Source: Nitrospirota bacterium
GTDB taxonomy: Bacteria > Nitrospirota > JACRHJ01
Reading direction: 5' to 3'
Length of the DNA stretch: 64,000 nucleotides
Assembly (NCBI GenBank): GCA_963733375.1
Contig: CAVTDB010000026.1
Location: 1-64,000 of the forward strand
Both the position numbers and the translations under genes were made by a program. This document shows positions 1-64,000 of this stretch, piece by piece (position 1 is the stretch's first letter; every line of letters starts with the position of its first letter). A model generated the notes under the pieces. The model saw only the letters and a list, made by a program, of their open reading frames with translations, made no database searches and was not told the origin of the DNA.

Positions 1-1395
1 ATGTCGGAGATGTCCAGCAACAGCTTCTGGTGGAGGTCCATCCTGTACGTCACGGGGAAAACCGCCTCGTGTTGGTGGTGGACGCCGCGCCGGAAGTGGT
101 CGTCAGGGTATAGTCCGCATAGGGGCTGAGCGAGAGATTTCTTATCGGGCCGATGTTCGTTAGAAACCGGAACTGGTTGGACGAGTTGCTGGTGCCTGCC
201 GAAGCGGCGGTATGCACGAACGATTCGGACAGGGCCATGTTCAAGAACTGTGCAGGGCGCGCTGATAAAAGCCAGTCCAGATTGTCCTGGGAGTCCGTAG
301 TCGCGGCGGTTCCCGGAGCGCTGCTGGAGTCCATCCTCCTCTCGTACCTGGAGGTGAACGTGAAAATACCGACGTTGTGGTTCAGGTTCATGCCCGCGAG
401 CGTCTGACTGGTGGACGTCGGGCCGAGTCCGGTATTCGCGTCGTGCAGGACGTATGAGCCGTAGACGCGGAGGTATTTCGGAAAGGCGTAGTTGGCCGAC
501 CCGAAATACGTATTTTCATTATCCTGCGTAGAGGGGGAGCCGAGCTGAGAAGTCTGGCCCAGCGTGTGCAGATAACTTCCGGAGAGCTGCGCGCCTTGTA
601 TGGGGGCGTATGACCCGCGCAGTTCCGACGTAGAGGTGTAGGCCTTCGATTGGGTCTGGCCGGCGCTGGCCGTCTCGGTGTAGTTATAGTCTTCGCGCGC
701 GCCAAGGTCAAGCCTGTCGCCTATCCTTTTCGCGGCGGAGGCCTGGGCGGCCACGGTCGTCTGGTCCTGGACAATGCCAGTCATTTTGTCCGTGGTCTGC
801 TGTTCCCCGTAATCGCCGTTAAATGACAATATGCCCAGCTTGTAATCCGCGGCCGCCTGAAAATTCCCTGTCTGAGTGTCGCTGTTTTTAGTACCGCTCG
901 TGGACTGGCTCTGTTGCAGCAGATCATACCTGAGCCTGATTGACGGCAGATTCCCCGGCGTAAACGAGGAGTCCACGAACGCATCGGTTGACTTATTAGC
1001 CTGGGTCTGCGTTTGCGAGTTCACTATGATGTTGTTGGTTGCGTCCACTTCCCTGTAGCCAAACCCTAACTGGGCTGTCTTCGTAGTAATCCTGATATTC
1101 AGGTTAGGATCAAGCTCAAAACTGTTCCCCGTACTGCCGGTGTTGTTTATGACATCAGGCGGAATATCCCCGCAATCGTCAGCTTGGAGCTCGGGGCGGA
1201 CAGCATGTCGAAATCAAAACCGAATTTCTCCTGGGCCGTGCTGGTGGTGACGCCGCCGCTGGTCGCATCGTTCTCCTGATAGGAAAAGTCGGTGCCGTAG
1301 GTTATCGAGGCCGACGCGGCGTTCGGGGCGGCGAACAAGGACAAAAGCGCCGCGGCCCCGGCCAGGTATTTTAACCGGGAACAAAAAAACCGCAT
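1..1395 (-). CDS. Outer-membrane beta-barrel-like protein, 3' end runs off the window; frameshifted
   Basis: ORFs 1147..1443 and 50..1048 join. Signal peptide (LLSLFAAPNAASA) is followed by many amphipathic alternating strands (e.g. FQAAADYKLG, YLRVYGSYVLH) with S/T-rich loops. Confidence 0.65.
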
Positions 1396-1454
1396 CTTCG
1401 GGGGGAGGAGGCTGGAAATATTTTCACAAGTGTCTCCCGGCATGCCGAAACCGG

Positions 1455-4429
1455 CTACTTCACCGTGCCAATCTCCTTTCCCTCCATGACGTTAAAGCCT
1501 TGGCCGACCGTTATATTATCCAGAGTGCCGGTGGCGGGAGAGCGTACGGTCATATCGCCAAGGGGCGTCCCTACCACGGCCAGCGGCTCGCCTTTTCCTA
1601 CCCGGTCGCCGACTCCCTTAAGCCAGGTCTTTACGGTCAACTCCGTGAACTGGCCGTTATCGTACACCATCGGCGCGACGACGCGGTAAAGCGCCGCCTT
1701 CAGCTCATCAGCCGTCGGGGCCTTGGATACCGTAGAGATTTCCATCGTCGCGGTCCCTGCCGTTTGACCGGCGGTATATGTAAAATCGGCCTCTCCGCCC
1801 GTCCCCGTGACCCCCGACGCCGCCGAGGAACCAGCGCCGGAAGCTCCGGATATCGTACCGTTCGCCGGCCCGCCGTCAAGCGTCATCGAGACTTGGATGC
1901 CTTCCGTGGGGTTCCCGTTCACATCGGCGAGCTTGACGGATATTTTCGAACTGCTCACGCCGTCGGCCGGCAGTTCGTCCGGGCTGGCCGTCAAGTATAT
2001 CTTGGCCGGGGCGTCCGAAAGGAGCAGGATTGCCGTATTGTCGGAGGAGCCGGTCGAGGCCTCGGACGCGGTGATAAAGGTATCCCCAGCCTTCGTCCCG
2101 GCGATATAAAAGACCTGGGCGCGGCCGGCGGCGTCCGTCACCGCGGAAGCATGGTTAAACCTTCCCCCGGCCCCGGAGACGATGAAAACCACCGTCTTCC
2201 CTTGCACGGGTTGTCCCGAATGTGACGTAAGGGTCGCGACCACGTTCGCCCGGCTTACGCCGTCCGCGGTCATGCACGGTTCGTCCGTCCCCCCCGGGCC
2301 CGGGATAGTGAAATCAGGCGTCACCTTGAGCTGGAGCGTGTATGCGGGCGCCGACGCCATCGCCATGGCCTTGACGGCGGGCGCGGCGGAGATTAACTGA
2401 ACGCTGACGGATGACGATATGCCGGTGGTAACCGGCGTCATCCCCACGCTCCCTGTGGAATAATCGCGCGCCACCACCATCGCGGTCTTCGCGGCTATCC
2501 CGGAAGTATACGTGGCCGTCATCTTCCCCCAGTTGTCCGTGAGGGTGTCGAAATCCGCCCGCAGCGTGCCCAGAAGGTCCAGTTTCCGCCTTCTGCGCCG
2601 AGGGAGAGTTGTCCGCGTACGCTCCGCTGCCGACGGTGCCGGTATATTCCGGCGGCGGCTCAAGCATGATGGTAAGACGCCTGTCCTTCACCGGCTGGCC
2701 GTCGGCATCGGTTACCGTGAAGGTTATCTTCGCCTGGCTCTTCCCGTCCGCCTGAAGGCTGGACGCTGACGACTGGACGGCTATATTGCAGGAGGTGTCC
2801 ACCACCACGGACGCGGGCGCCTTGACCGGGTCCGAGACCGCCCCGCCGGGGCCCTGTAAATAACCGGTCAGATACACGGACTGGAGGGGGTCGCCCGATG
2901 TCCCGGCGTTATCCCCCGGACTTACCGTATACGAGCCTTTATATACTCCCGGCGTCTCTTCCTTCATCGGGATGTCGTATATCCCGCCGCCGAGGCAGAA
3001 ATAGGCCTTGTTGCCGGGGTCGCCTTCCATCGTGACATTGAATGCCTTCCCGGCCGTCAGCCTGCCGGATGGCCCGAGCACGACCGCTATGTCGTCGTTT
3101 ATTACGCGGGCGACCGGTTTTTCCCTGTAGCCTTCTTCGCGGAGGCAATCGGGGCGTCCACCGATACGAAGGTCGCGGAGTTTGTGAAATGGGTGCTGCC
3201 GTCGGCGGCCCGGAAGCTAACGGCCACCCTGTTCTTGAAGGCGCCGTCGCCCTGCTTTACCGTCCATGTGCCCTTGTACGTACCCGCGGGGCCTTCCGCC
3301 AGGGCGCCTTCACGCACCGCGTCCCCCAACGCAAACGTCGCCTTGCCGCCGGGCGACGTCTGCACCGTCACGGTGAGCGTGTCTCCGGGCTTCAGCGCCT
3401 TGCCGCCGGAGTCTTCCGCCACAGAATCTATGCCCGACACATGCCCCGCGTCCGGGACATCGACCTCCAAGTTGTCGCTTATGGCCGTTTCCTCGCCGGA
3501 GGGGCCGGCAAAGGCAAGGACGTAGTAGTATTTTCCGCCCGCCTTTACCGTATCGTCTATATATGATGATATTCCGGTGTTTATATTAGACGACAGCGGG
3601 GTCAGACCCTTGGTGCCGACTATCCTGGAGACGTCCCGGTACAGCTTGAAATATCCCCTGTCGGCGGCGGCCCTGGGCCAGTTAATGCCCACCCGGTCGC
3701 TCTCCAGTATTCCGGCGTACACTCCGGAAAGGGCCGGTTTTTTGACCCCCAGAAAATTTAAATCGGTGTTCGTGTTCGCGACGGCCTTGCCCCCGTTTTT
3801 GTCGGACAACGTCGCGGAGGCGAAACCGTCTTTTACCAGGACGCCGCGCGCGACAACGTACACGCCCTGGTAAATGCCTGGAGTGATCTCTTTCATGGGC
3901 AGATCTGTTACGGGCCAGTCCCTTTATATCGAAGACGGCCTTCTTGCCGGGCGTGCCGTTAAGGATAAACAGCGCCTTATCGCCAGCGTACTCCACTTGC
4001 CCTGAGGCGTCGGAGGCGAAGGACTGTATCTCCGGTATCACGTACGGCTCGTTCGTCCCGGCCATTATCCCCACCGGTTTGGTCGGTTTGCTCTTTACGC
4101 CGTTTTTCATTTCCGTGCAGATTTCATAAAAATACGCGTTCTTGTTTTGAAGGCCCTTGTCTTCATAGACGAGCCCCTCCACCGTACTTTTATTTATTTT
4201 TTTATAAGTCCCCAACTCCCTGGAGGAGCCGGAAGATGTCGTACCCCGCGATCTTCGACGCGTCGATGTTCGTGGGCGCCTTCCACGTCAGCCTTATGCC
4301 CGGTTCCGTATTTTTCCCGGCGGACGATTCAGGCACAGGCACTCCCGCGGCCTTCGCGGACGGCACCCCGGCGAATATCAGGAGCGTGAGCGCCGCGGCG
4401 AATAATAAAACTGTTTTTACCCTTCCCAT
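1455..4429 (-). CDS. Large secreted FN3 + Ig-like (Big_1/invasin-type) protein with C-terminal biotin/lipoyl-fold domain; frameshifted, about 990 aa
   Basis: Joins ORFs 4202..4435, 3682..4215, 3102..3896, 2314..3081 and 1455..2663. AAGGAG RBS and signal peptide; FN3 motifs (IRLTW...GYDIFR, YYYVLA); three G.PG..A.F...PG.Y.G.Y.V repeats; three ADG.S...D..G.P Big_1 repeats; terminal W.K.VGD.V..GEPL...VRSPATG domain. Confidence 0.7.
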
Positions 4430-4440
4430 AGCCACTCCTT

Positions 4441-6691
4441 CTACTGCAGAGGCGTCGCCGTGACCCCCTGGGGCACGCCGGTATCATTGCTCGTTACGGG
4501 CTCGCGGTACCACCTCATCCCGGCTGTGCCGGACACGTCTCCGGCGGCATGGCAGGTCGCGGTGCACCTTGAAGCCGCATACCCGCTCCCGCCGACCCAG
4601 ATGTAGCTGGGGTTGACGGACTTGTTCGTCAGCGCGGAGAAACTCCCCAGGGCGAACGCGTCGTAGACCATCTTGCGCTGATGCGTGCCGTGTGGGTCGT
4701 GGCATGTCTTGCAGGTGATGCGGGAATCGCCGGCCCCGTCGGCGTCGGAGTCGTAAATCAGACTGCCCCCCTGACGCTTGGCGCTCCCGTAGTCGTCCAT
4801 GTGGTTCCAGTGGATATTGGTGGGCACGTCGCCGGTCGAGGTGATGTCCCAGTCCCCGCCGTAGAGCCCCGCCGCCGTCGAGGTATTCCGGAAATCGGTA
4901 CCCCATGTCGGGTAAGGGATCGGCGCGCGGACGTGCTTAGAGGAGACTTTCCCTTCGGGGGGCGTCCCCAGTATCGTCATTTCGCTGTGGCAGGAAAAGC
5001 AGAGGCGTACCTGCGATGACGAATAATTGCCGAGGAGCGGGACGGTGTTGGAGACGGCGCCCATCCTGAAGGCGGGCCGGTAATTATCGGAGGAAGCCTT
5101 GTACGCGAAAGCGGCGTTTCCTATGTGTTGCGTGCTGATGCTGTGGCAAGCGGTGCAGAGAAAACCAAGGGGGACCATCCATGGCCGGTCACGTCGTAGC
5201 CGTAGGTAATGCCGTCACCGACTACGTTCGGCGCGGTCATGTCGGCGCCGCCGGTGCCGGCGGCGGTGTTCACGATTGACAAGCCGTCGTGGCAGCTTTC
5301 GCACCAGGAATTTTCCGACCTTAAAGCCGGCCCCCCCCCCAGTTCGCCTTCGCCGTCGCCGCTCCGCTTCCGTGGCACCTGTTGCACACGGTGGTCGAAG
5401 CGAAGCCCTTCCCGTCTCTGAAGGTGACGACCCCGTCCACGTGCCCGGCCTGGCGGCCAATGGAAGAGTTGTCGGGATGGCAGTCCTCGCAGGCCGCCTT
5501 CGGGCCCCAGGCGGCTGAAAGGTGGACGCTGTGGTTCAGAAGACCGGAGGGGGCTACGGCGTGACAGGTGCCGCAGGCGCCGGTCGAGCTGTCGGTCCAA
5601 ACGGGGGCATTGGATTTGTTCCCGCCGGCGAAATTGCCGTGGCAGTAGGTATTCGAGCAGGACTGGGTCCCGCCCGCGGTATTGCCCGCACTGAAGGTAT
5701 AGCCGCTTATCGGGGAAAACCCGTCGAACCTGCCGCTGGTATAGACGTTGAACGCCGCGAACTTGACATCTATCTTCTTGTTCGTAAGCCCGGTGTCGCT
5801 CATTCCCCCCTTGTGGCATACGCTGCAGGCGTAACCGGCGCCGCCGTTCACGGAATAATTATGGAAGGCGTGCATGCCGGCTGAGGTTTCCCCGGTAGGC
5901 GGATAACCGTTTTTAAGCGAACGGCCCGCTAACGTCTGCTGGCTCGTGGGCGGGTCTCCGTGACAGGAGCCGCAGTTGCCTTTGGCGGAGAAGCCGTAGA
6001 CGTGGTTGTGGCAGAGCGTGCAGTTCGAGCCCGGGTTATGCGACGTGGAGGCGGTATTTTTATGGTAGAGAGTCTGTGTATGGCAGACTTCGCATATGGA
6101 CGTATGGGTTGGATATTCATTGCCCATGGAGTTCGCTCCGGTCATTGCCCTGAAGATTACCATCCTGGCTCCGCTGTTCGGCGTCTTTATCGTGGAGCCG
6201 ATCATAAACCCGTTCTGGCCGGGCATGAACGAGCCGTTCAGTATTTGTGCGGCTCGTGGCACGTGGTGCACTGGACGACAAAGTTCGCGTACTTCGTGGA
6301 ATATCCGGAAGCTTGCATCTCGCGCGTCGAGTGCGTCACCACGGTTTCGGCACCATGGCCCGAAGTCTTCGCCCAGGCCGGGGCCGCGGAGGACGCGCTG
6401 TGGCAGTCGAGGCAGAGATATATTCCGGGATACTCGCCTCCGGCAAGCTGGTCCTGCGACTGCGCCATTGCCTTGGAGAGGTCCCTCCCGGACGCCCGAG
6501 AGTCTCTTGCCGGAGTCGGAATGGGACGAATGGCGCCCAGCGCATACGTCGCTGCCGTAGCTGTAGCCGTTAATTTCCGTAAAGTTATGTTTTGACTCCG
6601 CGCCGCCTATCGCCGCCCATGACATCCCCGTCAGAAGGAGGATGAGCGCCGCCGCCGTCGTCGCCGTCAAAGCATGGATATTGGACTTCAT
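4441..6691 (-). CDS. Multiheme c-type cytochrome C (about 16 heme motifs including CX4CH and CX3CH); frameshifted
   Basis: ATG 6691 (MKSNIHALTA..., signal peptide). Motifs across frames: CAGRH (degenerate), CLDCH, CTTCH, CEVCH, CTLCH, CGSCH, CSVCH, CSNTYCH, CGTCH, CEDCH, CNRCH, CESCH, CTACH, CFSCH, CKTCH, CTATCH. Confidence 0.85.
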
Positions 6692-6708
6692 TGTTCCCGC
6701 TGCCCTCC

Positions 6709-8822
6709 CTAATACCCTACGTGGCAGATTCCACAGAGCGGCGCGAACTCGATTTCCTTGATCGTGCGTATCCGGTACGGCCGGCTGGGCGCTTTCCTCC
6801 GACGGGATTTTATACGCGGCGGCCTTCAGGATCAAAAAGCCTCCCCTGCTGTCGGCCTCATGGACGGTGTGACACGACTCGCAGTTCACGTGCTTATTGA
6901 AAGTCGCGGTAGCGGGAAGGGCGATATCCGTCGGACCGCGGACGTGTCCGGCGTTCATCAACGGATGGGTAAACCCTTCTCCGGCCTCGCCGACGTGCGT
7001 CCTGGGCGTCAGGCCGTGGCTGCCCGTGCAGAGGTATTTATCGGTCCTTTCCTCGCCGCCCCGGTCGCCGCCGATTATATAGTCCTGCACGTCGCTCGTG
7101 AGCCATTCCTTGAAGCTCGCCCGCCCTCGCCAGGAGTCCCGAGACCAGGTCCTGAGTCTGGAATCCCGGCGCAAGCGTCGGGCCCAGATAAGGAGACTGG
7201 TCTGCGTTTCCGGCGGTGATGTTGCCGAGCGCCGAAGTTGTGGCACGAACAGCATTCCATCTCTTTTCCCGATTGCCCCCCGTATTCCGATACCAGCCCG
7301 GACTCCGGCCATTTGCCGATGTGCGACGGTGAGTATTGGTCGTAATATCCCGCCTGTCCATCCGGGGTGACATTCCCGTTCACATCCATGTAATCTATCC
7401 GGGGCGCGGTCGGGTCCCCGAGGAATGGTCCCCTTCCAGTTATCGTCCGTCTGCCAGGTCGGGTTGAATTTGGGATGGCACATCACGCATATGTCGCAGG
7501 CGTCGCCCTTGGTGCAGTCTATTACCAGTATCGGAGTGCAGCTGGCGTTGTGGGCCCTGTGGCAGCTTGAGCAGTAAAGGTTCCCGTTCACGGGCTTGCC
7601 GTAGGTGATGCCTGCGGGGAAAGTGGGCGGTATCTTTATCTGCCTGGTGCTGGCGTGCGGCTCGCCGGAGTTGACAAGGTTGCCTCCGCTGACGTCCCCG
7701 ACCGGGTGGTGCGGGAAGGGGACGGAGTGACACGACTCGCAGAACGTAGGCGAAGCCGTGTCCGGCCTGAGTATCGGGGAGTTCTTTATGGCCCCGTGCG
7801 GTTTGTGGCAGGTCGTGCACAAGACCTCTCCGCCCTTGCCGAAGACCCAGCCGTCCGGCTCTTTTATCTGGACTATCCTGCCCTTTCCGTTGCAGATGTC
7901 GTCGTCGGCGGGATGATAGCTCCTGGGCGCGATCGTCCCGCCGGGGTTGGGATATGGGGGAGAGGCCAGCCCGTCCGCCCTCTGGCCCCTGTGGCAGCCC
8001 TCGCAGAAACGGGTCCGAGTTATCCTTCACAGGGTCAACGGATAAAAGCTTGTAATTCGGGCCGGTCGGCGCTTTCCCGTGTATGCTGTGGCAGGTTACG
8101 CATTCGATGGTCCCGTCGTTGCCCTTGGAAAGATGACCCCCCAGCGTCCAGTGCACTCCGTCCGTATCCTTGCCGTCCACGCTGGGATACGGAAGCGGGA
8201 AGGGCACCTTGAAATCGGGTATGACGAATATCGGCGAAGCACCCTCCGTCTCGTCCTTGGGAAGCTTGTGGACGGGATGAGTCCCTTCGGCGTTGTTTAT
8301 GCCGTAGCCGGAGTTCTCGCGGTTCTTGTGGCACTTTTCGCACAGGTCTACCATATTGACCCGCAGGAAAGGCCTGGTCGTGTCGTCGTGGGGGTTATGG
8401 CAGGTGGTGCACTCGATGTTGTCCTGGGCGCCGTTCGTGTACGGGAGGCCGGAGCCGGATACATCGTCACCGGCCGGCAGGGCCTTGAGGTCCAGGCCGT
8501 GGCTCTTGGGGTTGAAAACGGTCTGGGACGCGTCGACGTTCGGTGAGACGATTGTCACTCCGTCATGGCATGAATAGCATAAAGGCCCCACCCTGCCCCA
8601 TCCCTTGAGAGACGGCGGGGCCGTCGCCCAGAGCGTCGCGCCTTTTGCCCTGTGCGGCACGTGACAGTAGTTGCACACATTTTTACTCTCGGGGTCTATC
8701 CCCGGCATGGAATATTTCTGCGCCGCTATGTCGTGCGGTGAGCCGATTATTCCCGCGAACGTTTTCGTCCCGGAAACCAGGACGCTCAGGACGATTAAGA
8801 GAAGGAATAAAAAAATTTTCAC
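6709..8822 (-). CDS. Multiheme c-type cytochrome B (14 heme motifs); frameshifted
   Basis: GTG start overlaps the upstream TGA; signal peptide. CNYCH, CYSCH, CTTCH, CEKCH, CVTCH, CEGCH, CTTCH, CESCH, CSSCH, CVMCH, CCSCH, CTGSH, CESCH, CGICH. Ends ...APLCGICHVGY* (TAG 6709-6711). Confidence 0.85.
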
Positions 8823-10443
8823 TGCTCGTTAACCTGTCTTATCTGGATGCGGTTCACCAGCTTCTCGACCACATATATCCGCCTCTTACTATCCACGGCT
8901 ATACCGTTCGGGGTGGCTATGTCCAGTTGCTTGCCCCTTTCGTCCCCGAGGACGTAGAGGAACTTGCCCTTCTTGTCGAATACCTGTATCACGTTGGCCA
9001 TCGAGTCCGCGACGTATATATTCCCGGTATCGTCGATGCTCAGGCCCTTAGGCCTCCCGAACATGCCCGCGATGTTGCCGTACCCGCCGAACGTCCAGAG
9101 GAAGCGCCCGTCCTTGTTGAACACCTGGATGCGCGCGTTCAGGCAGTCCGCCACGTAGAAGTTTCCGTCCCTGCCGAACAGGGCGAAGGTGGGCGAGAGG
9201 AACTTCCCGTCCGGTCTCCCCTTTCCGCCGAACGTCTTTATATACTTCCCGTTTGCCGAATAAATCTCTATGCAGTCGTTGAAGTTGTCCACCATGTACA
9301 GGCGGCCGTCCGGCGAGAAAATGCCCTTGATTATGCCGAAGACCTTTACCGGTGTTTTCAGGCCCAGGTCGACAGCAATCGCCTTGCCGTCTTCGAGCAT
9401 TTTCTTATACATGATGAGGCGGCCGTTCTTGTCGAACTTCTGGATCTTGCCGGTGTAAGCGTCCACCGCGAGGACGCTCCCCGCCCCGTCCACGTCAACT
9501 CCCAGTAATTTCTCGAACTTGCCTTCCCTGGCCCCGTAACCGCCAATGGCCTTGAAGAACTTGCCCGACGGCTTGAATATCTGGACCAGGCTGTCGCCGG
9601 TGTCCGATATGTATATATATCCCTCCGGGCCAAGCACAATGTCGGTCGGAGAGAAAAAGCGCTTCTGGTTCCTTGCCTTTCAGGATGTACCCGACGGGCC
9701 TCGTCGACCTGACTACCAGTTTCGGCGGAGGCGGAGGGGCCTTTGGCATTCCGGGACGGCCCGCGCCCTTTTGTTCCTCGGGCAGGACATAGCGGACGGC
9801 CTTGACGGGGCCCAAGTTCGTCTCTTTGAAATCCTTGTCCAGGGCGGTGATGGCGTAATAGTAGGTAGTGTCTTCCTTGACGTCCGTATCGGTAAGGGTG
9901 GTGTCCTGGGTGGAGCCTATAAGCTGGAAACCCTTCTGAGGGTTCAGGCTCCTGTAAACGTTGTACGCGAGGACGCTCGACGAGGCGGAGGGGTTCCAGG
10001 CAAGGCTTATTTTCTCCTTCTCCACCAGCGCGCCGACCCACTCCGGGGGCTTTACCGGCAGGAGCGCCCCGGACACCGGTATCCTTATATAACGCTCTTC
10101 CGAATAGTCCGATTCCTTGTTGCCCGCTCCCACCGACTTAAGGACGTAGTAGTAAGTCTCTCCCGGCAGCACCCCGGGGTCGATATAGGAGATGTCGGTC
10201 GTGACGGCTTTTAACTGATAATCCTTGCCGCTTGTGACGGACCGGTATATCTTGTAGCGGATGGCGCCCTGGAACCGGCATCCATTTAAGCCCCACCTTC
10301 CCCGCGGTAGTGTAGATACCCACCCAGACGGGGGGCTTTTGGGGAACCTGGGCGGAATATACGGTGATAGCCTTGAGGAAAGACAAGAACAAAACTACAG
10401 TCAAGGGTATCAGCTTCTTCCTTGACACATTCTTACTGCTCAT
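8819..10443 (-). CDS. Secreted FN3 + NHL-repeat six-bladed beta-propeller protein (copy 2); frameshifted
   Basis: Joins ORFs 10138..10464, 9495..10172 and 8819..9637. Signal peptide, two FN3 domains (ISLAW...YNVYRS...YYYAITA), NHL repeats (FYVADCLNARIQVF, IYVADSMANVIQVF). Confidence 0.85.
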
Positions 10444-10467
10444 TATTGCAAAAACCTCTCGCAAACC

Positions 10468-12052
10468 TTACAGCGATTTTAAAAGCTGCTCGTTTATTTT
10501 TATCATGTATTTCTCGTGGAGCGACTTATAAAGCGCCTCCACGCGGTCCGAGCGCTTGACCAGCAAGACATTTTTTTTCATCTTGTCTTCAACCTCCGAC
10601 AGCGGCGGCGCGGTCTCGGTTTTCCTTTTGGTCACCTTCACTATTTCATATCCCAGCGGGCCCTTTATAACCCCGCTTACATCGCCGGCCTTAAGGTTCA
10701 GGAGCGTGCTCTTCATAGGCTCCTTCAACTCCTGCGGGTCGACAAAACCCAGTTCGCCTCCCTTGTCTTTCGACGGCTGGTCGGTCGATTTCTCTTTGGC
10801 GACCTGGGCGAAATCTTTTCCGCTTTTCAGCTCGGCCATGGCCGCCTTCGCCTGGTCCTCGGTTGCAAGCACTATGTGGCTCACGTCCACGAGGTTTCTC
10901 TGGCCGTATTCTTGCTTGTATTTTTCATAGGCGTCGTTGGTTTCTTTCTGGCTCGCCTCGTTACCGCCGGTCATTTGTTCCAGATAATATTCCGCCATCA
11001 CCTGTTCCGTCTTCAGTTTTAGCTCCCGCTTGAACTCCGGGTCGTTCTGCAGTCCCCTCGCCCTCGCCTCCTCCGTGTAAAGGATGTCGTTGATCTTGCC
11101 GTTGAGCGCGCCCCTCAGGGTCTGGGGGTTCATCATCTCGTGCGGAAAATGATAGTCTTCTCTTTGCTTTTCAAAAAGGCGCGGGGCTCATGGTGACTTT
11201 CATACCGTCGACGTCAGCGCCTGTATAGATTGTCTCTCCAGCCGAATTTTTTTGCGAATAGACTTTTATTTTGGCCTTGGAGCGGAGCCTGTCCAGTATT
11301 TCGGCCATTTCCTTTTCCAGCTTCTGCTTTTTCAGGCCGTCCACGACGTCTTTTTCACGCGCCTTCCAAAGCTCTTCCGGGTCATCTTTTGACTGCACCT
11401 TCATTACCGTATAGCCGATATCGGTCTTCATCGCCGGGGTAAGCTCGCCCGGCTTCATGCGGTTAATGACCGCTCTTACGCCGACCGTGTAAAGCGAATC
11501 TTCTAAGCTTATGTCCCTTCTGATATCTCCCTTGAACATGGAATATTTTTGCGCGGCGTCTTCGAACCTCGCGCCTTTTTGAATCTCGGCAATCGCCGAT
11601 TGTGCGGCATCCATCGTAGGGGTTATTATCATCATGACGTGTATTACCGGCTTTAAGTCCGTCTGCTTTTTTACGGCGTCTATCTCGCTTTGGTCGATTA
11701 TCGTTTTGTTATAGACGTCCCTGCGCAACAGGTCGGGCAGCCTTTCGTCATAAAATGCTTCCAGCCCCCAACGGACCTGGGTGGCCCCGAGCATCCCTTT
11801 CGCGGTCGCTTCCTTGGCAAGGATCTTCGTGTCGATTATCCTCCAGAGAGTCGACTTCTTATCCTCCAGCTTCGGAGGCGCCTGGCCGTTGACAATCTTA
11901 TAATCCTCAACGGTGATCGGGTCGTTGTCGACCGTGGCGAGCACTCCCTTGCCGAGGTCGTTGCTCCTGACGCAGCCCTGGCTTAAAATGACCAGGGTTA
12001 AAAGCCCCGCCAGACATGCCGGCACCCATTTTTTTTGCCATAGGAAACTCAT
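10468..12052 (-). CDS. PpiC/parvulin-type peptidyl-prolyl isomerase lipoprotein with two SurA/PrsA-like halves (probably one gene with a frameshift near 11165)
   Basis: Lipobox LSQG-C; GVLATVDNDPIT; parvulin motifs FEDAAQKYS and VSHIVLATEDQA...FAQVAKEKSTD..SKDKGGELG. Confidence 0.8.
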
Positions 12053-12253
12053 TCAGTTCAACCCCTCAAACCGTAATCGCGGAAGATACAAAAAGCATAG
12101 TTTAAACCTTGACATAATACAGGAATCGCTGTCTCAAGTCAATTTATAACTGCGCGATTTCCCTCTTTATAACCGCCCTTAACCACTCATCCCTAAGGCT
12201 CACCCATGTATAAGGCGCGCCGCATAAATGGCAGTAATTCATATTTGCGGCGG

Positions 12254-12283
12254 AAAAAAAGGAGGGCCTGGCGGCCCTCCTTT
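12254..12283 (-). terminator. Rho-independent terminator after cytochrome A
   Basis: Minus strand AAAGGAGGGCC-GCCA-GGCCCTCC-TTTTTTT, about 30 nt after the stop codon. Confidence 0.85.
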
Positions 12284-12313
12284 CTTTATGGCTATCCGTT
12301 ATATGGATGCCTA

Positions 12314-15025
12314 TTAATAGTTGTGACACTGCGTGCACAAGCTGCCGTTATCGTCATGGACGACGGCGTTCTCAAGTATCGTCGGCGCGTCTCCCGTCTC
12401 TGAGGTCGCGGTGCGCACGGTGATGTGACTGGAGTTCGAGTAGCTCTGCGGGTTCGCATTGTGCGGCCTGTGGCAGCTGTCGCAGTCCATCTGGTTGGTG
12501 CCGGGGTACGATACCGCGCCCTGGTTCGCCACTTGAGCGTTGCCGTCGGTGCCGTTAGCCGCGCCGCCTGTGCCGGTGGCAGTCGGACGGGTCGTCCCGG
12601 CGTCGGCGTAAGTGCCGTCCACATCATCCGTCACGAGCGACGTTATCGCCCTGCCGACGTCCTTCGCCTTCGTGATGAACCAGCCGGTCATCGGGTGCAT
12701 GCCCGGCGGGGCGATGGTGTTCGTACCAGTTCCGCCCTGGCCGTCGCCTATGACGACACTCGCGTTGACCGGGCCGGGATTGGTGCCCGTACCTAGAATA
12801 TCCTTGTTCTGGTTGTGGCAGCCCACGCAGAACTCGGAGCCGACCGTCCTGGCGTTGGTCTCGGTCAGGCCCAGGCCGGCGCCCTTGGAGGTGTCGGAGC
12901 CTGTGCTGTAGCTGTCATCCCTGTAGTCCTGCAGGAGCAGGTTGTTCTCCCAGCCGGAGGACACGTTCGCCAGTGCCGCCGTCCTGCCTATGTTGCCAAG
13001 GACCGAGTGGCAGGACTCGCAGCCGACAAACTGGATGTTGCCGCCGCTGGCAACATTGGGCGTGAACTCGTGGCCGCCGCTCGTGTAGTCGGCAAAGCCC
13101 GGAAGCACGGTACCGTACTTGGAGTAGTCTCTCCTGTGGCCGGTATGGTCCGGAATCATGGGGCCCGGATTCGAAGCGGGGGTGGTGTTCCAGGCGCTGG
13201 TCTTGACGTGGATGCCGACCGTTCCACCATTGCTGGCGATGGCGCCCATGTAATGCGTTTGCGCGCCAGTCCCTTCGGCGCCGGTCTTCACCGCCGTACC
13301 CAGGCGGTTGATAGGCGCTATGTTAGATCCGGGCTCTATCAAGCTGGTGCCAAGGAAATGGCAGCTCGTGCAGCCGGTGGTACTGCCGCTGTTAGCAAGC
13401 TGGGTGGTAGGAGCGGTAATGGCCTGGTTCCAGGGAACCACGCTAGTCGAGCCGGTGTTGTCTCCGGCCACATTGTAGAACGAGAACCCGTTGTGCGCCT
13501 CGCCGCCGCCGCCCAAGGCACTGACGTGGCAGTCGATGCATTTGACCGTCGAGCCCGCAAGGTTGTCTATGTTGGAGTGGTGCCCGAGCGGTGCTACCGA
13601 CGGGTGGCACGATTTGCACCAGTCGGTCGTGTCGCCGCCCTGCCTTCTCAGCCTGGCGCCGGCTCTGTGGGCGCTGTGGCAGGAGGTGCAGATGATCTGA
13701 TATCCGCTGTACAGGCCTGACGGGGTGACGGTGCCTTGCGGCCATGTTTCAAGAGACCTGTCCACCGTCACACGGGCGCTGCCCGTGAAGTTGTGGCTTG
13801 GCCCAGACCATGACGTGATGAAGGTATTTATGGCATCGGTCGATATCGCGCCGTCTATCGGATGGTCGCCGCCGCTGGTGCCGCCAACAATTGTTCCCCA
13901 CCTGCCGGCCCCGGTGCGACCGTGGCAGGTCTCGCAGAGGTCGGCCCTGCCGTCGGGGGTCGCACCGCCGTTGCCGGTGTTGCTGACAGCCAGGAGCCAT
14001 GTGGCATCGGCGCGGGGCCCGGTGCCGCCGATCAATAGGGTGGTGTCTGTCGCCGGGTTATGCACCGCATGGCAGGTCTGGCAGCCTATGAAGTGCGTTG
14101 CATCCGCTGAACTCCCAGGCGCGGCAATGACGAGGTTGGCCGTGGGTATGGGAGCGCCATTATTGTCCAGGAACTTGCCGCCAAGGTTCCAGCCTCCGAG
14201 GGCGGGGGCGGAGTCGGCTAAAGGCGCTGTCGAGTTAAGGGGGGTCGCCGACAGGCCTTTATAAAAGCCGTTTTCCGAAGCGAGATCGTTGTTGCCGTAT
14301 GCGATATTGACTGGATGGTTATGGTTCCAGCCGCCCGTCGGGGTGCCCGTAACGCCTGCGGGGTCTGCTGCTGTTAGGGTTGCGCCGGTGGTTCCACCGT
14401 CGGTCGTATTGTCAGCGGTGGTGAGACCGGTCGACTCTCTCGTGGTATGACATTCACCGCAGAAATCGGAAATCGGTTCGGGGCTGGCCTTGGTGGCGCG
14501 GAGGAACGGCCTGATGCCGGAGCCGTTTCCAGGTTCGTCCTGGTGCGGGTTGTGGCACGAGGTGCATTCCATTTTGACGTCTGCGGCGGTGTACGGCTTG
14601 CCGCTGATAGCCGCGTCGTTGTTGTCAAGGTTGCCGAGCACGGTCATCGAGCTGCCGTGGGAAGTGTCGGAGAAAGCGCCAGCGTGGTCAGTACCCACCA
14701 CGTAGAACATGTTGTGCGAACCCTGGCTAGCCTTGTTGGTTTTACCGAGGAGCACCCCGGTAGGCAGATGGCACAGGCCGCAAAGGCTGACGCCGATCTG
14801 CCTGGAAGTGGACCAGTTATGAAAAGTTCCGGGAAAGGGAGTAAGCGCCAAACGCCACAAGCGCTTGGAGCCTGCCGCGGCGTGCGGCACGTGACAGGCT
14901 TCGCAGAGGCCGTAGGAGTAGGTTGGGCCGGATAAATCATGCGGCGAATTCTGGATCGCGGCGAAAGCGGGGTAGGCCGTGAGGGCCAGCGCCGCCGCGA
15001 TTAGAACCGTTAATAATTTTTTCAT
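12314..15025 (-). CDS. Multiheme c-type cytochrome A, 903 aa, 14 CXXCH, OmcE-like N-terminal module
   Basis: Intact ORF; GGAGAG RBS before MKKLLTVLIAAALALTAYPAFA signal peptide. CEACH, CGLCH, CTSCH, CGECH, CQTCH, CETCH, CTSCH, CKSCH, CIDCH, CTSCH, CESCH, CVGCH, CDSCH, CTQCH. Confidence 0.95.
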   Translation of the reverse strand: MKKLLTVLIAAALALTAYPAFAAIQNSPHDLSGPTYSYGLCEACHVPHAAAGSKRLWRLALTPFPGTFHNWSTSRQIGVSLCGLCHLPTGVLLGKTNKASQGSHNMFYVVGTDHAGAFSDTSHGSSMTVLGNLDNNDAAISGKPYTAADVKMECTSCHNPHQDEPGNGSGIRPFLRATKASPEPISDFCGECHTTRESTGLTTADNTTDGGTTGATLTAADPAGVTGTPTGGWNHNHPVNIAYGNNDLASENGFYKGLSATPLNSTAPLADSAPALGGWNLGGKFLDNNGAPIPTANLVIAAPGSSADATHFIGCQTCHAVHNPATDTTLLIGGTGPRADATWLLAVSNTGNGGATPDGRADLCETCHGRTGAGRWGTIVGGTSGGDHPIDGAISTDAINTFITSWSGPSHNFTGSARVTVDRSLETWPQGTVTPSGLYSGYQIICTSCHSAHRAGARLRRQGGDTTDWCKSCHPSVAPLGHHSNIDNLAGSTVKCIDCHVSALGGGGEAHNGFSFYNVAGDNTGSTSVVPWNQAITAPTTQLANSGSTTGCTSCHFLGTSLIEPGSNIAPINRLGTAVKTGAEGTGAQTHYMGAIASNGGTVGIHVKTSAWNTTPASNPGPMIPDHTGHRRDYSKYGTVLPGFADYTSGGHEFTPNVASGGNIQFVGCESCHSVLGNIGRTAALANVSSGWENNLLLQDYRDDSYSTGSDTSKGAGLGLTETNARTVGSEFCVGCHNQNKDILGTGTNPGPVNASVVIGDGQGGTGTNTIAPPGMHPMTGWFITKAKDVGRAITSLVTDDVDGTYADAGTTRPTATGTGGAANGTDGNAQVANQGAVSYPGTNQMDCDSCHRPHNANPQSYSNSSHITVRTATSETGDAPTILENAVVHDDNGSLCTQCHNY

Positions 15026-15173
15026 GTAGCTCTCCTGCTGTTGTCGGTTGATTTTTAAATGCATTAAAATTGCACAAAAAACTAAAAACCTATCGCCTTA
15101 CCCCTTATTCACCTCCAATCCTTTTTATGGATATTTTTATTCAAAATCTAAAGTTCCCCTGAAAAAATTTAGA

Positions 15174-16840
15174 CTATTTAACGGACGGCGGCACGATATC
15201 CACCAGCCCATCTTGAAGCTGGAATACCGAAACCCGTCCCATCAGCCCTTCCACTACGTAAAGCCTGTTCTTGCTGTCTATGGCTATGCCGTTCGAAGCC
15301 GATATCAATCGGCCGGTCCTTTTTTTCGTTGCAGAGCGCGTAAAGGAACTTGCCGTCCTGACTGAATGCCTGCACGTTCACCCCGGCTGCGGCGAATACA
15401 TCGCCGTTCCCGTCCACCGCGACCCCGGTGGGCATATACAACTCGCCCGCGCCCTGGCCGTATTTCCCTATGAAGTTCCTGAACTTCCCGTTCCTGTCTA
15501 TGACCTGGTACTTCGCCTGGCCATATCCAAAACGACAAGGTCTCCGTTTTTAAGGATGGCGGAATATCCGGGCGTATTCATCAGGAGCTTGTCGCGCCAT
15601 TTTCTCTTTTCTTCCTCGTTAGGGGGTCCCCGTCCAGTCCGACAGGTGCTTGTTCTCGGAGTTGTAGAGGTGATGCAGTTCCCTTGCTGGTCGCTTATGT
15701 AAACAGTCCCAGTCTTTCGCCACGGAGATCGCGTGGTTCCTGGGGGTAATGCGTTTTTCGGCGTAGTCGTGAATCCTGGAGATATCGGTAGTTATTTTCC
15801 CCAGGGGCCTGCCCGAGAAATCGAATATGTATACGTCCGGGTTCCCGTTATCGCTTACGTAGACAGGGATTTCCCGCCCTGGCCTATCGCAAGTCCGAAC
15901 GCGGGATGCCGACCTTCTTCCCCTCTACACCGTCTTTGCAGAACCTGAACTGGAAGTCGCCGTCTAAGTTATAGACCATGACGCCGCCGTAATCGGCGGA
16001 GGTGACGTATATGTGGCCGACCGCCTCGTCAACCGCGACGTCCACGCACATGCGGGGGGTCGCATTCGGATTCTGTTCGAGGTCGCTTTCCTTCGGTATC
16101 CTGAACAGGAGCTTCGCGGGCCTCATCTTCGTGGGCTGACTTTTCCTCCGCAATTTTTTCCTCGGCCTTGACCTGGGCGGGGGAGGGGATGGAAGCCGAT
16201 ATCTCGTTGGAATATTTCGTCTCGTTGAACTGGCTGTCCACGGTGGTGACGGTGTAGTAGTAGGTCGTGCCCGGCTGTAAGTCGGTATCCTCGAAGGTGT
16301 CCGTGGAAGAAGAACCGATGAGGGCGAAGTCCTTGCCCTTCACCTTGGGCCGGTAAACGTTCACCCCGACCATGTCGGTCCCGACCGCGTTTTCCCACAT
16401 TATTCCGACGGAGTATTTATTGCCGGGGGCTTCCTTCAGGTGGGCTGCGACGAGCTTGGGGATCCTGAGGGGGATAAAGACCTTCTTCACTTCTTTCACG
16501 GTCGTGAGGGCCCATTCGGCGTCTTTGCCGTCTCTTTCCCGCCGACAACAGCCGCTACGGAATAATGAAAGGTCTTGCCGGAGGGGACGTCCTTGTCTAT
16601 GAACCTGTTGACTTTGGGCGCGCCGATAACCTTGGGCTTTGCCTTGCCTTCGGCCCGGTATACCTTGTATTCCGACGCGCCGGGGACGGGCGACCACTGC
16701 ATCAGGACGTTCTTATCGGAGAGCTTCGGATATCCGCCGAGAAACTGGATTTCACCGGCATAAGCGGCCGCGGCGCTCAAAAGCGCCCCGAAAATCGCCG
16801 CAAAAAACATTAACTTGAAGCCGTACGTAGAACTCGTCAT
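15174..16840 (-). CDS. Secreted FN3 + NHL-repeat beta-propeller protein (copy 1); heavily frameshifted
   Basis: Signal peptide; FN3 (MQWSPVPGASEYKVYR, DLQPGTTYYYTVTTVD); NHL-like blades (VDVAVDEAVGHIYVT, YMPTGVAVDGNGDVF, YVVEGLMGRVSVF). Stop TAG at 15174. Confidence 0.75.
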
Positions 16841-16919
16841 TTCCTTACCTCCAGCTTACTTATAAAAAACCCCCACGTGCAGGATTTTTTACTGTTAGTA
16901 CATTCATTAGTCAAAATAA

Positions 16920-16935
16920 TGCAATTCTCATGCCT
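16920..16935 (-). promoter_or_regulatory. Sigma54 (-24/-12) promoter of the cytochrome cluster
   Basis: Minus strand AGGCAT-GAGAA-TTGCA with correct GG-N10-GC spacing, 80 nt upstream of ATG 16840. Confidence 0.65.
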
Positions 16936-17069
16936 GTGATTTATTAATAGATTTTACTCTATCGGCGCGGAAGCCTTAAAAAAGCGGCCCGGCGGGAAGG
17001 TTATACCAATAACTTCAGGAAACCGGGTAATTATGGGCTTCTAAAAGCATCTCCACACCTCCCTCCAAA

Positions 17070-18985
17070 TTAAACTATCTTAACAACCGGCTGTAAAAAT
17101 ATAATATACACTCATAATAGCCTTGGCCGCATAAGCGCCGCCTATACCAGGTGCGCAATAATCGCGGAGCGTTGCGCATAATGGCTCAGCTATTTCCCGG
17201 CGCCCTGGAGCTGTCTTTGCAGCGCGACCGCCAACCGGTCCAGTTGGTCGTTCTGGAATCCAAGCTTCCTGGAAATCAGGTAAGCCCTGTAAGCTTCCCG
17301 CGGGCGCCCTTCGCTTGCCGCCGTCTGGGACCATACGGCCGCTTCCCAGCCGTAGATATCCAGTATCCCTTCCACCGCGAAGGCTTTATTGGTGCTGTCG
17401 TCCAGCGCCCCCCGCAGCAGTAGCGGTCCCATATCCTCCCGAGCGGTTCCGGATTTCCCGGCGGCGCGATCCAGGCGAGCCCTTGAGGCAACAGGTAATT
17501 CATCGGTATATTCAGCTGAACCGCGGAAGAGAAATCGAAATAGACGGAGGTCTTTTCCTTGAGCCTCCCTACATCCCGTCCACGTTTTTACGGAGGTCCG
17601 TCAGGGGGCGCGCGGAGAAAAGGCGATGCCGTACCTCCTGTACATCTCGGCTTCGCGGTGTCAATAATACCAGCCGTAGGTGAGGATTTCGGAATGGATA
17701 AACAGGACGTCGTCTCTGGTATCTTGACGCCCTGCCTGTACCAGACAGGGAAGACGCCGTTGTCGCCCCATGAGAATATGACGCTGAAAGGCTTCACCGA
17801 CTTCAGTTCGTTCCCCGCCGTGTCATACGCGAAGAAGTTATTCGAGTTGTCCATCCCTGCGCAATTGACAGCAAGAGAGGCCGCGGGCAGCACGAAGCAA
17901 AGACGCGGCGACGGCAGGTATGGCGGGCGATTTTTTGCAAGCTTTTCCCAGAGTAGCCGGACGGCGGCGGCCAGCGCGGGTATCAGGAAAATAAAGACCG
18001 GGTTATAATATTTTCCCAGGAGTCCCATATTTTTTATCGCGACGTCTGCCCAGGGTCAGAAACGTCATGCAGAAATAATACGATACCCCGGCGAACACCA
18101 TGAACAAAAGCCAGCGCCTGCCCCGGAGCCAGTACATGAGCGCCGCCGACATCAACACGCCGCCGCCCCCGCGGCCATCCTGGCCCCGGTAAGAAAATGA
18201 TGAGATGTTGCCAAGGAACAACCTGAACATCGCGCCGTACTTTTCCACTTCATGACCCATATGATATTTTCGAAGGTATCAGGCCGGCCCAGGTCGATAA
18301 GCGGCCTTGCATGTCCGCGGAGCGGCAGGTACAGGACGGAAACCAGGCCAGGACGAAGAGCCCGGCCGAACGATGAAGACGGGTGCGCGCCTGCCTCTCG
18401 CGTGGGACAGGTAGTAGACCGCAAATGCCGGGATTATGAAATAGGTTGTCTCATGGCAGACAAACGACAGGCCCATGAAAAAGGCGGACAGGTGAAGCCA
18501 TCTGACGTCCCGCGACTTCTCGAACCTTAACAGGGAGTAAGCGGTTACGGCCAGGAGGAAGATCGACAGGGTGCGGACGCGGTGATGACCGAGACGCCCC
18601 AGAAATAGCCGTAGAAGGCAAACGACAGCGCGCTCGCGGCGGCAAGCGCCCCGGCAAAGGGCATATCCTGGAGGGCGTCTTTGACCATCAGGAATAGGAC
18701 GTAAACGGAGCAGGCGGCAAAGAAGGCGGACATGACGTTAAGCCGGTAGGCGACGCTCCCCAGGGGCAGGAAGGTGAACGCCTTTCCCAGGATGCAGAAC
18801 AGCGGATATCCGGGGGGGTGCGGTATTCCCAACGACCAGGCGGCGGTAGCCAGCTCTCCGCTGTCCCAGAAGGTTATCAACGGCGCAAGCGTCAGCAGAT
18901 AAACCGTGAACGACCCGAAAAAAACGGCCGGGCCGAGAGACGTCCTCGCCAATAATCTCAACTTGCTATTTTCCTCTGGAGCCAT
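17070..18985 (-). CDS. DUF2723 / TMEM260-like membrane glycosyltransferase; frameshifted, 3' end approximate
   Basis: YLLTLAP.ITFWDSGEL..AAWSLGIPHPPGYPL signature; later YLPLR...P.IDLG.P and FSWGDNGVFPVWY segments. Confidence 0.8.
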
Positions 18986-18989
18986 TTCT

Positions 18990-20010
18990 TTACTTGGCCC
19001 CTACCAGGTCGCGAGGGCCTCCGCGGCCTCTGTAATGCTCCGCCGCCTTGTCGAAAGTCCCCTTCTTTTCGTAAGCCTTGCCCAATTCGAAGTTCGCGCG
19101 CGCGGGTCTTGGGTTATCCTTGACGGACTCGTTTAACATTTCAAGACCCTTGTCCACCTGTCCCAGCGCGACCATGCACGCCCCAAGCCCCGTCTTGGCG
19201 TCACTGGATTTTGGATTCTGCTGGACGGCCGTATTAAACTGTTCGAGAGCCTTTGCCGTATCGCCATTGTCAAGGAGGGCGTAGCCGTATTTTATATGGG
19301 CGGCGGTCAACTCCGGCGCGGCTTCCACCGCCTGTGCAAGCTCCTCGCAGGCCTTACCGGGCATTTTACGCTCCAGCAGTGGCCCGCCAGCATCAGGTGC
19401 CTTTCGGCTATCGGCCCTGCCCGGAGAGGCTTTTTCAATCCCCTTCGGGTTAAGCTCGCTCTCAAGCTGCTCCCTCGTTATCTCGCCCAGCGCGAGCAGC
19501 ACGTTGCCTTCCACCGCATCCTGATACTTCCAGTCGTGCGAAGGCACCTGCACGGCCAGTTTCCCGTGCCTTGCCGACTACGCCGGTGGTGGGATAAAGG
19601 TACGCGCCCCATGCGCCGTAGACCTTGCGGCCGTCGTCGTATAAAATCGGGAACGTTATCTTTTCCTGCAGGGCCAGTCCCGCGATTTTGTCCCTCTCGT
19701 GCGCCTCCGAAACTATCGCTAAAAAAACGACGCCTTTCGGCGAGAGCTTGGGATATAACTTCTGGGCTGCCCTGAGCGCGAGTATGGAAATAGTGCTGCC
19801 TGCTCGGCCTGACGAAGATTACCACAACCACCTTCCCGGCGAGGCTTGATAGGGCGTAGGCTTTCCCGGAGTCGTCGGTCAGGGTAAAATCAGGGGCGTC
19901 TGGCCTTCCGCCACGTTTCTAAATGCCATCGCGGCATGGCAATGTCCCGCGAGCATCGCCCCTGCGACCAGGAAGGGAATGAATACTTTTAACAGGCGCT
20001 CAGCGTACAC
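18990..20010 (-). CDS. Secreted redoxin-like fold + TPR protein; frameshifted
   Basis: GGAG RBS and GTG 20010; signal peptide; AFRNVAEGQTP.FTL.D..GK...KVVVVIF (redoxin-like, no CxxC visible); C-terminal TPR helices (AHIKYGYALL, ANFELGKAYEKKG). Confidence 0.6.
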
Positions 20011-20126
20011 GGCAAACTCCTCATTAAGAATGGTTTTTCCCACAACACGGTAATTTACCACTCCGTCCCTTCTTTGTCCATAATTTTCTTGGTTATTCCT
20101 TGCGTGGAGGGGCTTTCTGGACAACA

Positions 20127-20157
20127 AAAAAAACCCGCCCTGAACAGGGCGGGTTTT
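20127..20157 (-). terminator. Rho-independent terminator after the rhodanese gene (bidirectional shape)
   Basis: AAAAAAACCCGCCCTG-AA-CAGGGCGGGTTTT. Confidence 0.85.
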
Positions 20158-20172
20158 GATTCATCAGGGTGC

Positions 20173-20517
20173 TTACGCGGCCAGGCGTTCAGGCCCTTCC
20201 GTTAAAAAGCCCGCTGTCTTCCAGTCTTTAAGGCCGCCTTCATATTCCAGGACTTTCTCGTATCCCATGTTCAGGAGCATCTCCGAGGCCTTGGTGCTTA
20301 GCGTGCACTCGAAGCCGCCGCAATAGACTATGACCTCCACGTCCTTGCCGAAATCCTTCTGGACGCGCATGGACAGTTCGGAAATGGGTACGGAGATGGC
20401 GCCTTTTATATGCTCCCTCTCGTAATCGTCACGTTCCCGGACGTCCACCAGTGCAACCCTGCCCGGAGATTCCTGAAGTTTTCGCCTCAGTTCGTCACGG
20501 TTAATCGACCTCACCAT
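20173..20517 (-). CDS. Single-domain rhodanese-like protein
   Basis: LVDVRE..DY...HIKGAISVP; active-site loop VIVYCGG; YEGGLKDW. Confidence 0.9.
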   Translation of the reverse strand: MVRSINRDELRRKLQESPGRVALVDVRERDDYEREHIKGAISVPISELSMRVQKDFGKDVEVIVYCGGFECTLSTKASEMLLNMGYEKVLEYEGGLKDWKTAGFLTEGPERLAA

Positions 20518-20545
20518 TTTAACCTCCAGTTAATCCTTTTTCTTC

Positions 20546-20605
20546 ATTATAACATATCCGCAAGCATTTAATCTTTTCCTGATAATTATAACATATCCGC
20601 AAGCA
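20546..20605 (-). repeat. 21-bp direct repeat, two copies, each containing an extended -10 (TGTTATAAT)
   Basis: ATTATAACATATCCGCAAGCA at 20546-20566 and 20585-20605. Confidence 0.85.
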
Positions 20606-21296
20606 CGCGCTCGAGCGCGGCGATCTCGTCTATGTAAAAATCCGGCCTGACCCCCTCGTACTCCCGCACGTCGCTCCTGACCAGCACCATCCGCATCCCC
20701 GCCTTCTTGGCGCCCCAGAAGGCCCTGAACGCGTTGTCTCCCACGTATAGCGCCTCGTCCGGCTTTACCCCAAGCGCGTCCAGCGCCATCTTGAAGTATC
20801 TGGCCTCCGGTTTCCTGAATCCATAGTCGGAGGACAGGAAGATATGCTCGAAGAACCATCCGAGCTTCAGCTGGTTTATCTCCGGCTCCGTATAGCACCT
20901 CTGCGCATCGGAGAGGAGCGCCATGGGGTACTGCTCGCGGAGACGCTCCAGCATCCCGTAAACACCGGGGAAGGGCTCGAACTGTTTCCTGGACAGCGAC
21001 CGGAAAAGCCTTGCCGCGATGAGGGCCGTCCGCGGCTCCGCCTTTCCCTCCCGCCTCGCCCCGATTATCCCGGTGAAGATGCGCCGCACGTCCACGTCCG
21101 GGTACTGCTCATGTTTCGCGTTCAGGCATTTTTTTATGCCCTTCAGATATTCGTCCTTCAGCTCGTCCGGAGGGATGAACACATGGCTGTACGAGAGGAA
21201 CTTGCTGAGTTCCCAGTACAATGCGGGGTCCTGCTCGTCCGTGCGGATGTTCACGAGGGTGCCGTAGAGGTCGAATATCAGGGCTTTTATGCTCAT
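20586..21296 (-). CDS. HAD-superfamily hydrolase
   Basis: IFDLYGTL motif I; RKPE; YVGDN. Confidence 0.9.
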   Translation of the reverse strand: MSIKALIFDLYGTLVNIRTDEQDPALYWELSKFLSYSHVFIPPDELKDEYLKGIKKCLNAKHEQYPDVDVRRIFTGIIGARREGKAEPRTALIAARLFRSLSRKQFEPFPGVYGMLERLREQYPMALLSDAQRCYTEPEINQLKLGWFFEHIFLSSDYGFRKPEARYFKMALDALGVKPDEALYVGDNAFRAFWGAKKAGMRMVLVRSDVREYEGVRPDFYIDEIAALERVLADML

Positions 21297-22298
21297 GAAA
21301 GCTTCAGCCCCCACGCAAGGCACTCTCTGGCCTCGGTAACGAGCTTCCTCCTGTGCTCCCTGTCCAGCCACGAGTTGCGGGCTATCCGAAGCTCGGTCAG
21401 CGCCATGTAGAAAGGAGTGCGGAGTACTATGCCCCTATAGACCTTATCCGGGTGGCGGAACCGCCCCGCATACTCGCGCAGGAAATGGCCGATATGCCTC
21501 TCCGAGATATACTTGTCACCTGTGCGCCACAGGAAAGAGTGCTTCAGTTCGCCGCATACCATCCCGACGTCCATCATCCGGTCGTCCGGCCTCATCCTCT
21601 CAAGGTCTATGGCGATGCAGCCCTTGCCTGCCGGGAATATGAAATTGGTGGGAGTCGCGTCGCCGTGCACCAGCACGCGGCGGTCTTCCCTCATGTAATC
21701 GCGCTCCATCCACGCGTCTTTCAGCTTTAGGAATATCTTTTTCAGGTGCTCGTCCACCAGCCCTTTTTTGGCCAGTTTCACAAGGATGCGGTCGAAATAA
21801 TCCGCCGGGCGCGCAAGCGAGACCGGGAAATCGGACGCGGTCCTTTTGTGGAACTCGGAGAGGAAGAAGGCGAGGTCACTGAGCCGCGTCTTCAGTCTAT
21901 CATGTCTGCCCTCGAAAGCCGCGCGCCTGATGTAATGGTTCAGGTCGCGCCCCTCGACGTATTCCTCCATGAGGCCCAGGCCCAGGCTCTTCTCGCTTGC
22001 CAGCGGGCGGACGACGCGGTTCGGCAAGCCGACAAGGCCCAGCGCCCTCGCTTTGCGCAGGTTATGGTACTCGCCGATGAGCTTCGGCCCCTTCGTATCG
22101 GCGGACGTATAGAACTTGCCGATCAGGCTTACGCGGGAGGCATGTTCCTGGTAGCGGTACACGAGGTTGAGCCGAAAAGGCGGCTGACATGGAAGGTGGG
22201 GTTTTTCACCTCCAGTTTCACCTTCGGCATCACGTCCTTCACCATGTACGAATAAAGCGGGGCCGCCGTCTCCAGCGTCCCAGGTATGCGGAAGTCAT
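21293..22298 (-). CDS. Aminoglycoside/choline phosphotransferase-like kinase; 5' frameshift
   Basis: VLVHGDATPTNF and IAIDLE motifs; start overlaps the NUDIX stop. Confidence 0.8.
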
Positions 22299-22795
22299 AG
22301 GTTTCTCTTCCAGTTGGAATACATACGGAATTCAGTCTCGAAATTGGGGGTGAACACGCCCTTTCCGAGGCTGGAATTTACTTCTTCCAGCGTCCAGAAC
22401 CTTATCTCTTCTATCTCGGACGCCTGATGCGTGAACGGCCCGTCGTGCATTGCCAGGAAGCTCCGGATGTTCTCCGATTCGATCGCGTTTCGGAGCGGGT
22501 AGTCGTAGAGATATTTCAGTTCCGGCGGCTCTATCCCCAGTTCCTCCGCCATCTCACGGAGCGCCGCCTGCTCGTAGCTCTCGCCAACGCCAAGGTGGCC
22601 GCCCACGGAGGTGTCCCATTTGCCGGGCTGGATGTCCTTGTCCTTATTGCGGAGCTGAAGGAGAAGCTCTCCCTTTTTATTGAACACCAGCACGTGCACC
22701 GCACGGTGGACAAGCGAAGGATTTCCATGGCACTCGCTACGGGGAGCCTTCCCGATTACCTCGCCCCGCTCGTTCACAATTTCGAAATACTCCAT
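22295..22795 (-). CDS. NUDIX hydrolase (IPP-isomerase-like/YfcD-like)
   Basis: HRAVHVLVFN; GGHLGVGESYEQAALREMAEELGI Nudix box. Confidence 0.9.
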   Translation of the reverse strand: MEYFEIVNERGEVIGKAPRSECHGNPSLVHRAVHVLVFNKKGELLLQLRNKDKDIQPGKWDTSVGGHLGVGESYEQAALREMAEELGIEPPELKYLYDYPLRNAIESENIRSFLAMHDGPFTHQASEIEEIRFWTLEEVNSSLGKGVFTPNFETEFRMYSNWKRNL

Positions 22796-22878
22796 CGTTC
22801 AATCTCCCGGCTAAAGGCCTTATTTCATGGGTGTGTAGATTTATTATACCTTATTTTTGTAACACAACTGTAACAACC

Positions 22879-23015
22879 GTTACTTTCTTTTCTGTCTTCG
22901 CTATCGCTCTGGACAGGTAAATCATCTCGCGAGAAAAGAAAGTAACACAAAGAAAAGCGGGTCAAGTTAAACCAGTCTAAAAGTTTTTGGTGTTACCTTT
23001 TTACAAAAAGGTAAC
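22879..23015 (+). repeat. Double-hairpin intergenic repeat, copy 1 (expanded loop in hairpin 1)
   Basis: GTTACTTTCTTTTCT-38nt-AGAAAAGAAAGTAAC...TAAAAGTTTTTGG.GTTACCTTTTT-AC-AAAAAGGTAAC. Confidence 0.85.
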
Positions 23016-23028
23016 AAAGGTTTGGGTT

Positions 23029-23681
23029 TTAGCCGTTCGGGTTTAAAACGCCTCGGAATGACAGGCGGTGGAGGGGGCAAGGACCGTGCTCTTTCAGGGC
23101 TTCGAGGTGCGTCTTGCAGCCGTAGCCCTTGTGGCCGGAGAAGCCGTATCGGGGATATTCCATGCCGTAGCGACCATTATGCGGTCGCGGGTGGTCTTTG
23201 CGATTATGGACGCGGCTGCTATCGTCGCGCTCCTCGCGTCGCCTTTTATTACCGAGCGCTGGGGGATGTCCAGTTCTATGGTCATCGCGTCCAGGAGGAT
23301 GAAATCCGGCGGGTTTGTCAGGCCCTGCACGGCCAGGAGCATCGCCTTTTTCGCGGCCTGCAAGATATTGATTTTGTCTATCTCCCCCGCATCGACTATG
23401 CCTACCCCAAAATCGTACGCCTCGGCGCAAATGAGGGTGCAGAGGGTGTCGCGCTGGCGTTCAGTAAGCTTCTTTGAGTCGTTGACGTCCGGGATTACCT
23501 GGCCGGGCTTGAGTATCACGCAGCCCGCGACTACCGGGCCAGCCAACGGCCCGCGCCCCGCCTCGTCCACTCCGGCGATATGAAGATAGCCCTGCTCAGC
23601 CAGGTCCGTCTCAAAAAAATAAAGGGACGGCACAAGGCCCTCCCCGAAATCGAATCCGGACTGCTTCTTACCGTACGACAT
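23029..23681 (-). CDS. rnhB: Ribonuclease HII; frameshifted
   Basis: [45 protein letters not shown]...HRLSF. Confidence 0.95.
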
Positions 23682-23692
23682 ATTGCCTGTTT

Positions 23693-23792
23693 CCGGACAG
23701 TTTAAAAGTTTTTGGCGGACCGCCCCGCGCTAACCTCGGAAACTACCCTCGGTAAGCGGTGGCTAACCCCTCCTTTTTACAAAAAAGGTAAC
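23693..23792 (+). repeat. Double-hairpin repeat, copy 2 (right half with ~55-nt insertion)
   Basis: GGACAGTTTAAAAGTTTTTGGCG-insert-CCTTTTTACAAAAAAGGTAAC. Confidence 0.75.
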
Positions 23793-23796
23793 AGGT

Positions 23797-24265
23797 TTAC
23801 TTCTTTGCAGCCTTCGGAGCCTTCGGAGCTTTCGCCGCCTTAGGAGCTTTCGCCGGCTTTCGGCTTTTGCCGGTTTCTCGGCCTTTTCTTGGCCGTCGCC
23901 GCCGCTTTCCCCGCGCCTTCCGGCTTGTACTCTTTCTCTTTTATCCTGGTTGCCTTGCCGGAGAGCTCGCGCAGATAGAAGAGCTTCGCCCTCGCGACCT
24001 TGCCGCGCTTGACGACCTTGATGTCTGCGATAAGCGGGGAATGGAGCGGGATAATCCTCTCGACGCCTTCGCCGTAGCTGACCTTGCGCACGGTGAAGGT
24101 CTCGCGGCTTCCGCCGCCGGTTTTGGCGATGCAGACGCCCTCGAATACCTGTATGCGCTCCTTTTCGCCTTCTTTTACCTTAAGGGAAACCTTCAGGCTG
24201 TCCCCGATGGCGAAATCCGGGGTTGTCCTCATCTGTTCTTTTTCTATGGAATCGAGGATATTCAT
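23797..24265 (-). CDS. rplS: 50S ribosomal protein L19 with K/A/P-rich tail
   Basis: GDSLKV...[12 protein letters not shown]...[14 protein letters not shown]; tail continues in another frame as [14 protein letters not shown]. Confidence 0.95.
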
Positions 24266-24300
24266 TTCTTCTAAAACCTCCTTAAAAAATCTTTAAGTTC

Positions 24301-24396
24301 GTTACTTTTCTTTCACGGGAAAGAAAAGTAACCAAAAGAAAGCGGGGCTGTTAAAACCTAAAAGTTTTTGGTGTTACCTTTTTCCAAAAAGGTAAC
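24301..24396 (+). repeat. Double-hairpin repeat, copy 3 (canonical)
   Basis: GTTACTTTTCTTTC-ACGG-GAAAGAAAAGTAAC CAAAAGAAAGC...GTTAAAACC.AAAAGTTTTTGG.GTTACCTTTTTCCAAAAAGGTAAC. Confidence 0.9.
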
Positions 24397-24423
24397 GGTT
24401 TACCGCGAAAAGAGCCGTTTATA

Positions 24424-24990
24424 TTACCGTTCCCCAACCAGCCTGTCAAGTATAATCGCCGCCGCGGAACGAACCGGCAGGTGGTTATATGCGCCCCCCC
24501 CCGGATGGGCGAAAGCCTGAATCGCAGCCGGCGATGAACTCCTCCGTCAGGCCCCAGCCCGTCCCGAAGGCTATAACACATGGGCCGCCGTCTATAATTT
24601 CCCGCGCCGCGTCGTAACTCATCGTCCCGCCCGCGCCCCTGGCCTTCCCGCGCGGCAGTTGCGATGACTTTCGGGATAACGCCCGTTTTTCCCTTTATTT
24701 CCGCGAGCGCGTCCGATAAATCCGGCACGACCTCTATCATCTCAAGGGCCTCGCCCCGGTTGGGGTTGTAGCCCGCGCCGAAACCGTGCGCCAGTGCCGG
24801 ATATCTTCCCGGCGAGTTCCCTCTGGGCCGGCATGGGGTTCACTATGAAATATCCGGCCAGCCCGTATGTCTTCGCGACCCTCGCCATGTCGTGGAGGTC
24901 GAGGTTCGTTATCGCTGTGGTCACCATCTCGCCCTTTTTGTTGTTGACGGGGTAGTGCATCAGTGCAATATATAAATTCGAAGGTTATTT
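24424..24990 (-). CDS. SPOUT-family RNA methyltransferase (TrmD-associated); frameshifted, start approximate
   Basis: NLYIALMHYPVNNKKGEMVTTAITNLDLHDMARVAKTYG; GTGWGL; ends ...LDRLVGER*. Confidence 0.8.
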
Positions 24991-25009
24991 ATTCAAATTC
25001 TTATTTCTC

Positions 25010-25746
25010 ATTTCTTTCATAATTTTTATCTTCCGGCGCTCAGCGTCACTTTTTGAAGGAGGTCGGGCCTTTTCCCCATCGTGGCCCGGAGCGCCTCTTT
25101 CGCCGCCAGCGTCGTATCTCGTCGTGGTTGCCCGAGAGCAGCACGTCCGGCACCGCCATACCCTTGTACTGGGCCGGGCGCGTATAGTGCGGATAGTCCA
25201 GCAGTCCGTCGTAAAAGGAGTCGATTCTCCGCGGATTCTTCGTCCCCAAGCACGCCCGGGATTAACCTTGCCGATGCCTCGATGACCGCCGCGGCGGCAA
25301 TCTCGCCGCCTGACAGGACGAAATCGCCTATCGAGAACTCCTCGTCGGCTAACGACTGCTCACCCGCTCGTCAATGCCCTCGTAGCGCCCGCAGATGAAT
25401 ACGAGCCTCCGCGTCTCTTTGGATAGCCCCAGCGCCTTGGCGTGGTCGAACGGCGGCCCTGCGGCGACATCAGTATAAGACGCGTTTTTGGGGCGCATTG
25501 CGCTCCCGCCTGCCCCCCGCGCCCTGCGCCGCTTCCAACGCCTCGAACACGGGCCCGGGCTTCATCACCATACCGTGCCCCCCGCCGAAGGGATCGTCGT
25601 CCGCCGTCCTGTGCCTGTCTTTGGTGAAGTCGCGGATACGGTTGACGTTTACCTCGATCAGGCCCTTGTCCACCGCGCGCTTCAAGATGCTGTCGCCACC
25701 GCGGCTTCACGATCCTGGGGAACAGGGTGAGCACGTCACACTTCAT
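25010..25746 (-). CDS. trmD: tRNA (guanine37-N1)-methyltransferase; frameshifted, end approximate
   Basis: [10 protein letters not shown]; [15 protein letters not shown]; LMSPQG; [10 protein letters not shown]; [10 protein letters not shown]. Confidence 0.9.
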
Positions 25747-26240
25747 TTCTGGGATATAGCCCTCCATCCTGAGCAGTAATCCGGCCCCCTTTCAGGTCCA
25801 CTTCCACCGTTTCGTCGTTAACGGGTATCAGGTATTCCCTGCCCCCGCCCTTACCTCGTAGACGTCTTTTTCGCCCGCTTTGAATATATCCGTCACTTTG
25901 CCCAGGAGCCTCCCGCGAACTTGCATAAGACATCAAGGCCGAGTATCTGGTAATGGTAATATTCCCCTTCCGGAAGGGGCGGCACGTCTGCTTCCGGGAC
26001 GAAGAACTCCTTGCCCCTGAACTTCCGCCTCATCCACCGAGTCGATCCCCTCAAAATACACGGCGATGCCTTGCCGCTCGGCCCTGGCGGACCTGATGGT
26101 AAAGGCCACGGGCTCGCCCTCCGGGGAGTTCCGCGAGATAGTCGCACCCTTCGGACGAACCTTTCCGCGTTGTCGGTCAGGGGTATGACCTTCAGCTCGC
26201 CCTTCAGGCCGACGGCTTCAGGACGAACGCCAGACAGTTA
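25736..26240 (-). CDS. rimM: Ribosome maturation factor RimM; frameshifted, start approximate
   Basis: GLKGELKV; LPEGEYYHYQILGL; EYLIP; lies between khpA and trmD. Confidence 0.85.
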
Positions 26241-26241
26241 T

Positions 26242-26471
26242 TTACTCCAGTATCTCCAGGACGCACCTTTTACCAATCTTGGTGCCGGCGGCGTTGAGGA
26301 TTGTGCGCATGGCGCGGGCGGTCTTCCCTTCCTTGCCTATGACCTTCCCCAAATCCGTCTGGGCTACCCTCAGCTCGATTACGGTAGTCTTCTCACCTTC
26401 GACTTCAGTTACCGCGACTTGGTCCGGGTTGTCGACCAATGCCCTGGCGATGTGCTCAATCAGGTCTTCAT
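26242..26471 (-). CDS. khpA: KH-domain RNA-binding protein
   Basis: LVDNPDQV...[20 protein letters not shown]. Confidence 0.9.
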
Positions 26472-26517
26472 GTCCACCTCCGCATGGAAGTGGCGTACCG
26501 GCTCGGAGACCTGTGTC

Positions 26518-26792
26518 TTAGGAAGTCTGAGCCGTCTCCTTCGGTTTACCCGTATCCCGGATTTCTTCATCAGCTGTTTCGCGGTGTCCGAGGGTGTCGC
26601 ACCCTTGTTTATCCAGGAGATTATCTTCTCCTCGTCGAGCTGGATAAGCGCTGGCTTAACCGAGCGGGTCGTACGTGCCAAGTATGTCCAGGAAACGCCC
26701 GTCGCGCGGAGCATCTCGAATCCGCGGCCACCAGACGATAGAACGGGCGCTTGTGCGTGCCCTATCCTCGACAACCTAATCCTTACTGCCAT
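26518..26792 (-). CDS. rpsP: 30S ribosomal protein S16; frameshifted, end approximate
   Basis: MAVRIRLSRIG...WINKGATPSDT; conserved position after ffh. Confidence 0.9.
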
Positions 26793-26817
26793 CTACTCAC
26801 CTCCTTTACAGAAAAAT

Positions 26818-28140
26818 TTAAAACGGGCAACATCCCCTGCCCATGCGCAGCTTTCCGCCGGGTTTGGTCAGCATCTTCATCATCTTCCGCGTCTCGGCGA
26901 ACTGCTTGAGGAGCCGGTTAACGTCCTGCACCTCCATGCCGCTGCCCCTTGCGATCCTTTTCCGGCGGCTGCCGTTTATCATTGGCGTTCCGGCGCTCCT
27001 TCATGGTCATCGAGCATATTATGGCGACGATGCGGTCCACTTCCCGGTCGTCCACCTTAGCCATCGCCCCTTTGAGCTTCCCCATGCCCGGTATCATGCC
27101 GAGCAGCTGGTCGAGCGGCCCGAGCTTCTTCACCTGGAGTATCTGGGTCCTGAAGTCCTCGAGGGAGAACTCGCCGTGCCTGACCTTGGCTTCTAGCTCC
27201 CTGGCTTCCTCAAGGGTTACTTCCTGCTGCGCCTTCTCGATGAGCGAGAGCACGTCACCCATACCGAGGATCCGGGAGGCGACCCTGTCCGGGTAGAACT
27301 GCTCCAGGGCGTCGAGCTTCTCGCCCATGCCGACGAACTTTATGGGCTGCCCGTTACCGCGCGGATCGAAAGTGCAGCGCCGCCCCTGGCGTCGCCGTCC
27401 ATCTTCGTCAGTATGACGCCGGTAACGCGAGCTTCTCGTCGAACGCTTCGGCCGCCTTCACCGCGTCCTGGCCGGTCATGGAGTCCGCGACGAACAGAAC
27501 TTCGTCCGGCACTACCTCCGCCTTGATGCGGATAGCTGGTCCATCAGGGCGTCGTCTATATGCAGACGCCCGGCGGTATCCAGGATGACCACGCCGAACG
27601 CGCCGCGCATCGCCCTGTCCAGCCCCCGCTGCAGACTTCACCGGGTCCTCGCCCGGCTGGGACGTCTCAACCTCCACGCCAAGCTGGCGGCCCAGGGTGA
27701 CGAGCTGGTCGATAGCCGCGGGCCTCTGCGTATCCGCCGCGACCAGCAGGGTCTTCCTGCCGCCCTTCTTGAACATCCTGGCGAGCTTGCCGGAGGTGGT
27801 GGTCTTGCCGGAGCCCTGCAGGCCCACCATCATCACCACCGTCGGGCTGTTCGGGACCAGCTGTATCCGGGTGGCCGTCTCGCCCATCATCGTCGACCAG
27901 CTCGTCGAAAACGATCTTGACGACCTGCTGGCCTGGCGTGAGGCTGTCCAGCACACCCGGAACCGACGGCCTTCGCGCGCACGGAATCGACGAAGTCCTT
28001 GACAACCTTGAAGTTAACGTCCGCCTCTAGGAGCGCCATGCGTACTTCGCTGAGCGCGTCCACGTCCTCCTCGGTCAGGACCCCCTGCCCTTCAGCTTCT
28101 TAAATACTTTTTCAAGTTTTTCGGAAAGGCTGTCAAACAT
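26818..28140 (-). CDS. ffh: Signal recognition particle protein; frameshifted
   Basis: MFDSLSEKL; [10 protein letters not shown]; DSMTGQDA; [15 protein letters not shown]. Confidence 0.95.
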
Positions 28141-28344
28141 CCGTAATCACCTGAATTTCAGTATTATATCACCGTTTAGGGCCTGTCGCAAAAGGGCGCA
28201 CGGGCCCCCTGCCCCGGATCACGGGAAAAATGGATTTTATTAGAGGTCGGGGTAAATGTCAAGCTGCTTTTTTATCCTTGACTCGAAGGCGGCATATGGG
28301 GCAACATCGTATTATCATGAAACCGCCGCAAAAACCGTCCGGAT

Positions 28345-29609
28345 ATGCTTAAATCCGGCATTACAAAAAGAATCATCGATGTCCCGTTAAGTCTCTTCGG
28401 CCGTGAGGCCGTCCGCGCCCTCTCTCGAAACAAGATGCGGAGCGCGCTGTCGGCAATCGGGATCACCATCGGCATCGCCGCGGTAGTTTGCGTGGTGGCC
28501 ATCGGCACGGCCGGTTCGCAGCGTGCCGAACAGCAGCTCCAGAATCTGGGAGATAATCTCGTCTGGATCGAGGCCGGTTCCCGCAACGTAAACGGGGTGC
28601 GGTCCGGCAGCCACGGAATGACTTCCCTTACCATGGGAGATGCGGAGGCAATCAGTAACGAAGTGTCGTCCATCAAAAGTGTTTCCCCGAATGTGGACGG
28701 GACTGTGCTCATTATCTCGGGAAACCGTAATTGGACGACGCATTACCGTGGCGTCACCCCCGAATTCCTGGAGATCAGGCGTTGGGAACTGGCGGAAGGG
28801 GATCCGTTCACGAACGGAGACGTGGTGCACGTTGCGCCAACGTTTGCCTGATCGGACAAACCGTGCGTCAGCAGCTCTTCGGAGCCGGAGGAGGCAGTCG
28901 GCCGGGACATTCGGATCAACAAGAAGATATTCCGGGTGATCGGCGTGCTGGCGCCGAAAGGCCAGTCGGCACCGGACAGGACCAGGACGACACCATCATT
29001 ATGCCCTATACTACGGTGCAGAAGAAACTGAGGGGCAAGGGTTTCACATGGCTGGACGACATTATGTGTTCGGCTGACTCCCTTGATGACGCCAAACCGG
29101 CGATCGACCGGATCAGCGCCCTGCTGCGCGAGCGGCATCACATCCTGCCCGGCAGGGAGGATGATTTCAACATCCGTCATCCGGAAGAGGTGATCAAGGC
29201 CCAGATTGCCGCGAACCGGACGCTCGCGCTTTTTTCTCATCAGCGTCGCCTCCATCTCTCTCCTTGTCGGCGGGATCGGGATCATGAACGTGATGCTGGT
29301 ATCGGTGACCGAGCGAACGAGGGAAATCGGTCTTGCGCCTCGCCATCGGGGCCACGACATGGGCCATACAGATTCAGTTCCTGGAAGAGGCCGTCATGCT
29401 TGAGCCTGTTCGGCGGTCTCTTTGGGGTCTTTGTCGGCGTAGCCGGCTCTTTCATTATGGGGTATATCTTGGGATGGCCGATGTCCATTCCTCTGGAAGC
29501 CCTCATCGTCGCTCCGCTATTCGCCATCGGGGTGGGCATCTTCTTCGGCTTCTATCCGGCATGGAAGGCCACACAGCTGGACCCGATCACCGCCTTGCGT
29601 CATGAGTGA
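28345..29609 (+). CDS. MacB/FtsX-family ABC permease; frameshifted
   Basis: [20 protein letters not shown]; [21 protein letters not shown]; [20 protein letters not shown]. Confidence 0.9.
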
Positions 29610-29625
29610 GAACTGGGACGGTATG

Positions 29626-30502
29626 TTAAGAAGATATTAATTTAAGGGACCTTGCGGCTGCCCAGGCCGTTGCATAAACCCCGCCTAAGAGGACGACATC
29701 CGTCGGGCCGACCGGGTAAGTCGTACTGATATGCGATCCAGAAGCCGAAGAACGCGGCCACGCCGCCGATCAGCGATGCCAATACCGTGAACTGGTGCAT
29801 ATTGCGTGCAAACAGATGCGCCGTCAGCGCCGGGATAAGCAAGAATCCGAACGCGATTAGCGGGCCGACGCTGAGCACCGCCATCGAGACGGTCAGGCCG
29901 ATTAAAACGTAGAGCAGTGCATCCCAGAAAATGACGTTCTTGCCGAGGATAATCGCCGTTTCCCGGTCAAAAGATACTAGCAGTATCTCCTTGTGAAAAA
30001 ATCCCAGCACCGCGAGCACAACCATAAGCGTCGCCGCCGTCAGCACAAGGTCGGAATTGGATATGGTGATGACCTCCCCTTTGAGCATATCGAGCCAGCC
30101 GATCTCGCCGTACGGATTTTTTGACAGTATCAGGATGCTGAGCGCGGCGGACACTACATATGCGGTGCCGAGCCGGCCTTCCGGTGTCCCGCGCCCGCGC
30201 CTTTCCAGAAAAGCCAGCACCAAAATTGCGCCCAGCGAGAAAGTGATCGAGCCCAGGAAAGCGAGTTCATGCGCGCTATCTGCGCCTTGACCGGCCAGCT
30301 TGAACCCAAGCCACAGGGGAAGCGAGAGCGCGATAGCAACGCCTGTCGAGGAAATCTGGGGCAGCGCCACGCCCATGAACACCAGTCGGCGCACCACGAG
30401 GAATACTCCGACGAGCGGGCAGATCAATCCGACGAGCACACTCGTGTAAATTGAATTGCGCAGGAGAAAATCGGGTGAGAGAATCTGATGCAAGGTTTCC
30501 AT
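29626..30502 (-). CDS. Zn/Mn ABC transporter permease (ZnuB-like)
   Basis: GLICPLVGVFLVVRRLVFMGVAL; LLVSFDRE.A; hydrophobic; frameshift near the 3' end. Confidence 0.85.
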
Positions 30503-30503
30503 G

Positions 30504-31217
30504 TCAGTCGTTCCCCACTTCAAAAATCTCGGCCATCCGCTCGGGCTTAAGCAGTTCGTCCGCGGTGCCATGGAGGACCTTGCCCTCGTGAAGCCAGATG
30601 ACTTGCTCGGCATGACGGCGTACCGCCGCGAAATCGTGCGTGACGAGCAGGACGGTGATTTTTTTTTCCATGCGGATCTGCGAGATGAAGTCCATCACGG
30701 CATGTGTCGCCGCATGGTCTATACCAGCGGTAGGCTCATCCAGTACCAGGACATCCGGGCGCGTGGCCAGGGCGCGGGCGATAAGGATGCGCTGCTTCTG
30801 GCCGCCGGAGAGTTCGGCAAATTTCTTGCGGGCAAATTCCCCAGCACCTGCCGCGCGGAGACATTCAGTTGTGAAGTCGCGCTCGGCCGGGGGGATAAAC
30901 CGCCCCGGCCGCACACGCCCATATGTGCCCATGACAGCGACATCAAAGCCAGTGAGGAGATATATCGGGTCGAAGTGAACGGATTGGGGCACGTAACCGA
31001 ACACGAGCGGCGCACCCGGCGAAGCGGTGACGATGCGGCCCGTGACCTTCGGTATCAGGCCAAGCAGCGTCTTAAGCAGTGTGGATTTTCCCGAGCCGTT
31101 CGCGCCGAGGATAGCGATGAAGCCGCCACGGGCGATGGAGAACGAAATCCCGGACAGCACGGCCTGGCCTCCGTAGCCGATACTCAGGTTATCGAGAGTT
31201 ATGAGCGCTTCATCCAT
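30504..31217 (-). CDS. Zn/Mn ABC transporter ATPase (ZnuC-like)
   Basis: GANGSGKS, LSGGQKQR, VLDEP, LVTHD. Confidence 0.9.
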   Translation of the reverse strand: MDEALITLDNLSIGYGGQAVLSGISFSIARGGFIAILGANGSGKSTLLKTLLGLIPKVTGRIVTASPGAPLVFGYVPQSVHFDPIYLLTGFDVAVMGTYGRVRPGRFIPPAERDFTTECLRAAGAGEFARKKFAELSGGQKQRILIARALATRPDVLVLDEPTAGIDHAATHAVMDFISQIRMEKKITVLLVTHDFAAVRRHAEQVIWLHEGKVLHGTADELLKPERMAEIFEVGND

Positions 31218-31219
31218 AT

Positions 31220-32152
31220 TTATTTCTTCGCCTTTGCAGCAGTGACCATGGTATGGACGATGTAGTCCATCATCTTGATGTACGTTTCCGTATCAGGCAC
31301 GCCGCCTGGCATTATGGGCAGAGTTATCATCGTCGCCCCGGCCTGCCTGGCGATGAGTGTTGGCACCTTTTCCGGGAACTGCGGCTCGCGCACGACGACA
31401 GGCACGTGCTGGGCCTTCATGGAGCTGATCAAGTCCTCGATATGGCGCGGCGTCGGGTCTATGCCGGGCCTCAGTTCAATCGTGCCGAAGTAGTCCAGGC
31501 CGAAGCGTTTCGCGAAATACGGCCAGTGCTCGTGATAGGACACGAACTTCGTACCCTTGATCGGTTTGACTTCCTTCTCCCACTCGGCTATTTTTGCGTT
31601 CAGCTTCGCGAGGTACGCGTCGCGGTTTTTGGTGAACTCCGCTTTATGCTGCGGGGCGAAATCCACCAGGGCGTTATAGATGTTCTGGAGCGCGGTCTTC
31701 GCCAGCACCGGGTCGAGCATGTAGTGCGGGTTGCCGTAAGGGTGCACGTCGCCCGCGGCATGTCCGGTCGATTTCGGCACGTCCATCGGGACGATGCCCT
31801 CGAGCAGTCCACATAGCCGGACCGGCCTACCAGGATGCGCGGGTTCTTGCTGGCTTCAATCAGCGCGGGCAGGAAGGCGTGTTCGCAGTCAAACCCGACC
31901 AGCATCAGGAGGTCGGCCCGGTTCATCAGGGGCACGAAACTCGGTTTCATCGGGACGCCGTGCGTGTCTTCCACGCCGGTGGCCAGGCTGCGCACATCCA
32001 CGAGGTCCCCGCCCACATTGCGCGTCAGGTCGGCCAGGTCCGTCAGCGTCGTTACGACCCGGATTTTGGCCGCGTACGCGGGCATCGCGCCCATGCATAG
32101 AAACCCGGCCAGCAGCATGACCGGGATACAGACGGAACAATTTATAATTCAT
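31220..32152 (-). CDS. Zn/Mn ABC substrate-binding protein (ZnuA/TroA-like); frameshifted
   Basis: IRVVTT...EDTH; GDVHPYGNPHYMLDP; VSYH; E.RPGIDPTP.H. Confidence 0.9.
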
Positions 32153-32174
32153 ATTGGATTTCTCCTTTTCCTTT

Positions 32175-33678
32175 TTAGCGTTGCTGCCAGCCGTGAGAGT
32201 GCGAGCCGATTATCCATGCCCACTGAAGATAGACGGCATGGTCGGGGCGCAGGCCGGACTCGGCGTTGTGGTCGGTGTACGTGTACTGAAGGCGCAGCTG
32301 GTTCCAATGGCTTGTGGCCCAGGTGATATACGGGGAGTACGCGGAGGTCTTATCGTGCTTGTCCACCATGTTCTCCACCCACTCGTACAGGAACCCCGCC
32401 GACCACTGCCGGTGCCATTTATACGTGGCATACGAGTACAGGCCCGTGGAGCCGACATTCTTTGTCGATAGAACCGGGCCGCCTGAAGGGCCTACGTCGT
32501 ATCGGTTGTCGCTGTAAAGCACCTCGGTGCCCCAGACGAGGCTCTGGAACTGGTTGTTCCGGAGCGGCTTATAGTTGACTGTCAAATCCGCGCCATACAG
32601 GCGCCGCTCACGTTCGGTAAACGTGTTGCCGCCTGCCGTGGGAAACGGCGGGTTGACGCCGCCCGGCGAGGCCCATTGTCCGTTCGTCTCCGGGTTCCAC
32701 AGGGCTGAGATTCCGGGTTCAAACGAAATATCGGGTGTGACATCGAAATCGGAAGACAGGCGTCCGAAATAGTTCCAGCCGTCCAGGTGCCGGAACTCGC
32801 CGACATCGTTCGGCGGGTTGTCGCCTCCGAACTGGTTGCCGGCTCCCACCGTCAGGCTGACATAGTGCTCAAGCGGCAACAGCCAGTTGATCTGCGCCCC
32901 GTCCGTCCTCGATTCGCCCCCGATATACTCGGCGAGTACGAGCGGACGGTTGACGAATGGCAGTTCGTGGTCGTGGATATATCCCAGTCGCCCGAACTCG
33001 CCGAAGAACCGGCCAGCCTTCAGCGTCAGGTTGTATGGAAGCGTTTCCGTCTGAAGCGCCGCCTCTTCGATGCCAAAAGTCGATTCGCCGGTGGCGGCGT
33101 CGGCGGTGGCGTTGGCCACCACATAGGCGCTCGCGAACGGGTCAACAGACCCGGCCACGTTCAGTTCCACCGAACGCTGGAACGCGTCCCATCCGCCGGG
33201 CCGGTCGCTGCCCGTCTGCGAGGAAGGCCTGTTGCGATAGGAGAAGACTGTCTCGCCCACCAGCCCGATGGACGGGTTGAACTCGCTCGGCAGGACCTTC
33301 CTCTGCGCCTCGGCTATCTCGTCCACCTTGTCGCTCAAGCTCCTTCACCTGCCTCCTTTATCCCGCCCGCCTCCGGCGCATTTGCCTCCGGGGCCTCCGC
33401 CGCCGGAGGAGACTCAGGCGAGCCGCTACGGGCGCTTCGGTCGCCGGCGTGGACATGAGAGTATTCGCTACCGGTATCGCCGCGGGCGCGGCCTTGATTG
33501 CGGACAGCTCTTCCTTAAGTTCGTTAATGACTTTCTGCTGCTCCTGTATCTGTTCCTGCTGCCCTTTTAAAGTATCCTCCATTGTCTTCAGCCTTGAGTC
33601 AATATCGTCCGCATACGCGAGACTGCTGAAAGCGAATGAGAAAATAAAAAGAGCAAGCAGGGTTGTCCTTAGCCTCAT
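32175..33678 (-). CDS. Outer-membrane beta-barrel with N-terminal coiled coil, putative metal-uptake porin; frameshifted
   Basis: AAGGAGG RBS, signal peptide, coiled coil; FNPSIGL, SVDPF, IEEA, GRFFGEFGRL..IHDHELPFV.RP; C-terminal IGSHSH. Confidence 0.75.
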
Positions 33679-33751
33679 AAGTCCTCCTTTATAAAGGAAA
33701 TAAGGTAAGTTCAAACCTGAATTATGATTTTCGGGAATACTTGGACGGAGG

Positions 33752-34018
33752 TTAAGCTGGAGGCGGTCTTATCTCTGACGGGGTTATCTGCCGGACGGGA
33801 AAATTGAAGTTGGATTGAAGGATTACATACTCAGTTGCGGCAAACTCTGGCGCAAAGTCTATATTTCATAAAGGCTATGTCTGGTGATTTTAATGGTGCA
33901 GGACTATGCATTTGGGGCAGTCGTCATGGTCGCATCCGTCGTCATGGAAGTGGCCGACCGCGACCAAAGTGGAAACGAAGAATATAACGGCTAATAGTAA
34001 AAAAACCCGTTTTCGCAT
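33752..34018 (-). CDS. DUF2946-like leader peptide (signal/TM, His-rich CxxC, C-terminal RPPP); missing from the ORF track
   Basis: MRKRVFLLLAVIFFVSTLVAVGHFHDDGCDHDDCPKCIVLHH...[9-codon patch with stops, repaired by a compensating indel pair]...NIDFAPEFAATEYVILQSNFNFPVRQITPSEIRPPPA*. Start and stop are in the same frame. Confidence 0.7.
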
Positions 34019-34462
34019 TTAGAAACTCTGCCACAATATAGTTTAAATGTCAAAATAAAATCTTTCGGTCGGAGCGTTGGGCCCCTCGGATAGACGTCTT
34101 GGGAAGCTAAGAAATGCCTTTTCGCTGTCCATAGGGTCTAAACAAATGCAAACAGTCAAGCTTTGCCAGACAGGCAACATTGCTGCCAGCGTATTTTCCG
34201 AATCGTCACCCAGGCAGTTTTGGGCTGGCGGCGGAGTCAAGGGCTTTCCTTTTTTTTCCTAAAACGTAAAATCAATGAGTACAGGAGCCGTCAAAGCTCC
34301 CGTAACTGTGAATATTGATTTCAACGTCGTGCTTAATTTTTAGGCAAAACATCACAATAAATTTCCATCCCCCCCACAACCTATTTCCCTCCTCAGTTTT
34401 TGCAATAGATAAAAACTCCATTTAATAAGCGGGTTGCCAGTGTTAGTCGATTAGTTACTTTC

Positions 34463-34478
34463 TGGCATAAAAATTGTA
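34463..34478 (+). promoter_or_regulatory. Possible sigma54 promoter of nifA (GT instead of GC at -12)
   Basis: TGGCAT-AAAAA-TTGTA. Confidence 0.45.
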
Positions 34479-34490
34479 TTTAACCTCATT

Positions 34491-36050
34491 ATGGTTAAAG
34501 AGAAAGACGAAAAAATCCTCGAACTCACAACCCTGTACGAGGTAGCGAGGCTCGCGTCGTCTTCGCTGGATCTTAACTCGACACTGGGCTCTATACTTCA
34601 TGCGCTGTCGGTATCGCTTGAGATGAAGCGGGGTACGCTTACCCTCCTCGACTCATCCACGGGCGTTCTGGAGGTCCGAGCCTCCTACGGCCTCAGCGCA
34701 AGCGAAATGAAGCGCGGGAGATACAAGATCGGGGAGGGGGTTACCGGGAAAGTGTTCGAGACGGGCCTCCCGTTCATAGCCCCGGACGTTAAAAAGGAGC
34801 CGCTATTTTTAAATAGGACTGGTTCGCGCGGAGATATAAAGAAGGAGAATATATCCTTCATCGGCGTGCCGGTAAAGGTCAGGAACAAAGTTATAGGCGT
34901 ACTTTCTGTCGACAGGCTCTTTCCGATGAAGGTGGATTATGAGGAAGACGTGAGACTTCTGAATATAGTCGCCTCCATTATCGGACAAGCGGTAATCCTG
35001 CACGACATGATAGAGGCCGACAAGAAGAAGCTTGTCCAGGAGAACGTCCAGCTCAAAAGGGAGCTTGGGAAAAAATACAGCCTGCCGAACATCATCGGGA
35101 CCACCGATACCATGCAGGAGGTTTTTCACTCGGTCGAGGTGGTAAGCAAGAGCCGGTCGACTGTGCTGATAAGAGGAGAAAGCGGCACGGGCAAGGAGCT
35201 GATCGCCAAAGCCATCCATTATATAAGCCCGAGGAGCAAGCGGCCGTTTATCAAGTTCAACTGTGCGGCCATTCCGGAAGGGCTTCTCGAATCCGAACTT
35301 TTCGGCCATGAGAAAGGGGCGTTCACGGGTGCGATCGCGGCAAAAAAGGGCCGCTTTGAGCTTGCCCAGGGCGGCACGATATTCCTGGACGAGATTGGCG
35401 ACCTGCCTCTTTCTCTCCAGCCTAAAATGCTTCGCGTCCTGCAGGAGCATGAGTTCGAACGGGTCGGCGGCGAGAATACCATCAAGGTGGATATCAGGGT
35501 AATCGCGGCGACAAGCCGGGACCTTGAAAAATCCCTGGAAAAAGGCCTGTTCCGCGAGGATCTATACTACAGGCTGAACGTGGTCCCCATATTCATCCCC
35601 CCGCTTAGGGACAGGCGGGAGGACATACCCGAGCTAGTCGATTACTTTGCCAAAAAGTACGGCGCGAGGGCGGAAAGGGACGTGCGCTTTACGGAGGAGG
35701 CGGTCATGGCCCTTACGCGCTATCCCTGGCCCGGCAACGTGAGGGAACTCGAAAACGTCATCGAGCGCACCGTAGTAATGACCGACAATAATGTCATAGA
35801 CGCGTCCAGTCTGAAGCTTTTACCCGTCCAGATAAAGCCCGTTAAATAAATCCAGGGAGCACGAAGCCCTGCCCCAGACGATCCAGGACGTGGAGCTGAA
35901 GGCCCTTAAGGAAGCCCTTGCCCGCACGGGCTGGCGTCAGGCGGCCGCGGCAAGGCTTTTGGGAATCACGCCCCGCCAGATCGGATACAAAATGCGCAAG
36001 TACGGCATTGCCTCTTCAGACAGCCAATCCGTTATAGAATCACCAAATAA
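34491..36050 (+). CDS. nifA: Nif-specific sigma54 activator (GAF-AAA+-HTH); frameshift before the HTH, end approximate
   Basis: GAF ([17 protein letters not shown]), [24 protein letters not shown]; [22 protein letters not shown] in ORF 35890..; directly upstream of nifH. Confidence 0.9.
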
Positions 36051-36181
36051 CGAATATCGTCAAGCTGGGTTCCTCCGATTGCCGTTTCCTCATCGCGAGC
36101 AAAAGCGCGTGTATATGAGTCGCTCGGCGGGCGGAGGGTCATCCCATTTGGCGATACTCGTCTTGCGACTCCACTTGTCCG

Positions 36182-36211
36182 ACATTTTTGTATTAACCCC
36201 TACCGATTTGT
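36182..36211 (+). promoter_or_regulatory. Putative NifA upstream activator site of nifH
   Basis: ACA-TTTT-TGT-N10-ACC-GATT-TGT, about 80 nt before -24; contains a TGT-N10-AC core. Confidence 0.6.
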
Positions 36212-36291
36212 TCCATATTTAATTTTTCATCGTAGAGCTGGAATTCCAACAAAGCCTTACCCATCAGGCATTCGCGCGATTTTATGCGTCC

Positions 36292-36307
36292 TGGCACGCA
36301 TGTTGCT
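36292..36307 (+). promoter_or_regulatory. Sigma54 promoter of nifH
   Basis: TGGCAC-GCATG-TTGCT, consensus match. Confidence 0.9.
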
Positions 36308-36324
36308 CTATAAGTATGGCATAG

Positions 36325-37208
<884 letters not shown>

Positions 37209-37211
37209 TGA

Positions 37212-38668
37212 ATGAAATCTGTAAAGGATATGCAGGATATTCTCGACGATATACTGAAGGCCTATCCGGAGAAGACCCGCAAGAAAAGGGAAGGCCACCT
37301 GGCCGTGAAATGCGCCGAGACCGCCGAAGGTGCGGAAGGTCTGAAGGCCAATCGACATGCAGCACCTGTGCCGTAAAGTCTAACGTGAAATCCATGCCGG
37401 GCGTAATGACCGGCAGGGGATGCGCGTACGCCGGCAGCAAGGGCGTCGTCTGGGGACCGGTGCGCGACATGGTTCATCTCTCCCACGGCCCCGTCGGATG
37501 CGGGTATTACTCGTGGAGCACAAGGCGTAACCTGGCCCAGGGAAAGCCGGGCGTCGATAACTTCGTGCCGTTCCAGTTCACGTCCGACTTCCAGGAAAAG
37601 GACATAGTTTACGGCGGAGCGCAGAAGCTGGAAGATATATGCCGGGAGATAAGGACGCTTTTTCCGGAGGCGAAGGGAATATCCATTCAGTCGGAATGCC
37701 CCATCGGCCTGATAGGCGACGACATAGAGGCGTCCGCCAAGAAGATGAAGGAGGAACTGGGCATCGACGTCGTGCCGGTGCGCTGCGAGGGTTTCAGGGG
37801 AGTCAGCCAGTCCCTGGGCCACCACATTGCGAACGACAGCATCCGGGACCACGTGCTGGGAAAAGGCAAGCTTAAAGACCCCGGCCCGTATGATGTCGCG
37901 ATAATCGGCGACTACAACATAGGCGGCGACGCCTGGGCCTCCAGGAAGATACTGGAAGAACTGGGGCTAAGGGTCGTGGCGATGTGGTCCGGCGACGGCC
38001 AGCTTGAGACCATGAAGCTCACGCACGCGGTGAAGCTGAACCTCATCCACTGCTACCGCTCCATGAACTATATCGCGCGCCACATGGAGGAGGAGTACGG
38101 CATACCCTGGCTTGAATACAACTTCTTCGGGCCCACCCGGATAGAGGCCTCGCTTCGGAGCATTGCTTCGCGCTTTGACGACAGGATAAAGGAAAACGCG
38201 GAGAAGATAATCGAAAAATACAAACCGGCGATGGACGCGGTGGTAAACAAGTACCGCCCGAGGCTGGACGGCAGGCGCGTGATGCTGTACGTCGGGGGCT
38301 TAAGGCCCAGACACGTGATAGGCGCTTACGAGGACCTGGGCATGAAGATAATCGGGACGGGGTATGAGTTCGGGCACGCGGACGATTACAAACGCACGCT
38401 CCCGCAGGTAGGCGAGGGCACGGTAATATACGACGACGTGACCCAGTTCGAGATGGACGAGCTGGTGAAACACATCCAGCCGGACTTGGTCGGCGCCGGG
38501 ATAAAGGAAAAATATGTCTTCCAGAAGATGGGCGTGCCTTTCAGGCAGATGCACTCGTGGGATTACTCCGGCCCGTACCACGGCTACGACGGTTTCCCCA
38601 TCTTCGCCCGCGACATGGACATGGCGATAAACTCGCCGACGTGGAATTTGGTAAAGAGCCCGTTTTAA
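37212..38668 (+). CDS. nifD: Nitrogenase MoFe protein alpha chain; one 5' frameshift
   Basis: [10 protein letters not shown]; RGCAYAG, PVGC, SECPIG (P-cluster Cys); HCYRS and QMHSWDY (FeMoco ligands); no long group-II insertion. Confidence 0.98.
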
Positions 38669-38670
38669 AT

Positions 38671-38716
38671 CGGGACAGTTTAAAAGTTTTTGGGCCGCCT
38701 TTTTCCAAAAAGGCGG
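38671..38716 (+). repeat. Double-hairpin repeat, copy 4 (right half)
   Basis: GGACAGTTTAAAAGTTTTTGGG-CCGCCTTTTT-CC-AAAAAGGCGG between nifD and nifK. Confidence 0.85.
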
Positions 38717-38734
38717 GACCTTAGGGGGCAATTA

Positions 38735-40145
38735 ATGAAAACAGAAGAATGGATCAATACAGTCGAATACAAGGAGCTTAACTTCGCCAGGAAGGCGCTC
38801 GTGGTAAATCCCGCCAAGGCATGCCAGCCCCTGGGCGCTTTCTTCTGCGCGTCGGGATTTGAGGGCACGCTGCCCGTACGAGCACGGCTCCCAGGGATGC
38901 GCGGCCTATTTCAGGAACAACCTCTCCCGGCACTACCGTGAGCCGTTTCCCGCGGTATCGGACTCCATGACGGAAGACGCGGCAGTCTTCGGCGGCAGGG
39001 CGAACATGCTAGAGGGCCTGAAGAACGCCTACGAGATATACAAGCCGAAGATGATCGCGATGTGCACGTCGTGCATGGCGGAGGTCATCGGCGACGACCT
39101 GAAGGCGTTCATATCCAATTCCAGGGACGCGGGCTCGATCCCCAAGGACTTCCCGGTAACGTACGCACACACGCCGAGCTTCATCGGCTCGCACCTGACG
39201 GGCTACGACAACATGCTGAACGGTATAATCGAGGGCATGTCCGAGGGCAGGTACAAAGATGGGGAGAGGAACGGAAAACTGAACATCATCCCCGGCTTCG
39301 ACCCGCATATCGAGAACATCCGCGAAATAAAACGCTACATGGCGTTGATGGGCGTGGACGCCACGGTGCTCGCGGACAACTCGGAGAGCTTCGATTCCCC
39401 GCTAACGGGCGAATATGAGATGTACAAAGGAAAGACCACGCTTGACGAGGCCGGCGACTGCGTGAACGCCGCCGCGACGGTATCCATGCAGGCATACGCC
39501 TCGGTAAAGACGCTCAAGACGTTAAAGACCGCATACGGCCAGCAAACGGAGGCTTTTAACTATCCGATGGGCATAGCCGCGTTCGACAAGTTCCTGATGA
39601 AGGTGTCGGAGATTACGGGGAAGCCGGTGCCGGAGGGCATAAAGTGGGAGCGCGGGATTGCGGTGGACGCCGCGACGGATGCGCACCAGTACTTGCATGG
39701 GAAGCGGTTCGCAATCTTCGGGGACCCGGACGTTATGCTCGGCCTTGCGGGCTTTATCATGGAGATGGGCGGCGAGCCGGCGCATATCGTGTGCACGAAC
39801 GGCACGAAGAAATGGGGCAATGAGATGCAGGCGCTTCTTGCATCCTCGCCGTACGGCGCGTCCGCGAAGGTCTATCCGGGCAAGGACCTCTGGCACATGC
39901 GCTCGCTCCTCATGACGGAGCCGGTGGATATGCTGATAGGCGACTCGCACGGCAAATACGCGGCCAGAGACGCGGGCATCCCGTTGGTCAGGATAGGCTT
40001 CCCGATAGTGGACAGGGTGAACCTGCACCGCTACGCGACGTTAGGCTACAAGGGCGCGGTCAACCTCATTACCTGGATCGCCAACGCCTTCATCGACGAG
40101 GTAGACCGTAACAGCGACGACGCGCATTTCGAACTGTTGAGATAA
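38735..40145 (+). CDS. nifK: Nitrogenase MoFe protein beta chain; one frameshift
   Basis: [35 protein letters not shown]; ends FELLR. Confidence 0.97.
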
Positions 40146-40150
40146 GACCT

Positions 40151-40249
40151 GTTACCTTTTTGGGAAAAAGGTAACGCCAAAAACTTTGAAACTTGTTTTA
40201 ACTCTGGTTTTCTTTTGGTTACTTTTCTTTTTTCCAAAAGAAAAGTAAC
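40151..40249 (-). repeat. Double-hairpin repeat, copy 5 (inverted)
   Basis: Reverse complement matches copy 3 end to end; lies between nifK and nifEN. Confidence 0.9.
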
Positions 40250-40259
40250 AAAGGTTCCA

Positions 40260-42831
40260 ATGCCTACACAGGTTGATAAATATTTCGAGCATTCCTGCCG
40301 GCCTGATTCGGCGGCGGGGGTATGCAGGGGCAGGGGCGGCGAGTCCTGCGCGTTCGACGGGGCGATGATAGTGCTCCAGTGCATCGCGGACGCCGCGCAC
40401 CTCGTGCATGGGCCGATCGCCTGCCTCGGAAACTCCTGGGAGTCCCGCGGGACCGTCTCGGACAAGGGAATCCTGCACAAGAGGGCATATACCACGGACT
40501 TAACCGAGATGGACATCATCTACGGCGCGGAGGAAAAACTGTTCCGCGCAATCGCCGAGACACGCAAGGATTCCAACGCTTCGTCCATATTCGTTTACTC
40601 GACATGCGTGACAGGGCTGATCGGCGAAGACATGGATGCGGTATGCAGGCGGGCTTCGAGCGCGCTTGGCATAAATGTAATACCGGTGCACTCGCCCGGC
40701 TTCCTCGGGCCGAAGAACCTGGGGAACAGGATAGCGGGCGACGTCCTCCTGGAGCACGTTATCGGGACGGCGGAGCCTGAAACGACTACGCTTACCGATA
40801 TAAACCTGATAGGCGAATACAACATCGCGGGCGACCTTTACCTGGTGGAGCCGGTACTTAAGAAGGCGGGTTTCAACGTGCTTTCCCATATGACCGGGAA
40901 CGCGACCTTCGAGGAAATAACGCGGGCGCACAGGGCGAAACTGAATGTAGTCGTCTGCGGGCGGGCGCTTATAAATGTCGCGAGGGAGATGGAGCGCAGG
41001 TACGGTATACCGTACGTCGAGGTATCGTTCTTCGGGAAGGCGGAGTTCTCTAAGGCGCTAAGGGCCATTGCGGCGGCCCTCGAAAAGCAGGGCGCGGAAG
41101 TGGTGGACCGCACCGAAGTCCTGATCGAAATAAAGGAGCGAAAACTTGCCGAGAGGCTGAAAAGTTTCGAATCCCTCAGGGGCAAGAAGGCTGTGCTTTA
41201 TTCCGGGGGCGTGAAGAGCTGGTCGCTCATCTCCGCGCTCATGGATTTAGGCATTACAGTCGCGGCCGTCGGGACGAAGAAGAGCACCGCCGAAGACGAG
41301 GAGAAGATGCGGGCGATTATGGGCCCGGACGCGCCGCTTTACGAGAACATGACGCCCGCCAACATACTTAAGCTGATGAGGCAGAGCCATGCGGACATAC
41401 TTGATTGCGGGCGGACGAAACCTATACCTTGGCATAAAGGAAGGTTTCCCGTTCGTGGACGTGAACCAGGAACGGCACTCCGCGTATGCCGGATACGACG
41501 GCCTCGTCAATTTAGCGCGCGACATAACATCCTCGATAGATTTTTATGCGGGCCGGGCGGCGTCGTCGAAGCGTGTCCCATTAATCGAGAAGGCGTCTTA
41601 CGCGGCATCCGTCAACCCCTTGAAACATTCGCCCTCGATTGGGGCGGCGATGGCATTGCAGGGAGTGGACGGGGCGCTCGCGGTGATGCACGGTGCCCAG
41701 GGCTGCAATTTCCTGGGGAAGGTGCTCCTGACGAAACACTTCAGGGAACCCATAGCGATGGCCAGCACGAAGCTCTTTTCGGAAGACGTCGTAATGGGGA
41801 GCGAGGAAAGGCTTATCGAGGTGGTGGAGGAAGCGGCCCGGAAAAGCAGCCCGGATTTAATCGGCATAATTACCGCCGGGCTTGCGGAGGTGAAGGGCGA
41901 GGACACGAAGATGGCGGTCAATAAGATCGATGCGCCGGGGACCGCGCTCATGCACGTTTCCGCCCCGGATTACAAGGGCGGCCTTCAGGAGGGCTATGCA
42001 TCCGCGGTGGAGGCGATGGTAACGCTCGCGGAGCCGGGCTATAAGGTAATGGGACGGGTGAATGTGCTGGCGAACGGGTCTTTGACGCCGGCGGATTTTA
42101 ACTTGATACGGGAAGTTATGGAAAGCTTTGGACTTGAGCCGATAATGCTGCCGGACCTGTCCGCGCTCGATGGGAGCCGGGAAGGTTTTTCCCCGCTGGC
42201 AAAGGGCGGCGTCCAGGTTTCAAAGATACGCCAGGCCGGCACCGCTTCTTTCACTATCGCAATCGGGGGGAGCCTGCTTAAGGCGGCAAGGACGCTGCGC
42301 AAGACGTGCGGCGTCCCGTATATCATGTTCGATTCCATTACCGGCCTTGCGGCATGCGACCGTTTCTTCAGGAAGCTCTCGGAGATAGCGGGGCGTCCCG
42401 CGCACGAGAGATACCTGAGGGAACGCAGGATATTGGTTGACGGGATGAGGGACGCGGCATTTTTTTTCGGCGGGAAGAAAATCGCCCTCGCCCAGGAGTC
42501 CGACGCCGCCGTCGGCCTTTCGGCATTAATCGGCGAAATGGGCGGCGATACTGAACTTGCCGTAGTGCCTGTCGAGACGCAGTCCAGCGCGAAGATAAAC
42601 GCGCGGAAGGTGGTCGTTGGGGATTTCGGCTCGGTCGACGGGGAATTCGACATGCTCATTGCCAATTCGCACGGGGCAATGACCGCAAAGGCCCTGGACG
42701 CCTCGCACCTTCAGTGGGGCTTTCCGGTCTTCGAGCGGCTGGGGCATACTACGGCGCTGTCCGCGGGATATAAGGGGACGCTGGACATGGTCAATATGAT
42801 AGGAAACGCATTGATGGAGGAAAGGGCATGA
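40260..42831 (+). CDS. nifEN: Fused FeMo-cofactor scaffold NifEN; one frameshift near 41400
   Basis: CAFDGA, HGPIAC, STCVTG, VVCGRA (NifE). The NifE C-terminus (DVNQER..AYAGY.G) runs without a stop into NPLKHSP..GA...HGAQGC (NifN). Confidence 0.9.
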
Positions 42832-43217
42832 AGGTCGCATTCGCAACCACTGACGGAATCCGCGTGGACGAACATTTCGGGCGCGCGGCGAAGTTCCTCA
42901 TATATGAGTTTACGGGGGAGGGTTACAAGAAGATTGAAGAGAGGGTATTTTCGGGCGAGGCAAGAGACGCCGCAGTAGAGAACACCAAAGGCATGGGAGC
43001 GGAGCACGACGCGGCGGTCGAGGCGAAGGTGGAGAAGATCTCGGACTGCAAAATAGTGTATATGACAAATATCGGCGGGCCTTCCGCCGCAAGGCTCGGC
43101 AGGAAAGGCATCCTGCCCGTGAAGGTGAAGGAAGGGACGGGCATACTGGACTCGGCGGAGGCGCTGATGCAGACGATAAAAAATTCGCCCCCGCCCTGGA
43201 TGAGAAAGTTACTTTAA
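42828..43217 (+). CDS. nifX: FeMo-cofactor carrier NifX
   Basis: MKVAFATTD...VDEHFG; IGGPSAAR; PPPWMRK. Confidence 0.92.
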   Translation: MKVAFATTDGIRVDEHFGRAAKFLIYEFTGEGYKKIEERVFSGEARDAAVENTKGMGAEHDAAVEAKVEKISDCKIVYMTNIGGPSAARLGRKGILPVKVKEGTGILDSAEALMQTIKNSPPPWMRKLL

Positions 43218-43221
43218 AGTC

Positions 43222-43320
43222 GTTACTTTTCTTTCGGGTGAAGAAAAGTAACACAAAAGAAAGCCGGACAGTTAAAACAGTTTAAAAGTTTTTGGGGGCG
43301 ACCTTTTTCCAAAAAGGGCG
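43222..43320 (+). repeat. Double-hairpin repeat, copy 6
   Basis: GTTACTTTTCTT..AAGAAAAGTAAC ACAAAAGAAAGC...GTTAAAACAGTTTAAAAGTTTTTGG..GCGACCTTTTTCCAAAAAGGGCG. Confidence 0.9.
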
Positions 43321-43344
43321 CGACGTTAATCAGGAGGTCTTTAG

Positions 43345-43659
43345 ATGAAGATGATAAGGGCGATAGTCAGGCCGGAGAAGGAAGATGACGTGGTGCTGGC
43401 GCTCGAGGGCGCGGGCTTTCCCGCGATGACCAAGGCGCACGTGTTCGGGCGCGGCAAGCAGAAGGGGCTGCAGGTGGGGCCGGTGCATTACGACCTGCTC
43501 CCGAAAGTCCTGCTGCTGCTGGTGGTCCATGACGAAGAGGTCCAGAAGGTGATGTCCGTAATAACGGACAACTCGAAGACGGGCTTCATCGGCGACGGCA
43601 AGATATTCGTCTCCGAAGTGGAAGACGCCTATACCATCAGGACCGGGGAGGGCTTATGA
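43345..43659 (+). CDS. nifI1: PII-family nitrogenase regulator NifI1
   Basis: IRAIVRPEK, GRGKQKG.....YD.LPK, GDGKIFV; paired PII genes inside nif. Confidence 0.85.
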   Translation: MKMIRAIVRPEKEDDVVLALEGAGFPAMTKAHVFGRGKQKGLQVGPVHYDLLPKVLLLLVVHDEEVQKVMSVITDNSKTGFIGDGKIFVSEVEDAYTIRTGEGL

Positions 43660-44078
43660 AAGAGGTAATGGCCATAATCCGTCAGTCCAAGGTAAAGGAG
43701 ACGCTTTCGGCCCTTGTCGATATAGGCGTAACTTCCGTTACAATACACAGCCTGAACGGGCGGGGCAAACAGGGCGGCAACATAATGGAGTCGGTCGATC
43801 CGGAGATGAAGACGGACGTGGAATGCGTCTCGAAGATATATAAGTTCCCGACGCCGTCATCGATGGCCGGGGACTCAAAGCTCACCAAGCCCGTCTTCTG
43901 GGTGCCGAAGAGCCTCCTGAACCTGGTGGTATCGGAGGTGCCGGTGGAAAAGGTGGTGGAGACGCTGACCTCGGTCAACCGCACCGGCAGGTGCGGCGAC
44001 GGAAAGATTTTCATACTGCCTGTGACGGACGCTGTACGCATCCGCACCGGCGAAACAAGCGACGCGGCCATCATATGA
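43656..44078 (+). CDS. nifI2: PII-family nitrogenase regulator NifI2
   Basis: MKEVMAIIR, GRGKQ, VPK, N.TG..GDGKIF.LPV.DAVRIRTGE. Confidence 0.85.
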   Translation: MKEVMAIIRQSKVKETLSALVDIGVTSVTIHSLNGRGKQGGNIMESVDPEMKTDVECVSKIYKFPTPSSMAGDSKLTKPVFWVPKSLLNLVVSEVPVEKVVETLTSVNRTGRCGDGKIFILPVTDAVRIRTGETSDAAII

Positions 44079-44088
44079 GGAGGGCGAC

Positions 44089-44367
44089 ATGCTGACCGGC
44101 AGGACATGCGGCGGATTAGAGTGGGTGCCGAGTTTCATACTCTCCATAGACGTTTCCAAGTGCATAGGCTGCGGCAGGTGCTACAAGGCATGCGGCAGAA
44201 ATGTACTGGAACTGATCGAGAAGCCGTTTGAAGGCGACGACGATTTCGGCGACGACATGGGCAACAAGGTCATGTCCATAATGAGCCGGGAAGACTGCAT
44301 CGGATGCGGTGCGTGCGGCCGGGCGTGCACAAAAAAATGCCACGCGTATGCTCCGGTAAGCGAGTAA
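44089..44367 (+). CDS. fdxB: Nif-specific 2[4Fe-4S] ferredoxin III
   Basis: W.P.F...ID..KCIGCGRCYKACGR.VL; CIGCGACGRAC.K.C. Confidence 0.88.
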   Translation: MLTGRTCGGLEWVPSFILSIDVSKCIGCGRCYKACGRNVLELIEKPFEGDDDFGDDMGNKVMSIMSREDCIGCGACGRACTKKCHAYAPVSE

Positions 44368-44380
44368 TGGGAGGAGCGGG

Positions 44381-44944
44381 ATGAATACGGCGGATATACT
44401 TGAATGTTCACCCAAGCCGGAATGTGATTATTTCCTGAACCGGGTGGCCAGGGCGCTATGGAGCATCTTATTGCGGGGCGTCGCCGGTGACATCCCTCAT
44501 CTTGCGTGCGGTTTCAGGGTCGGCGAGTTCAACCGCGTATTCAAGAGGTTTTATCCGGATGTCAGGTATGGGATATTCATCCCGTCCGCCCAAGACCGTA
44601 AGACCTTTGAGGAGAGGCGTTTCGAGTTCGACGACCTACTGAAGCTGCTCCTCGACGGTGCCACGCACCCGGACGAGGAAACGGCCTGGATGGCAAGAGG
44701 GATGGCGGTAGCATGCCTGGGCAAAAACCACCTCTGGCAGGACATGGGCCTGCCGCACCGGAAGGCGCTCTCAGAGTTGATCAAGTCGTATTTCAGGCCC
44801 CTGCACGATAAGAACACGGCCAACATGAAATGGAAGAAGTTCTTCTATAAGCAGATATGCGAACGCGAGGGGTTTTACCTTTGCAAGTCGCCTTCCTGCG
44901 ACGCCTGCGTCGATTACGCAAAGTGCTTCGGTCCTGAAGAATAG
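44381..44944 (+). CDS. nifQ: Molybdenum donor NifQ
   Basis: NHLWQDMGL, N..NMKWKKFFYKQIC, CX4CX2CX5C (CKSPSCDACVDYAKC). Confidence 0.92.
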   Translation: MNTADILECSPKPECDYFLNRVARALWSILLRGVAGDIPHLACGFRVGEFNRVFKRFYPDVRYGIFIPSAQDRKTFEERRFEFDDLLKLLLDGATHPDEETAWMARGMAVACLGKNHLWQDMGLPHRKALSELIKSYFRPLHDKNTANMKWKKFFYKQICEREGFYLCKSPSCDACVDYAKCFGPEE

Positions 44945-45027
44945 GAAATTTATTCCATCCCCCCACACTGCCCTCCCCTTCCGGCCCGCGTTCGCGCGTA
45001 AGTCTTTAGGAGGAGGGCAAATTTAAT

Positions 45028-45057
45028 ACAATAATGCAACCCGCGCGACAAAAATGT
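45028..45057 (+). promoter_or_regulatory. Putative NifA upstream activator site of modB
   Basis: ACA-ATAA-TGC-N10-ACA-AAAA-TGT, same geometry as the nifH site. Confidence 0.6.
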
Positions 45058-45124
45058 AGCGACCCGCTCCGGTTATTCCTTAGAGCCTCCCGCTAACTGC
45101 CCGCCAACATTGTATCCGGATGTT

Positions 45125-45140
45125 TGGCACACGTCTTGCT
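45125..45140 (+). promoter_or_regulatory. Sigma54 promoter of modBAC-nifV-nifB
   Basis: TGGCAC-ACGTC-TTGCT, consensus match. Confidence 0.88.
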
Positions 45141-45153
45141 CTATATAAAAGAC

Positions 45154-45819
45154 ATGATGACCTTGGAACTATCTCCATTATTTATAACCCTTAAAGTAGC
45201 AGGGCTCGCCACGCTGCTCGCGCTTGTCATGGGGACCCTGGCGGCATATGTCCTGGCGAAGCATTCCTTTCCGGGCAAGGAGATGCTCGACACGCTCTTC
45301 ACTCTCCCGATGGTACTGCCGCCCACGGTGCTCGGATATTACCTGCTGGTATCCTTCGGCAGGAACGGCTTCCCCGGGCGATGGCTGGAGCACGTCTTCG
45401 GCGTATCGCTCGTATTCACCTGGCAGGGCGCGGTGTTAGCCGCGGCCGTGGTGTCCCTGCCGCTCGTCCAAAAATCCGCCAGGGCGGCGTTTGAAGGGGT
45501 GGACGGTACTCTCCAGGACGCCGCGCGGACTCTTGGAAAGAGTGAGCCTGAAGTATTCCTGCTGGTGACGCTGCCGCTGGCCTGGCGCGTGATACTTTCC
45601 GGAGTGATGCTCGCTTTCGCACGCGCGGTGGGCGAATTCGGGGCGACGCTCATGATTGCCGGAAACCTGCCCGGAAGGACGCAGACCCTATCACTTGCGA
45701 TTTACGATGCGGTGCAGTCCGGCAATGATTCACTCGGCACGGTGCTCGTGCTAACGACCTCTTCGGTGTGCGCAGGCGTCCTGCTCCTGTCGAAAAGGCT
45801 TCTAAAGACGGAGGTATGA
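45154..45819 (+). CDS. modB: Molybdate ABC permease
   Basis: LPMVLPPTVLGYYLL; AFARAVGEFGATLMIAGN.PG.TQT. Confidence 0.93.
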   Translation: MMTLELSPLFITLKVAGLATLLALVMGTLAAYVLAKHSFPGKEMLDTLFTLPMVLPPTVLGYYLLVSFGRNGFPGRWLEHVFGVSLVFTWQGAVLAAAVVSLPLVQKSARAAFEGVDGTLQDAARTLGKSEPEVFLLVTLPLAWRVILSGVMLAFARAVGEFGATLMIAGNLPGRTQTLSLAIYDAVQSGNDSLGTVLVLTTSSVCAGVLLLSKRLLKTEV

Positions 45820-46571
45820 AAATGAAGAAATCGCTATACGTTCTTTTGGCGGCGCTTATCCTTTCCGCGACACCAGCGATGGCCGCGGACCTGACCGTAT
45901 CCGCCGCGATTAGCCTGACAGAGTCGTTTAAAGACATAAAAACCGCCTTTGAGAAGGAAAATCCGGGCACGACCGTCACATACAATTTCGGCGCGTCCGG
46001 GACGCTCCTGCAGCAGATAAAAAATGGAGCCCCCGTGGACGTCTTCGCGTCGGCGGACGAAGAGACTATGGACAAGGCTGGGAAGGAAGGCCTGATCGCG
46101 AAGGGCACGAGGAAGGATTTTACTTCCAACGCGCTTGTGCTTATAGTTCCGGCGGGCCGGGAGATGAAAGTTACCTCCGTTAAAGACCTGGCTTCCCCCG
46201 ACGTTAAACGCATAGCCGTGGGGAAACCCGAATTCGTCCCTGCCGGCCATTACACGAAGAAGGCGCTTTCGGCGTATGGACTGTGGGATAAACTGTCGCC
46301 CAAGTTTATTTATGCGGATAATGTGCGGCAGGTCCTGGACTATGTAGCAAGAGGCGAGGTAGATGCGGGTTTCGTTTATATCACCGATGCGGCCACGGCC
46401 GGGGATAAAGTGAAGGTGGTGGGCGAGGTCTCGAAGACCGGACCTATAAGCTATCCGATAGCGGTTGTAAAAAACAGTAAAGACAAGCAGGCAGCCGTCA
46501 AGTTTGTAGAATATGTCACCGGCGAAAAAGGGCGGGAGATACTCTCGAAGCACGGGTTCAAAGCTAAATGA
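45816..46571 (+). CDS. modA: Molybdate-binding protein
   Basis: VSAAISL; FGASG.L..QI.NGAP.DVFASA; VPAG.Y; NVRQVL.YV. Confidence 0.93.
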   Translation: MKMKKSLYVLLAALILSATPAMAADLTVSAAISLTESFKDIKTAFEKENPGTTVTYNFGASGTLLQQIKNGAPVDVFASADEETMDKAGKEGLIAKGTRKDFTSNALVLIVPAGREMKVTSVKDLASPDVKRIAVGKPEFVPAGHYTKKALSAYGLWDKLSPKFIYADNVRQVLDYVARGEVDAGFVYITDAATAGDKVKVVGEVSKTGPISYPIAVVKNSKDKQAAVKFVEYVTGEKGREILSKHGFKAK

Positions 46572-47215
46572 AAATCAACGTGGACATAACCCTGGCGCTT
46601 AAATCGCGCGGGAGCTGCTTTAAGTTGAATGCGGCCTTCAAGACCGACGACGATTTTCTGGTCATCCAGGGACCGTCCGGCTCCGGCAAGAGCCTGACAC
46701 TTAAATGCATGGCGGGAATCCTCAGGCCGGACGAAGGGCGGATAGCCGTGGGAGACAAGGTATTCTTCGACCCTAATGAGGGGGTGGATCTCCCGGCCCG
46801 GATGCGTGGGGCGGGCTGCCTTTTCCAGGACTACGCCCTGTTCCCGCACATGGACGTAAGGCAGAACGTGGCATTCGGGCTGAAGAGGATTGGCAGAAAG
46901 CTTTCAACGGAGGAACAGTCGCGCATCGAGTACCTGCTTGACTTATTTCATATATCGGGAAAAGCCACGATGAGGCCGAGGGATCTCTCCGGAGGGCAGA
47001 GGCAGAGGGTCGCGCTGGCGAGGGCGCTCGTAATAAACCCGGACATCCTGCTCCTGGACGAGCCGTTCTCCGCGCTCGACACGCCTCTCCGTAAAGAATT
47101 AAGAGAAGAACTGAAGACCATCCAATCCGTGTTTAAGATCCCGGTCGTGCTGGTGACGCATGACCGCGGAGGACGCCGAATTTTTCGGAGGGACGATAGT
47201 CAACTACAAGAATGA
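46568..47215 (+). CDS. modC: Molybdate ABC ATPase (short, no TOBE domain visible; end approximate)
   Basis: GPSGSGKS, FQDYALFPH, LSGGQRQR, LLDEPFSALD. Confidence 0.85.
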   Translation: MKINVDITLALKSRGSCFKLNAAFKTDDDFLVIQGPSGSGKSLTLKCMAGILRPDEGRIAVGDKVFFDPNEGVDLPARMRGAGCLFQDYALFPHMDVRQNVAFGLKRIGRKLSTEEQSRIEYLLDLFHISGKATMRPRDLSGGQRQRVALARALVINPDILLLDEPFSALDTPLRKELREELKTIQSVFKIPVVLVTHDRGGRRIFRRDDSQLQE

Positions 47216-47220
47216 AATTC

Positions 47221-47314
47221 CCGCCTTTTTTGAAAAAAAGGCGGCCCAAAAAACTTTAAAAGGTTTACTGCCCAGCTTTTCTTTGGCCGCTTTCTTTTCC
47301 CGAAAAGAAAGTGG
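47221..47314 (-). repeat. Double-hairpin repeat, copy 7 (inverted, GC-closed stems)
   Basis: CCGCCTTTTTTGAAAAAAAGGCGG-CCCAAAAAACTTTAAA...GCTTTTCTTTGG-CCGCTTTCTTTTC-CC-GAAAAGAAAGTGG. Confidence 0.85.
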
Positions 47315-47327
47315 GGTCTGAGGTTTT

Positions 47328-48433
47328 ATGATTAAAATCTGCGATACCACATTACGCGACGGCGAGCAGGCGGCAGGGGTCGCTTTCTCGATAGAAGAAA
47401 AGTGCAATATCGCCCGCATGCTGGACGAGATAGGCGTGCACGAAATCGAGGCCGGTACGCCCGCTATGGGCGGCGAGGAGGCGGATGCGGTGCGGGCAGT
47501 GGCCGCGATGGGACTGCGTCCGCGGTATGGTGGCATGGAACCGGGCGGTGCGCTCGGATATCGATGCGTCTATAAGAACAGGCGTCGGGGCCGTGGCTTT
47601 ATCGCTTCCCGTTTCCGACATCATGATAGACGCACAAGCTCGGGCGGGACCGGGCATGGGTGTTAGCTCAGCTGAAGGAATCCGTTTCATACGCAAAGGA
47701 CAGGGGTCTATATGTCTGCGCCGGTGCGGAGGATGCCTCAAGGGCTGACATGGCGTTCCTGATCGAATATGCCGGTATCGCGCGGGAGTGCGGGGCGGAC
47801 AGGCTCCGGTTCGCGGACACCGTCGGCGTGCTGGACCCTTTCACCGTTTTCACTAAGGTAAAGTGGTTTGTCGAAGCGGCGGGGATGCCAGTCGAGTTTC
47901 ATGCGCACAACGATTTCGGCCTTGCCACGGCGAATGCACTCGCGGCGGCGAAGGCGGGGGCATGTGTCCTCAGTACCACGGTTTTGGGCATCGGCGAACG
48001 CGCGGGAAACGCGGCGCTGGAAGAGGTCGCGATGGCTCTGGGGCATGTCGCGGGCGTTGAGACGGGCATTAGGACGGAACAGCTCGGCCGGATCTGCGAG
48101 TATGTGGGGCGGGTTTCCGGACGCCGGATACCCGACGGAAAGCCCGTGGTGGGCGGCCGGATTTTCGTGCACGAATCTGGGATACATACTGACGGGATAT
48201 TGAAAGACCCGAAAACATACGAGCCTTATCGCCCGGAGGAAGTAGGGACGGCGCGGGAGATTGCGCTTGGCAAGCATTCCGGCAAAAGCGCGCTGATTTA
48301 CAGGCTGTCGAACCTTGGTATCGAGCTCGGCAAGGAGGATGCGGGCCCGCTCCTTGCCAGGGTGAAAGAGATGGGCGCGCTCCATAAAAGGCCCGTTAAT
48401 GACGGCGAACTGCTCTCGCTTTGCGCAATATGA
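47328..48433 (+). CDS. nifV: Homocitrate synthase; frameshifted
   Basis: [50 protein letters not shown]. Confidence 0.93.
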
Positions 48434-48454
48434 AAGTCAAAAGAAAGGACGAAC

Positions 48455-49351
48455 ATGGAAGCCTGTTGCCGCGATACTGAAATGAAGGGAATACTCAAAT
48501 ACCACCCGTGCTTCTCGCGCGAGGCGCATCACAAATACGGCCGCATACATGTGCCGGTCGCGCCCGCCTGCAACATACAGTGCAGGTACTGCGTGCGCAA
48601 GTTCGACTGCGCCAACGAGTCCAGGCCGGGCGTGACGAGCCGGGTGCTCAGGCCGGAAGAAGGGCTGGAGAGGATACGCGCGGCGGTCGGAAGGGATGAG
48701 CACGTGTCCGTCGTGGGCATCGCCGGGCCGGGCGACCCGCTTGCCAACGAGGCCACTTTCGAGCTCCTGGAGATGGCGCGAGCGGAGTTCCCGCAACTTA
48801 TCCTCTGCCTGTCGACAAATGGACTTCTTCTTACGGAGAAGGTGGACGAACTGGCGCGCCTGGGGGTGAAGACCATTACGGTAACAATAAATTCGGTTAC
48901 TGAAGAGATGGCTGGCAAAATCTATAAATGGGCGCTCCACGGCGGCAAGCTGTACGAAGGCCCGGAGGCGGGGAGGCTTATTCTCAGGAACCAGTGGGAG
49001 GGCCTTCGTGCAGCGGTATCGGCAGGTTTCGCGGTGAAGGTGAATACGATACTGATGCCGGGCTTGAACGAGGAGGAGATACCGGCCATCGCGGAAAAGG
49101 CCGGGGGCATCGGGGCCGACCTCATAAACATAATGTCGCTCATACCTCAGGGCGATTTCGCGGGGCTTACCAAGCCGTCCATACACGAGATAGCGCGGAT
49201 GCGGCATGCTTGCCTGCCATACATAAACATCATGAGCCATTGCAGACAGTGCAGAGCTGACGCCTGCGGGACACTGGGACAGGACGGGGACATGGAGACC
49301 GAAGCATTGATGGCGAGGATCGGGGAAGAGTACGAAGATGCGGTTTTTTAA
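48455..49351 (+). CDS. nifB: Radical-SAM FeMo-cofactor protein NifB (no NifX-like domain)
   Basis: HPCF, CNIQCRYC, NESRPG, GIAGPGDPLAN, CRQCRADA. Confidence 0.95.
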   Translation: MEACCRDTEMKGILKYHPCFSREAHHKYGRIHVPVAPACNIQCRYCVRKFDCANESRPGVTSRVLRPEEGLERIRAAVGRDEHVSVVGIAGPGDPLANEATFELLEMARAEFPQLILCLSTNGLLLTEKVDELARLGVKTITVTINSVTEEMAGKIYKWALHGGKLYEGPEAGRLILRNQWEGLRAAVSAGFAVKVNTILMPGLNEEEIPAIAEKAGGIGADLINIMSLIPQGDFAGLTKPSIHEIARMRHACLPYINIMSHCRQCRADACGTLGQDGDMETEALMARIGEEYEDAVF

Positions 49352-49477
49352 TATTCTAGCCTCTACTCAGGCAGCATGGGCAAGCGGCGGACTGAACGAT
49401 TACACGACGGTTACAATGGAATGAGAATAAGGTTATATATACACATGGCGTAGAAAACCTAACTAACTGAAAAGATT

Positions 49478-49564
49478 TGGTGCCGGCGGCCGGAATCGAA
49501 CCGGCACAAGGTTGCCCTTACTGGATTTTGAGTCCAGCGCGTCTACCAGTTTCACCACGCCGGC
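49478..49564 (-). tRNA. tRNA-Leu(CAA)
   Basis: GCCGGCGTGGTGAAACTGGTAGACGCGCTGGACT-CAA-AATCCAG, long variable arm, GGTTCGATTCC, 3' CCA. Confidence 0.97.
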
Positions 49565-49682
49565 ATCTGGGGGTGAATTTGCAATATATTACACATCTTA
49601 AGCCCCGTCAACCTCTTTTTGCTTGCGCGCGCCTTCGCCTTTATATATAATCCAGCTACTTAAAACGCAATATTTAAAAAAA

Positions 49683-50115
49683 ATGCTTACCGGCTTCAAT
49701 ACCGATTTCCGGTACAAAGGTACCGTCTATCACGTCCAGACCGAAGATAACGGCCTGAGTAACCCCGTTATCGTCACCCTCCTTTACAGGGGCGGGGCAA
49801 TCCTCGCGTCCCGGAAGACCAGCTACGCCGACATCTTGAAGTTCAATAAGCTGGAACAGGTCGTCCGGGAGATAATGGAGGAGCAGCACAAGCAGGTGAT
49901 AAAGGACCTTGTGGCGGGGCAGTTCGCGGCAAAGGAGGAAAATCTCCCGAAACCGGAAATGCCCGCACCCGATTTGAGCGCGGCCCCTGTCGGTGAAGAC
50001 CAAAGCGGAACACAAGGCGGAGACAGCCGAAGAGGCCAGGGAGAGGCCTTTGGAGGAAAGAGGATTGGACAGCGAGATTCTTGACTACCTGGCGTCCGAG
50101 GACGACTGGGACTAA
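49683..50115 (+). CDS. Conserved hypothetical protein (G.N.....G..YHVQTED type); frameshifted
   Basis: MLTGFNTDFRYKGTVYHVQTEDNG...GGAIL...MEEQHK; acidic tail ILDYL. Confidence 0.7.
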
Positions 50116-50135
50116 AAAGGGGGATTAAGTTGGTA

Positions 50136-50963
50136 ATGGCTGTTGACATGATAAAGGGCTTGAATCAGACGGCCTGCAGGATAAGGATGGACATCGTGGA
50201 AATGCTGAACAAGGCAGGTTCCGGACATACCGGGGGCTCCCTTTCGGCGGCGGATATAGTCACCGCCCTTTATTTCCACAAGCTGCGGCACAACCCGGAA
50301 GACCCCGCGTGGCCGGAGCGGGACCGGTTCATCCTCTGCAAGGGGCATGCCGCCCCGGTGCTTTACGCCGCCCTTGCCAGGTCCGGGTATTTCCCCGTGG
50401 AGGAGCTTTCCACCCTCAGGCAGCTGGGGAGCCGTTTGCAGGGACATCCGGATTCAAGGAAGCTGCCCGGGGTAGAGATTTCCACCGGCTCGCTGGGCCA
50501 GGGCCTTTCGGTATCATGTGGTCTCGCGCTTTCCGGTAAAATGGATTCAAAACCCTGGCGGGTATACGCGCTCCTTGGCGACGGGGAACTCCAGGAAGGC
50601 CAGGTATGGGAAGCGTCTATGACGGCCGCCCATTACGGTCTGGATAACCTGACCGCTATCATCGACAACAACGGCCTCCAGATAGACGGCGCGTGTTCGG
50701 AGGTGATGTGCGTGGACCCCATCGCGGACAAATTCGCCGCCTTCGGCTGGGACACGATAAGCATCGACGGGCATGACATGGGGGAGATAATAGACGCGCT
50801 GGACCGCGCGGAGCACCACAAGGGCAGGCCGACGGCTATAGTGGCGCGGACGATAAAGGGCAAGGGGTGTTCTTTATTCGAGGGGAAGGTGGAGTACCAC
50901 GGGACGCCGCCGTCCAACGATGAACTTACGATAGCGCTGAAGGAAATAGGGGGGCGGGAATGA
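50136..50963 (+). CDS. Transketolase N-terminal subunit
   Basis: SGHTGGSLS, RDRFILCKGH, STGSLGQG, GDGELQEGQVWE. Confidence 0.93.
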   Translation: MAVDMIKGLNQTACRIRMDIVEMLNKAGSGHTGGSLSAADIVTALYFHKLRHNPEDPAWPERDRFILCKGHAAPVLYAALARSGYFPVEELSTLRQLGSRLQGHPDSRKLPGVEISTGSLGQGLSVSCGLALSGKMDSKPWRVYALLGDGELQEGQVWEASMTAAHYGLDNLTAIIDNNGLQIDGACSEVMCVDPIADKFAAFGWDTISIDGHDMGEIIDALDRAEHHKGRPTAIVARTIKGKGCSLFEGKVEYHGTPPSNDELTIALKEIGGRE

Positions 50964-51910
50964 GCAAGGTCGCGACGAGGGAGGCATACGGCAAGGCGCT
51001 CCTGGAACTGGGCAGGAAAAACGAGACGGTCGTCGCACTGGACGCGGACCTGTCGGGCTCCACTAAAACCAAGGTTTTCGGCAAAGAGTTTCCGGAGAGG
51101 TTTTTCAATATCGGCATAGCGGAGCAGAACCTCATGGGCGTCGCGGCAGGGTTCTCGCTTGGCGGGAAGCTCCCGTTTGCCAGCACCTTCGCGGTATTCG
51201 CCACCGGCCGCGCATGGGAGCAGATACGCCAGTCGATATGCTACCCCGGGCTGAACGTAAAGATTGTCGCGTCACACGCCGGGATTACCGTCGGCGAGGA
51301 CGGCGGCTCGCACCAGTCGGTAGAGGACATATCGCTTATGCGCTCAATACCCGGCATGACGGTCATAGTCCCCGCGGACGGCACAGAGACGGCTAAGGTA
51401 ATAATGGCGATGGAAGAATATACCGGCCCGACATACATCAGGGTAGGCCGCGCCAAGACGGAAGTCATCTACGACGACTCTTATGAGTTCAAGGTAGGGA
51501 AGGCCGACGTCCTGAAAAAGGGCGCGGACGCGACTATCATCGCCTGCGGGATAATGGTGCCGGAGGCGCTGAAGGCCGCAGAAGAGCTTTTGGCGGAAGG
51601 CGTTTCGGCGGGCGTGATAAATATGTCCACGATAAAGCCTATTGATTTGAACGCCGTCGTGGAGGCCGCGAAGGACTCCGGCGCGATAGTCACCGCCGAG
51701 GAGCATTCCATAATCGGGGGCCTGGGCAGCGCGGTCGCGGAGGTCCTGTCCGAAGTCTGTCCCGTGCCGCTCAGGAGAGTTGGGATAAAAGACGTATTCG
51801 GCACCTCCGGCCAGCCGGACGAACTGATGGAGCATTACGGCCTGACGGCGGAGGCGATAAAGGCCGCGGTCAAGGAGGCGGTCGCGAAGAAACTCACACA
51901 ACCCGCTGAA
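50960..51910 (+). CDS. Transketolase C-terminal subunit (no stop before ftsE as assembled)
   Basis: GIAEQN, GEDGGSHQ, EEHSIIGGLG. Confidence 0.9.
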
Positions 51911-52564
51911 ATGATCCAGTTCTACCACGTCACCAAGTCCTACGACGGACGCCGGCCCGCCGTAAACGATATCTCCTTCCGGCTGCAAAAGGGAGAGATG
52001 GTTTATCTGACCGGCCCGTCCGGCGCGGGGAAGAGCACGATCATCAAGCTCATCCTCTGCGCGGAAGAGCCGGACGACGGGCAGATACTGGTAGCGGGCA
52101 GGAACGTCGCGAGGCTTAAGCAGAGGGATATACCGGGCTTAAGGCGGAGCATCGGGGTCGTATTTCAGGACTTCAAGTTAATCGAGCGCAAGACTGTATA
52201 CGAGAACGTCGCGCTCTCCCTGCGGGTGGCCGGCGCAAGGGAAGAGAAAATAAAGGACAGGACGGAGACGGTGCTTAAGGCGCTTGACCTCCACAGAAAG
52301 AAGGACAACTACCCGCTCCAGCTATCCGGCGGGGAACAGCAAAGGGCGGCGCTCGCCCGCGCGCTGGTCAAGGAGCCGGTGATACTCCTGGCGGACGAGC
52401 CTACCGGGAACCTCGATTTCGAGACGACGCAGAACATAATGTCCGTCATCAAAGACATCAACGCCCAGGGGACCACGATAATCCTCGCGACCCACAACCG
52501 CGACCTTGTGGAGATGGTGCCGCGCCGGGTACTGCATATCGAGCGGGGAGTGATGAAGGAGTAG
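51911..52564 (+). CDS. ftsE: Cell-division ABC ATPase FtsE-like
   Basis: MIQFYHVTKSY; LTGPSGAGKST; RRSIGVVFQDFKL; LSGGEQQR; ADEPTGNLD. Confidence 0.85.
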   Translation: MIQFYHVTKSYDGRRPAVNDISFRLQKGEMVYLTGPSGAGKSTIIKLILCAEEPDDGQILVAGRNVARLKQRDIPGLRRSIGVVFQDFKLIERKTVYENVALSLRVAGAREEKIKDRTETVLKALDLHRKKDNYPLQLSGGEQQRAALARALVKEPVILLADEPTGNLDFETTQNIMSVIKDINAQGTTIILATHNRDLVEMVPRRVLHIERGVMKE

Positions 52565-53919
52565 TTAAACCGGCGGCGTCGGCGTCGGTTTTACGTCCTG
52601 CAGGAATTTCTTCATTATGGAATTGAACGTCGGTTGTCCCTTCTCCCGAATCGCATACCTCACCCTGATTATCGGTTTTTCCGTTTTTATAAGCCTTGAT
52701 AAATCCGCGGGTGTCGCCGAGACGACTATATCGCACGGCATGGCGTTTATCGTCGCTTCCAGGTCGCTGAGCTGTTGAAGGCTGTATCCCATCGACGGCA
52801 GTACATATTTTAAATGCGGGTACTTCAAAAAGACGTCCCGAAGGCTTCCCTTTGCCGAGTTACGTGGCTTTACTATAACGGCCCCGGCCTCCTTTGCCGC
52901 AATGTAACCCGCGCCATATGCCATCCCGCCATGGGTTACTGTCGGCCCGTCCTCCACGACGAGCACTTTCTTCCTTTTAAACTTTCCGCCCCGCCCTCGA
53001 CCGTAATCGGAGATTCGGCGGTAATTATTACCGCGCCGGGGTTTTCGAGCTTTACCGCATCACGCACACGGTTTACCCCTGCCCGTTCTTTTGTTCCCGC
53101 TTTGTTTATAACGACTATGTCCGCCCGCCTTAGGTTTATCTCTCCGGGGTAGTATCCCAGGGCCTGGTCCGGCCGCAGCGCGTCCGCGACGACAATTTCA
53201 AGGTCCGGCAGGATGAACGGGAAGTCGTTGTTCCCGCCGTCCCAGATTATAACGTCCGCCTCCTTTTCCGCCATCGACAGTATATCCTCGTAGTCCACGC
53301 CCGCGAACACGATTACGCCCTGCCCGACCAGCGGTTCGTACTCCTCCCTTTCCTCGACCGTGCATTTCTGGAGGTCCAGGTCCTCCATGCCGGAAAACCG
53401 CTGAGCCCTCTGCCGTTCGAAATCGCCGTATATCATCGGATGGCGTATCACGGCCGGTTTCTGTCCTAAGCATTTTAATATCCCCGCGAGCTTTAAGGTG
53501 AGGGGGCTCTTGCCACTTCCCGTGCGCACCGCGCATACGGATATAACGGGGAGCGATGATTTCAGCATCGTGCTGTGAGGCCCCAGCAGCATGAAATCGG
53601 GGCCCATCGCCATGACTTCCGAAGCCTTGCCCATTACGTATTGTGCCGATACGTCGCTGTAAGAGAAGACCACCGTGTCCGGAAGGAGTGTGTGCAGAAG
53701 CTCCGGGAGCCGTTCCTCCGCGAATATGGGGATGCCTTCCGGATAGAGCGGGCCGGCGAGCGACGGGGGATACGTCCTCCTGGATATGAACGGGATTTGA
53801 GCGGCTGTAAAAGCGACTACTGTATATTCCGTATTCTTCCGGAAAAAAATATTGAAGTTATGAAAATCGCGGCCTCCCGCGCCCATGATTATAACGCGGC
53901 GCGGCCTTTTTGCGGTCAT
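52565..53919 (-). CDS. COG2403 P-loop protein (cDPG-synthetase-like; arginine synthetase ArcE family); frameshifted
   Basis: IMGAGGRDFHNFN, AFTA.QIP, YPP.LAG.LYP.GIPI, AVRTGSGKS, EEREEYEP, WDGGNND, VEDGPT.THGGM. Confidence 0.8.
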
Positions 53920-55185
53920 AGCGAAAGCGCGGCCTCCTCGAATATATGAAGCGCCTCGTCCATCTCGTCGGGAGAGGTTATTAGCGGGGGTGCAAGCCTT
54001 ATGACATTTTTATGGGTCCCCGCTTCCAGGACGATGAGGCCCTTTTTAATGCATTCCTCCTTTATCTTTTTCACGGCGTTTCCGTCCGGCTCCCCCTTGC
54101 GCATGAACTCTATCCCGATCATGTACCCAAGCCCGCGCACGTCGCCGATTGAGTCTACCTTCTCCTGCAATGCAAAGAGGCGGCTGTAAACCCCGCGCGG
54201 AGAGCTTCTCCGCCTTCTCCAGGATATGTTCTTCCTTTATGGCGTCGATAGTCGCACAGGCCGCGGCGCATGCAATGGGGTTGCCTCCGAAGGTCGTGCC
54301 GTGGGCGCCGATCTCCCAGTCGTCCATCAAATCCGCCCGCGAGATTATTGCGGAGAGAGGCAGTCCGGAGGCGATGCCCTTGGCGACTGTAATGATGTCC
54401 GGGACGACGTTATAGTGCTCCAGCGCAAACCACTTGCAGGTGCGCCCCATCCCGCTCTGGACTTCGTCGAATATCAGTAGTATCCCGTGACGGTCGCATA
54501 TCTTGCGCAGCGCCCGCAGGAACCCTTCCGGCGCGGGGACGTACCCGCCTTCGCCCAATACCGGCTCTATGATAAAGGCCGCAACGTCTTCGGGCGAGAC
54601 GACCTGCGCGAACAACCGCTCAATCTCTCCGATGCAGCTTAATTCGCACGTCTCTTCTTTCTCGCCGCAGGGACGGCGGAAGCAGTAAGGGTAGTCAACC
54701 TGATACACGGACGGCAGGAGCGGTTCATAACGGCTGCGATAACGAGAGGACGAGGACGTTAAGCTGAGAGCGCCCATCGTCCTGCCATGGAACGCCCCGT
54801 TGAACGAGATTAAAACCTTCCTGCCCGTCTTGTAACGCGCGAGCTTTATTGCGCCCTCGACGGCCTCGGACCCGGAGTTGGAGAAGAAGAACCTGTCCAT
54901 ACCCGGCGGGGTTATTCCCGATAACCTTTCAGTTAATGCCGCCAGCGAGTCGTAATAAAATATCGAACCCGAATGGAAAAATTTTTCGGCCTGGGCCTTT
55001 ACCGCCTCGACGACTTTAGGATGGCTGTAGCCGATATTCATTACCGCGTGGCCGGAAGTGAAATCGATAAACTTTCCGCCGTCTTTGGCGTACAGGTAAA
55101 TCCCTTCCGCGCGCTCCACGGTGATATCCGTGGTAAATCCCCATGCCCGCGTCAGGTGCGTCTTTAAGTATTCCTTTGCGTCCAT
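53916..55185 (-). CDS. Class III PLP aminotransferase (GabT/ornithine-type); frameshifted
   Basis: SGSEAVEGA.K, FHGRT, EPVLGEGG, DEVQSGMGRT, AKGIASG, HGTTFGGNP. Confidence 0.9.
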
Positions 55186-56705
55186 TACTCTATCTGCGCT
55201 TTCTGAAGTTTTCCGCTGAAGTCGCGGTAGATGGTCTTCCATCTGGTAAACAAGTCCAGCGCGCCGCCCCTGCCGCCGGCTTCCTTGCTCCCGAAACCGC
55301 TCTTCTTCTCGCCGCCGAACGGCAGCTGGACCTCCGCCCCTATCGTGCTGGCGTTAACGTAGACTATCCCCGTTTCCAACTCCCTTTCCGCAAGGGCCGA
55401 GTAGCGGATATTGTTCGTATAAATCGACGCCACCAGGCCGTACTGCACCCCGTTAGCGGCCTCTATAGCTTCGTCAAAATTTTTCACCTTTATAAGCGAG
55501 ACCACCGGCCCGAAAATCTCCTCCTGGGACGTCTTCATCTTCGGGTCCGCTTCGGCCAGTATCGTCGGCTCGAAGAAATAGCCGTACCCAAGGTCGCCGT
55601 GGGTAAGATGCTGTCCGCCGAAGGCGATATTCACCCCCTCCTGCCTGCCTGTCTGGACGTAGTGCTGGACCTTTGTAAGCTGTTCGTCCGATACGAGCGG
55701 CCCCACGTCCGTCCCCGGGAAAAGACCGTTCCCGATTTTCAGGGCCTTTGCCGCGGCTATGAACTTTTCCTTGAACGCGCCGTAAACGTCCTTGTGGATA
55801 ATAACCCTCGACGCGGCGGTGCACCGCTGGCCGGTGGTGCCGAACCCGCCCCAGATCGCCCCTTCTACCGCTAAATCAAGGTCCGCGTCCTCCATTACGA
55901 TTATGGCGTTCTTGCCGCCCATCTCGCAGGCTATAGCGTGCCCGGGCCTCGCGCATTTGGAAATCAACGATTCCCCGACCGCAGAGGAGCCGGTGAAAGA
56001 CAGGCCGGAAGCAAGGGGGTGGGTGGCCAGGTATTCCCCTATATCGCCTCCCGCGCCGTGGATTAAATTCAGGACGCCCTTCGGAAGCCCCGCGGCCTCC
56101 AGCTTGCGGACGAGTTCCGTGGCACATACCGGCGTGAACTTGCTGGGTTTGAAAACGACGGTATTCCCCGCGATTAACGCCGAAAACAGCTTCCATGCCG
56201 GGATGGCTATCGGGAAGTTCCAGGGAGTGATAATTGAAAATATTCCCACCGGCTCGCGCACGGTTTTGATGTCTTTATCCTTAAGCTCGGAGGGTACGGT
56301 CTCACCTGACAGCCTCCTGCCCTCGCCCGCCATGTAATATCCGATATCTATCGCTTCCTGTACGTCGCCAAGGCCCTCAGCTATTACCTTGCCCATCTCC
56401 CGCGTAACCAGTTCGCCAAGCCGCGCCTTGTCCTGCCTGAGGCCTTCCGCCGCCCGGAAAAGTATCTCACCCCGCTTCGCGGCGGGCATGAGCCGCCAAC
56501 TTCGGAAGGCCCGCGCCGCCGCATCGAACGCCTTATCCACATCCGAAGTCCCGCTCTTCGTCACCGCGCCAACCGTATCGCGCCGGTCGGCTGGGTTCGT
56601 GCTGTCGAAGCTTTCGCCGGTTGACGATTCTATCCACTCGCCGTCTATGAAGTTCTTTATAATTTCCACGGTTATGGTCTCCTGTGCATACTTAAAATAT
56701 AACAA
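55185..56705 (-). CDS. NAD(P)-dependent aldehyde dehydrogenase
   Basis: ITPWNFP, FTGS, EMGGKN, GQRCT, EEIFGPV, PFGG.K.SG. Confidence 0.93.
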   Translation of the reverse strand: MLYFKYAQETITVEIIKNFIDGEWIESSTGESFDSTNPADRRDTVGAVTKSGTSDVDKAFDAAARAFRSWRLMPAAKRGEILFRAAEGLRQDKARLGELVTREMGKVIAEGLGDVQEAIDIGYYMAGEGRRLSGETVPSELKDKDIKTVREPVGIFSIITPWNFPIAIPAWKLFSALIAGNTVVFKPSKFTPVCATELVRKLEAAGLPKGVLNLIHGAGGDIGEYLATHPLASGLSFTGSSAVGESLISKCARPGHAIACEMGGKNAIIVMEDADLDLAVEGAIWGGFGTTGQRCTAASRVIIHKDVYGAFKEKFIAAAKALKIGNGLFPGTDVGPLVSDEQLTKVQHYVQTGRQEGVNIAFGGQHLTHGDLGYGYFFEPTILAEADPKMKTSQEEIFGPVVSLIKVKNFDEAIEAANGVQYGLVASIYTNNIRYSALAERELETGIVYVNASTIGAEVQLPFGGEKKSGFGSKEAGGRGGALDLFTRWKTIYRDFSGKLQKAQIE

Positions 56706-56755
56706 ATAGATTATACTTTCGCAGAGAAAACTTTTTTGTTATAGTATTTTCTATT

Positions 56756-57527
56756 ATGAAAATTACCATCTTGGGTTGCGGCACGTCTTTCGGCGTGCCA
56801 ATGATTGCCTGCAAATGCCCCGTATGCCAGTCCTCCGACCCCAGGAACAAGAGGCTGCGCTCGTCCATATTAGTATCCTGGGACGATAAAAACATCCTGG
56901 TGGATACGGCCACCGACCTCCGGGCGCAGGCGATCGCCAACGGGGTCGAGCATATCGACGCCGTCGTTTATACCCATCCGCACGCGGAACACATAAACGG
57001 AATCGACGAGCTCAGGCGGTTCAACTGGCTCCAGGGCGCATCCATCCCGTGCTATGGAAGCCCGGAAACCCTGAAGGTGCTTCGGGATAATTTCAAATAC
57101 ATATTCGTCTTGCAGGGGAAGCCCGGCTGGCAGCCGAACCTGACGACGAACGAGATCGACGAGCCTTTCGACCTTTTCGGGATGAAGGTAATTCCCGTCG
57201 AGGTGATGCATGGGGACCTGCCGATATTCGGATACCGTTTCGGCGATTTCGCATACATCACGGATTTCAGCGAAATACCGGAGGAGTCCATGGACCTCCT
57301 GAAGGGCCTTGAAGTTATGGTGCTTGAGGCCCTCCGGACGGAACCTCATCCGGCGCACGTGACGATATCAGCAGGCGATGCAGTACGTGGAGGTATTGAA
57401 GCCTAAGAGGGCGATATTCACGCACATGGCGCATGGGTTCGATTACGAGACCGTGATGAAGGAAATGCCTTCCGGCGTCGAACTGGCATATGACGGCATG
57501 GTGATAGAGATACAGGAGAAACAATAA
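56756..57527 (+). CDS. PhnP-like metallo-beta-lactamase-fold hydrolase; frameshifted
   Basis: LGCGTS.GVP...C.C.VC.S.DPRNKRLRSS; THPHAEH; AYDG. Confidence 0.88.
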
Positions 57528-58523
57528 ATGGGCATGGACCGGGAAAAACTTCGGGCGATGGCGTCCGGATTTCAGTCCGCAAAGATACTTCTGGCGGCGA
57601 ACGAGCTGGGGATATTTAAATTGCTTGCCGGGAAGGGTCTGAACGCGGATGAGATATCGAGCGCCTTAAGCCTGGACCAGGAAGCGGCACAGATGCTCCT
57701 CGGGGCGCTGGTGGGCTTGAAGCTCCTTGAGCGTAAAAGAGGGAAACTCTACAATACCCCGGAGGTAAGCGAGTATCTGGGCAAAGACTCGGATGAGAGC
57801 CTGTCCTGCATATTCAGCCATATGAACCACCTCTACGAGTCATGGGGGAACCTTGACAAGGTGGTTAAAAAAGGCAGGCCGAAGAGAAAGGCGCCTTCAA
57901 AACTCCTGTCGGACAAAAAGGCGAACAGGGACTTTATCTGCGGTATGTTCGAGGTAGGCCGCCCCACGGCTCAAATGTTCGTGGAAGAGATGGACCTGGC
58001 CGGCGTCAGGAAATTTGCAGACATCGGCGGAGGGCCGGGCGTGTATCCTATCACGATAGGCAGGAAGCATCCGGACATGAGCTTCGTCCTCGCGGACTAT
58101 CCCAATACTGTCAAAGTGGCGCGCGAGTACGTGAAGAAATACGGGATGAGCAGGAGGGTGAAACTTGCCGAGTGCGCCTTCTTTGACGTGGACGAACTCG
58201 GGATAGGCGGCGATTTCGATATGGCCCTTCTTTCCCAGGTCCTTCACGCGGCGCCGGACGAGAAGGCGAAGGGGCTTCTTAAAAAAGTCTTCCGCATCCT
58301 GCGTCCCGGCGGGAGGGTAGTCATAAACGAAAATGCCCTGAACGACGACAGGTTCTCGCCTCCGCCGCCGTTAGTTTTCGCTATTAACATGCTCGTCCAG
58401 AACGCCGGACGCACGTTTACAATAAGCGAGCTTAAAAACTGGCTGAAGGAATCGGGATTCAGGAAGATTAATGCCAGAAGACTCCATGACCGCTCGGTGC
58501 TGGTGGAGGGGACCAAACCCTAA
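57528..58523 (+). CDS. SAM-dependent O-methyltransferase (dimerisation + Methyltransf_2)
   Basis: AANELGIF, DIGGGPG, LRPGGRVVI.E. Confidence 0.88.
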   Translation: MGMDREKLRAMASGFQSAKILLAANELGIFKLLAGKGLNADEISSALSLDQEAAQMLLGALVGLKLLERKRGKLYNTPEVSEYLGKDSDESLSCIFSHMNHLYESWGNLDKVVKKGRPKRKAPSKLLSDKKANRDFICGMFEVGRPTAQMFVEEMDLAGVRKFADIGGGPGVYPITIGRKHPDMSFVLADYPNTVKVAREYVKKYGMSRRVKLAECAFFDVDELGIGGDFDMALLSQVLHAAPDEKAKGLLKKVFRILRPGGRVVINENALNDDRFSPPPPLVFAINMLVQNAGRTFTISELKNWLKESGFRKINARRLHDRSVLVEGTKP

Positions 58524-58622
58524 GGGACCGTATAATAGACGATATTCGAGCTCATCGACTTACGTCTCCAAAATGGGCCGATACTGCAAATGCGGTATGG
58601 TTGCCCGGCCTGTCCCGGAGCT

Positions 58623-60144
58623 TTAGAACGGCCGTCCCGGGGTTTGCCGACGTTGGTCCCCCCGTGAGACGGTAGCAGATTTTTTTGCCGTCCCTGTAGA
58701 AAAATACCTTCTTCCGAACTGCGCCGATCCTTCCGCGAAAACCATCGCCTGCATGACCGAAAAATTTCCCTGGCGCGTTACCGATAGCTGAATTTTGTCG
58801 CCTTCCGCCGCGCCGATTGTCCTTGCGGCATTTATGCGGCCTCCCGTTATAAGGGGGAGTTTAAGGAAGTCCGCGTTATCCAGGATGAGTGACTTTATCT
58901 GCGCGGCGGTGAGCGATTTATTTACGGACGCGGTGAGCGCGGCAAGACCTGAGACATGCGGGGCGGCCATGGACGTCCCCGATTCGACCATATACGAAGT
59001 CCCATTTCCGGAAAGTGATGCCGGCCAGGTGCTAAGGATGTTTACTCCCGGCGCCGCGACATGCACGGAATTTTTTCCATAGTCGGAAAAGTAGGCAAGT
59101 TTGTCGTCCATATCGGTAGCGGCGACGGAAATGACGCCGGATATATTAGTGAATGATGCCGGGTACATTGGTTGCGTGTCGTTATCGCTTCCGTTATTGC
59201 CCGCCGCGGCGACAAACAATATGCCGTTATCGGAAGCCTCCTGTATAGCCGCCTGGAGGATCGGGTCAATGCCCACCGGCAGGGCCGCCCCAGCTCGCGT
59301 TGATAACCCGGACGTCCACCCCGGCCTTCTTCTCGTTTACCGCGTAGTTTATACATGTCACGGCGTCTTCGGTATTGCCTGTGGCGCCGAAGTCGGGTCG
59401 GGGCTGAGGAACTTGAGGGCCATGATGGAGACATGCCAGTTTATGCCGCAAATGCCCATGGCATTGTCCCCCATCGCGCCTATGATGCCCGACACATGGC
59501 TGCCATGGCCGACATCGTCCAACGGGTCTCCAGTACCGGTAATTGCGTTAATGCCGTGGATATCGCCTGAGTATCCCTGGTTGCCGGGCGAAGGGTTTGT
59601 CCAGACGTTGCCGCCAGGTCCGGATGAGTATAATCTATCCCTGTGTCTATCACCGCCACGACGATATCCTTGGACCCGGTCGCCCTGTTCCATGCGAAGG
59701 GCATCTTGATATCGGCGCCGCGCTTCCCGTGACTCATGGACATTGACCTTCTGTCCGGTATCCAGCAGGCCCCACTGGAGCTTAAATAGCGGGTCGTCCG
59801 GCTTTTCCAGCGCATGATATATGTAATTGGGCTGGGCCAACTCCACGTCCGGGGACATCAAGGCGTCTGTTACTTTGCTTTCCACCGTCTCGCCCGGCGC
59901 GAGCTTCAACTTATAAACCCGGTCCTCAACCCCGGCCGGATAGCATCCTGCGCGCCCTTTCCACGGCGAGAGCGGAAATTATCCCTGAGCCGGTTGTGGG
60001 GGCATTTTTTTTCAGCTTTACCAATATCTCGTCTTTTTTAAAGAAGTCTCCGGCTGCAAAGGCGGCCGAGGCAGCGCCGGGTAGTCCCGCGGCAAGCACG
60101 AGGGACACGGCAAGGATAAAAAGGAAGCCCCGCGAGGTTCGCAT
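58623..60144 (-). CDS. Secreted subtilisin-like S8 peptidase; frameshifted, end approximate
   Basis: Signal peptide; VAVIDTG, HGSHVSG, AAAGN, SGTSMAAPHV. Confidence 0.9.
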
Positions 60145-60316
60145 TTTATCTTCCTCTTTTATTAGATGGATTCAGGCCGGACTGCTCGAATGGATCGTGT
60201 TCTCGAATGGATTTAATGAAAGTATATCAGAAAAGCGATAAACGGTCTCTTCCTTGACAAGAAGCGCCCATTTGTATTAATTTAAATCTGATTTTAAATC
60301 TAAATAAGGAGTTCGC

Positions 60317-61628
60317 TTGGATATCCCGCTTTCGGAGAAAGACAAGAAATACCTCTGGCACCCATTTACCCAGATGAGGGATTGGGAGGCCGAGGAGCCG
60401 CTCATAATCGAGAAAGGCAGGGGGAACTATCTCTACGACATTGAAGGGAAACGCTATTTTGACGGCGTCTCCTCGCTCTGGGTGAATGTCCACGGGCATA
60501 GAAGGAAAGAGATAGACGACGCAATCATAAGGCAGGTGAAAACCATCTCCCATTCCACGTTCCTGGGGCTATCCCATCCGCCGGGGATCGAGCTGGCCGA
60601 GAGGCTGGTCAATATAGCGCCGGAGGGGCTTAAGCGGGTATTTTATTCCGACAACGGCTCCACGGCCGTCGAAATAGGCCTTAAAATGGCCTTCCAGTAC
60701 TGGAAGCATAAAGGCGAGGACAGGCCGCTTTTCCTCTGCCTGAAGGAGGCCTACCACGGCGATACCATCGGTTCGGTCAGCGTCGGAGGGATGGAGCTGT
60801 TCCACGAGATTTTTAAACCACTTCTCTTTCAAACCGTCAAGGCGGCGACCCCGTTCTGCTACCGGTGCGGGCTCGGGTTAGAGAGAAGTTCCTGCGGCAT
60901 GGCCTGCGCGGACGAGTTGGAGAGGCTGATGCGGGAAAATGAGGGCAAAATCTCGGCGCTGGTGTTGGAGCCGCTGGTGCAGGGCGCGGCGGGGATAATC
61001 GTCCACCCGGCGGGCTATCTTACGAGGGCGCGGGAGCTTTGCGATAAGTATAATATCCTGCTCGTCCTGGACGAGGTCGCTACCGGCTTCGGCAGGACGG
61101 GCCGATTATTCGCTTGTCAGCACGAGGGGGTCTCTCCGGATATTCTCTGTCTCGCCAAGGGCATCACCGGCGGCTATCTGCCGCTCGCGGCGACGATGAC
61201 GGCCGAGAAGATATATGAAGCTTTCCTGGGGGACTATGCCCAGCTTAAAACCTTTTTCCACGGTCACAGCTATACCGCGAACCCCCTTGCCTGCGCCGCC
61301 GCGCTTGCGAATCTGGACGTGTTCGAGAAGGATGAGACGCTTCAACTCATGCCGGAAAAAGAGGCCGCGCTTTCCGCCGGGCTGGAAAACATTAAAAAGC
61401 TTCCTCACGTGGGGGACGTGCGCCGGAAGGGGCTCATGGTCGGTATAGAGCTTGTGAAGGACAAGGACACGAAGGAGCCGTATCCTTTGCCGGAGAAAAT
61501 AGGGATCCGGGTTATAACCGAGGCAAGGCGGCTGGGGCTTATAATCCGCCCGCTTGGAAACGTCATAGTGCTGATGCCGCCGCTCTCGTCCACGCCGCCG
61601 AGAAACTGACGAGAAGAGTGGTTGATTA
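60317..61628 (+). CDS. bioA: Adenosylmethionine-8-amino-7-oxononanoate aminotransferase; 3' end garbled
   Basis: LWHPFTQM, SSLWVNVHGH, YHGDT.G, DEVATGFGRTG, HGHSYT.NP. Confidence 0.93.
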
Positions 61629-61750
61629 ACGATCACTGAAAAACCGCCTGCGATAATGTAAGGCCGGGTGTGGCGGTGGCAGGCATGGTGGAAGGTTTGG
61701 CGACAATAATAAATATTTGGTGAATTAATAGATGCAGGATATGCCGGAAC

Positions 61751-62314
61751 ATGGGAGAACTGACGGAAGTAATATCTCCTCTCGAAATAACGGAGGCGGT
61801 CAGGCGGCTCGGGACGGAAATAAACCGCGACTACGCGGGGGGAGAGGTTCTGGCCGTCTGCGTCCTGAACGGCTCGTTTATCTTTTTTTCCGATTTAATC
61901 CGGGAGCTTACGGTGCCGGTAGAGGTGGATTTCCTGAAAGTAAAGAGTTACGGCTCCGGGACGGAGAGCTCCGGAGAGTTGGAGGTAGATTGCTGGCTGA
62001 AGGCGGACGTGAAGGGAAGGGACGTCCTGGTAGTGGAGGATATCGTTGACACGGGGCTGACCTTGAGCGTTATCATTCAGAGACTGAAGGCGGGGAATCC
62101 AAAAACATTAAAGGTCTGCGCCCTCCTGGACAAGCGGGCCAGGAGGAAGGCGGCGGTTAATCCGGACTATACCGGTTTCCTGGTGGAGGACCAGTTCCTC
62201 GTAGGGTACGGCCTTGACCTGGACGGCCGCCACCGGAACCTCCGGGGAGTTTGCAAAGTGCGCCCTCCTAGGGCAGGAATTGCCGTAAAACTCAATAACT
62301 TATTTACTTCTTGA
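61751..62314 (+). CDS. hpt: Hypoxanthine phosphoribosyltransferase
   Basis: VLNGSFIF, VEDIVDTGLTL, FLVGYGLD....RNL. Confidence 0.9.
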   Translation: MGELTEVISPLEITEAVRRLGTEINRDYAGGEVLAVCVLNGSFIFFSDLIRELTVPVEVDFLKVKSYGSGTESSGELEVDCWLKADVKGRDVLVVEDIVDTGLTLSVIIQRLKAGNPKTLKVCALLDKRARRKAAVNPDYTGFLVEDQFLVGYGLDLDGRHRNLRGVCKVRPPRAGIAVKLNNLFTS

Positions 62315-62369
62315 GGAGCGGGTGATATAATTTTGGAAGGGAAAAGTGATTAAGGAGGTAATATACGAT

Positions 62370-63845
62370 ATGGGTCATAAAAAGCTTGTAACGTGGTTAG
62401 GGGTAATCATGCTCCTTACGCTTGGAGTCGCTTCCGGACTTATAATATCGTCGCGTCTCGATATAATGAATATCAGCAGGGCGCAAAAAGACAAGCCTTT
62501 CAAAGTATCTCCCGCGCTTACCCAGATCTCGGACGCCCTTGCGGACGTGGCGTCGCAGGTTACGCCCACTGTAGTAAATATTTCCACAACCAAGACGGTA
62601 AAGCCGGACGACCAGTTAAATCCGTACTTCGATGACCCCTTCCTGCGCAAGTTCTTCGGAGTGCCGGAACATCCCAGAGGGAGTTCAAGGAGAGGAGCTT
62701 AGGCTCCGGCGTAATAGTCTCTTCCGATGGCTATATAATCACGAATAACCATGTAATCGAGGGAGCCAGCGAGATAAAGGTCGTCCTGCCGAACAAGCGG
62801 GAATTCAAGGGAAAGCTGATAGGCGCCGATTCCAGGAGCGACGTGGCGGTGATAAAGATCGACGACAAGGACCTCCCGGCGATAACCTGGGGCGATTCCG
62901 ATAAACTCCGGCCTGGCGAGATGGTCATGGCGGTCGGGTCTCCCTTCGGGCTTACCCAGTCGGTAACGATGGGGATAATCTCCGCGGTAGGCCGCGCCAA
63001 CATCGGCATTGAGGATTACGAAGACTTTATCCAGACGGACGCCGCGATAAACCCCGGCAACTCCGGCGGCGCGCTCGTCAACATGCGCGGTGAACTGGTT
63101 GGCATCAATACCGCCATATTTTCGCGCACGGGAGGCTATCAGGGGATAGGTTTCGCGGTGCCGTCGAGGATGGCCAAGCAGGTTATGGAAAGCCTGATCC
63201 GCACCGGTAAAGTGGTCAGGGGCTGGCTTGGAGTATCGGTGCAGGACGTAACCCCTGCATTATCCAAGCAATTCGGCGTCCCGGTGGGCGAAGGGGCGCT
63301 GGTGGGCGAGGTCGTGAAGGGGAGCCCCGCCGAGAAGGCCGGTTTCAAGCAGGGCGACGTAATAATAGAGTTTAATGGCAAAAAAGTTGAGGATTCCGGG
63401 CACTTAAGGAACCTGGCCGCCTCTACCGTGGTCGGCAGCAGGATAAAGGTGGAAGTAATAAGGAATCAGAAGAAGGAGAGCCTTACCGTGACCGTGGGAG
63501 AGTTGCCCAAGGAAGCTGCGGCGGGGCAGACCGAGAAGACGGCTACTGACGACGGCGCTTTCGGGCGTGACTGTCCAGGACCTCACTCCGGACCTTGTCG
63601 ACAGGCTGGGACTGGACCCGAGCACCACGGGAGTGGTGGTAGACATGGTGGACCCGGGGAGCGTGGCGGACGAGTCCGGTCTTCAGAGGGGCGACGTGAT
63701 AACCGAGATTAACAGGAAGCCCGTCAGGAACGTGAAGGAGTATAATGCCGAGGTTAATAAGCTTCAAAAGGGCGCCGCGGTACTCCTTCTTATAAACAGG
63801 AAGGGTTCGGCGCTCTGGCTGCCTGTGAGCCCGGGAGAAGAATAA
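62370..63845 (+). CDS. DegP/HtrA serine protease with two PDZ domains; frameshifted
   Basis: TNNHV, DVAVIKI, IQTDAAINPGNSGG, PDZ segments. Confidence 0.93.
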
Positions 63846-63879
63846 AAATTTATCTGTTCTCTGGAGGATATTTTTTATC

Positions 63880-64000
63880 ATGTTTAATGTAATCAGAATA
63901 GGTTTTCTCATTGTCTCCGCGATAATGGGACAACTGATATTTTCGCAGATGACTAACCTGGGGGGGAATACGGCGCTCGGCGCGGGGATAGGCCTGGCCG
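63880..64000 (+). CDS. Start of a probable membrane protein (partial)
   Basis: GGAGG RBS then MFNVIRIGFLIVSAIMGQLIF...; truncated by the window edge. Confidence 0.4.
   Translation, partial: MFNVIRIGFLIVSAIMGQLIFSQMTNLGGNTALGAGIGLA

Follow-up and report, generated by a model that had tools for sequence, protein, structure and literature searches.

A 14-heme cytochrome assembled from OmcE-like modules as a candidate nanowire protomer in an uncultured Nitrospirota family

The window analyzed here, a stretch of 64,000 nucleotides from a Nitrospirota bacterium (GenBank assembly GCA_963733375.1, contig CAVTDB010000026.1), encodes a cytochrome, cytA, that may be larger than any building block so far suggested for a cytochrome nanowire. 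Our best explanation is that cytA is a Sec-exported, secreted c-type cytochrome of the OmcE superfamily, with all 14 hemes bis-His ligated, and that it acts as an OmcE-type protomer polymerizing head to tail to form a continuous heme chain. Judged from sequence and from analogy with solved filaments, we place the probability of this explanation as a whole at roughly 45%.

The cytA coding sequence occupies 12314..15025 on the minus strand, a placement that the earlier note had left unstated, with its ATG at 15025 and its stop codon at 12316-12314, and specifies 903 amino acids. Exactly 14 CxxCH motifs are present (C41, 82, 154, 189, 315, 364, 446, 470, 496, 552, 669, 733, 848, and 897), in agreement with the heme count first given, and all 28 cysteines of the protein lie inside them. 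This number is no accident: 82 of the 98 homologues found carry exactly as many. The shorter motifs quoted in the earlier note are likewise all found in the translation (SPHDLS, CEACHVPH, LCGLCH, ECTSCHNPH, PFLR, NHPV, DHPI, and MHPM), and the last heme does sit at the extreme C-terminus, where the chain closes with CTQCHNY and the stop codon, leaving the final CxxCH two residues from the end; the same spacing recurs in 51 of the 82 homologues with 14 motifs. At the other end, residues 1-23 (14957..15025, minus strand; MKKLLTVLIAAALALTAYPAFA, followed by A) read as a Sec signal peptide, with the same N-terminus in homologues, cleavage predicted to follow AFA at residue 23, and no lipobox. Pfam matches comprise Paired_CXXCH_1, Cytochrome_C7 (general, residues 149-200), and Cytochrom_c3_2. 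Neither the MtrC/MtrF domain II/IV model (PF22113) nor the OmcA/MtrC NCBIfam model matches cytA at E ≤0.01, and TIGR04257, which describes c7-type triheme-domain “nanowire” cytochromes, has no match in the protein. PF22113 does appear in the precomputed annotation of many cytA homologues.

Kinship with OmcE is visible to the family profile only: a phmmer search of the PDB with the single cytA sequence returned nothing at E ≤10, whereas a profile of 82 cytA family members (A1) matches the OmcE of Geobacter sulfurreducens (7tfs) over its full length at E 3.9e-20, profile positions 9-169 aligning to chain residues 9-231 across hemes 1-4. The OmcE of D. soudanensis (9yuq) is matched at E 6.2e-21, and its residues 93-217 align to hemes 6-8 as well. 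The OmcE pattern noted earlier in hemes 1-4 is thus borne out by sequence against solved filaments. In an alignment of 55 OmcE-type units (A3), the invariant columns include H29, C41, C44, H45, H48, C82, C85, H86, H123, C154, C157, H158, H161, C189, C192, and H193, and 18 stand-alone tetrahemes of 185-232 aa directly match cytA residues 1-194. OmcS is matched by A1 at E 3.5e-12, its residues 6-150 aligning to hemes 5-7 and its residues 218-406 to hemes 12-14, extending as far as the C-terminus, but the unrelated multiheme chain 6r2q_A scores 8e-15; generic multiheme proteins score like OmcS, so a specific kinship between cytA and OmcS is not established.

Internal profile comparison divides the chain into three OmcE-like tetraheme modules and a diheme insert, in the order 4+4+2+4. 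Module 1 (residues 24-200; 14426..14956, this and the following segments all on the minus strand) holds hemes 1-4 with distal His29, His48, His123, and His161, as delimited by the match of A1 to 7tfs and by A3. It is followed by a linker rich in Thr, Gly, and Ala (residues 201-227; 14345..14425), identified in alignment A2 and predicted at pLDDT <50, which is missing from the paralogue cytB in the same alignment. Module 2 (residues 228-480; 13586..14344) carries hemes 5-8 with His237, His322, His388, and His453, and resembles module 1 in an hhalign comparison with probability 97.7 and E 1.6e-12. The diheme insert (residues 481-560; 13346..13585), with hemes 9-10 and histidines 482, 483, and 511 in invariant columns of A1, is not covered by repeats of the module 1 type. 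Module 3 (residues 585-903; 12317..13273) contains hemes 11-14 with only three conserved distal histidines, 591, 777, and 855, and again resembles module 1 (probability 97.7, E 1.5e-12). The five further heme pairs that had been read after hemes 1-4 consequently give way to a second tetraheme module, an insert, and a third tetraheme module, while the broader proposal of an OmcE-type protomer extended to 14 hemes is strengthened, the extension being an internal repetition of the OmcE unit itself.

The proposed joint between subunits rests on the bookkeeping of distal histidines. Thirteen are kept in no fewer than 79 of the 82 family sequences, and His48, the second histidine of CEACHVPH (codon 14882..14884, minus strand), in 63. 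Every one of the 82 sequences has the CHxxH form to which it belongs at hemes 3, 5, 7, and 13; 63 of them have it at heme 1, and none has it at heme 11. The histidine that crosses the interface in OmcE and OmcS is, we assume, the one in CxxCHxxH. Module 3 has three conserved distal histidines for four hemes, and the sole surplus histidine, His48, lies in module 1 at the opposite end of the sequence. With 14 distal histidines for 14 hemes and module 3 one short, His48 must serve a module 3 heme. From these counts, the clade pattern described below, and the analogy with OmcS and OmcE, we infer that it fills the open heme of module 3 in the neighboring subunit, a pairing that follows the head-to-tail logic of those two filaments. 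The same rule would operate within the chain: the CxxCHxxH histidine of each module's first heme would ligate the open heme of the preceding unit, such that His322 would serve module 1 and one of the three insert histidines module 2. Two unpaired ends would then remain, His48 on the N-terminal side and one module 3 heme, heme 13 by homology, on the C-terminal side, and subunits would join by His48 reaching heme 13 of a neighbor, giving a repeat of 14 hemes.

Natural variation within the family bears on this joint. Among the 19 sequences that lack His48, 18 possess an extra histidine (VH[NY]P) within module 3. On the FastTree family tree, the distribution of the two histidines amounts to no more than one gain and one loss, mapping to a clade of 25 rows and a subclade of 19 within it; a sister group of six rows keeps both His48 and the extra module 3 histidine, and loss of His48 is confined to the clade in which the extra histidine is found.

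Signals in the DNA around cytA point to a transcription unit of its own. On the 3′ side of the gene lies an intrinsic terminator or 3′ stem-loop (12254..12283, minus strand) with an 11-bp stem, a 4-nt loop, and a T run (AAAGGAGGGCC-GCCA-GGCCCTCCTTT followed by T residues). For the 64-nt stretch containing it, the folding energy is -34.2 kcal/mol (z -6.4), a value matched by 0 of 200 shuffled sequences; an identical stem with differing loops stands downstream of cytA in five of five relatives. A scan for terminator-like sites between 4000 and 20000 recovered 18 against 19.5 expected, which is chance level, and missed the cytA hairpin, which was confirmed by folding. On the 5′ side, a 150-nt spacer (15026..15175, minus strand) with a ribosome-binding site, AGGAGA, at 15031-15036 has a GC content of 0.33, lower than that of the window (0.57) or of the cytA gene (0.63), and upstream spacers are AT-rich in relatives too, measuring 127-172 nt in four. 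The AT-rich leader and strong terminator noted earlier are therefore both real features of the locus. Of the sigma-70-like sites in the region, the best (TTGACT-17-TATTAT, 10/12, a consensus match only) falls at 12114..12142 on the minus strand, between the terminator and the PPIase gene; no such site was found on the minus strand of the cytA 5′ spacer. As far as the DNA goes, with the terminator stem in all five relatives, the AT-rich spacers, and the promoter-like site past the terminator, the idea of cytA as a separately expressed major subunit gains support, and a terminator-bounded unit would fit a major structural product. On this model cytA would have a transcript of its own, stopped or stabilized by the conserved hairpin, and its product could therefore exceed those of the accessory genes in amount.

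The surrounding cluster is conserved in one Nitrospirota family, with the same gene order in five relatives, and comprises two NHL propellers, a PPIase, a GT39-like glycosyltransferase, two more 14-heme cytochromes, and a candidate barrel. The accessory genes are intact in the relatives and frame-broken in this assembly. Upstream of cytA on the shared minus strand are a first fn3-NHL β-propeller gene in several frames (15189..16873; Pfam fn3, tblastn with an intact 576-aa orthologue, and Pfam NHL on that orthologue) and, with frame changes, genes for a GT39/TMEM260-like O-mannosyltransferase and AhpC/TSA-TPR proteins (17193..20130). Downstream follow a PPIC-type peptidyl-prolyl isomerase (10471..12052), which measures ~527 aa in relatives and is broken into two ORFs in the window, a second fn3-NHL β-propeller gene with frame changes (8822..10464), cytB, a compact 14-heme paralogue of cytA that is ~705 aa in relatives and has frame changes here (6712..8822), and cytC (4444..6640), a third 14-heme cytochrome, also with frame changes, whose orthologue has an MtrC/MtrF-like domain (PF22113). 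The candidate outer-membrane β-barrel (50..1311, minus strand), an orthologue of a 611-aa protein without a Pfam match, shows 55% identity to positions 4895-6730 of locus L103; its nearest named Atlas clusters are outer-membrane β-barrels or porins at 0.93, a lead only. The start of the window, which is also that of the contig, cuts the cluster within this gene. A CsgG-type secretion role for a 272-aa lipoprotein of the relatives was considered and rejected, given a weak match (E 4.8e-7) and further matches of the protein to LpoB and GNA1162-like models. Within the cluster, cytA belongs to the least conserved genes, with 60% identity to the closest relative versus 83% for the PPIase. In loci from other phyla, a PPIase gene, an NHL gene, or both adjoin 14-heme genes in five of five cases.

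Clusters of the omcE and osc types share a published recipe of further multihemes, two β-propellers, and a large β-barrel, often with GT39 and TPR proteins, and with a PPIase in osc. This recipe is found at the cytA locus, its genes being intact in relatives and its barrel a candidate. In the proposed division of roles, the PPIase would fold cytA, the NHL propellers and candidate barrel would export or anchor it, the GT39-like enzyme would glycosylate its loops rich in Ser, Thr, and Gly, and its electrons would come from cytB, cytC, and a decaheme.

A more ambitious version of the polymer model, which we put forward tentatively, makes cytA the protomer of a new nanowire class, with three OmcE units per chain, joints between His48 and heme 13, a coat of GT39-added sugars, a cytB base in the outer-membrane barrel, and a self-capped sister clade. 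Its 14-heme repeat would be about twice the largest known protomer, which has 8 hemes. The sister clade, having gained the internal histidine and a disulfide-tethered C-terminal tail before losing His48, would be self-capped and non-polymerizing. Were this version correct, the family would record inter-subunit joints becoming intra-chain and back again, and OmcE and OmcS would be tied to one modular ancestor.

Somewhat less likely than the polymer model is the alternative that cytA does not polymerize at all, and works instead as one 14-heme molecule, rod-shaped or folded, at the cell surface or in the periplasm, in which the chain may fold back so that His48 reaches a module 3 heme of its own. 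Such a wire would hand electrons between cytB, cytC, the decaheme, or the barrel and minerals or partners, in the manner of Mtr/Pcc surface cytochromes. Fourteen conserved distal histidines could satisfy 14 hemes in one chain, most multihemes of NHL/porin clusters are not known to polymerize, and a 14-heme outer-membrane cytochrome from an NHL cluster of D. ferrophilus is described within an outer-membrane complex. Moreover, OmcE-like N-terminal modules head many non-OmcE architectures: a genome-contig scan returned mainly 4-heme and 11-heme proteins, with 11 hemes in 37 of 73 complete ORFs, and five complete 14-heme ORFs. Fused double-length forms were searched for among proteins of 1582-4515 aa and none was found at E ≤1e-5, which is weak evidence in the same direction. 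Against a monomer stand the missing distal histidine of module 3, the only surplus one lying at the far end of the sequence, the OmcE/OmcS form kept by both ends of cytA, and the separate transcription unit with its conserved terminator, in keeping with a major structural product.

We consider it improbable that cytA, cytB, and perhaps cytC instead build a defined hetero-oligomer, a conduit of 28 or 42 hemes with its anchor in the barrel, in which His48 of one completes the open heme of another: cytB always lies three genes downstream, keeps 14 CxxCH motifs and the same distal histidines, the His48 equivalent among them, and its compactness (~50 aa per heme, S+T 13-15%) beside the extra Ser/Thr/Gly-rich loops of cytA (53-70 aa per heme, S+T 16-20%) would suit an inner and an outer partner, but nothing in the sequence restricts cytA to one joint, donor histidine and acceptor module both being present, and its separate terminator-bounded unit suggests unequal stoichiometry.

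AF2 models of cytA are poor (pLDDT 60.8 and 46.7); module 1 modeled alone from the 55-row alignment is unusable (pLDDT 46.7, pTM 0.31), and the matches to OmcE in fold comparison are not significant. Docking of module 3 with module 1 in the presence of four hemes scored 0.51, the best of three controls scoring 0.00, a weak pass in favor of the polymer model that gives no contacts: among 157 solved complexes 116 attain the mark, as do 2 of 215 mismatched pairs, but passes at ≤0.60 include only 18 of the 157 solved complexes and yet both passing mismatches. The runs share at least 28% of their contacts, with partner pLDDT of at least 51. The procedure is blind to the difference between a head-to-tail orientation and a copy of the internal junction between modules 1 and 2, and its outcome may reflect memory of the solved OmcS and OmcE filaments.

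The origin, capping, and export of the head-to-tail joints of nanowires are raised as questions in the published discussion. The cytA family offers a natural experiment, in which the joint would occur twice within the chain, between modules 1 and 2 and between module 2 and the insert, and probably once between chains, while the sister clade without His48 looks self-satisfied. If the nanowire reading is true, nanowire-type electron transfer extends to an uncultured family of Nitrospirota; if cytA is monomeric, it remains a well-defined wire of 14 hemes from a conserved cluster for electron export. At the level of titles and abstracts, we encountered no report of a 14-heme protomer of the OmcE type; the homologue lists of PMC13712944 may be relevant here.

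Several known systems frame the proposal. The solved cytochrome nanowires considered here have subunits with 4 (OmcE), 6 (OmcS), or 8 (OmcZ) hemes, and in OmcE and OmcS one heme, the fifth of six in OmcS, is ligated by a histidine of the neighboring subunit. The outer-membrane cytochromes DFE_449 and DFE_461 of D. ferrophilus IS5, with 12 and 14 heme sites, respectively, are encoded in NHL-propeller clusters (PMC5815863); as described there, DFE_461 is like cytA in its 14 heme sites and neighboring NHL β-propeller genes, but is presented within an outer-membrane complex rather than as a filament subunit. A new nanowire family has been proposed for five-heme OmcE-like proteins from uncultured members of several phyla (mBio 2026, PMC13712944), which resemble cytA as OmcE relatives with extra CxxCH motifs; they keep the length of OmcE and add one exposed heme, whereas cytA repeats whole modules.

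OmcS (PDB 6EF8) has six hemes against the 14 of cytA, and its trans-ligated heme 5 aligns with cytA heme 13; both loci place paralogous cytochromes beside the main one and encode a folding factor and secretion proteins nearby. The cytA cluster resembles that of omcE in its additional multihemes, two β-propellers, candidate barrel, GT39-like enzyme, and TPR proteins, and differs in adding a PPIase, as does the omcS companion (osc) operon. Residues 24-200 of cytA keep the four CxxCH motifs and four distal histidines of OmcE in the same order, as well as its xxHDLS start, directly behind the signal peptide, and its PFLR ahead of the last heme of module 1, and the chain stops directly past its last CxxCH. 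OmcE is a protein of ~200-230 aa with 4 hemes, whereas cytA packs 14 into one chain of 903 aa, and is accordingly not an OmcE orthologue but a multi-module relative, in which the OmcE unit appears three times alongside a diheme insert, the third time without the first-heme CHxxH histidine.

The gene under study, cytA, is a single reading frame on the minus strand, running from an ATG at 15025 to a stop at 12316-12314 and encoding 903 residues, and the earlier note's observation at this place holds. Its product begins with a Sec signal peptide, MKKLLTVLIAAALALTAYPAFA, leading into AIQNSPHDLS, carries 14 CxxCH motifs with no cysteine outside them, and closes with CTQCHNY and the stop codon, so that the last heme does lie at the extreme C-terminus. 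Pfam and NCBIfam return only generic multiheme names, and the single sequence found no match in the PDB. With a profile of 82 family members (A1), the earlier note's resemblance to OmcE holds: the whole chain of the Geobacter sulfurreducens tetraheme nanowire cytochrome OmcE (7tfs) aligns onto hemes 1-4 (E 3.9e-20). D. soudanensis OmcE (9yuq) is matched at E 6.2e-21, its N-terminal part falling on heme 1 and the remainder on hemes 6-8. The hexaheme OmcS (6ef8) aligns in two ordered stretches (E 3.5e-12), its hemes 1-3 onto cytA hemes 5-7 and its hemes 4-6 onto hemes 12-14, reaching the C-terminal end; because unrelated multiheme proteins fall in the same score range, as with chain 6r2q_A at 8e-15, kinship with OmcS is suggestive only. 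That chain bears the molecule name 'Cystathionine beta-synthase' over an aligned sequence that is a multiheme cytochrome, and the label seems wrong; in the literature, the entry 6R2Q stands for the Mtr complex. Fold comparison is of limited use for proteins that are about 80% coil, where two true OmcE structures lie 5.2 Å apart over all atoms.

When pieces of A1 are compared with one another, residues 24-200 (hemes 1-4) align twice, once to residues 228-480 (hemes 5-8) and once to the region holding hemes 11-14; both comparisons give a probability of 97.7 and an E-value of about 1.5e-12. These internal repeats resolve cytA into three tetraheme modules of the OmcE type, the second and third being separated by a diheme insert (hemes 9-10), a predicted heme architecture of 4+4+2+4. 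We regard as solid the assignment of cytA as a secreted 14-heme cytochrome of the OmcE superfamily built from three such modules.

A word-indexed search gave 98 proteins, the query's own record included, of which 82 have exactly 14 CxxCH motifs (652-975 aa); the others have 12 (seven proteins), 13 (six), 10 (two) or 27 (one), and in several of them there is no signal peptide at the N-terminus. In 51 of the 82, the protein ends two residues past the last CxxCH. An exhaustive search listed 113 proteins at E <= 0.001; 18 of them are stand-alone tetrahemes (185-232 aa) with a direct match to cytA residues 1-194. Separately, among 73 complete ORFs with an OmcE-module-like N-terminus, 37 carry 11 hemes in about 500-860 aa and do not end in CxxCH; drawn from Bacteroidota, Planctomycetota, Calditrichota and others (L009, L012, L014-L018 and further loci), they are a separate, widespread architecture. 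Across A1, all 14 CxxCH are invariant and thirteen more histidines (H29, 123, 161, 237, 322, 388, 453, 482, 483, 511, 591, 777 and 855) occur in at least 79 of 82 rows. Among them are H237, H388 and H777, the conserved distal histidines of the NHPV, DHPI and MHPM motifs that the earlier note had picked out. His48, which 63 of the 82 rows keep, brings the candidate distal ligands to 14 for 14 hemes, and every heme is therefore probably bis-histidine.

How these histidines are shared out suggests a mode of assembly. According to published accounts, OmcS and OmcE each have one heme completed by a histidine of the neighboring subunit, in OmcS heme 5 of 6. OmcS heme 5 aligns with cytA heme 13 in the A1 profile alignment. 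The OmcS donor we take to be His16, the second histidine of the first CxxCHxxH. In A1, CxxCHxxH occurs at hemes 3, 5, 7 and 13 in 82 of 82 rows and at heme 1 in 63. It is absent from heme 11, the opening heme of module 3, in every row. Hemes and distal histidines number four and four in modules 1 and 2, two and three in the insert, and four and three in module 3. If the first-heme CHxxH histidine of each unit completes the preceding unit, His322 would serve module 1, one histidine of the insert would serve module 2, and module 3, which has lost this histidine, would have no donation to make. A free His48 near the N-terminus and a C-terminal heme still open would be left over, the very condition for head-to-tail joining. 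The reading we favor, at a probability of roughly 0.45, is that His48 binds heme 13 of the next subunit and so builds a nanowire whose repeating unit holds 14 hemes.

Docking lends weak support to such a contact. Module 3 (575-903) with module 1 (24-205) and four hemes scored 0.58, 0.50 and 0.51, the best of three controls scoring 0.00, with at least 28% contact agreement between runs and partner pLDDT of at least 51. In calibration, 116 of 157 solved complexes attained this mark, as did 2 of 215 mismatched pairs; only 18 of the 157 did so at scores of 0.60 or less, where both passing mismatches also lay. As the output carries no contact list, the score does not distinguish head-to-tail joining from a repeat of the internal joint between modules 1 and 2, and memory of solved OmcS and OmcE filaments may contribute to it. 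In the closest rival, cytA is a wire that does not polymerize, and His48 would ligate a heme of its own chain; this is a tentative reading, behind the nanowire in likelihood. Unlikely is a defined complex of cytA with cytB, a compact 14-heme paralogue in the same cluster that itself keeps all the histidines.

Sequences without His48 bear on head-to-tail joining as well. All 19 fall within one 25-row clade (support 100) of the A1-based tree, marked by an extra histidine (VH[NY]P) inside module 3 before the H777 motif (for example in P0056, P0060 and P0044), which 18 of the 19 possess; a six-row sister group keeps both. Most of the clade also has a conserved cysteine pair that is predicted to tether a C-terminal extension: one cysteine comes after residue 802, the other within the extension's 'DTxxQC' motif. 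To judge from the alignment, the 25-row clade, or its 19-row subclade, resembles a capped version of the 14-heme protein that satisfies its own hemes. Loss of His48 alongside the extra histidine is consistent with the head-to-tail model, as one gain and one loss of no statistical weight.

The flanks of cytA suggest that it may be expressed separately, as the earlier note had proposed. A stem-loop at 12254-12283 (11-bp stem, 4-nt loop, T run) stands 30 nt beyond the stop, and the 64-nt stretch containing it folds at -34.2 kcal/mol (z -6.4; equalled by none of 200 shuffles); 5' of the gene lie 150 nt of GC 0.33 with the ribosome-binding site AGGAGA. The corresponding spacers measure 127-172 nt; one relative has a GC of 0.49, while three others and the window lie at 0.33-0.36. 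The remaining cluster genes are packed or overlapping. The region's best sigma-70-like site, by consensus match only, is between the cytA hairpin and the PPIase gene. The hairpin stem is identical, nucleotide for nucleotide, in the window and all five relatives, with varying loops. Across these six genomes (L098-L102 being the relatives), the loops read GCCA, GCAT, GCGA or GAAA and the cytA proteins share only about 40-66% identity; the stem is more conserved than termination by itself requires, and may also serve as an mRNA-stabilizing 3' end or binding site. One of the more divergent genes in the cluster, cytA is 60% identical to its closest relative, where the PPIase reaches 83% and NHL2 79-91%. 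This low conservation, together with Ser/Thr/Gly-rich loops that cytB lacks and a nearby GT39-like gene, fits an abundant, exposed, possibly glycosylated product.

The cluster itself is conserved. The cytA protein occurs at E <= 1e-20 in 9 of 401 Nitrospirota genomes searched, the window's own included; all nine belong to one family, in which 8 of 11 other genomes have it. Gene order in five relatives is AhpC/TSA-TPR, GT39/TMEM260-like mannosyltransferase, NHL propeller 1, cytA, PPIase (about 527 aa), NHL propeller 2, cytB and cytC, which has 14 hemes and an MtrC-like domain. In the two relatives where the stretch reaches further, proteins of about 900-1100 aa and about 611-663 aa follow, both without a Pfam match, then a CsgG-like lipoprotein, a third NHL lipoprotein and a decaheme. 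The 611-aa protein, whose orthologue lies at window positions 50-1311, has beta-barrel/porin clusters as its nearest named Atlas neighbors and is a candidate beta-barrel, as a lead only. The 261-272-aa lipoprotein between it and the third NHL lipoprotein (L103:6796-7614, L104:7766-8551), past the window's start, matches CsgG weakly (E 4.8e-7) and also LpoB and GNA1162-like models.

Against intact orthologues, every neighboring gene at window positions 1-20130 (AhpC-TPR, GT39, NHL1, PPIase, NHL2, cytB, cytC, the large no-Pfam gene and the candidate barrel) shows at least one frame change and in some cases several, whereas cytA, at 2.7 kb, shows none. Some breaks fall at homopolymer runs, such as a C10 run near 5330, of which cytA has few, and the genome is in 26 contigs and 81% complete. 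The breaks are likely assembly indels, true decay of the accessory genes being a less likely but admissible reading.

We consider it solid that cytA, predicted to be separately transcribed, belongs to an omcE/osc-type cluster conserved within a single Nitrospirota family. At all five loci from other phyla, a 14-heme gene adjoins a PPIase gene (L001, L002, L004) or NHL genes (L003, L005). The cytA cluster agrees with the published make-up of omcE clusters, and also with the part that the omcS companion operon (osc) is proposed to play in folding, secretion and morphology. The OmcE kind is already known; what is new is a protomer of three modules, with the sharing of histidines proposed for it.
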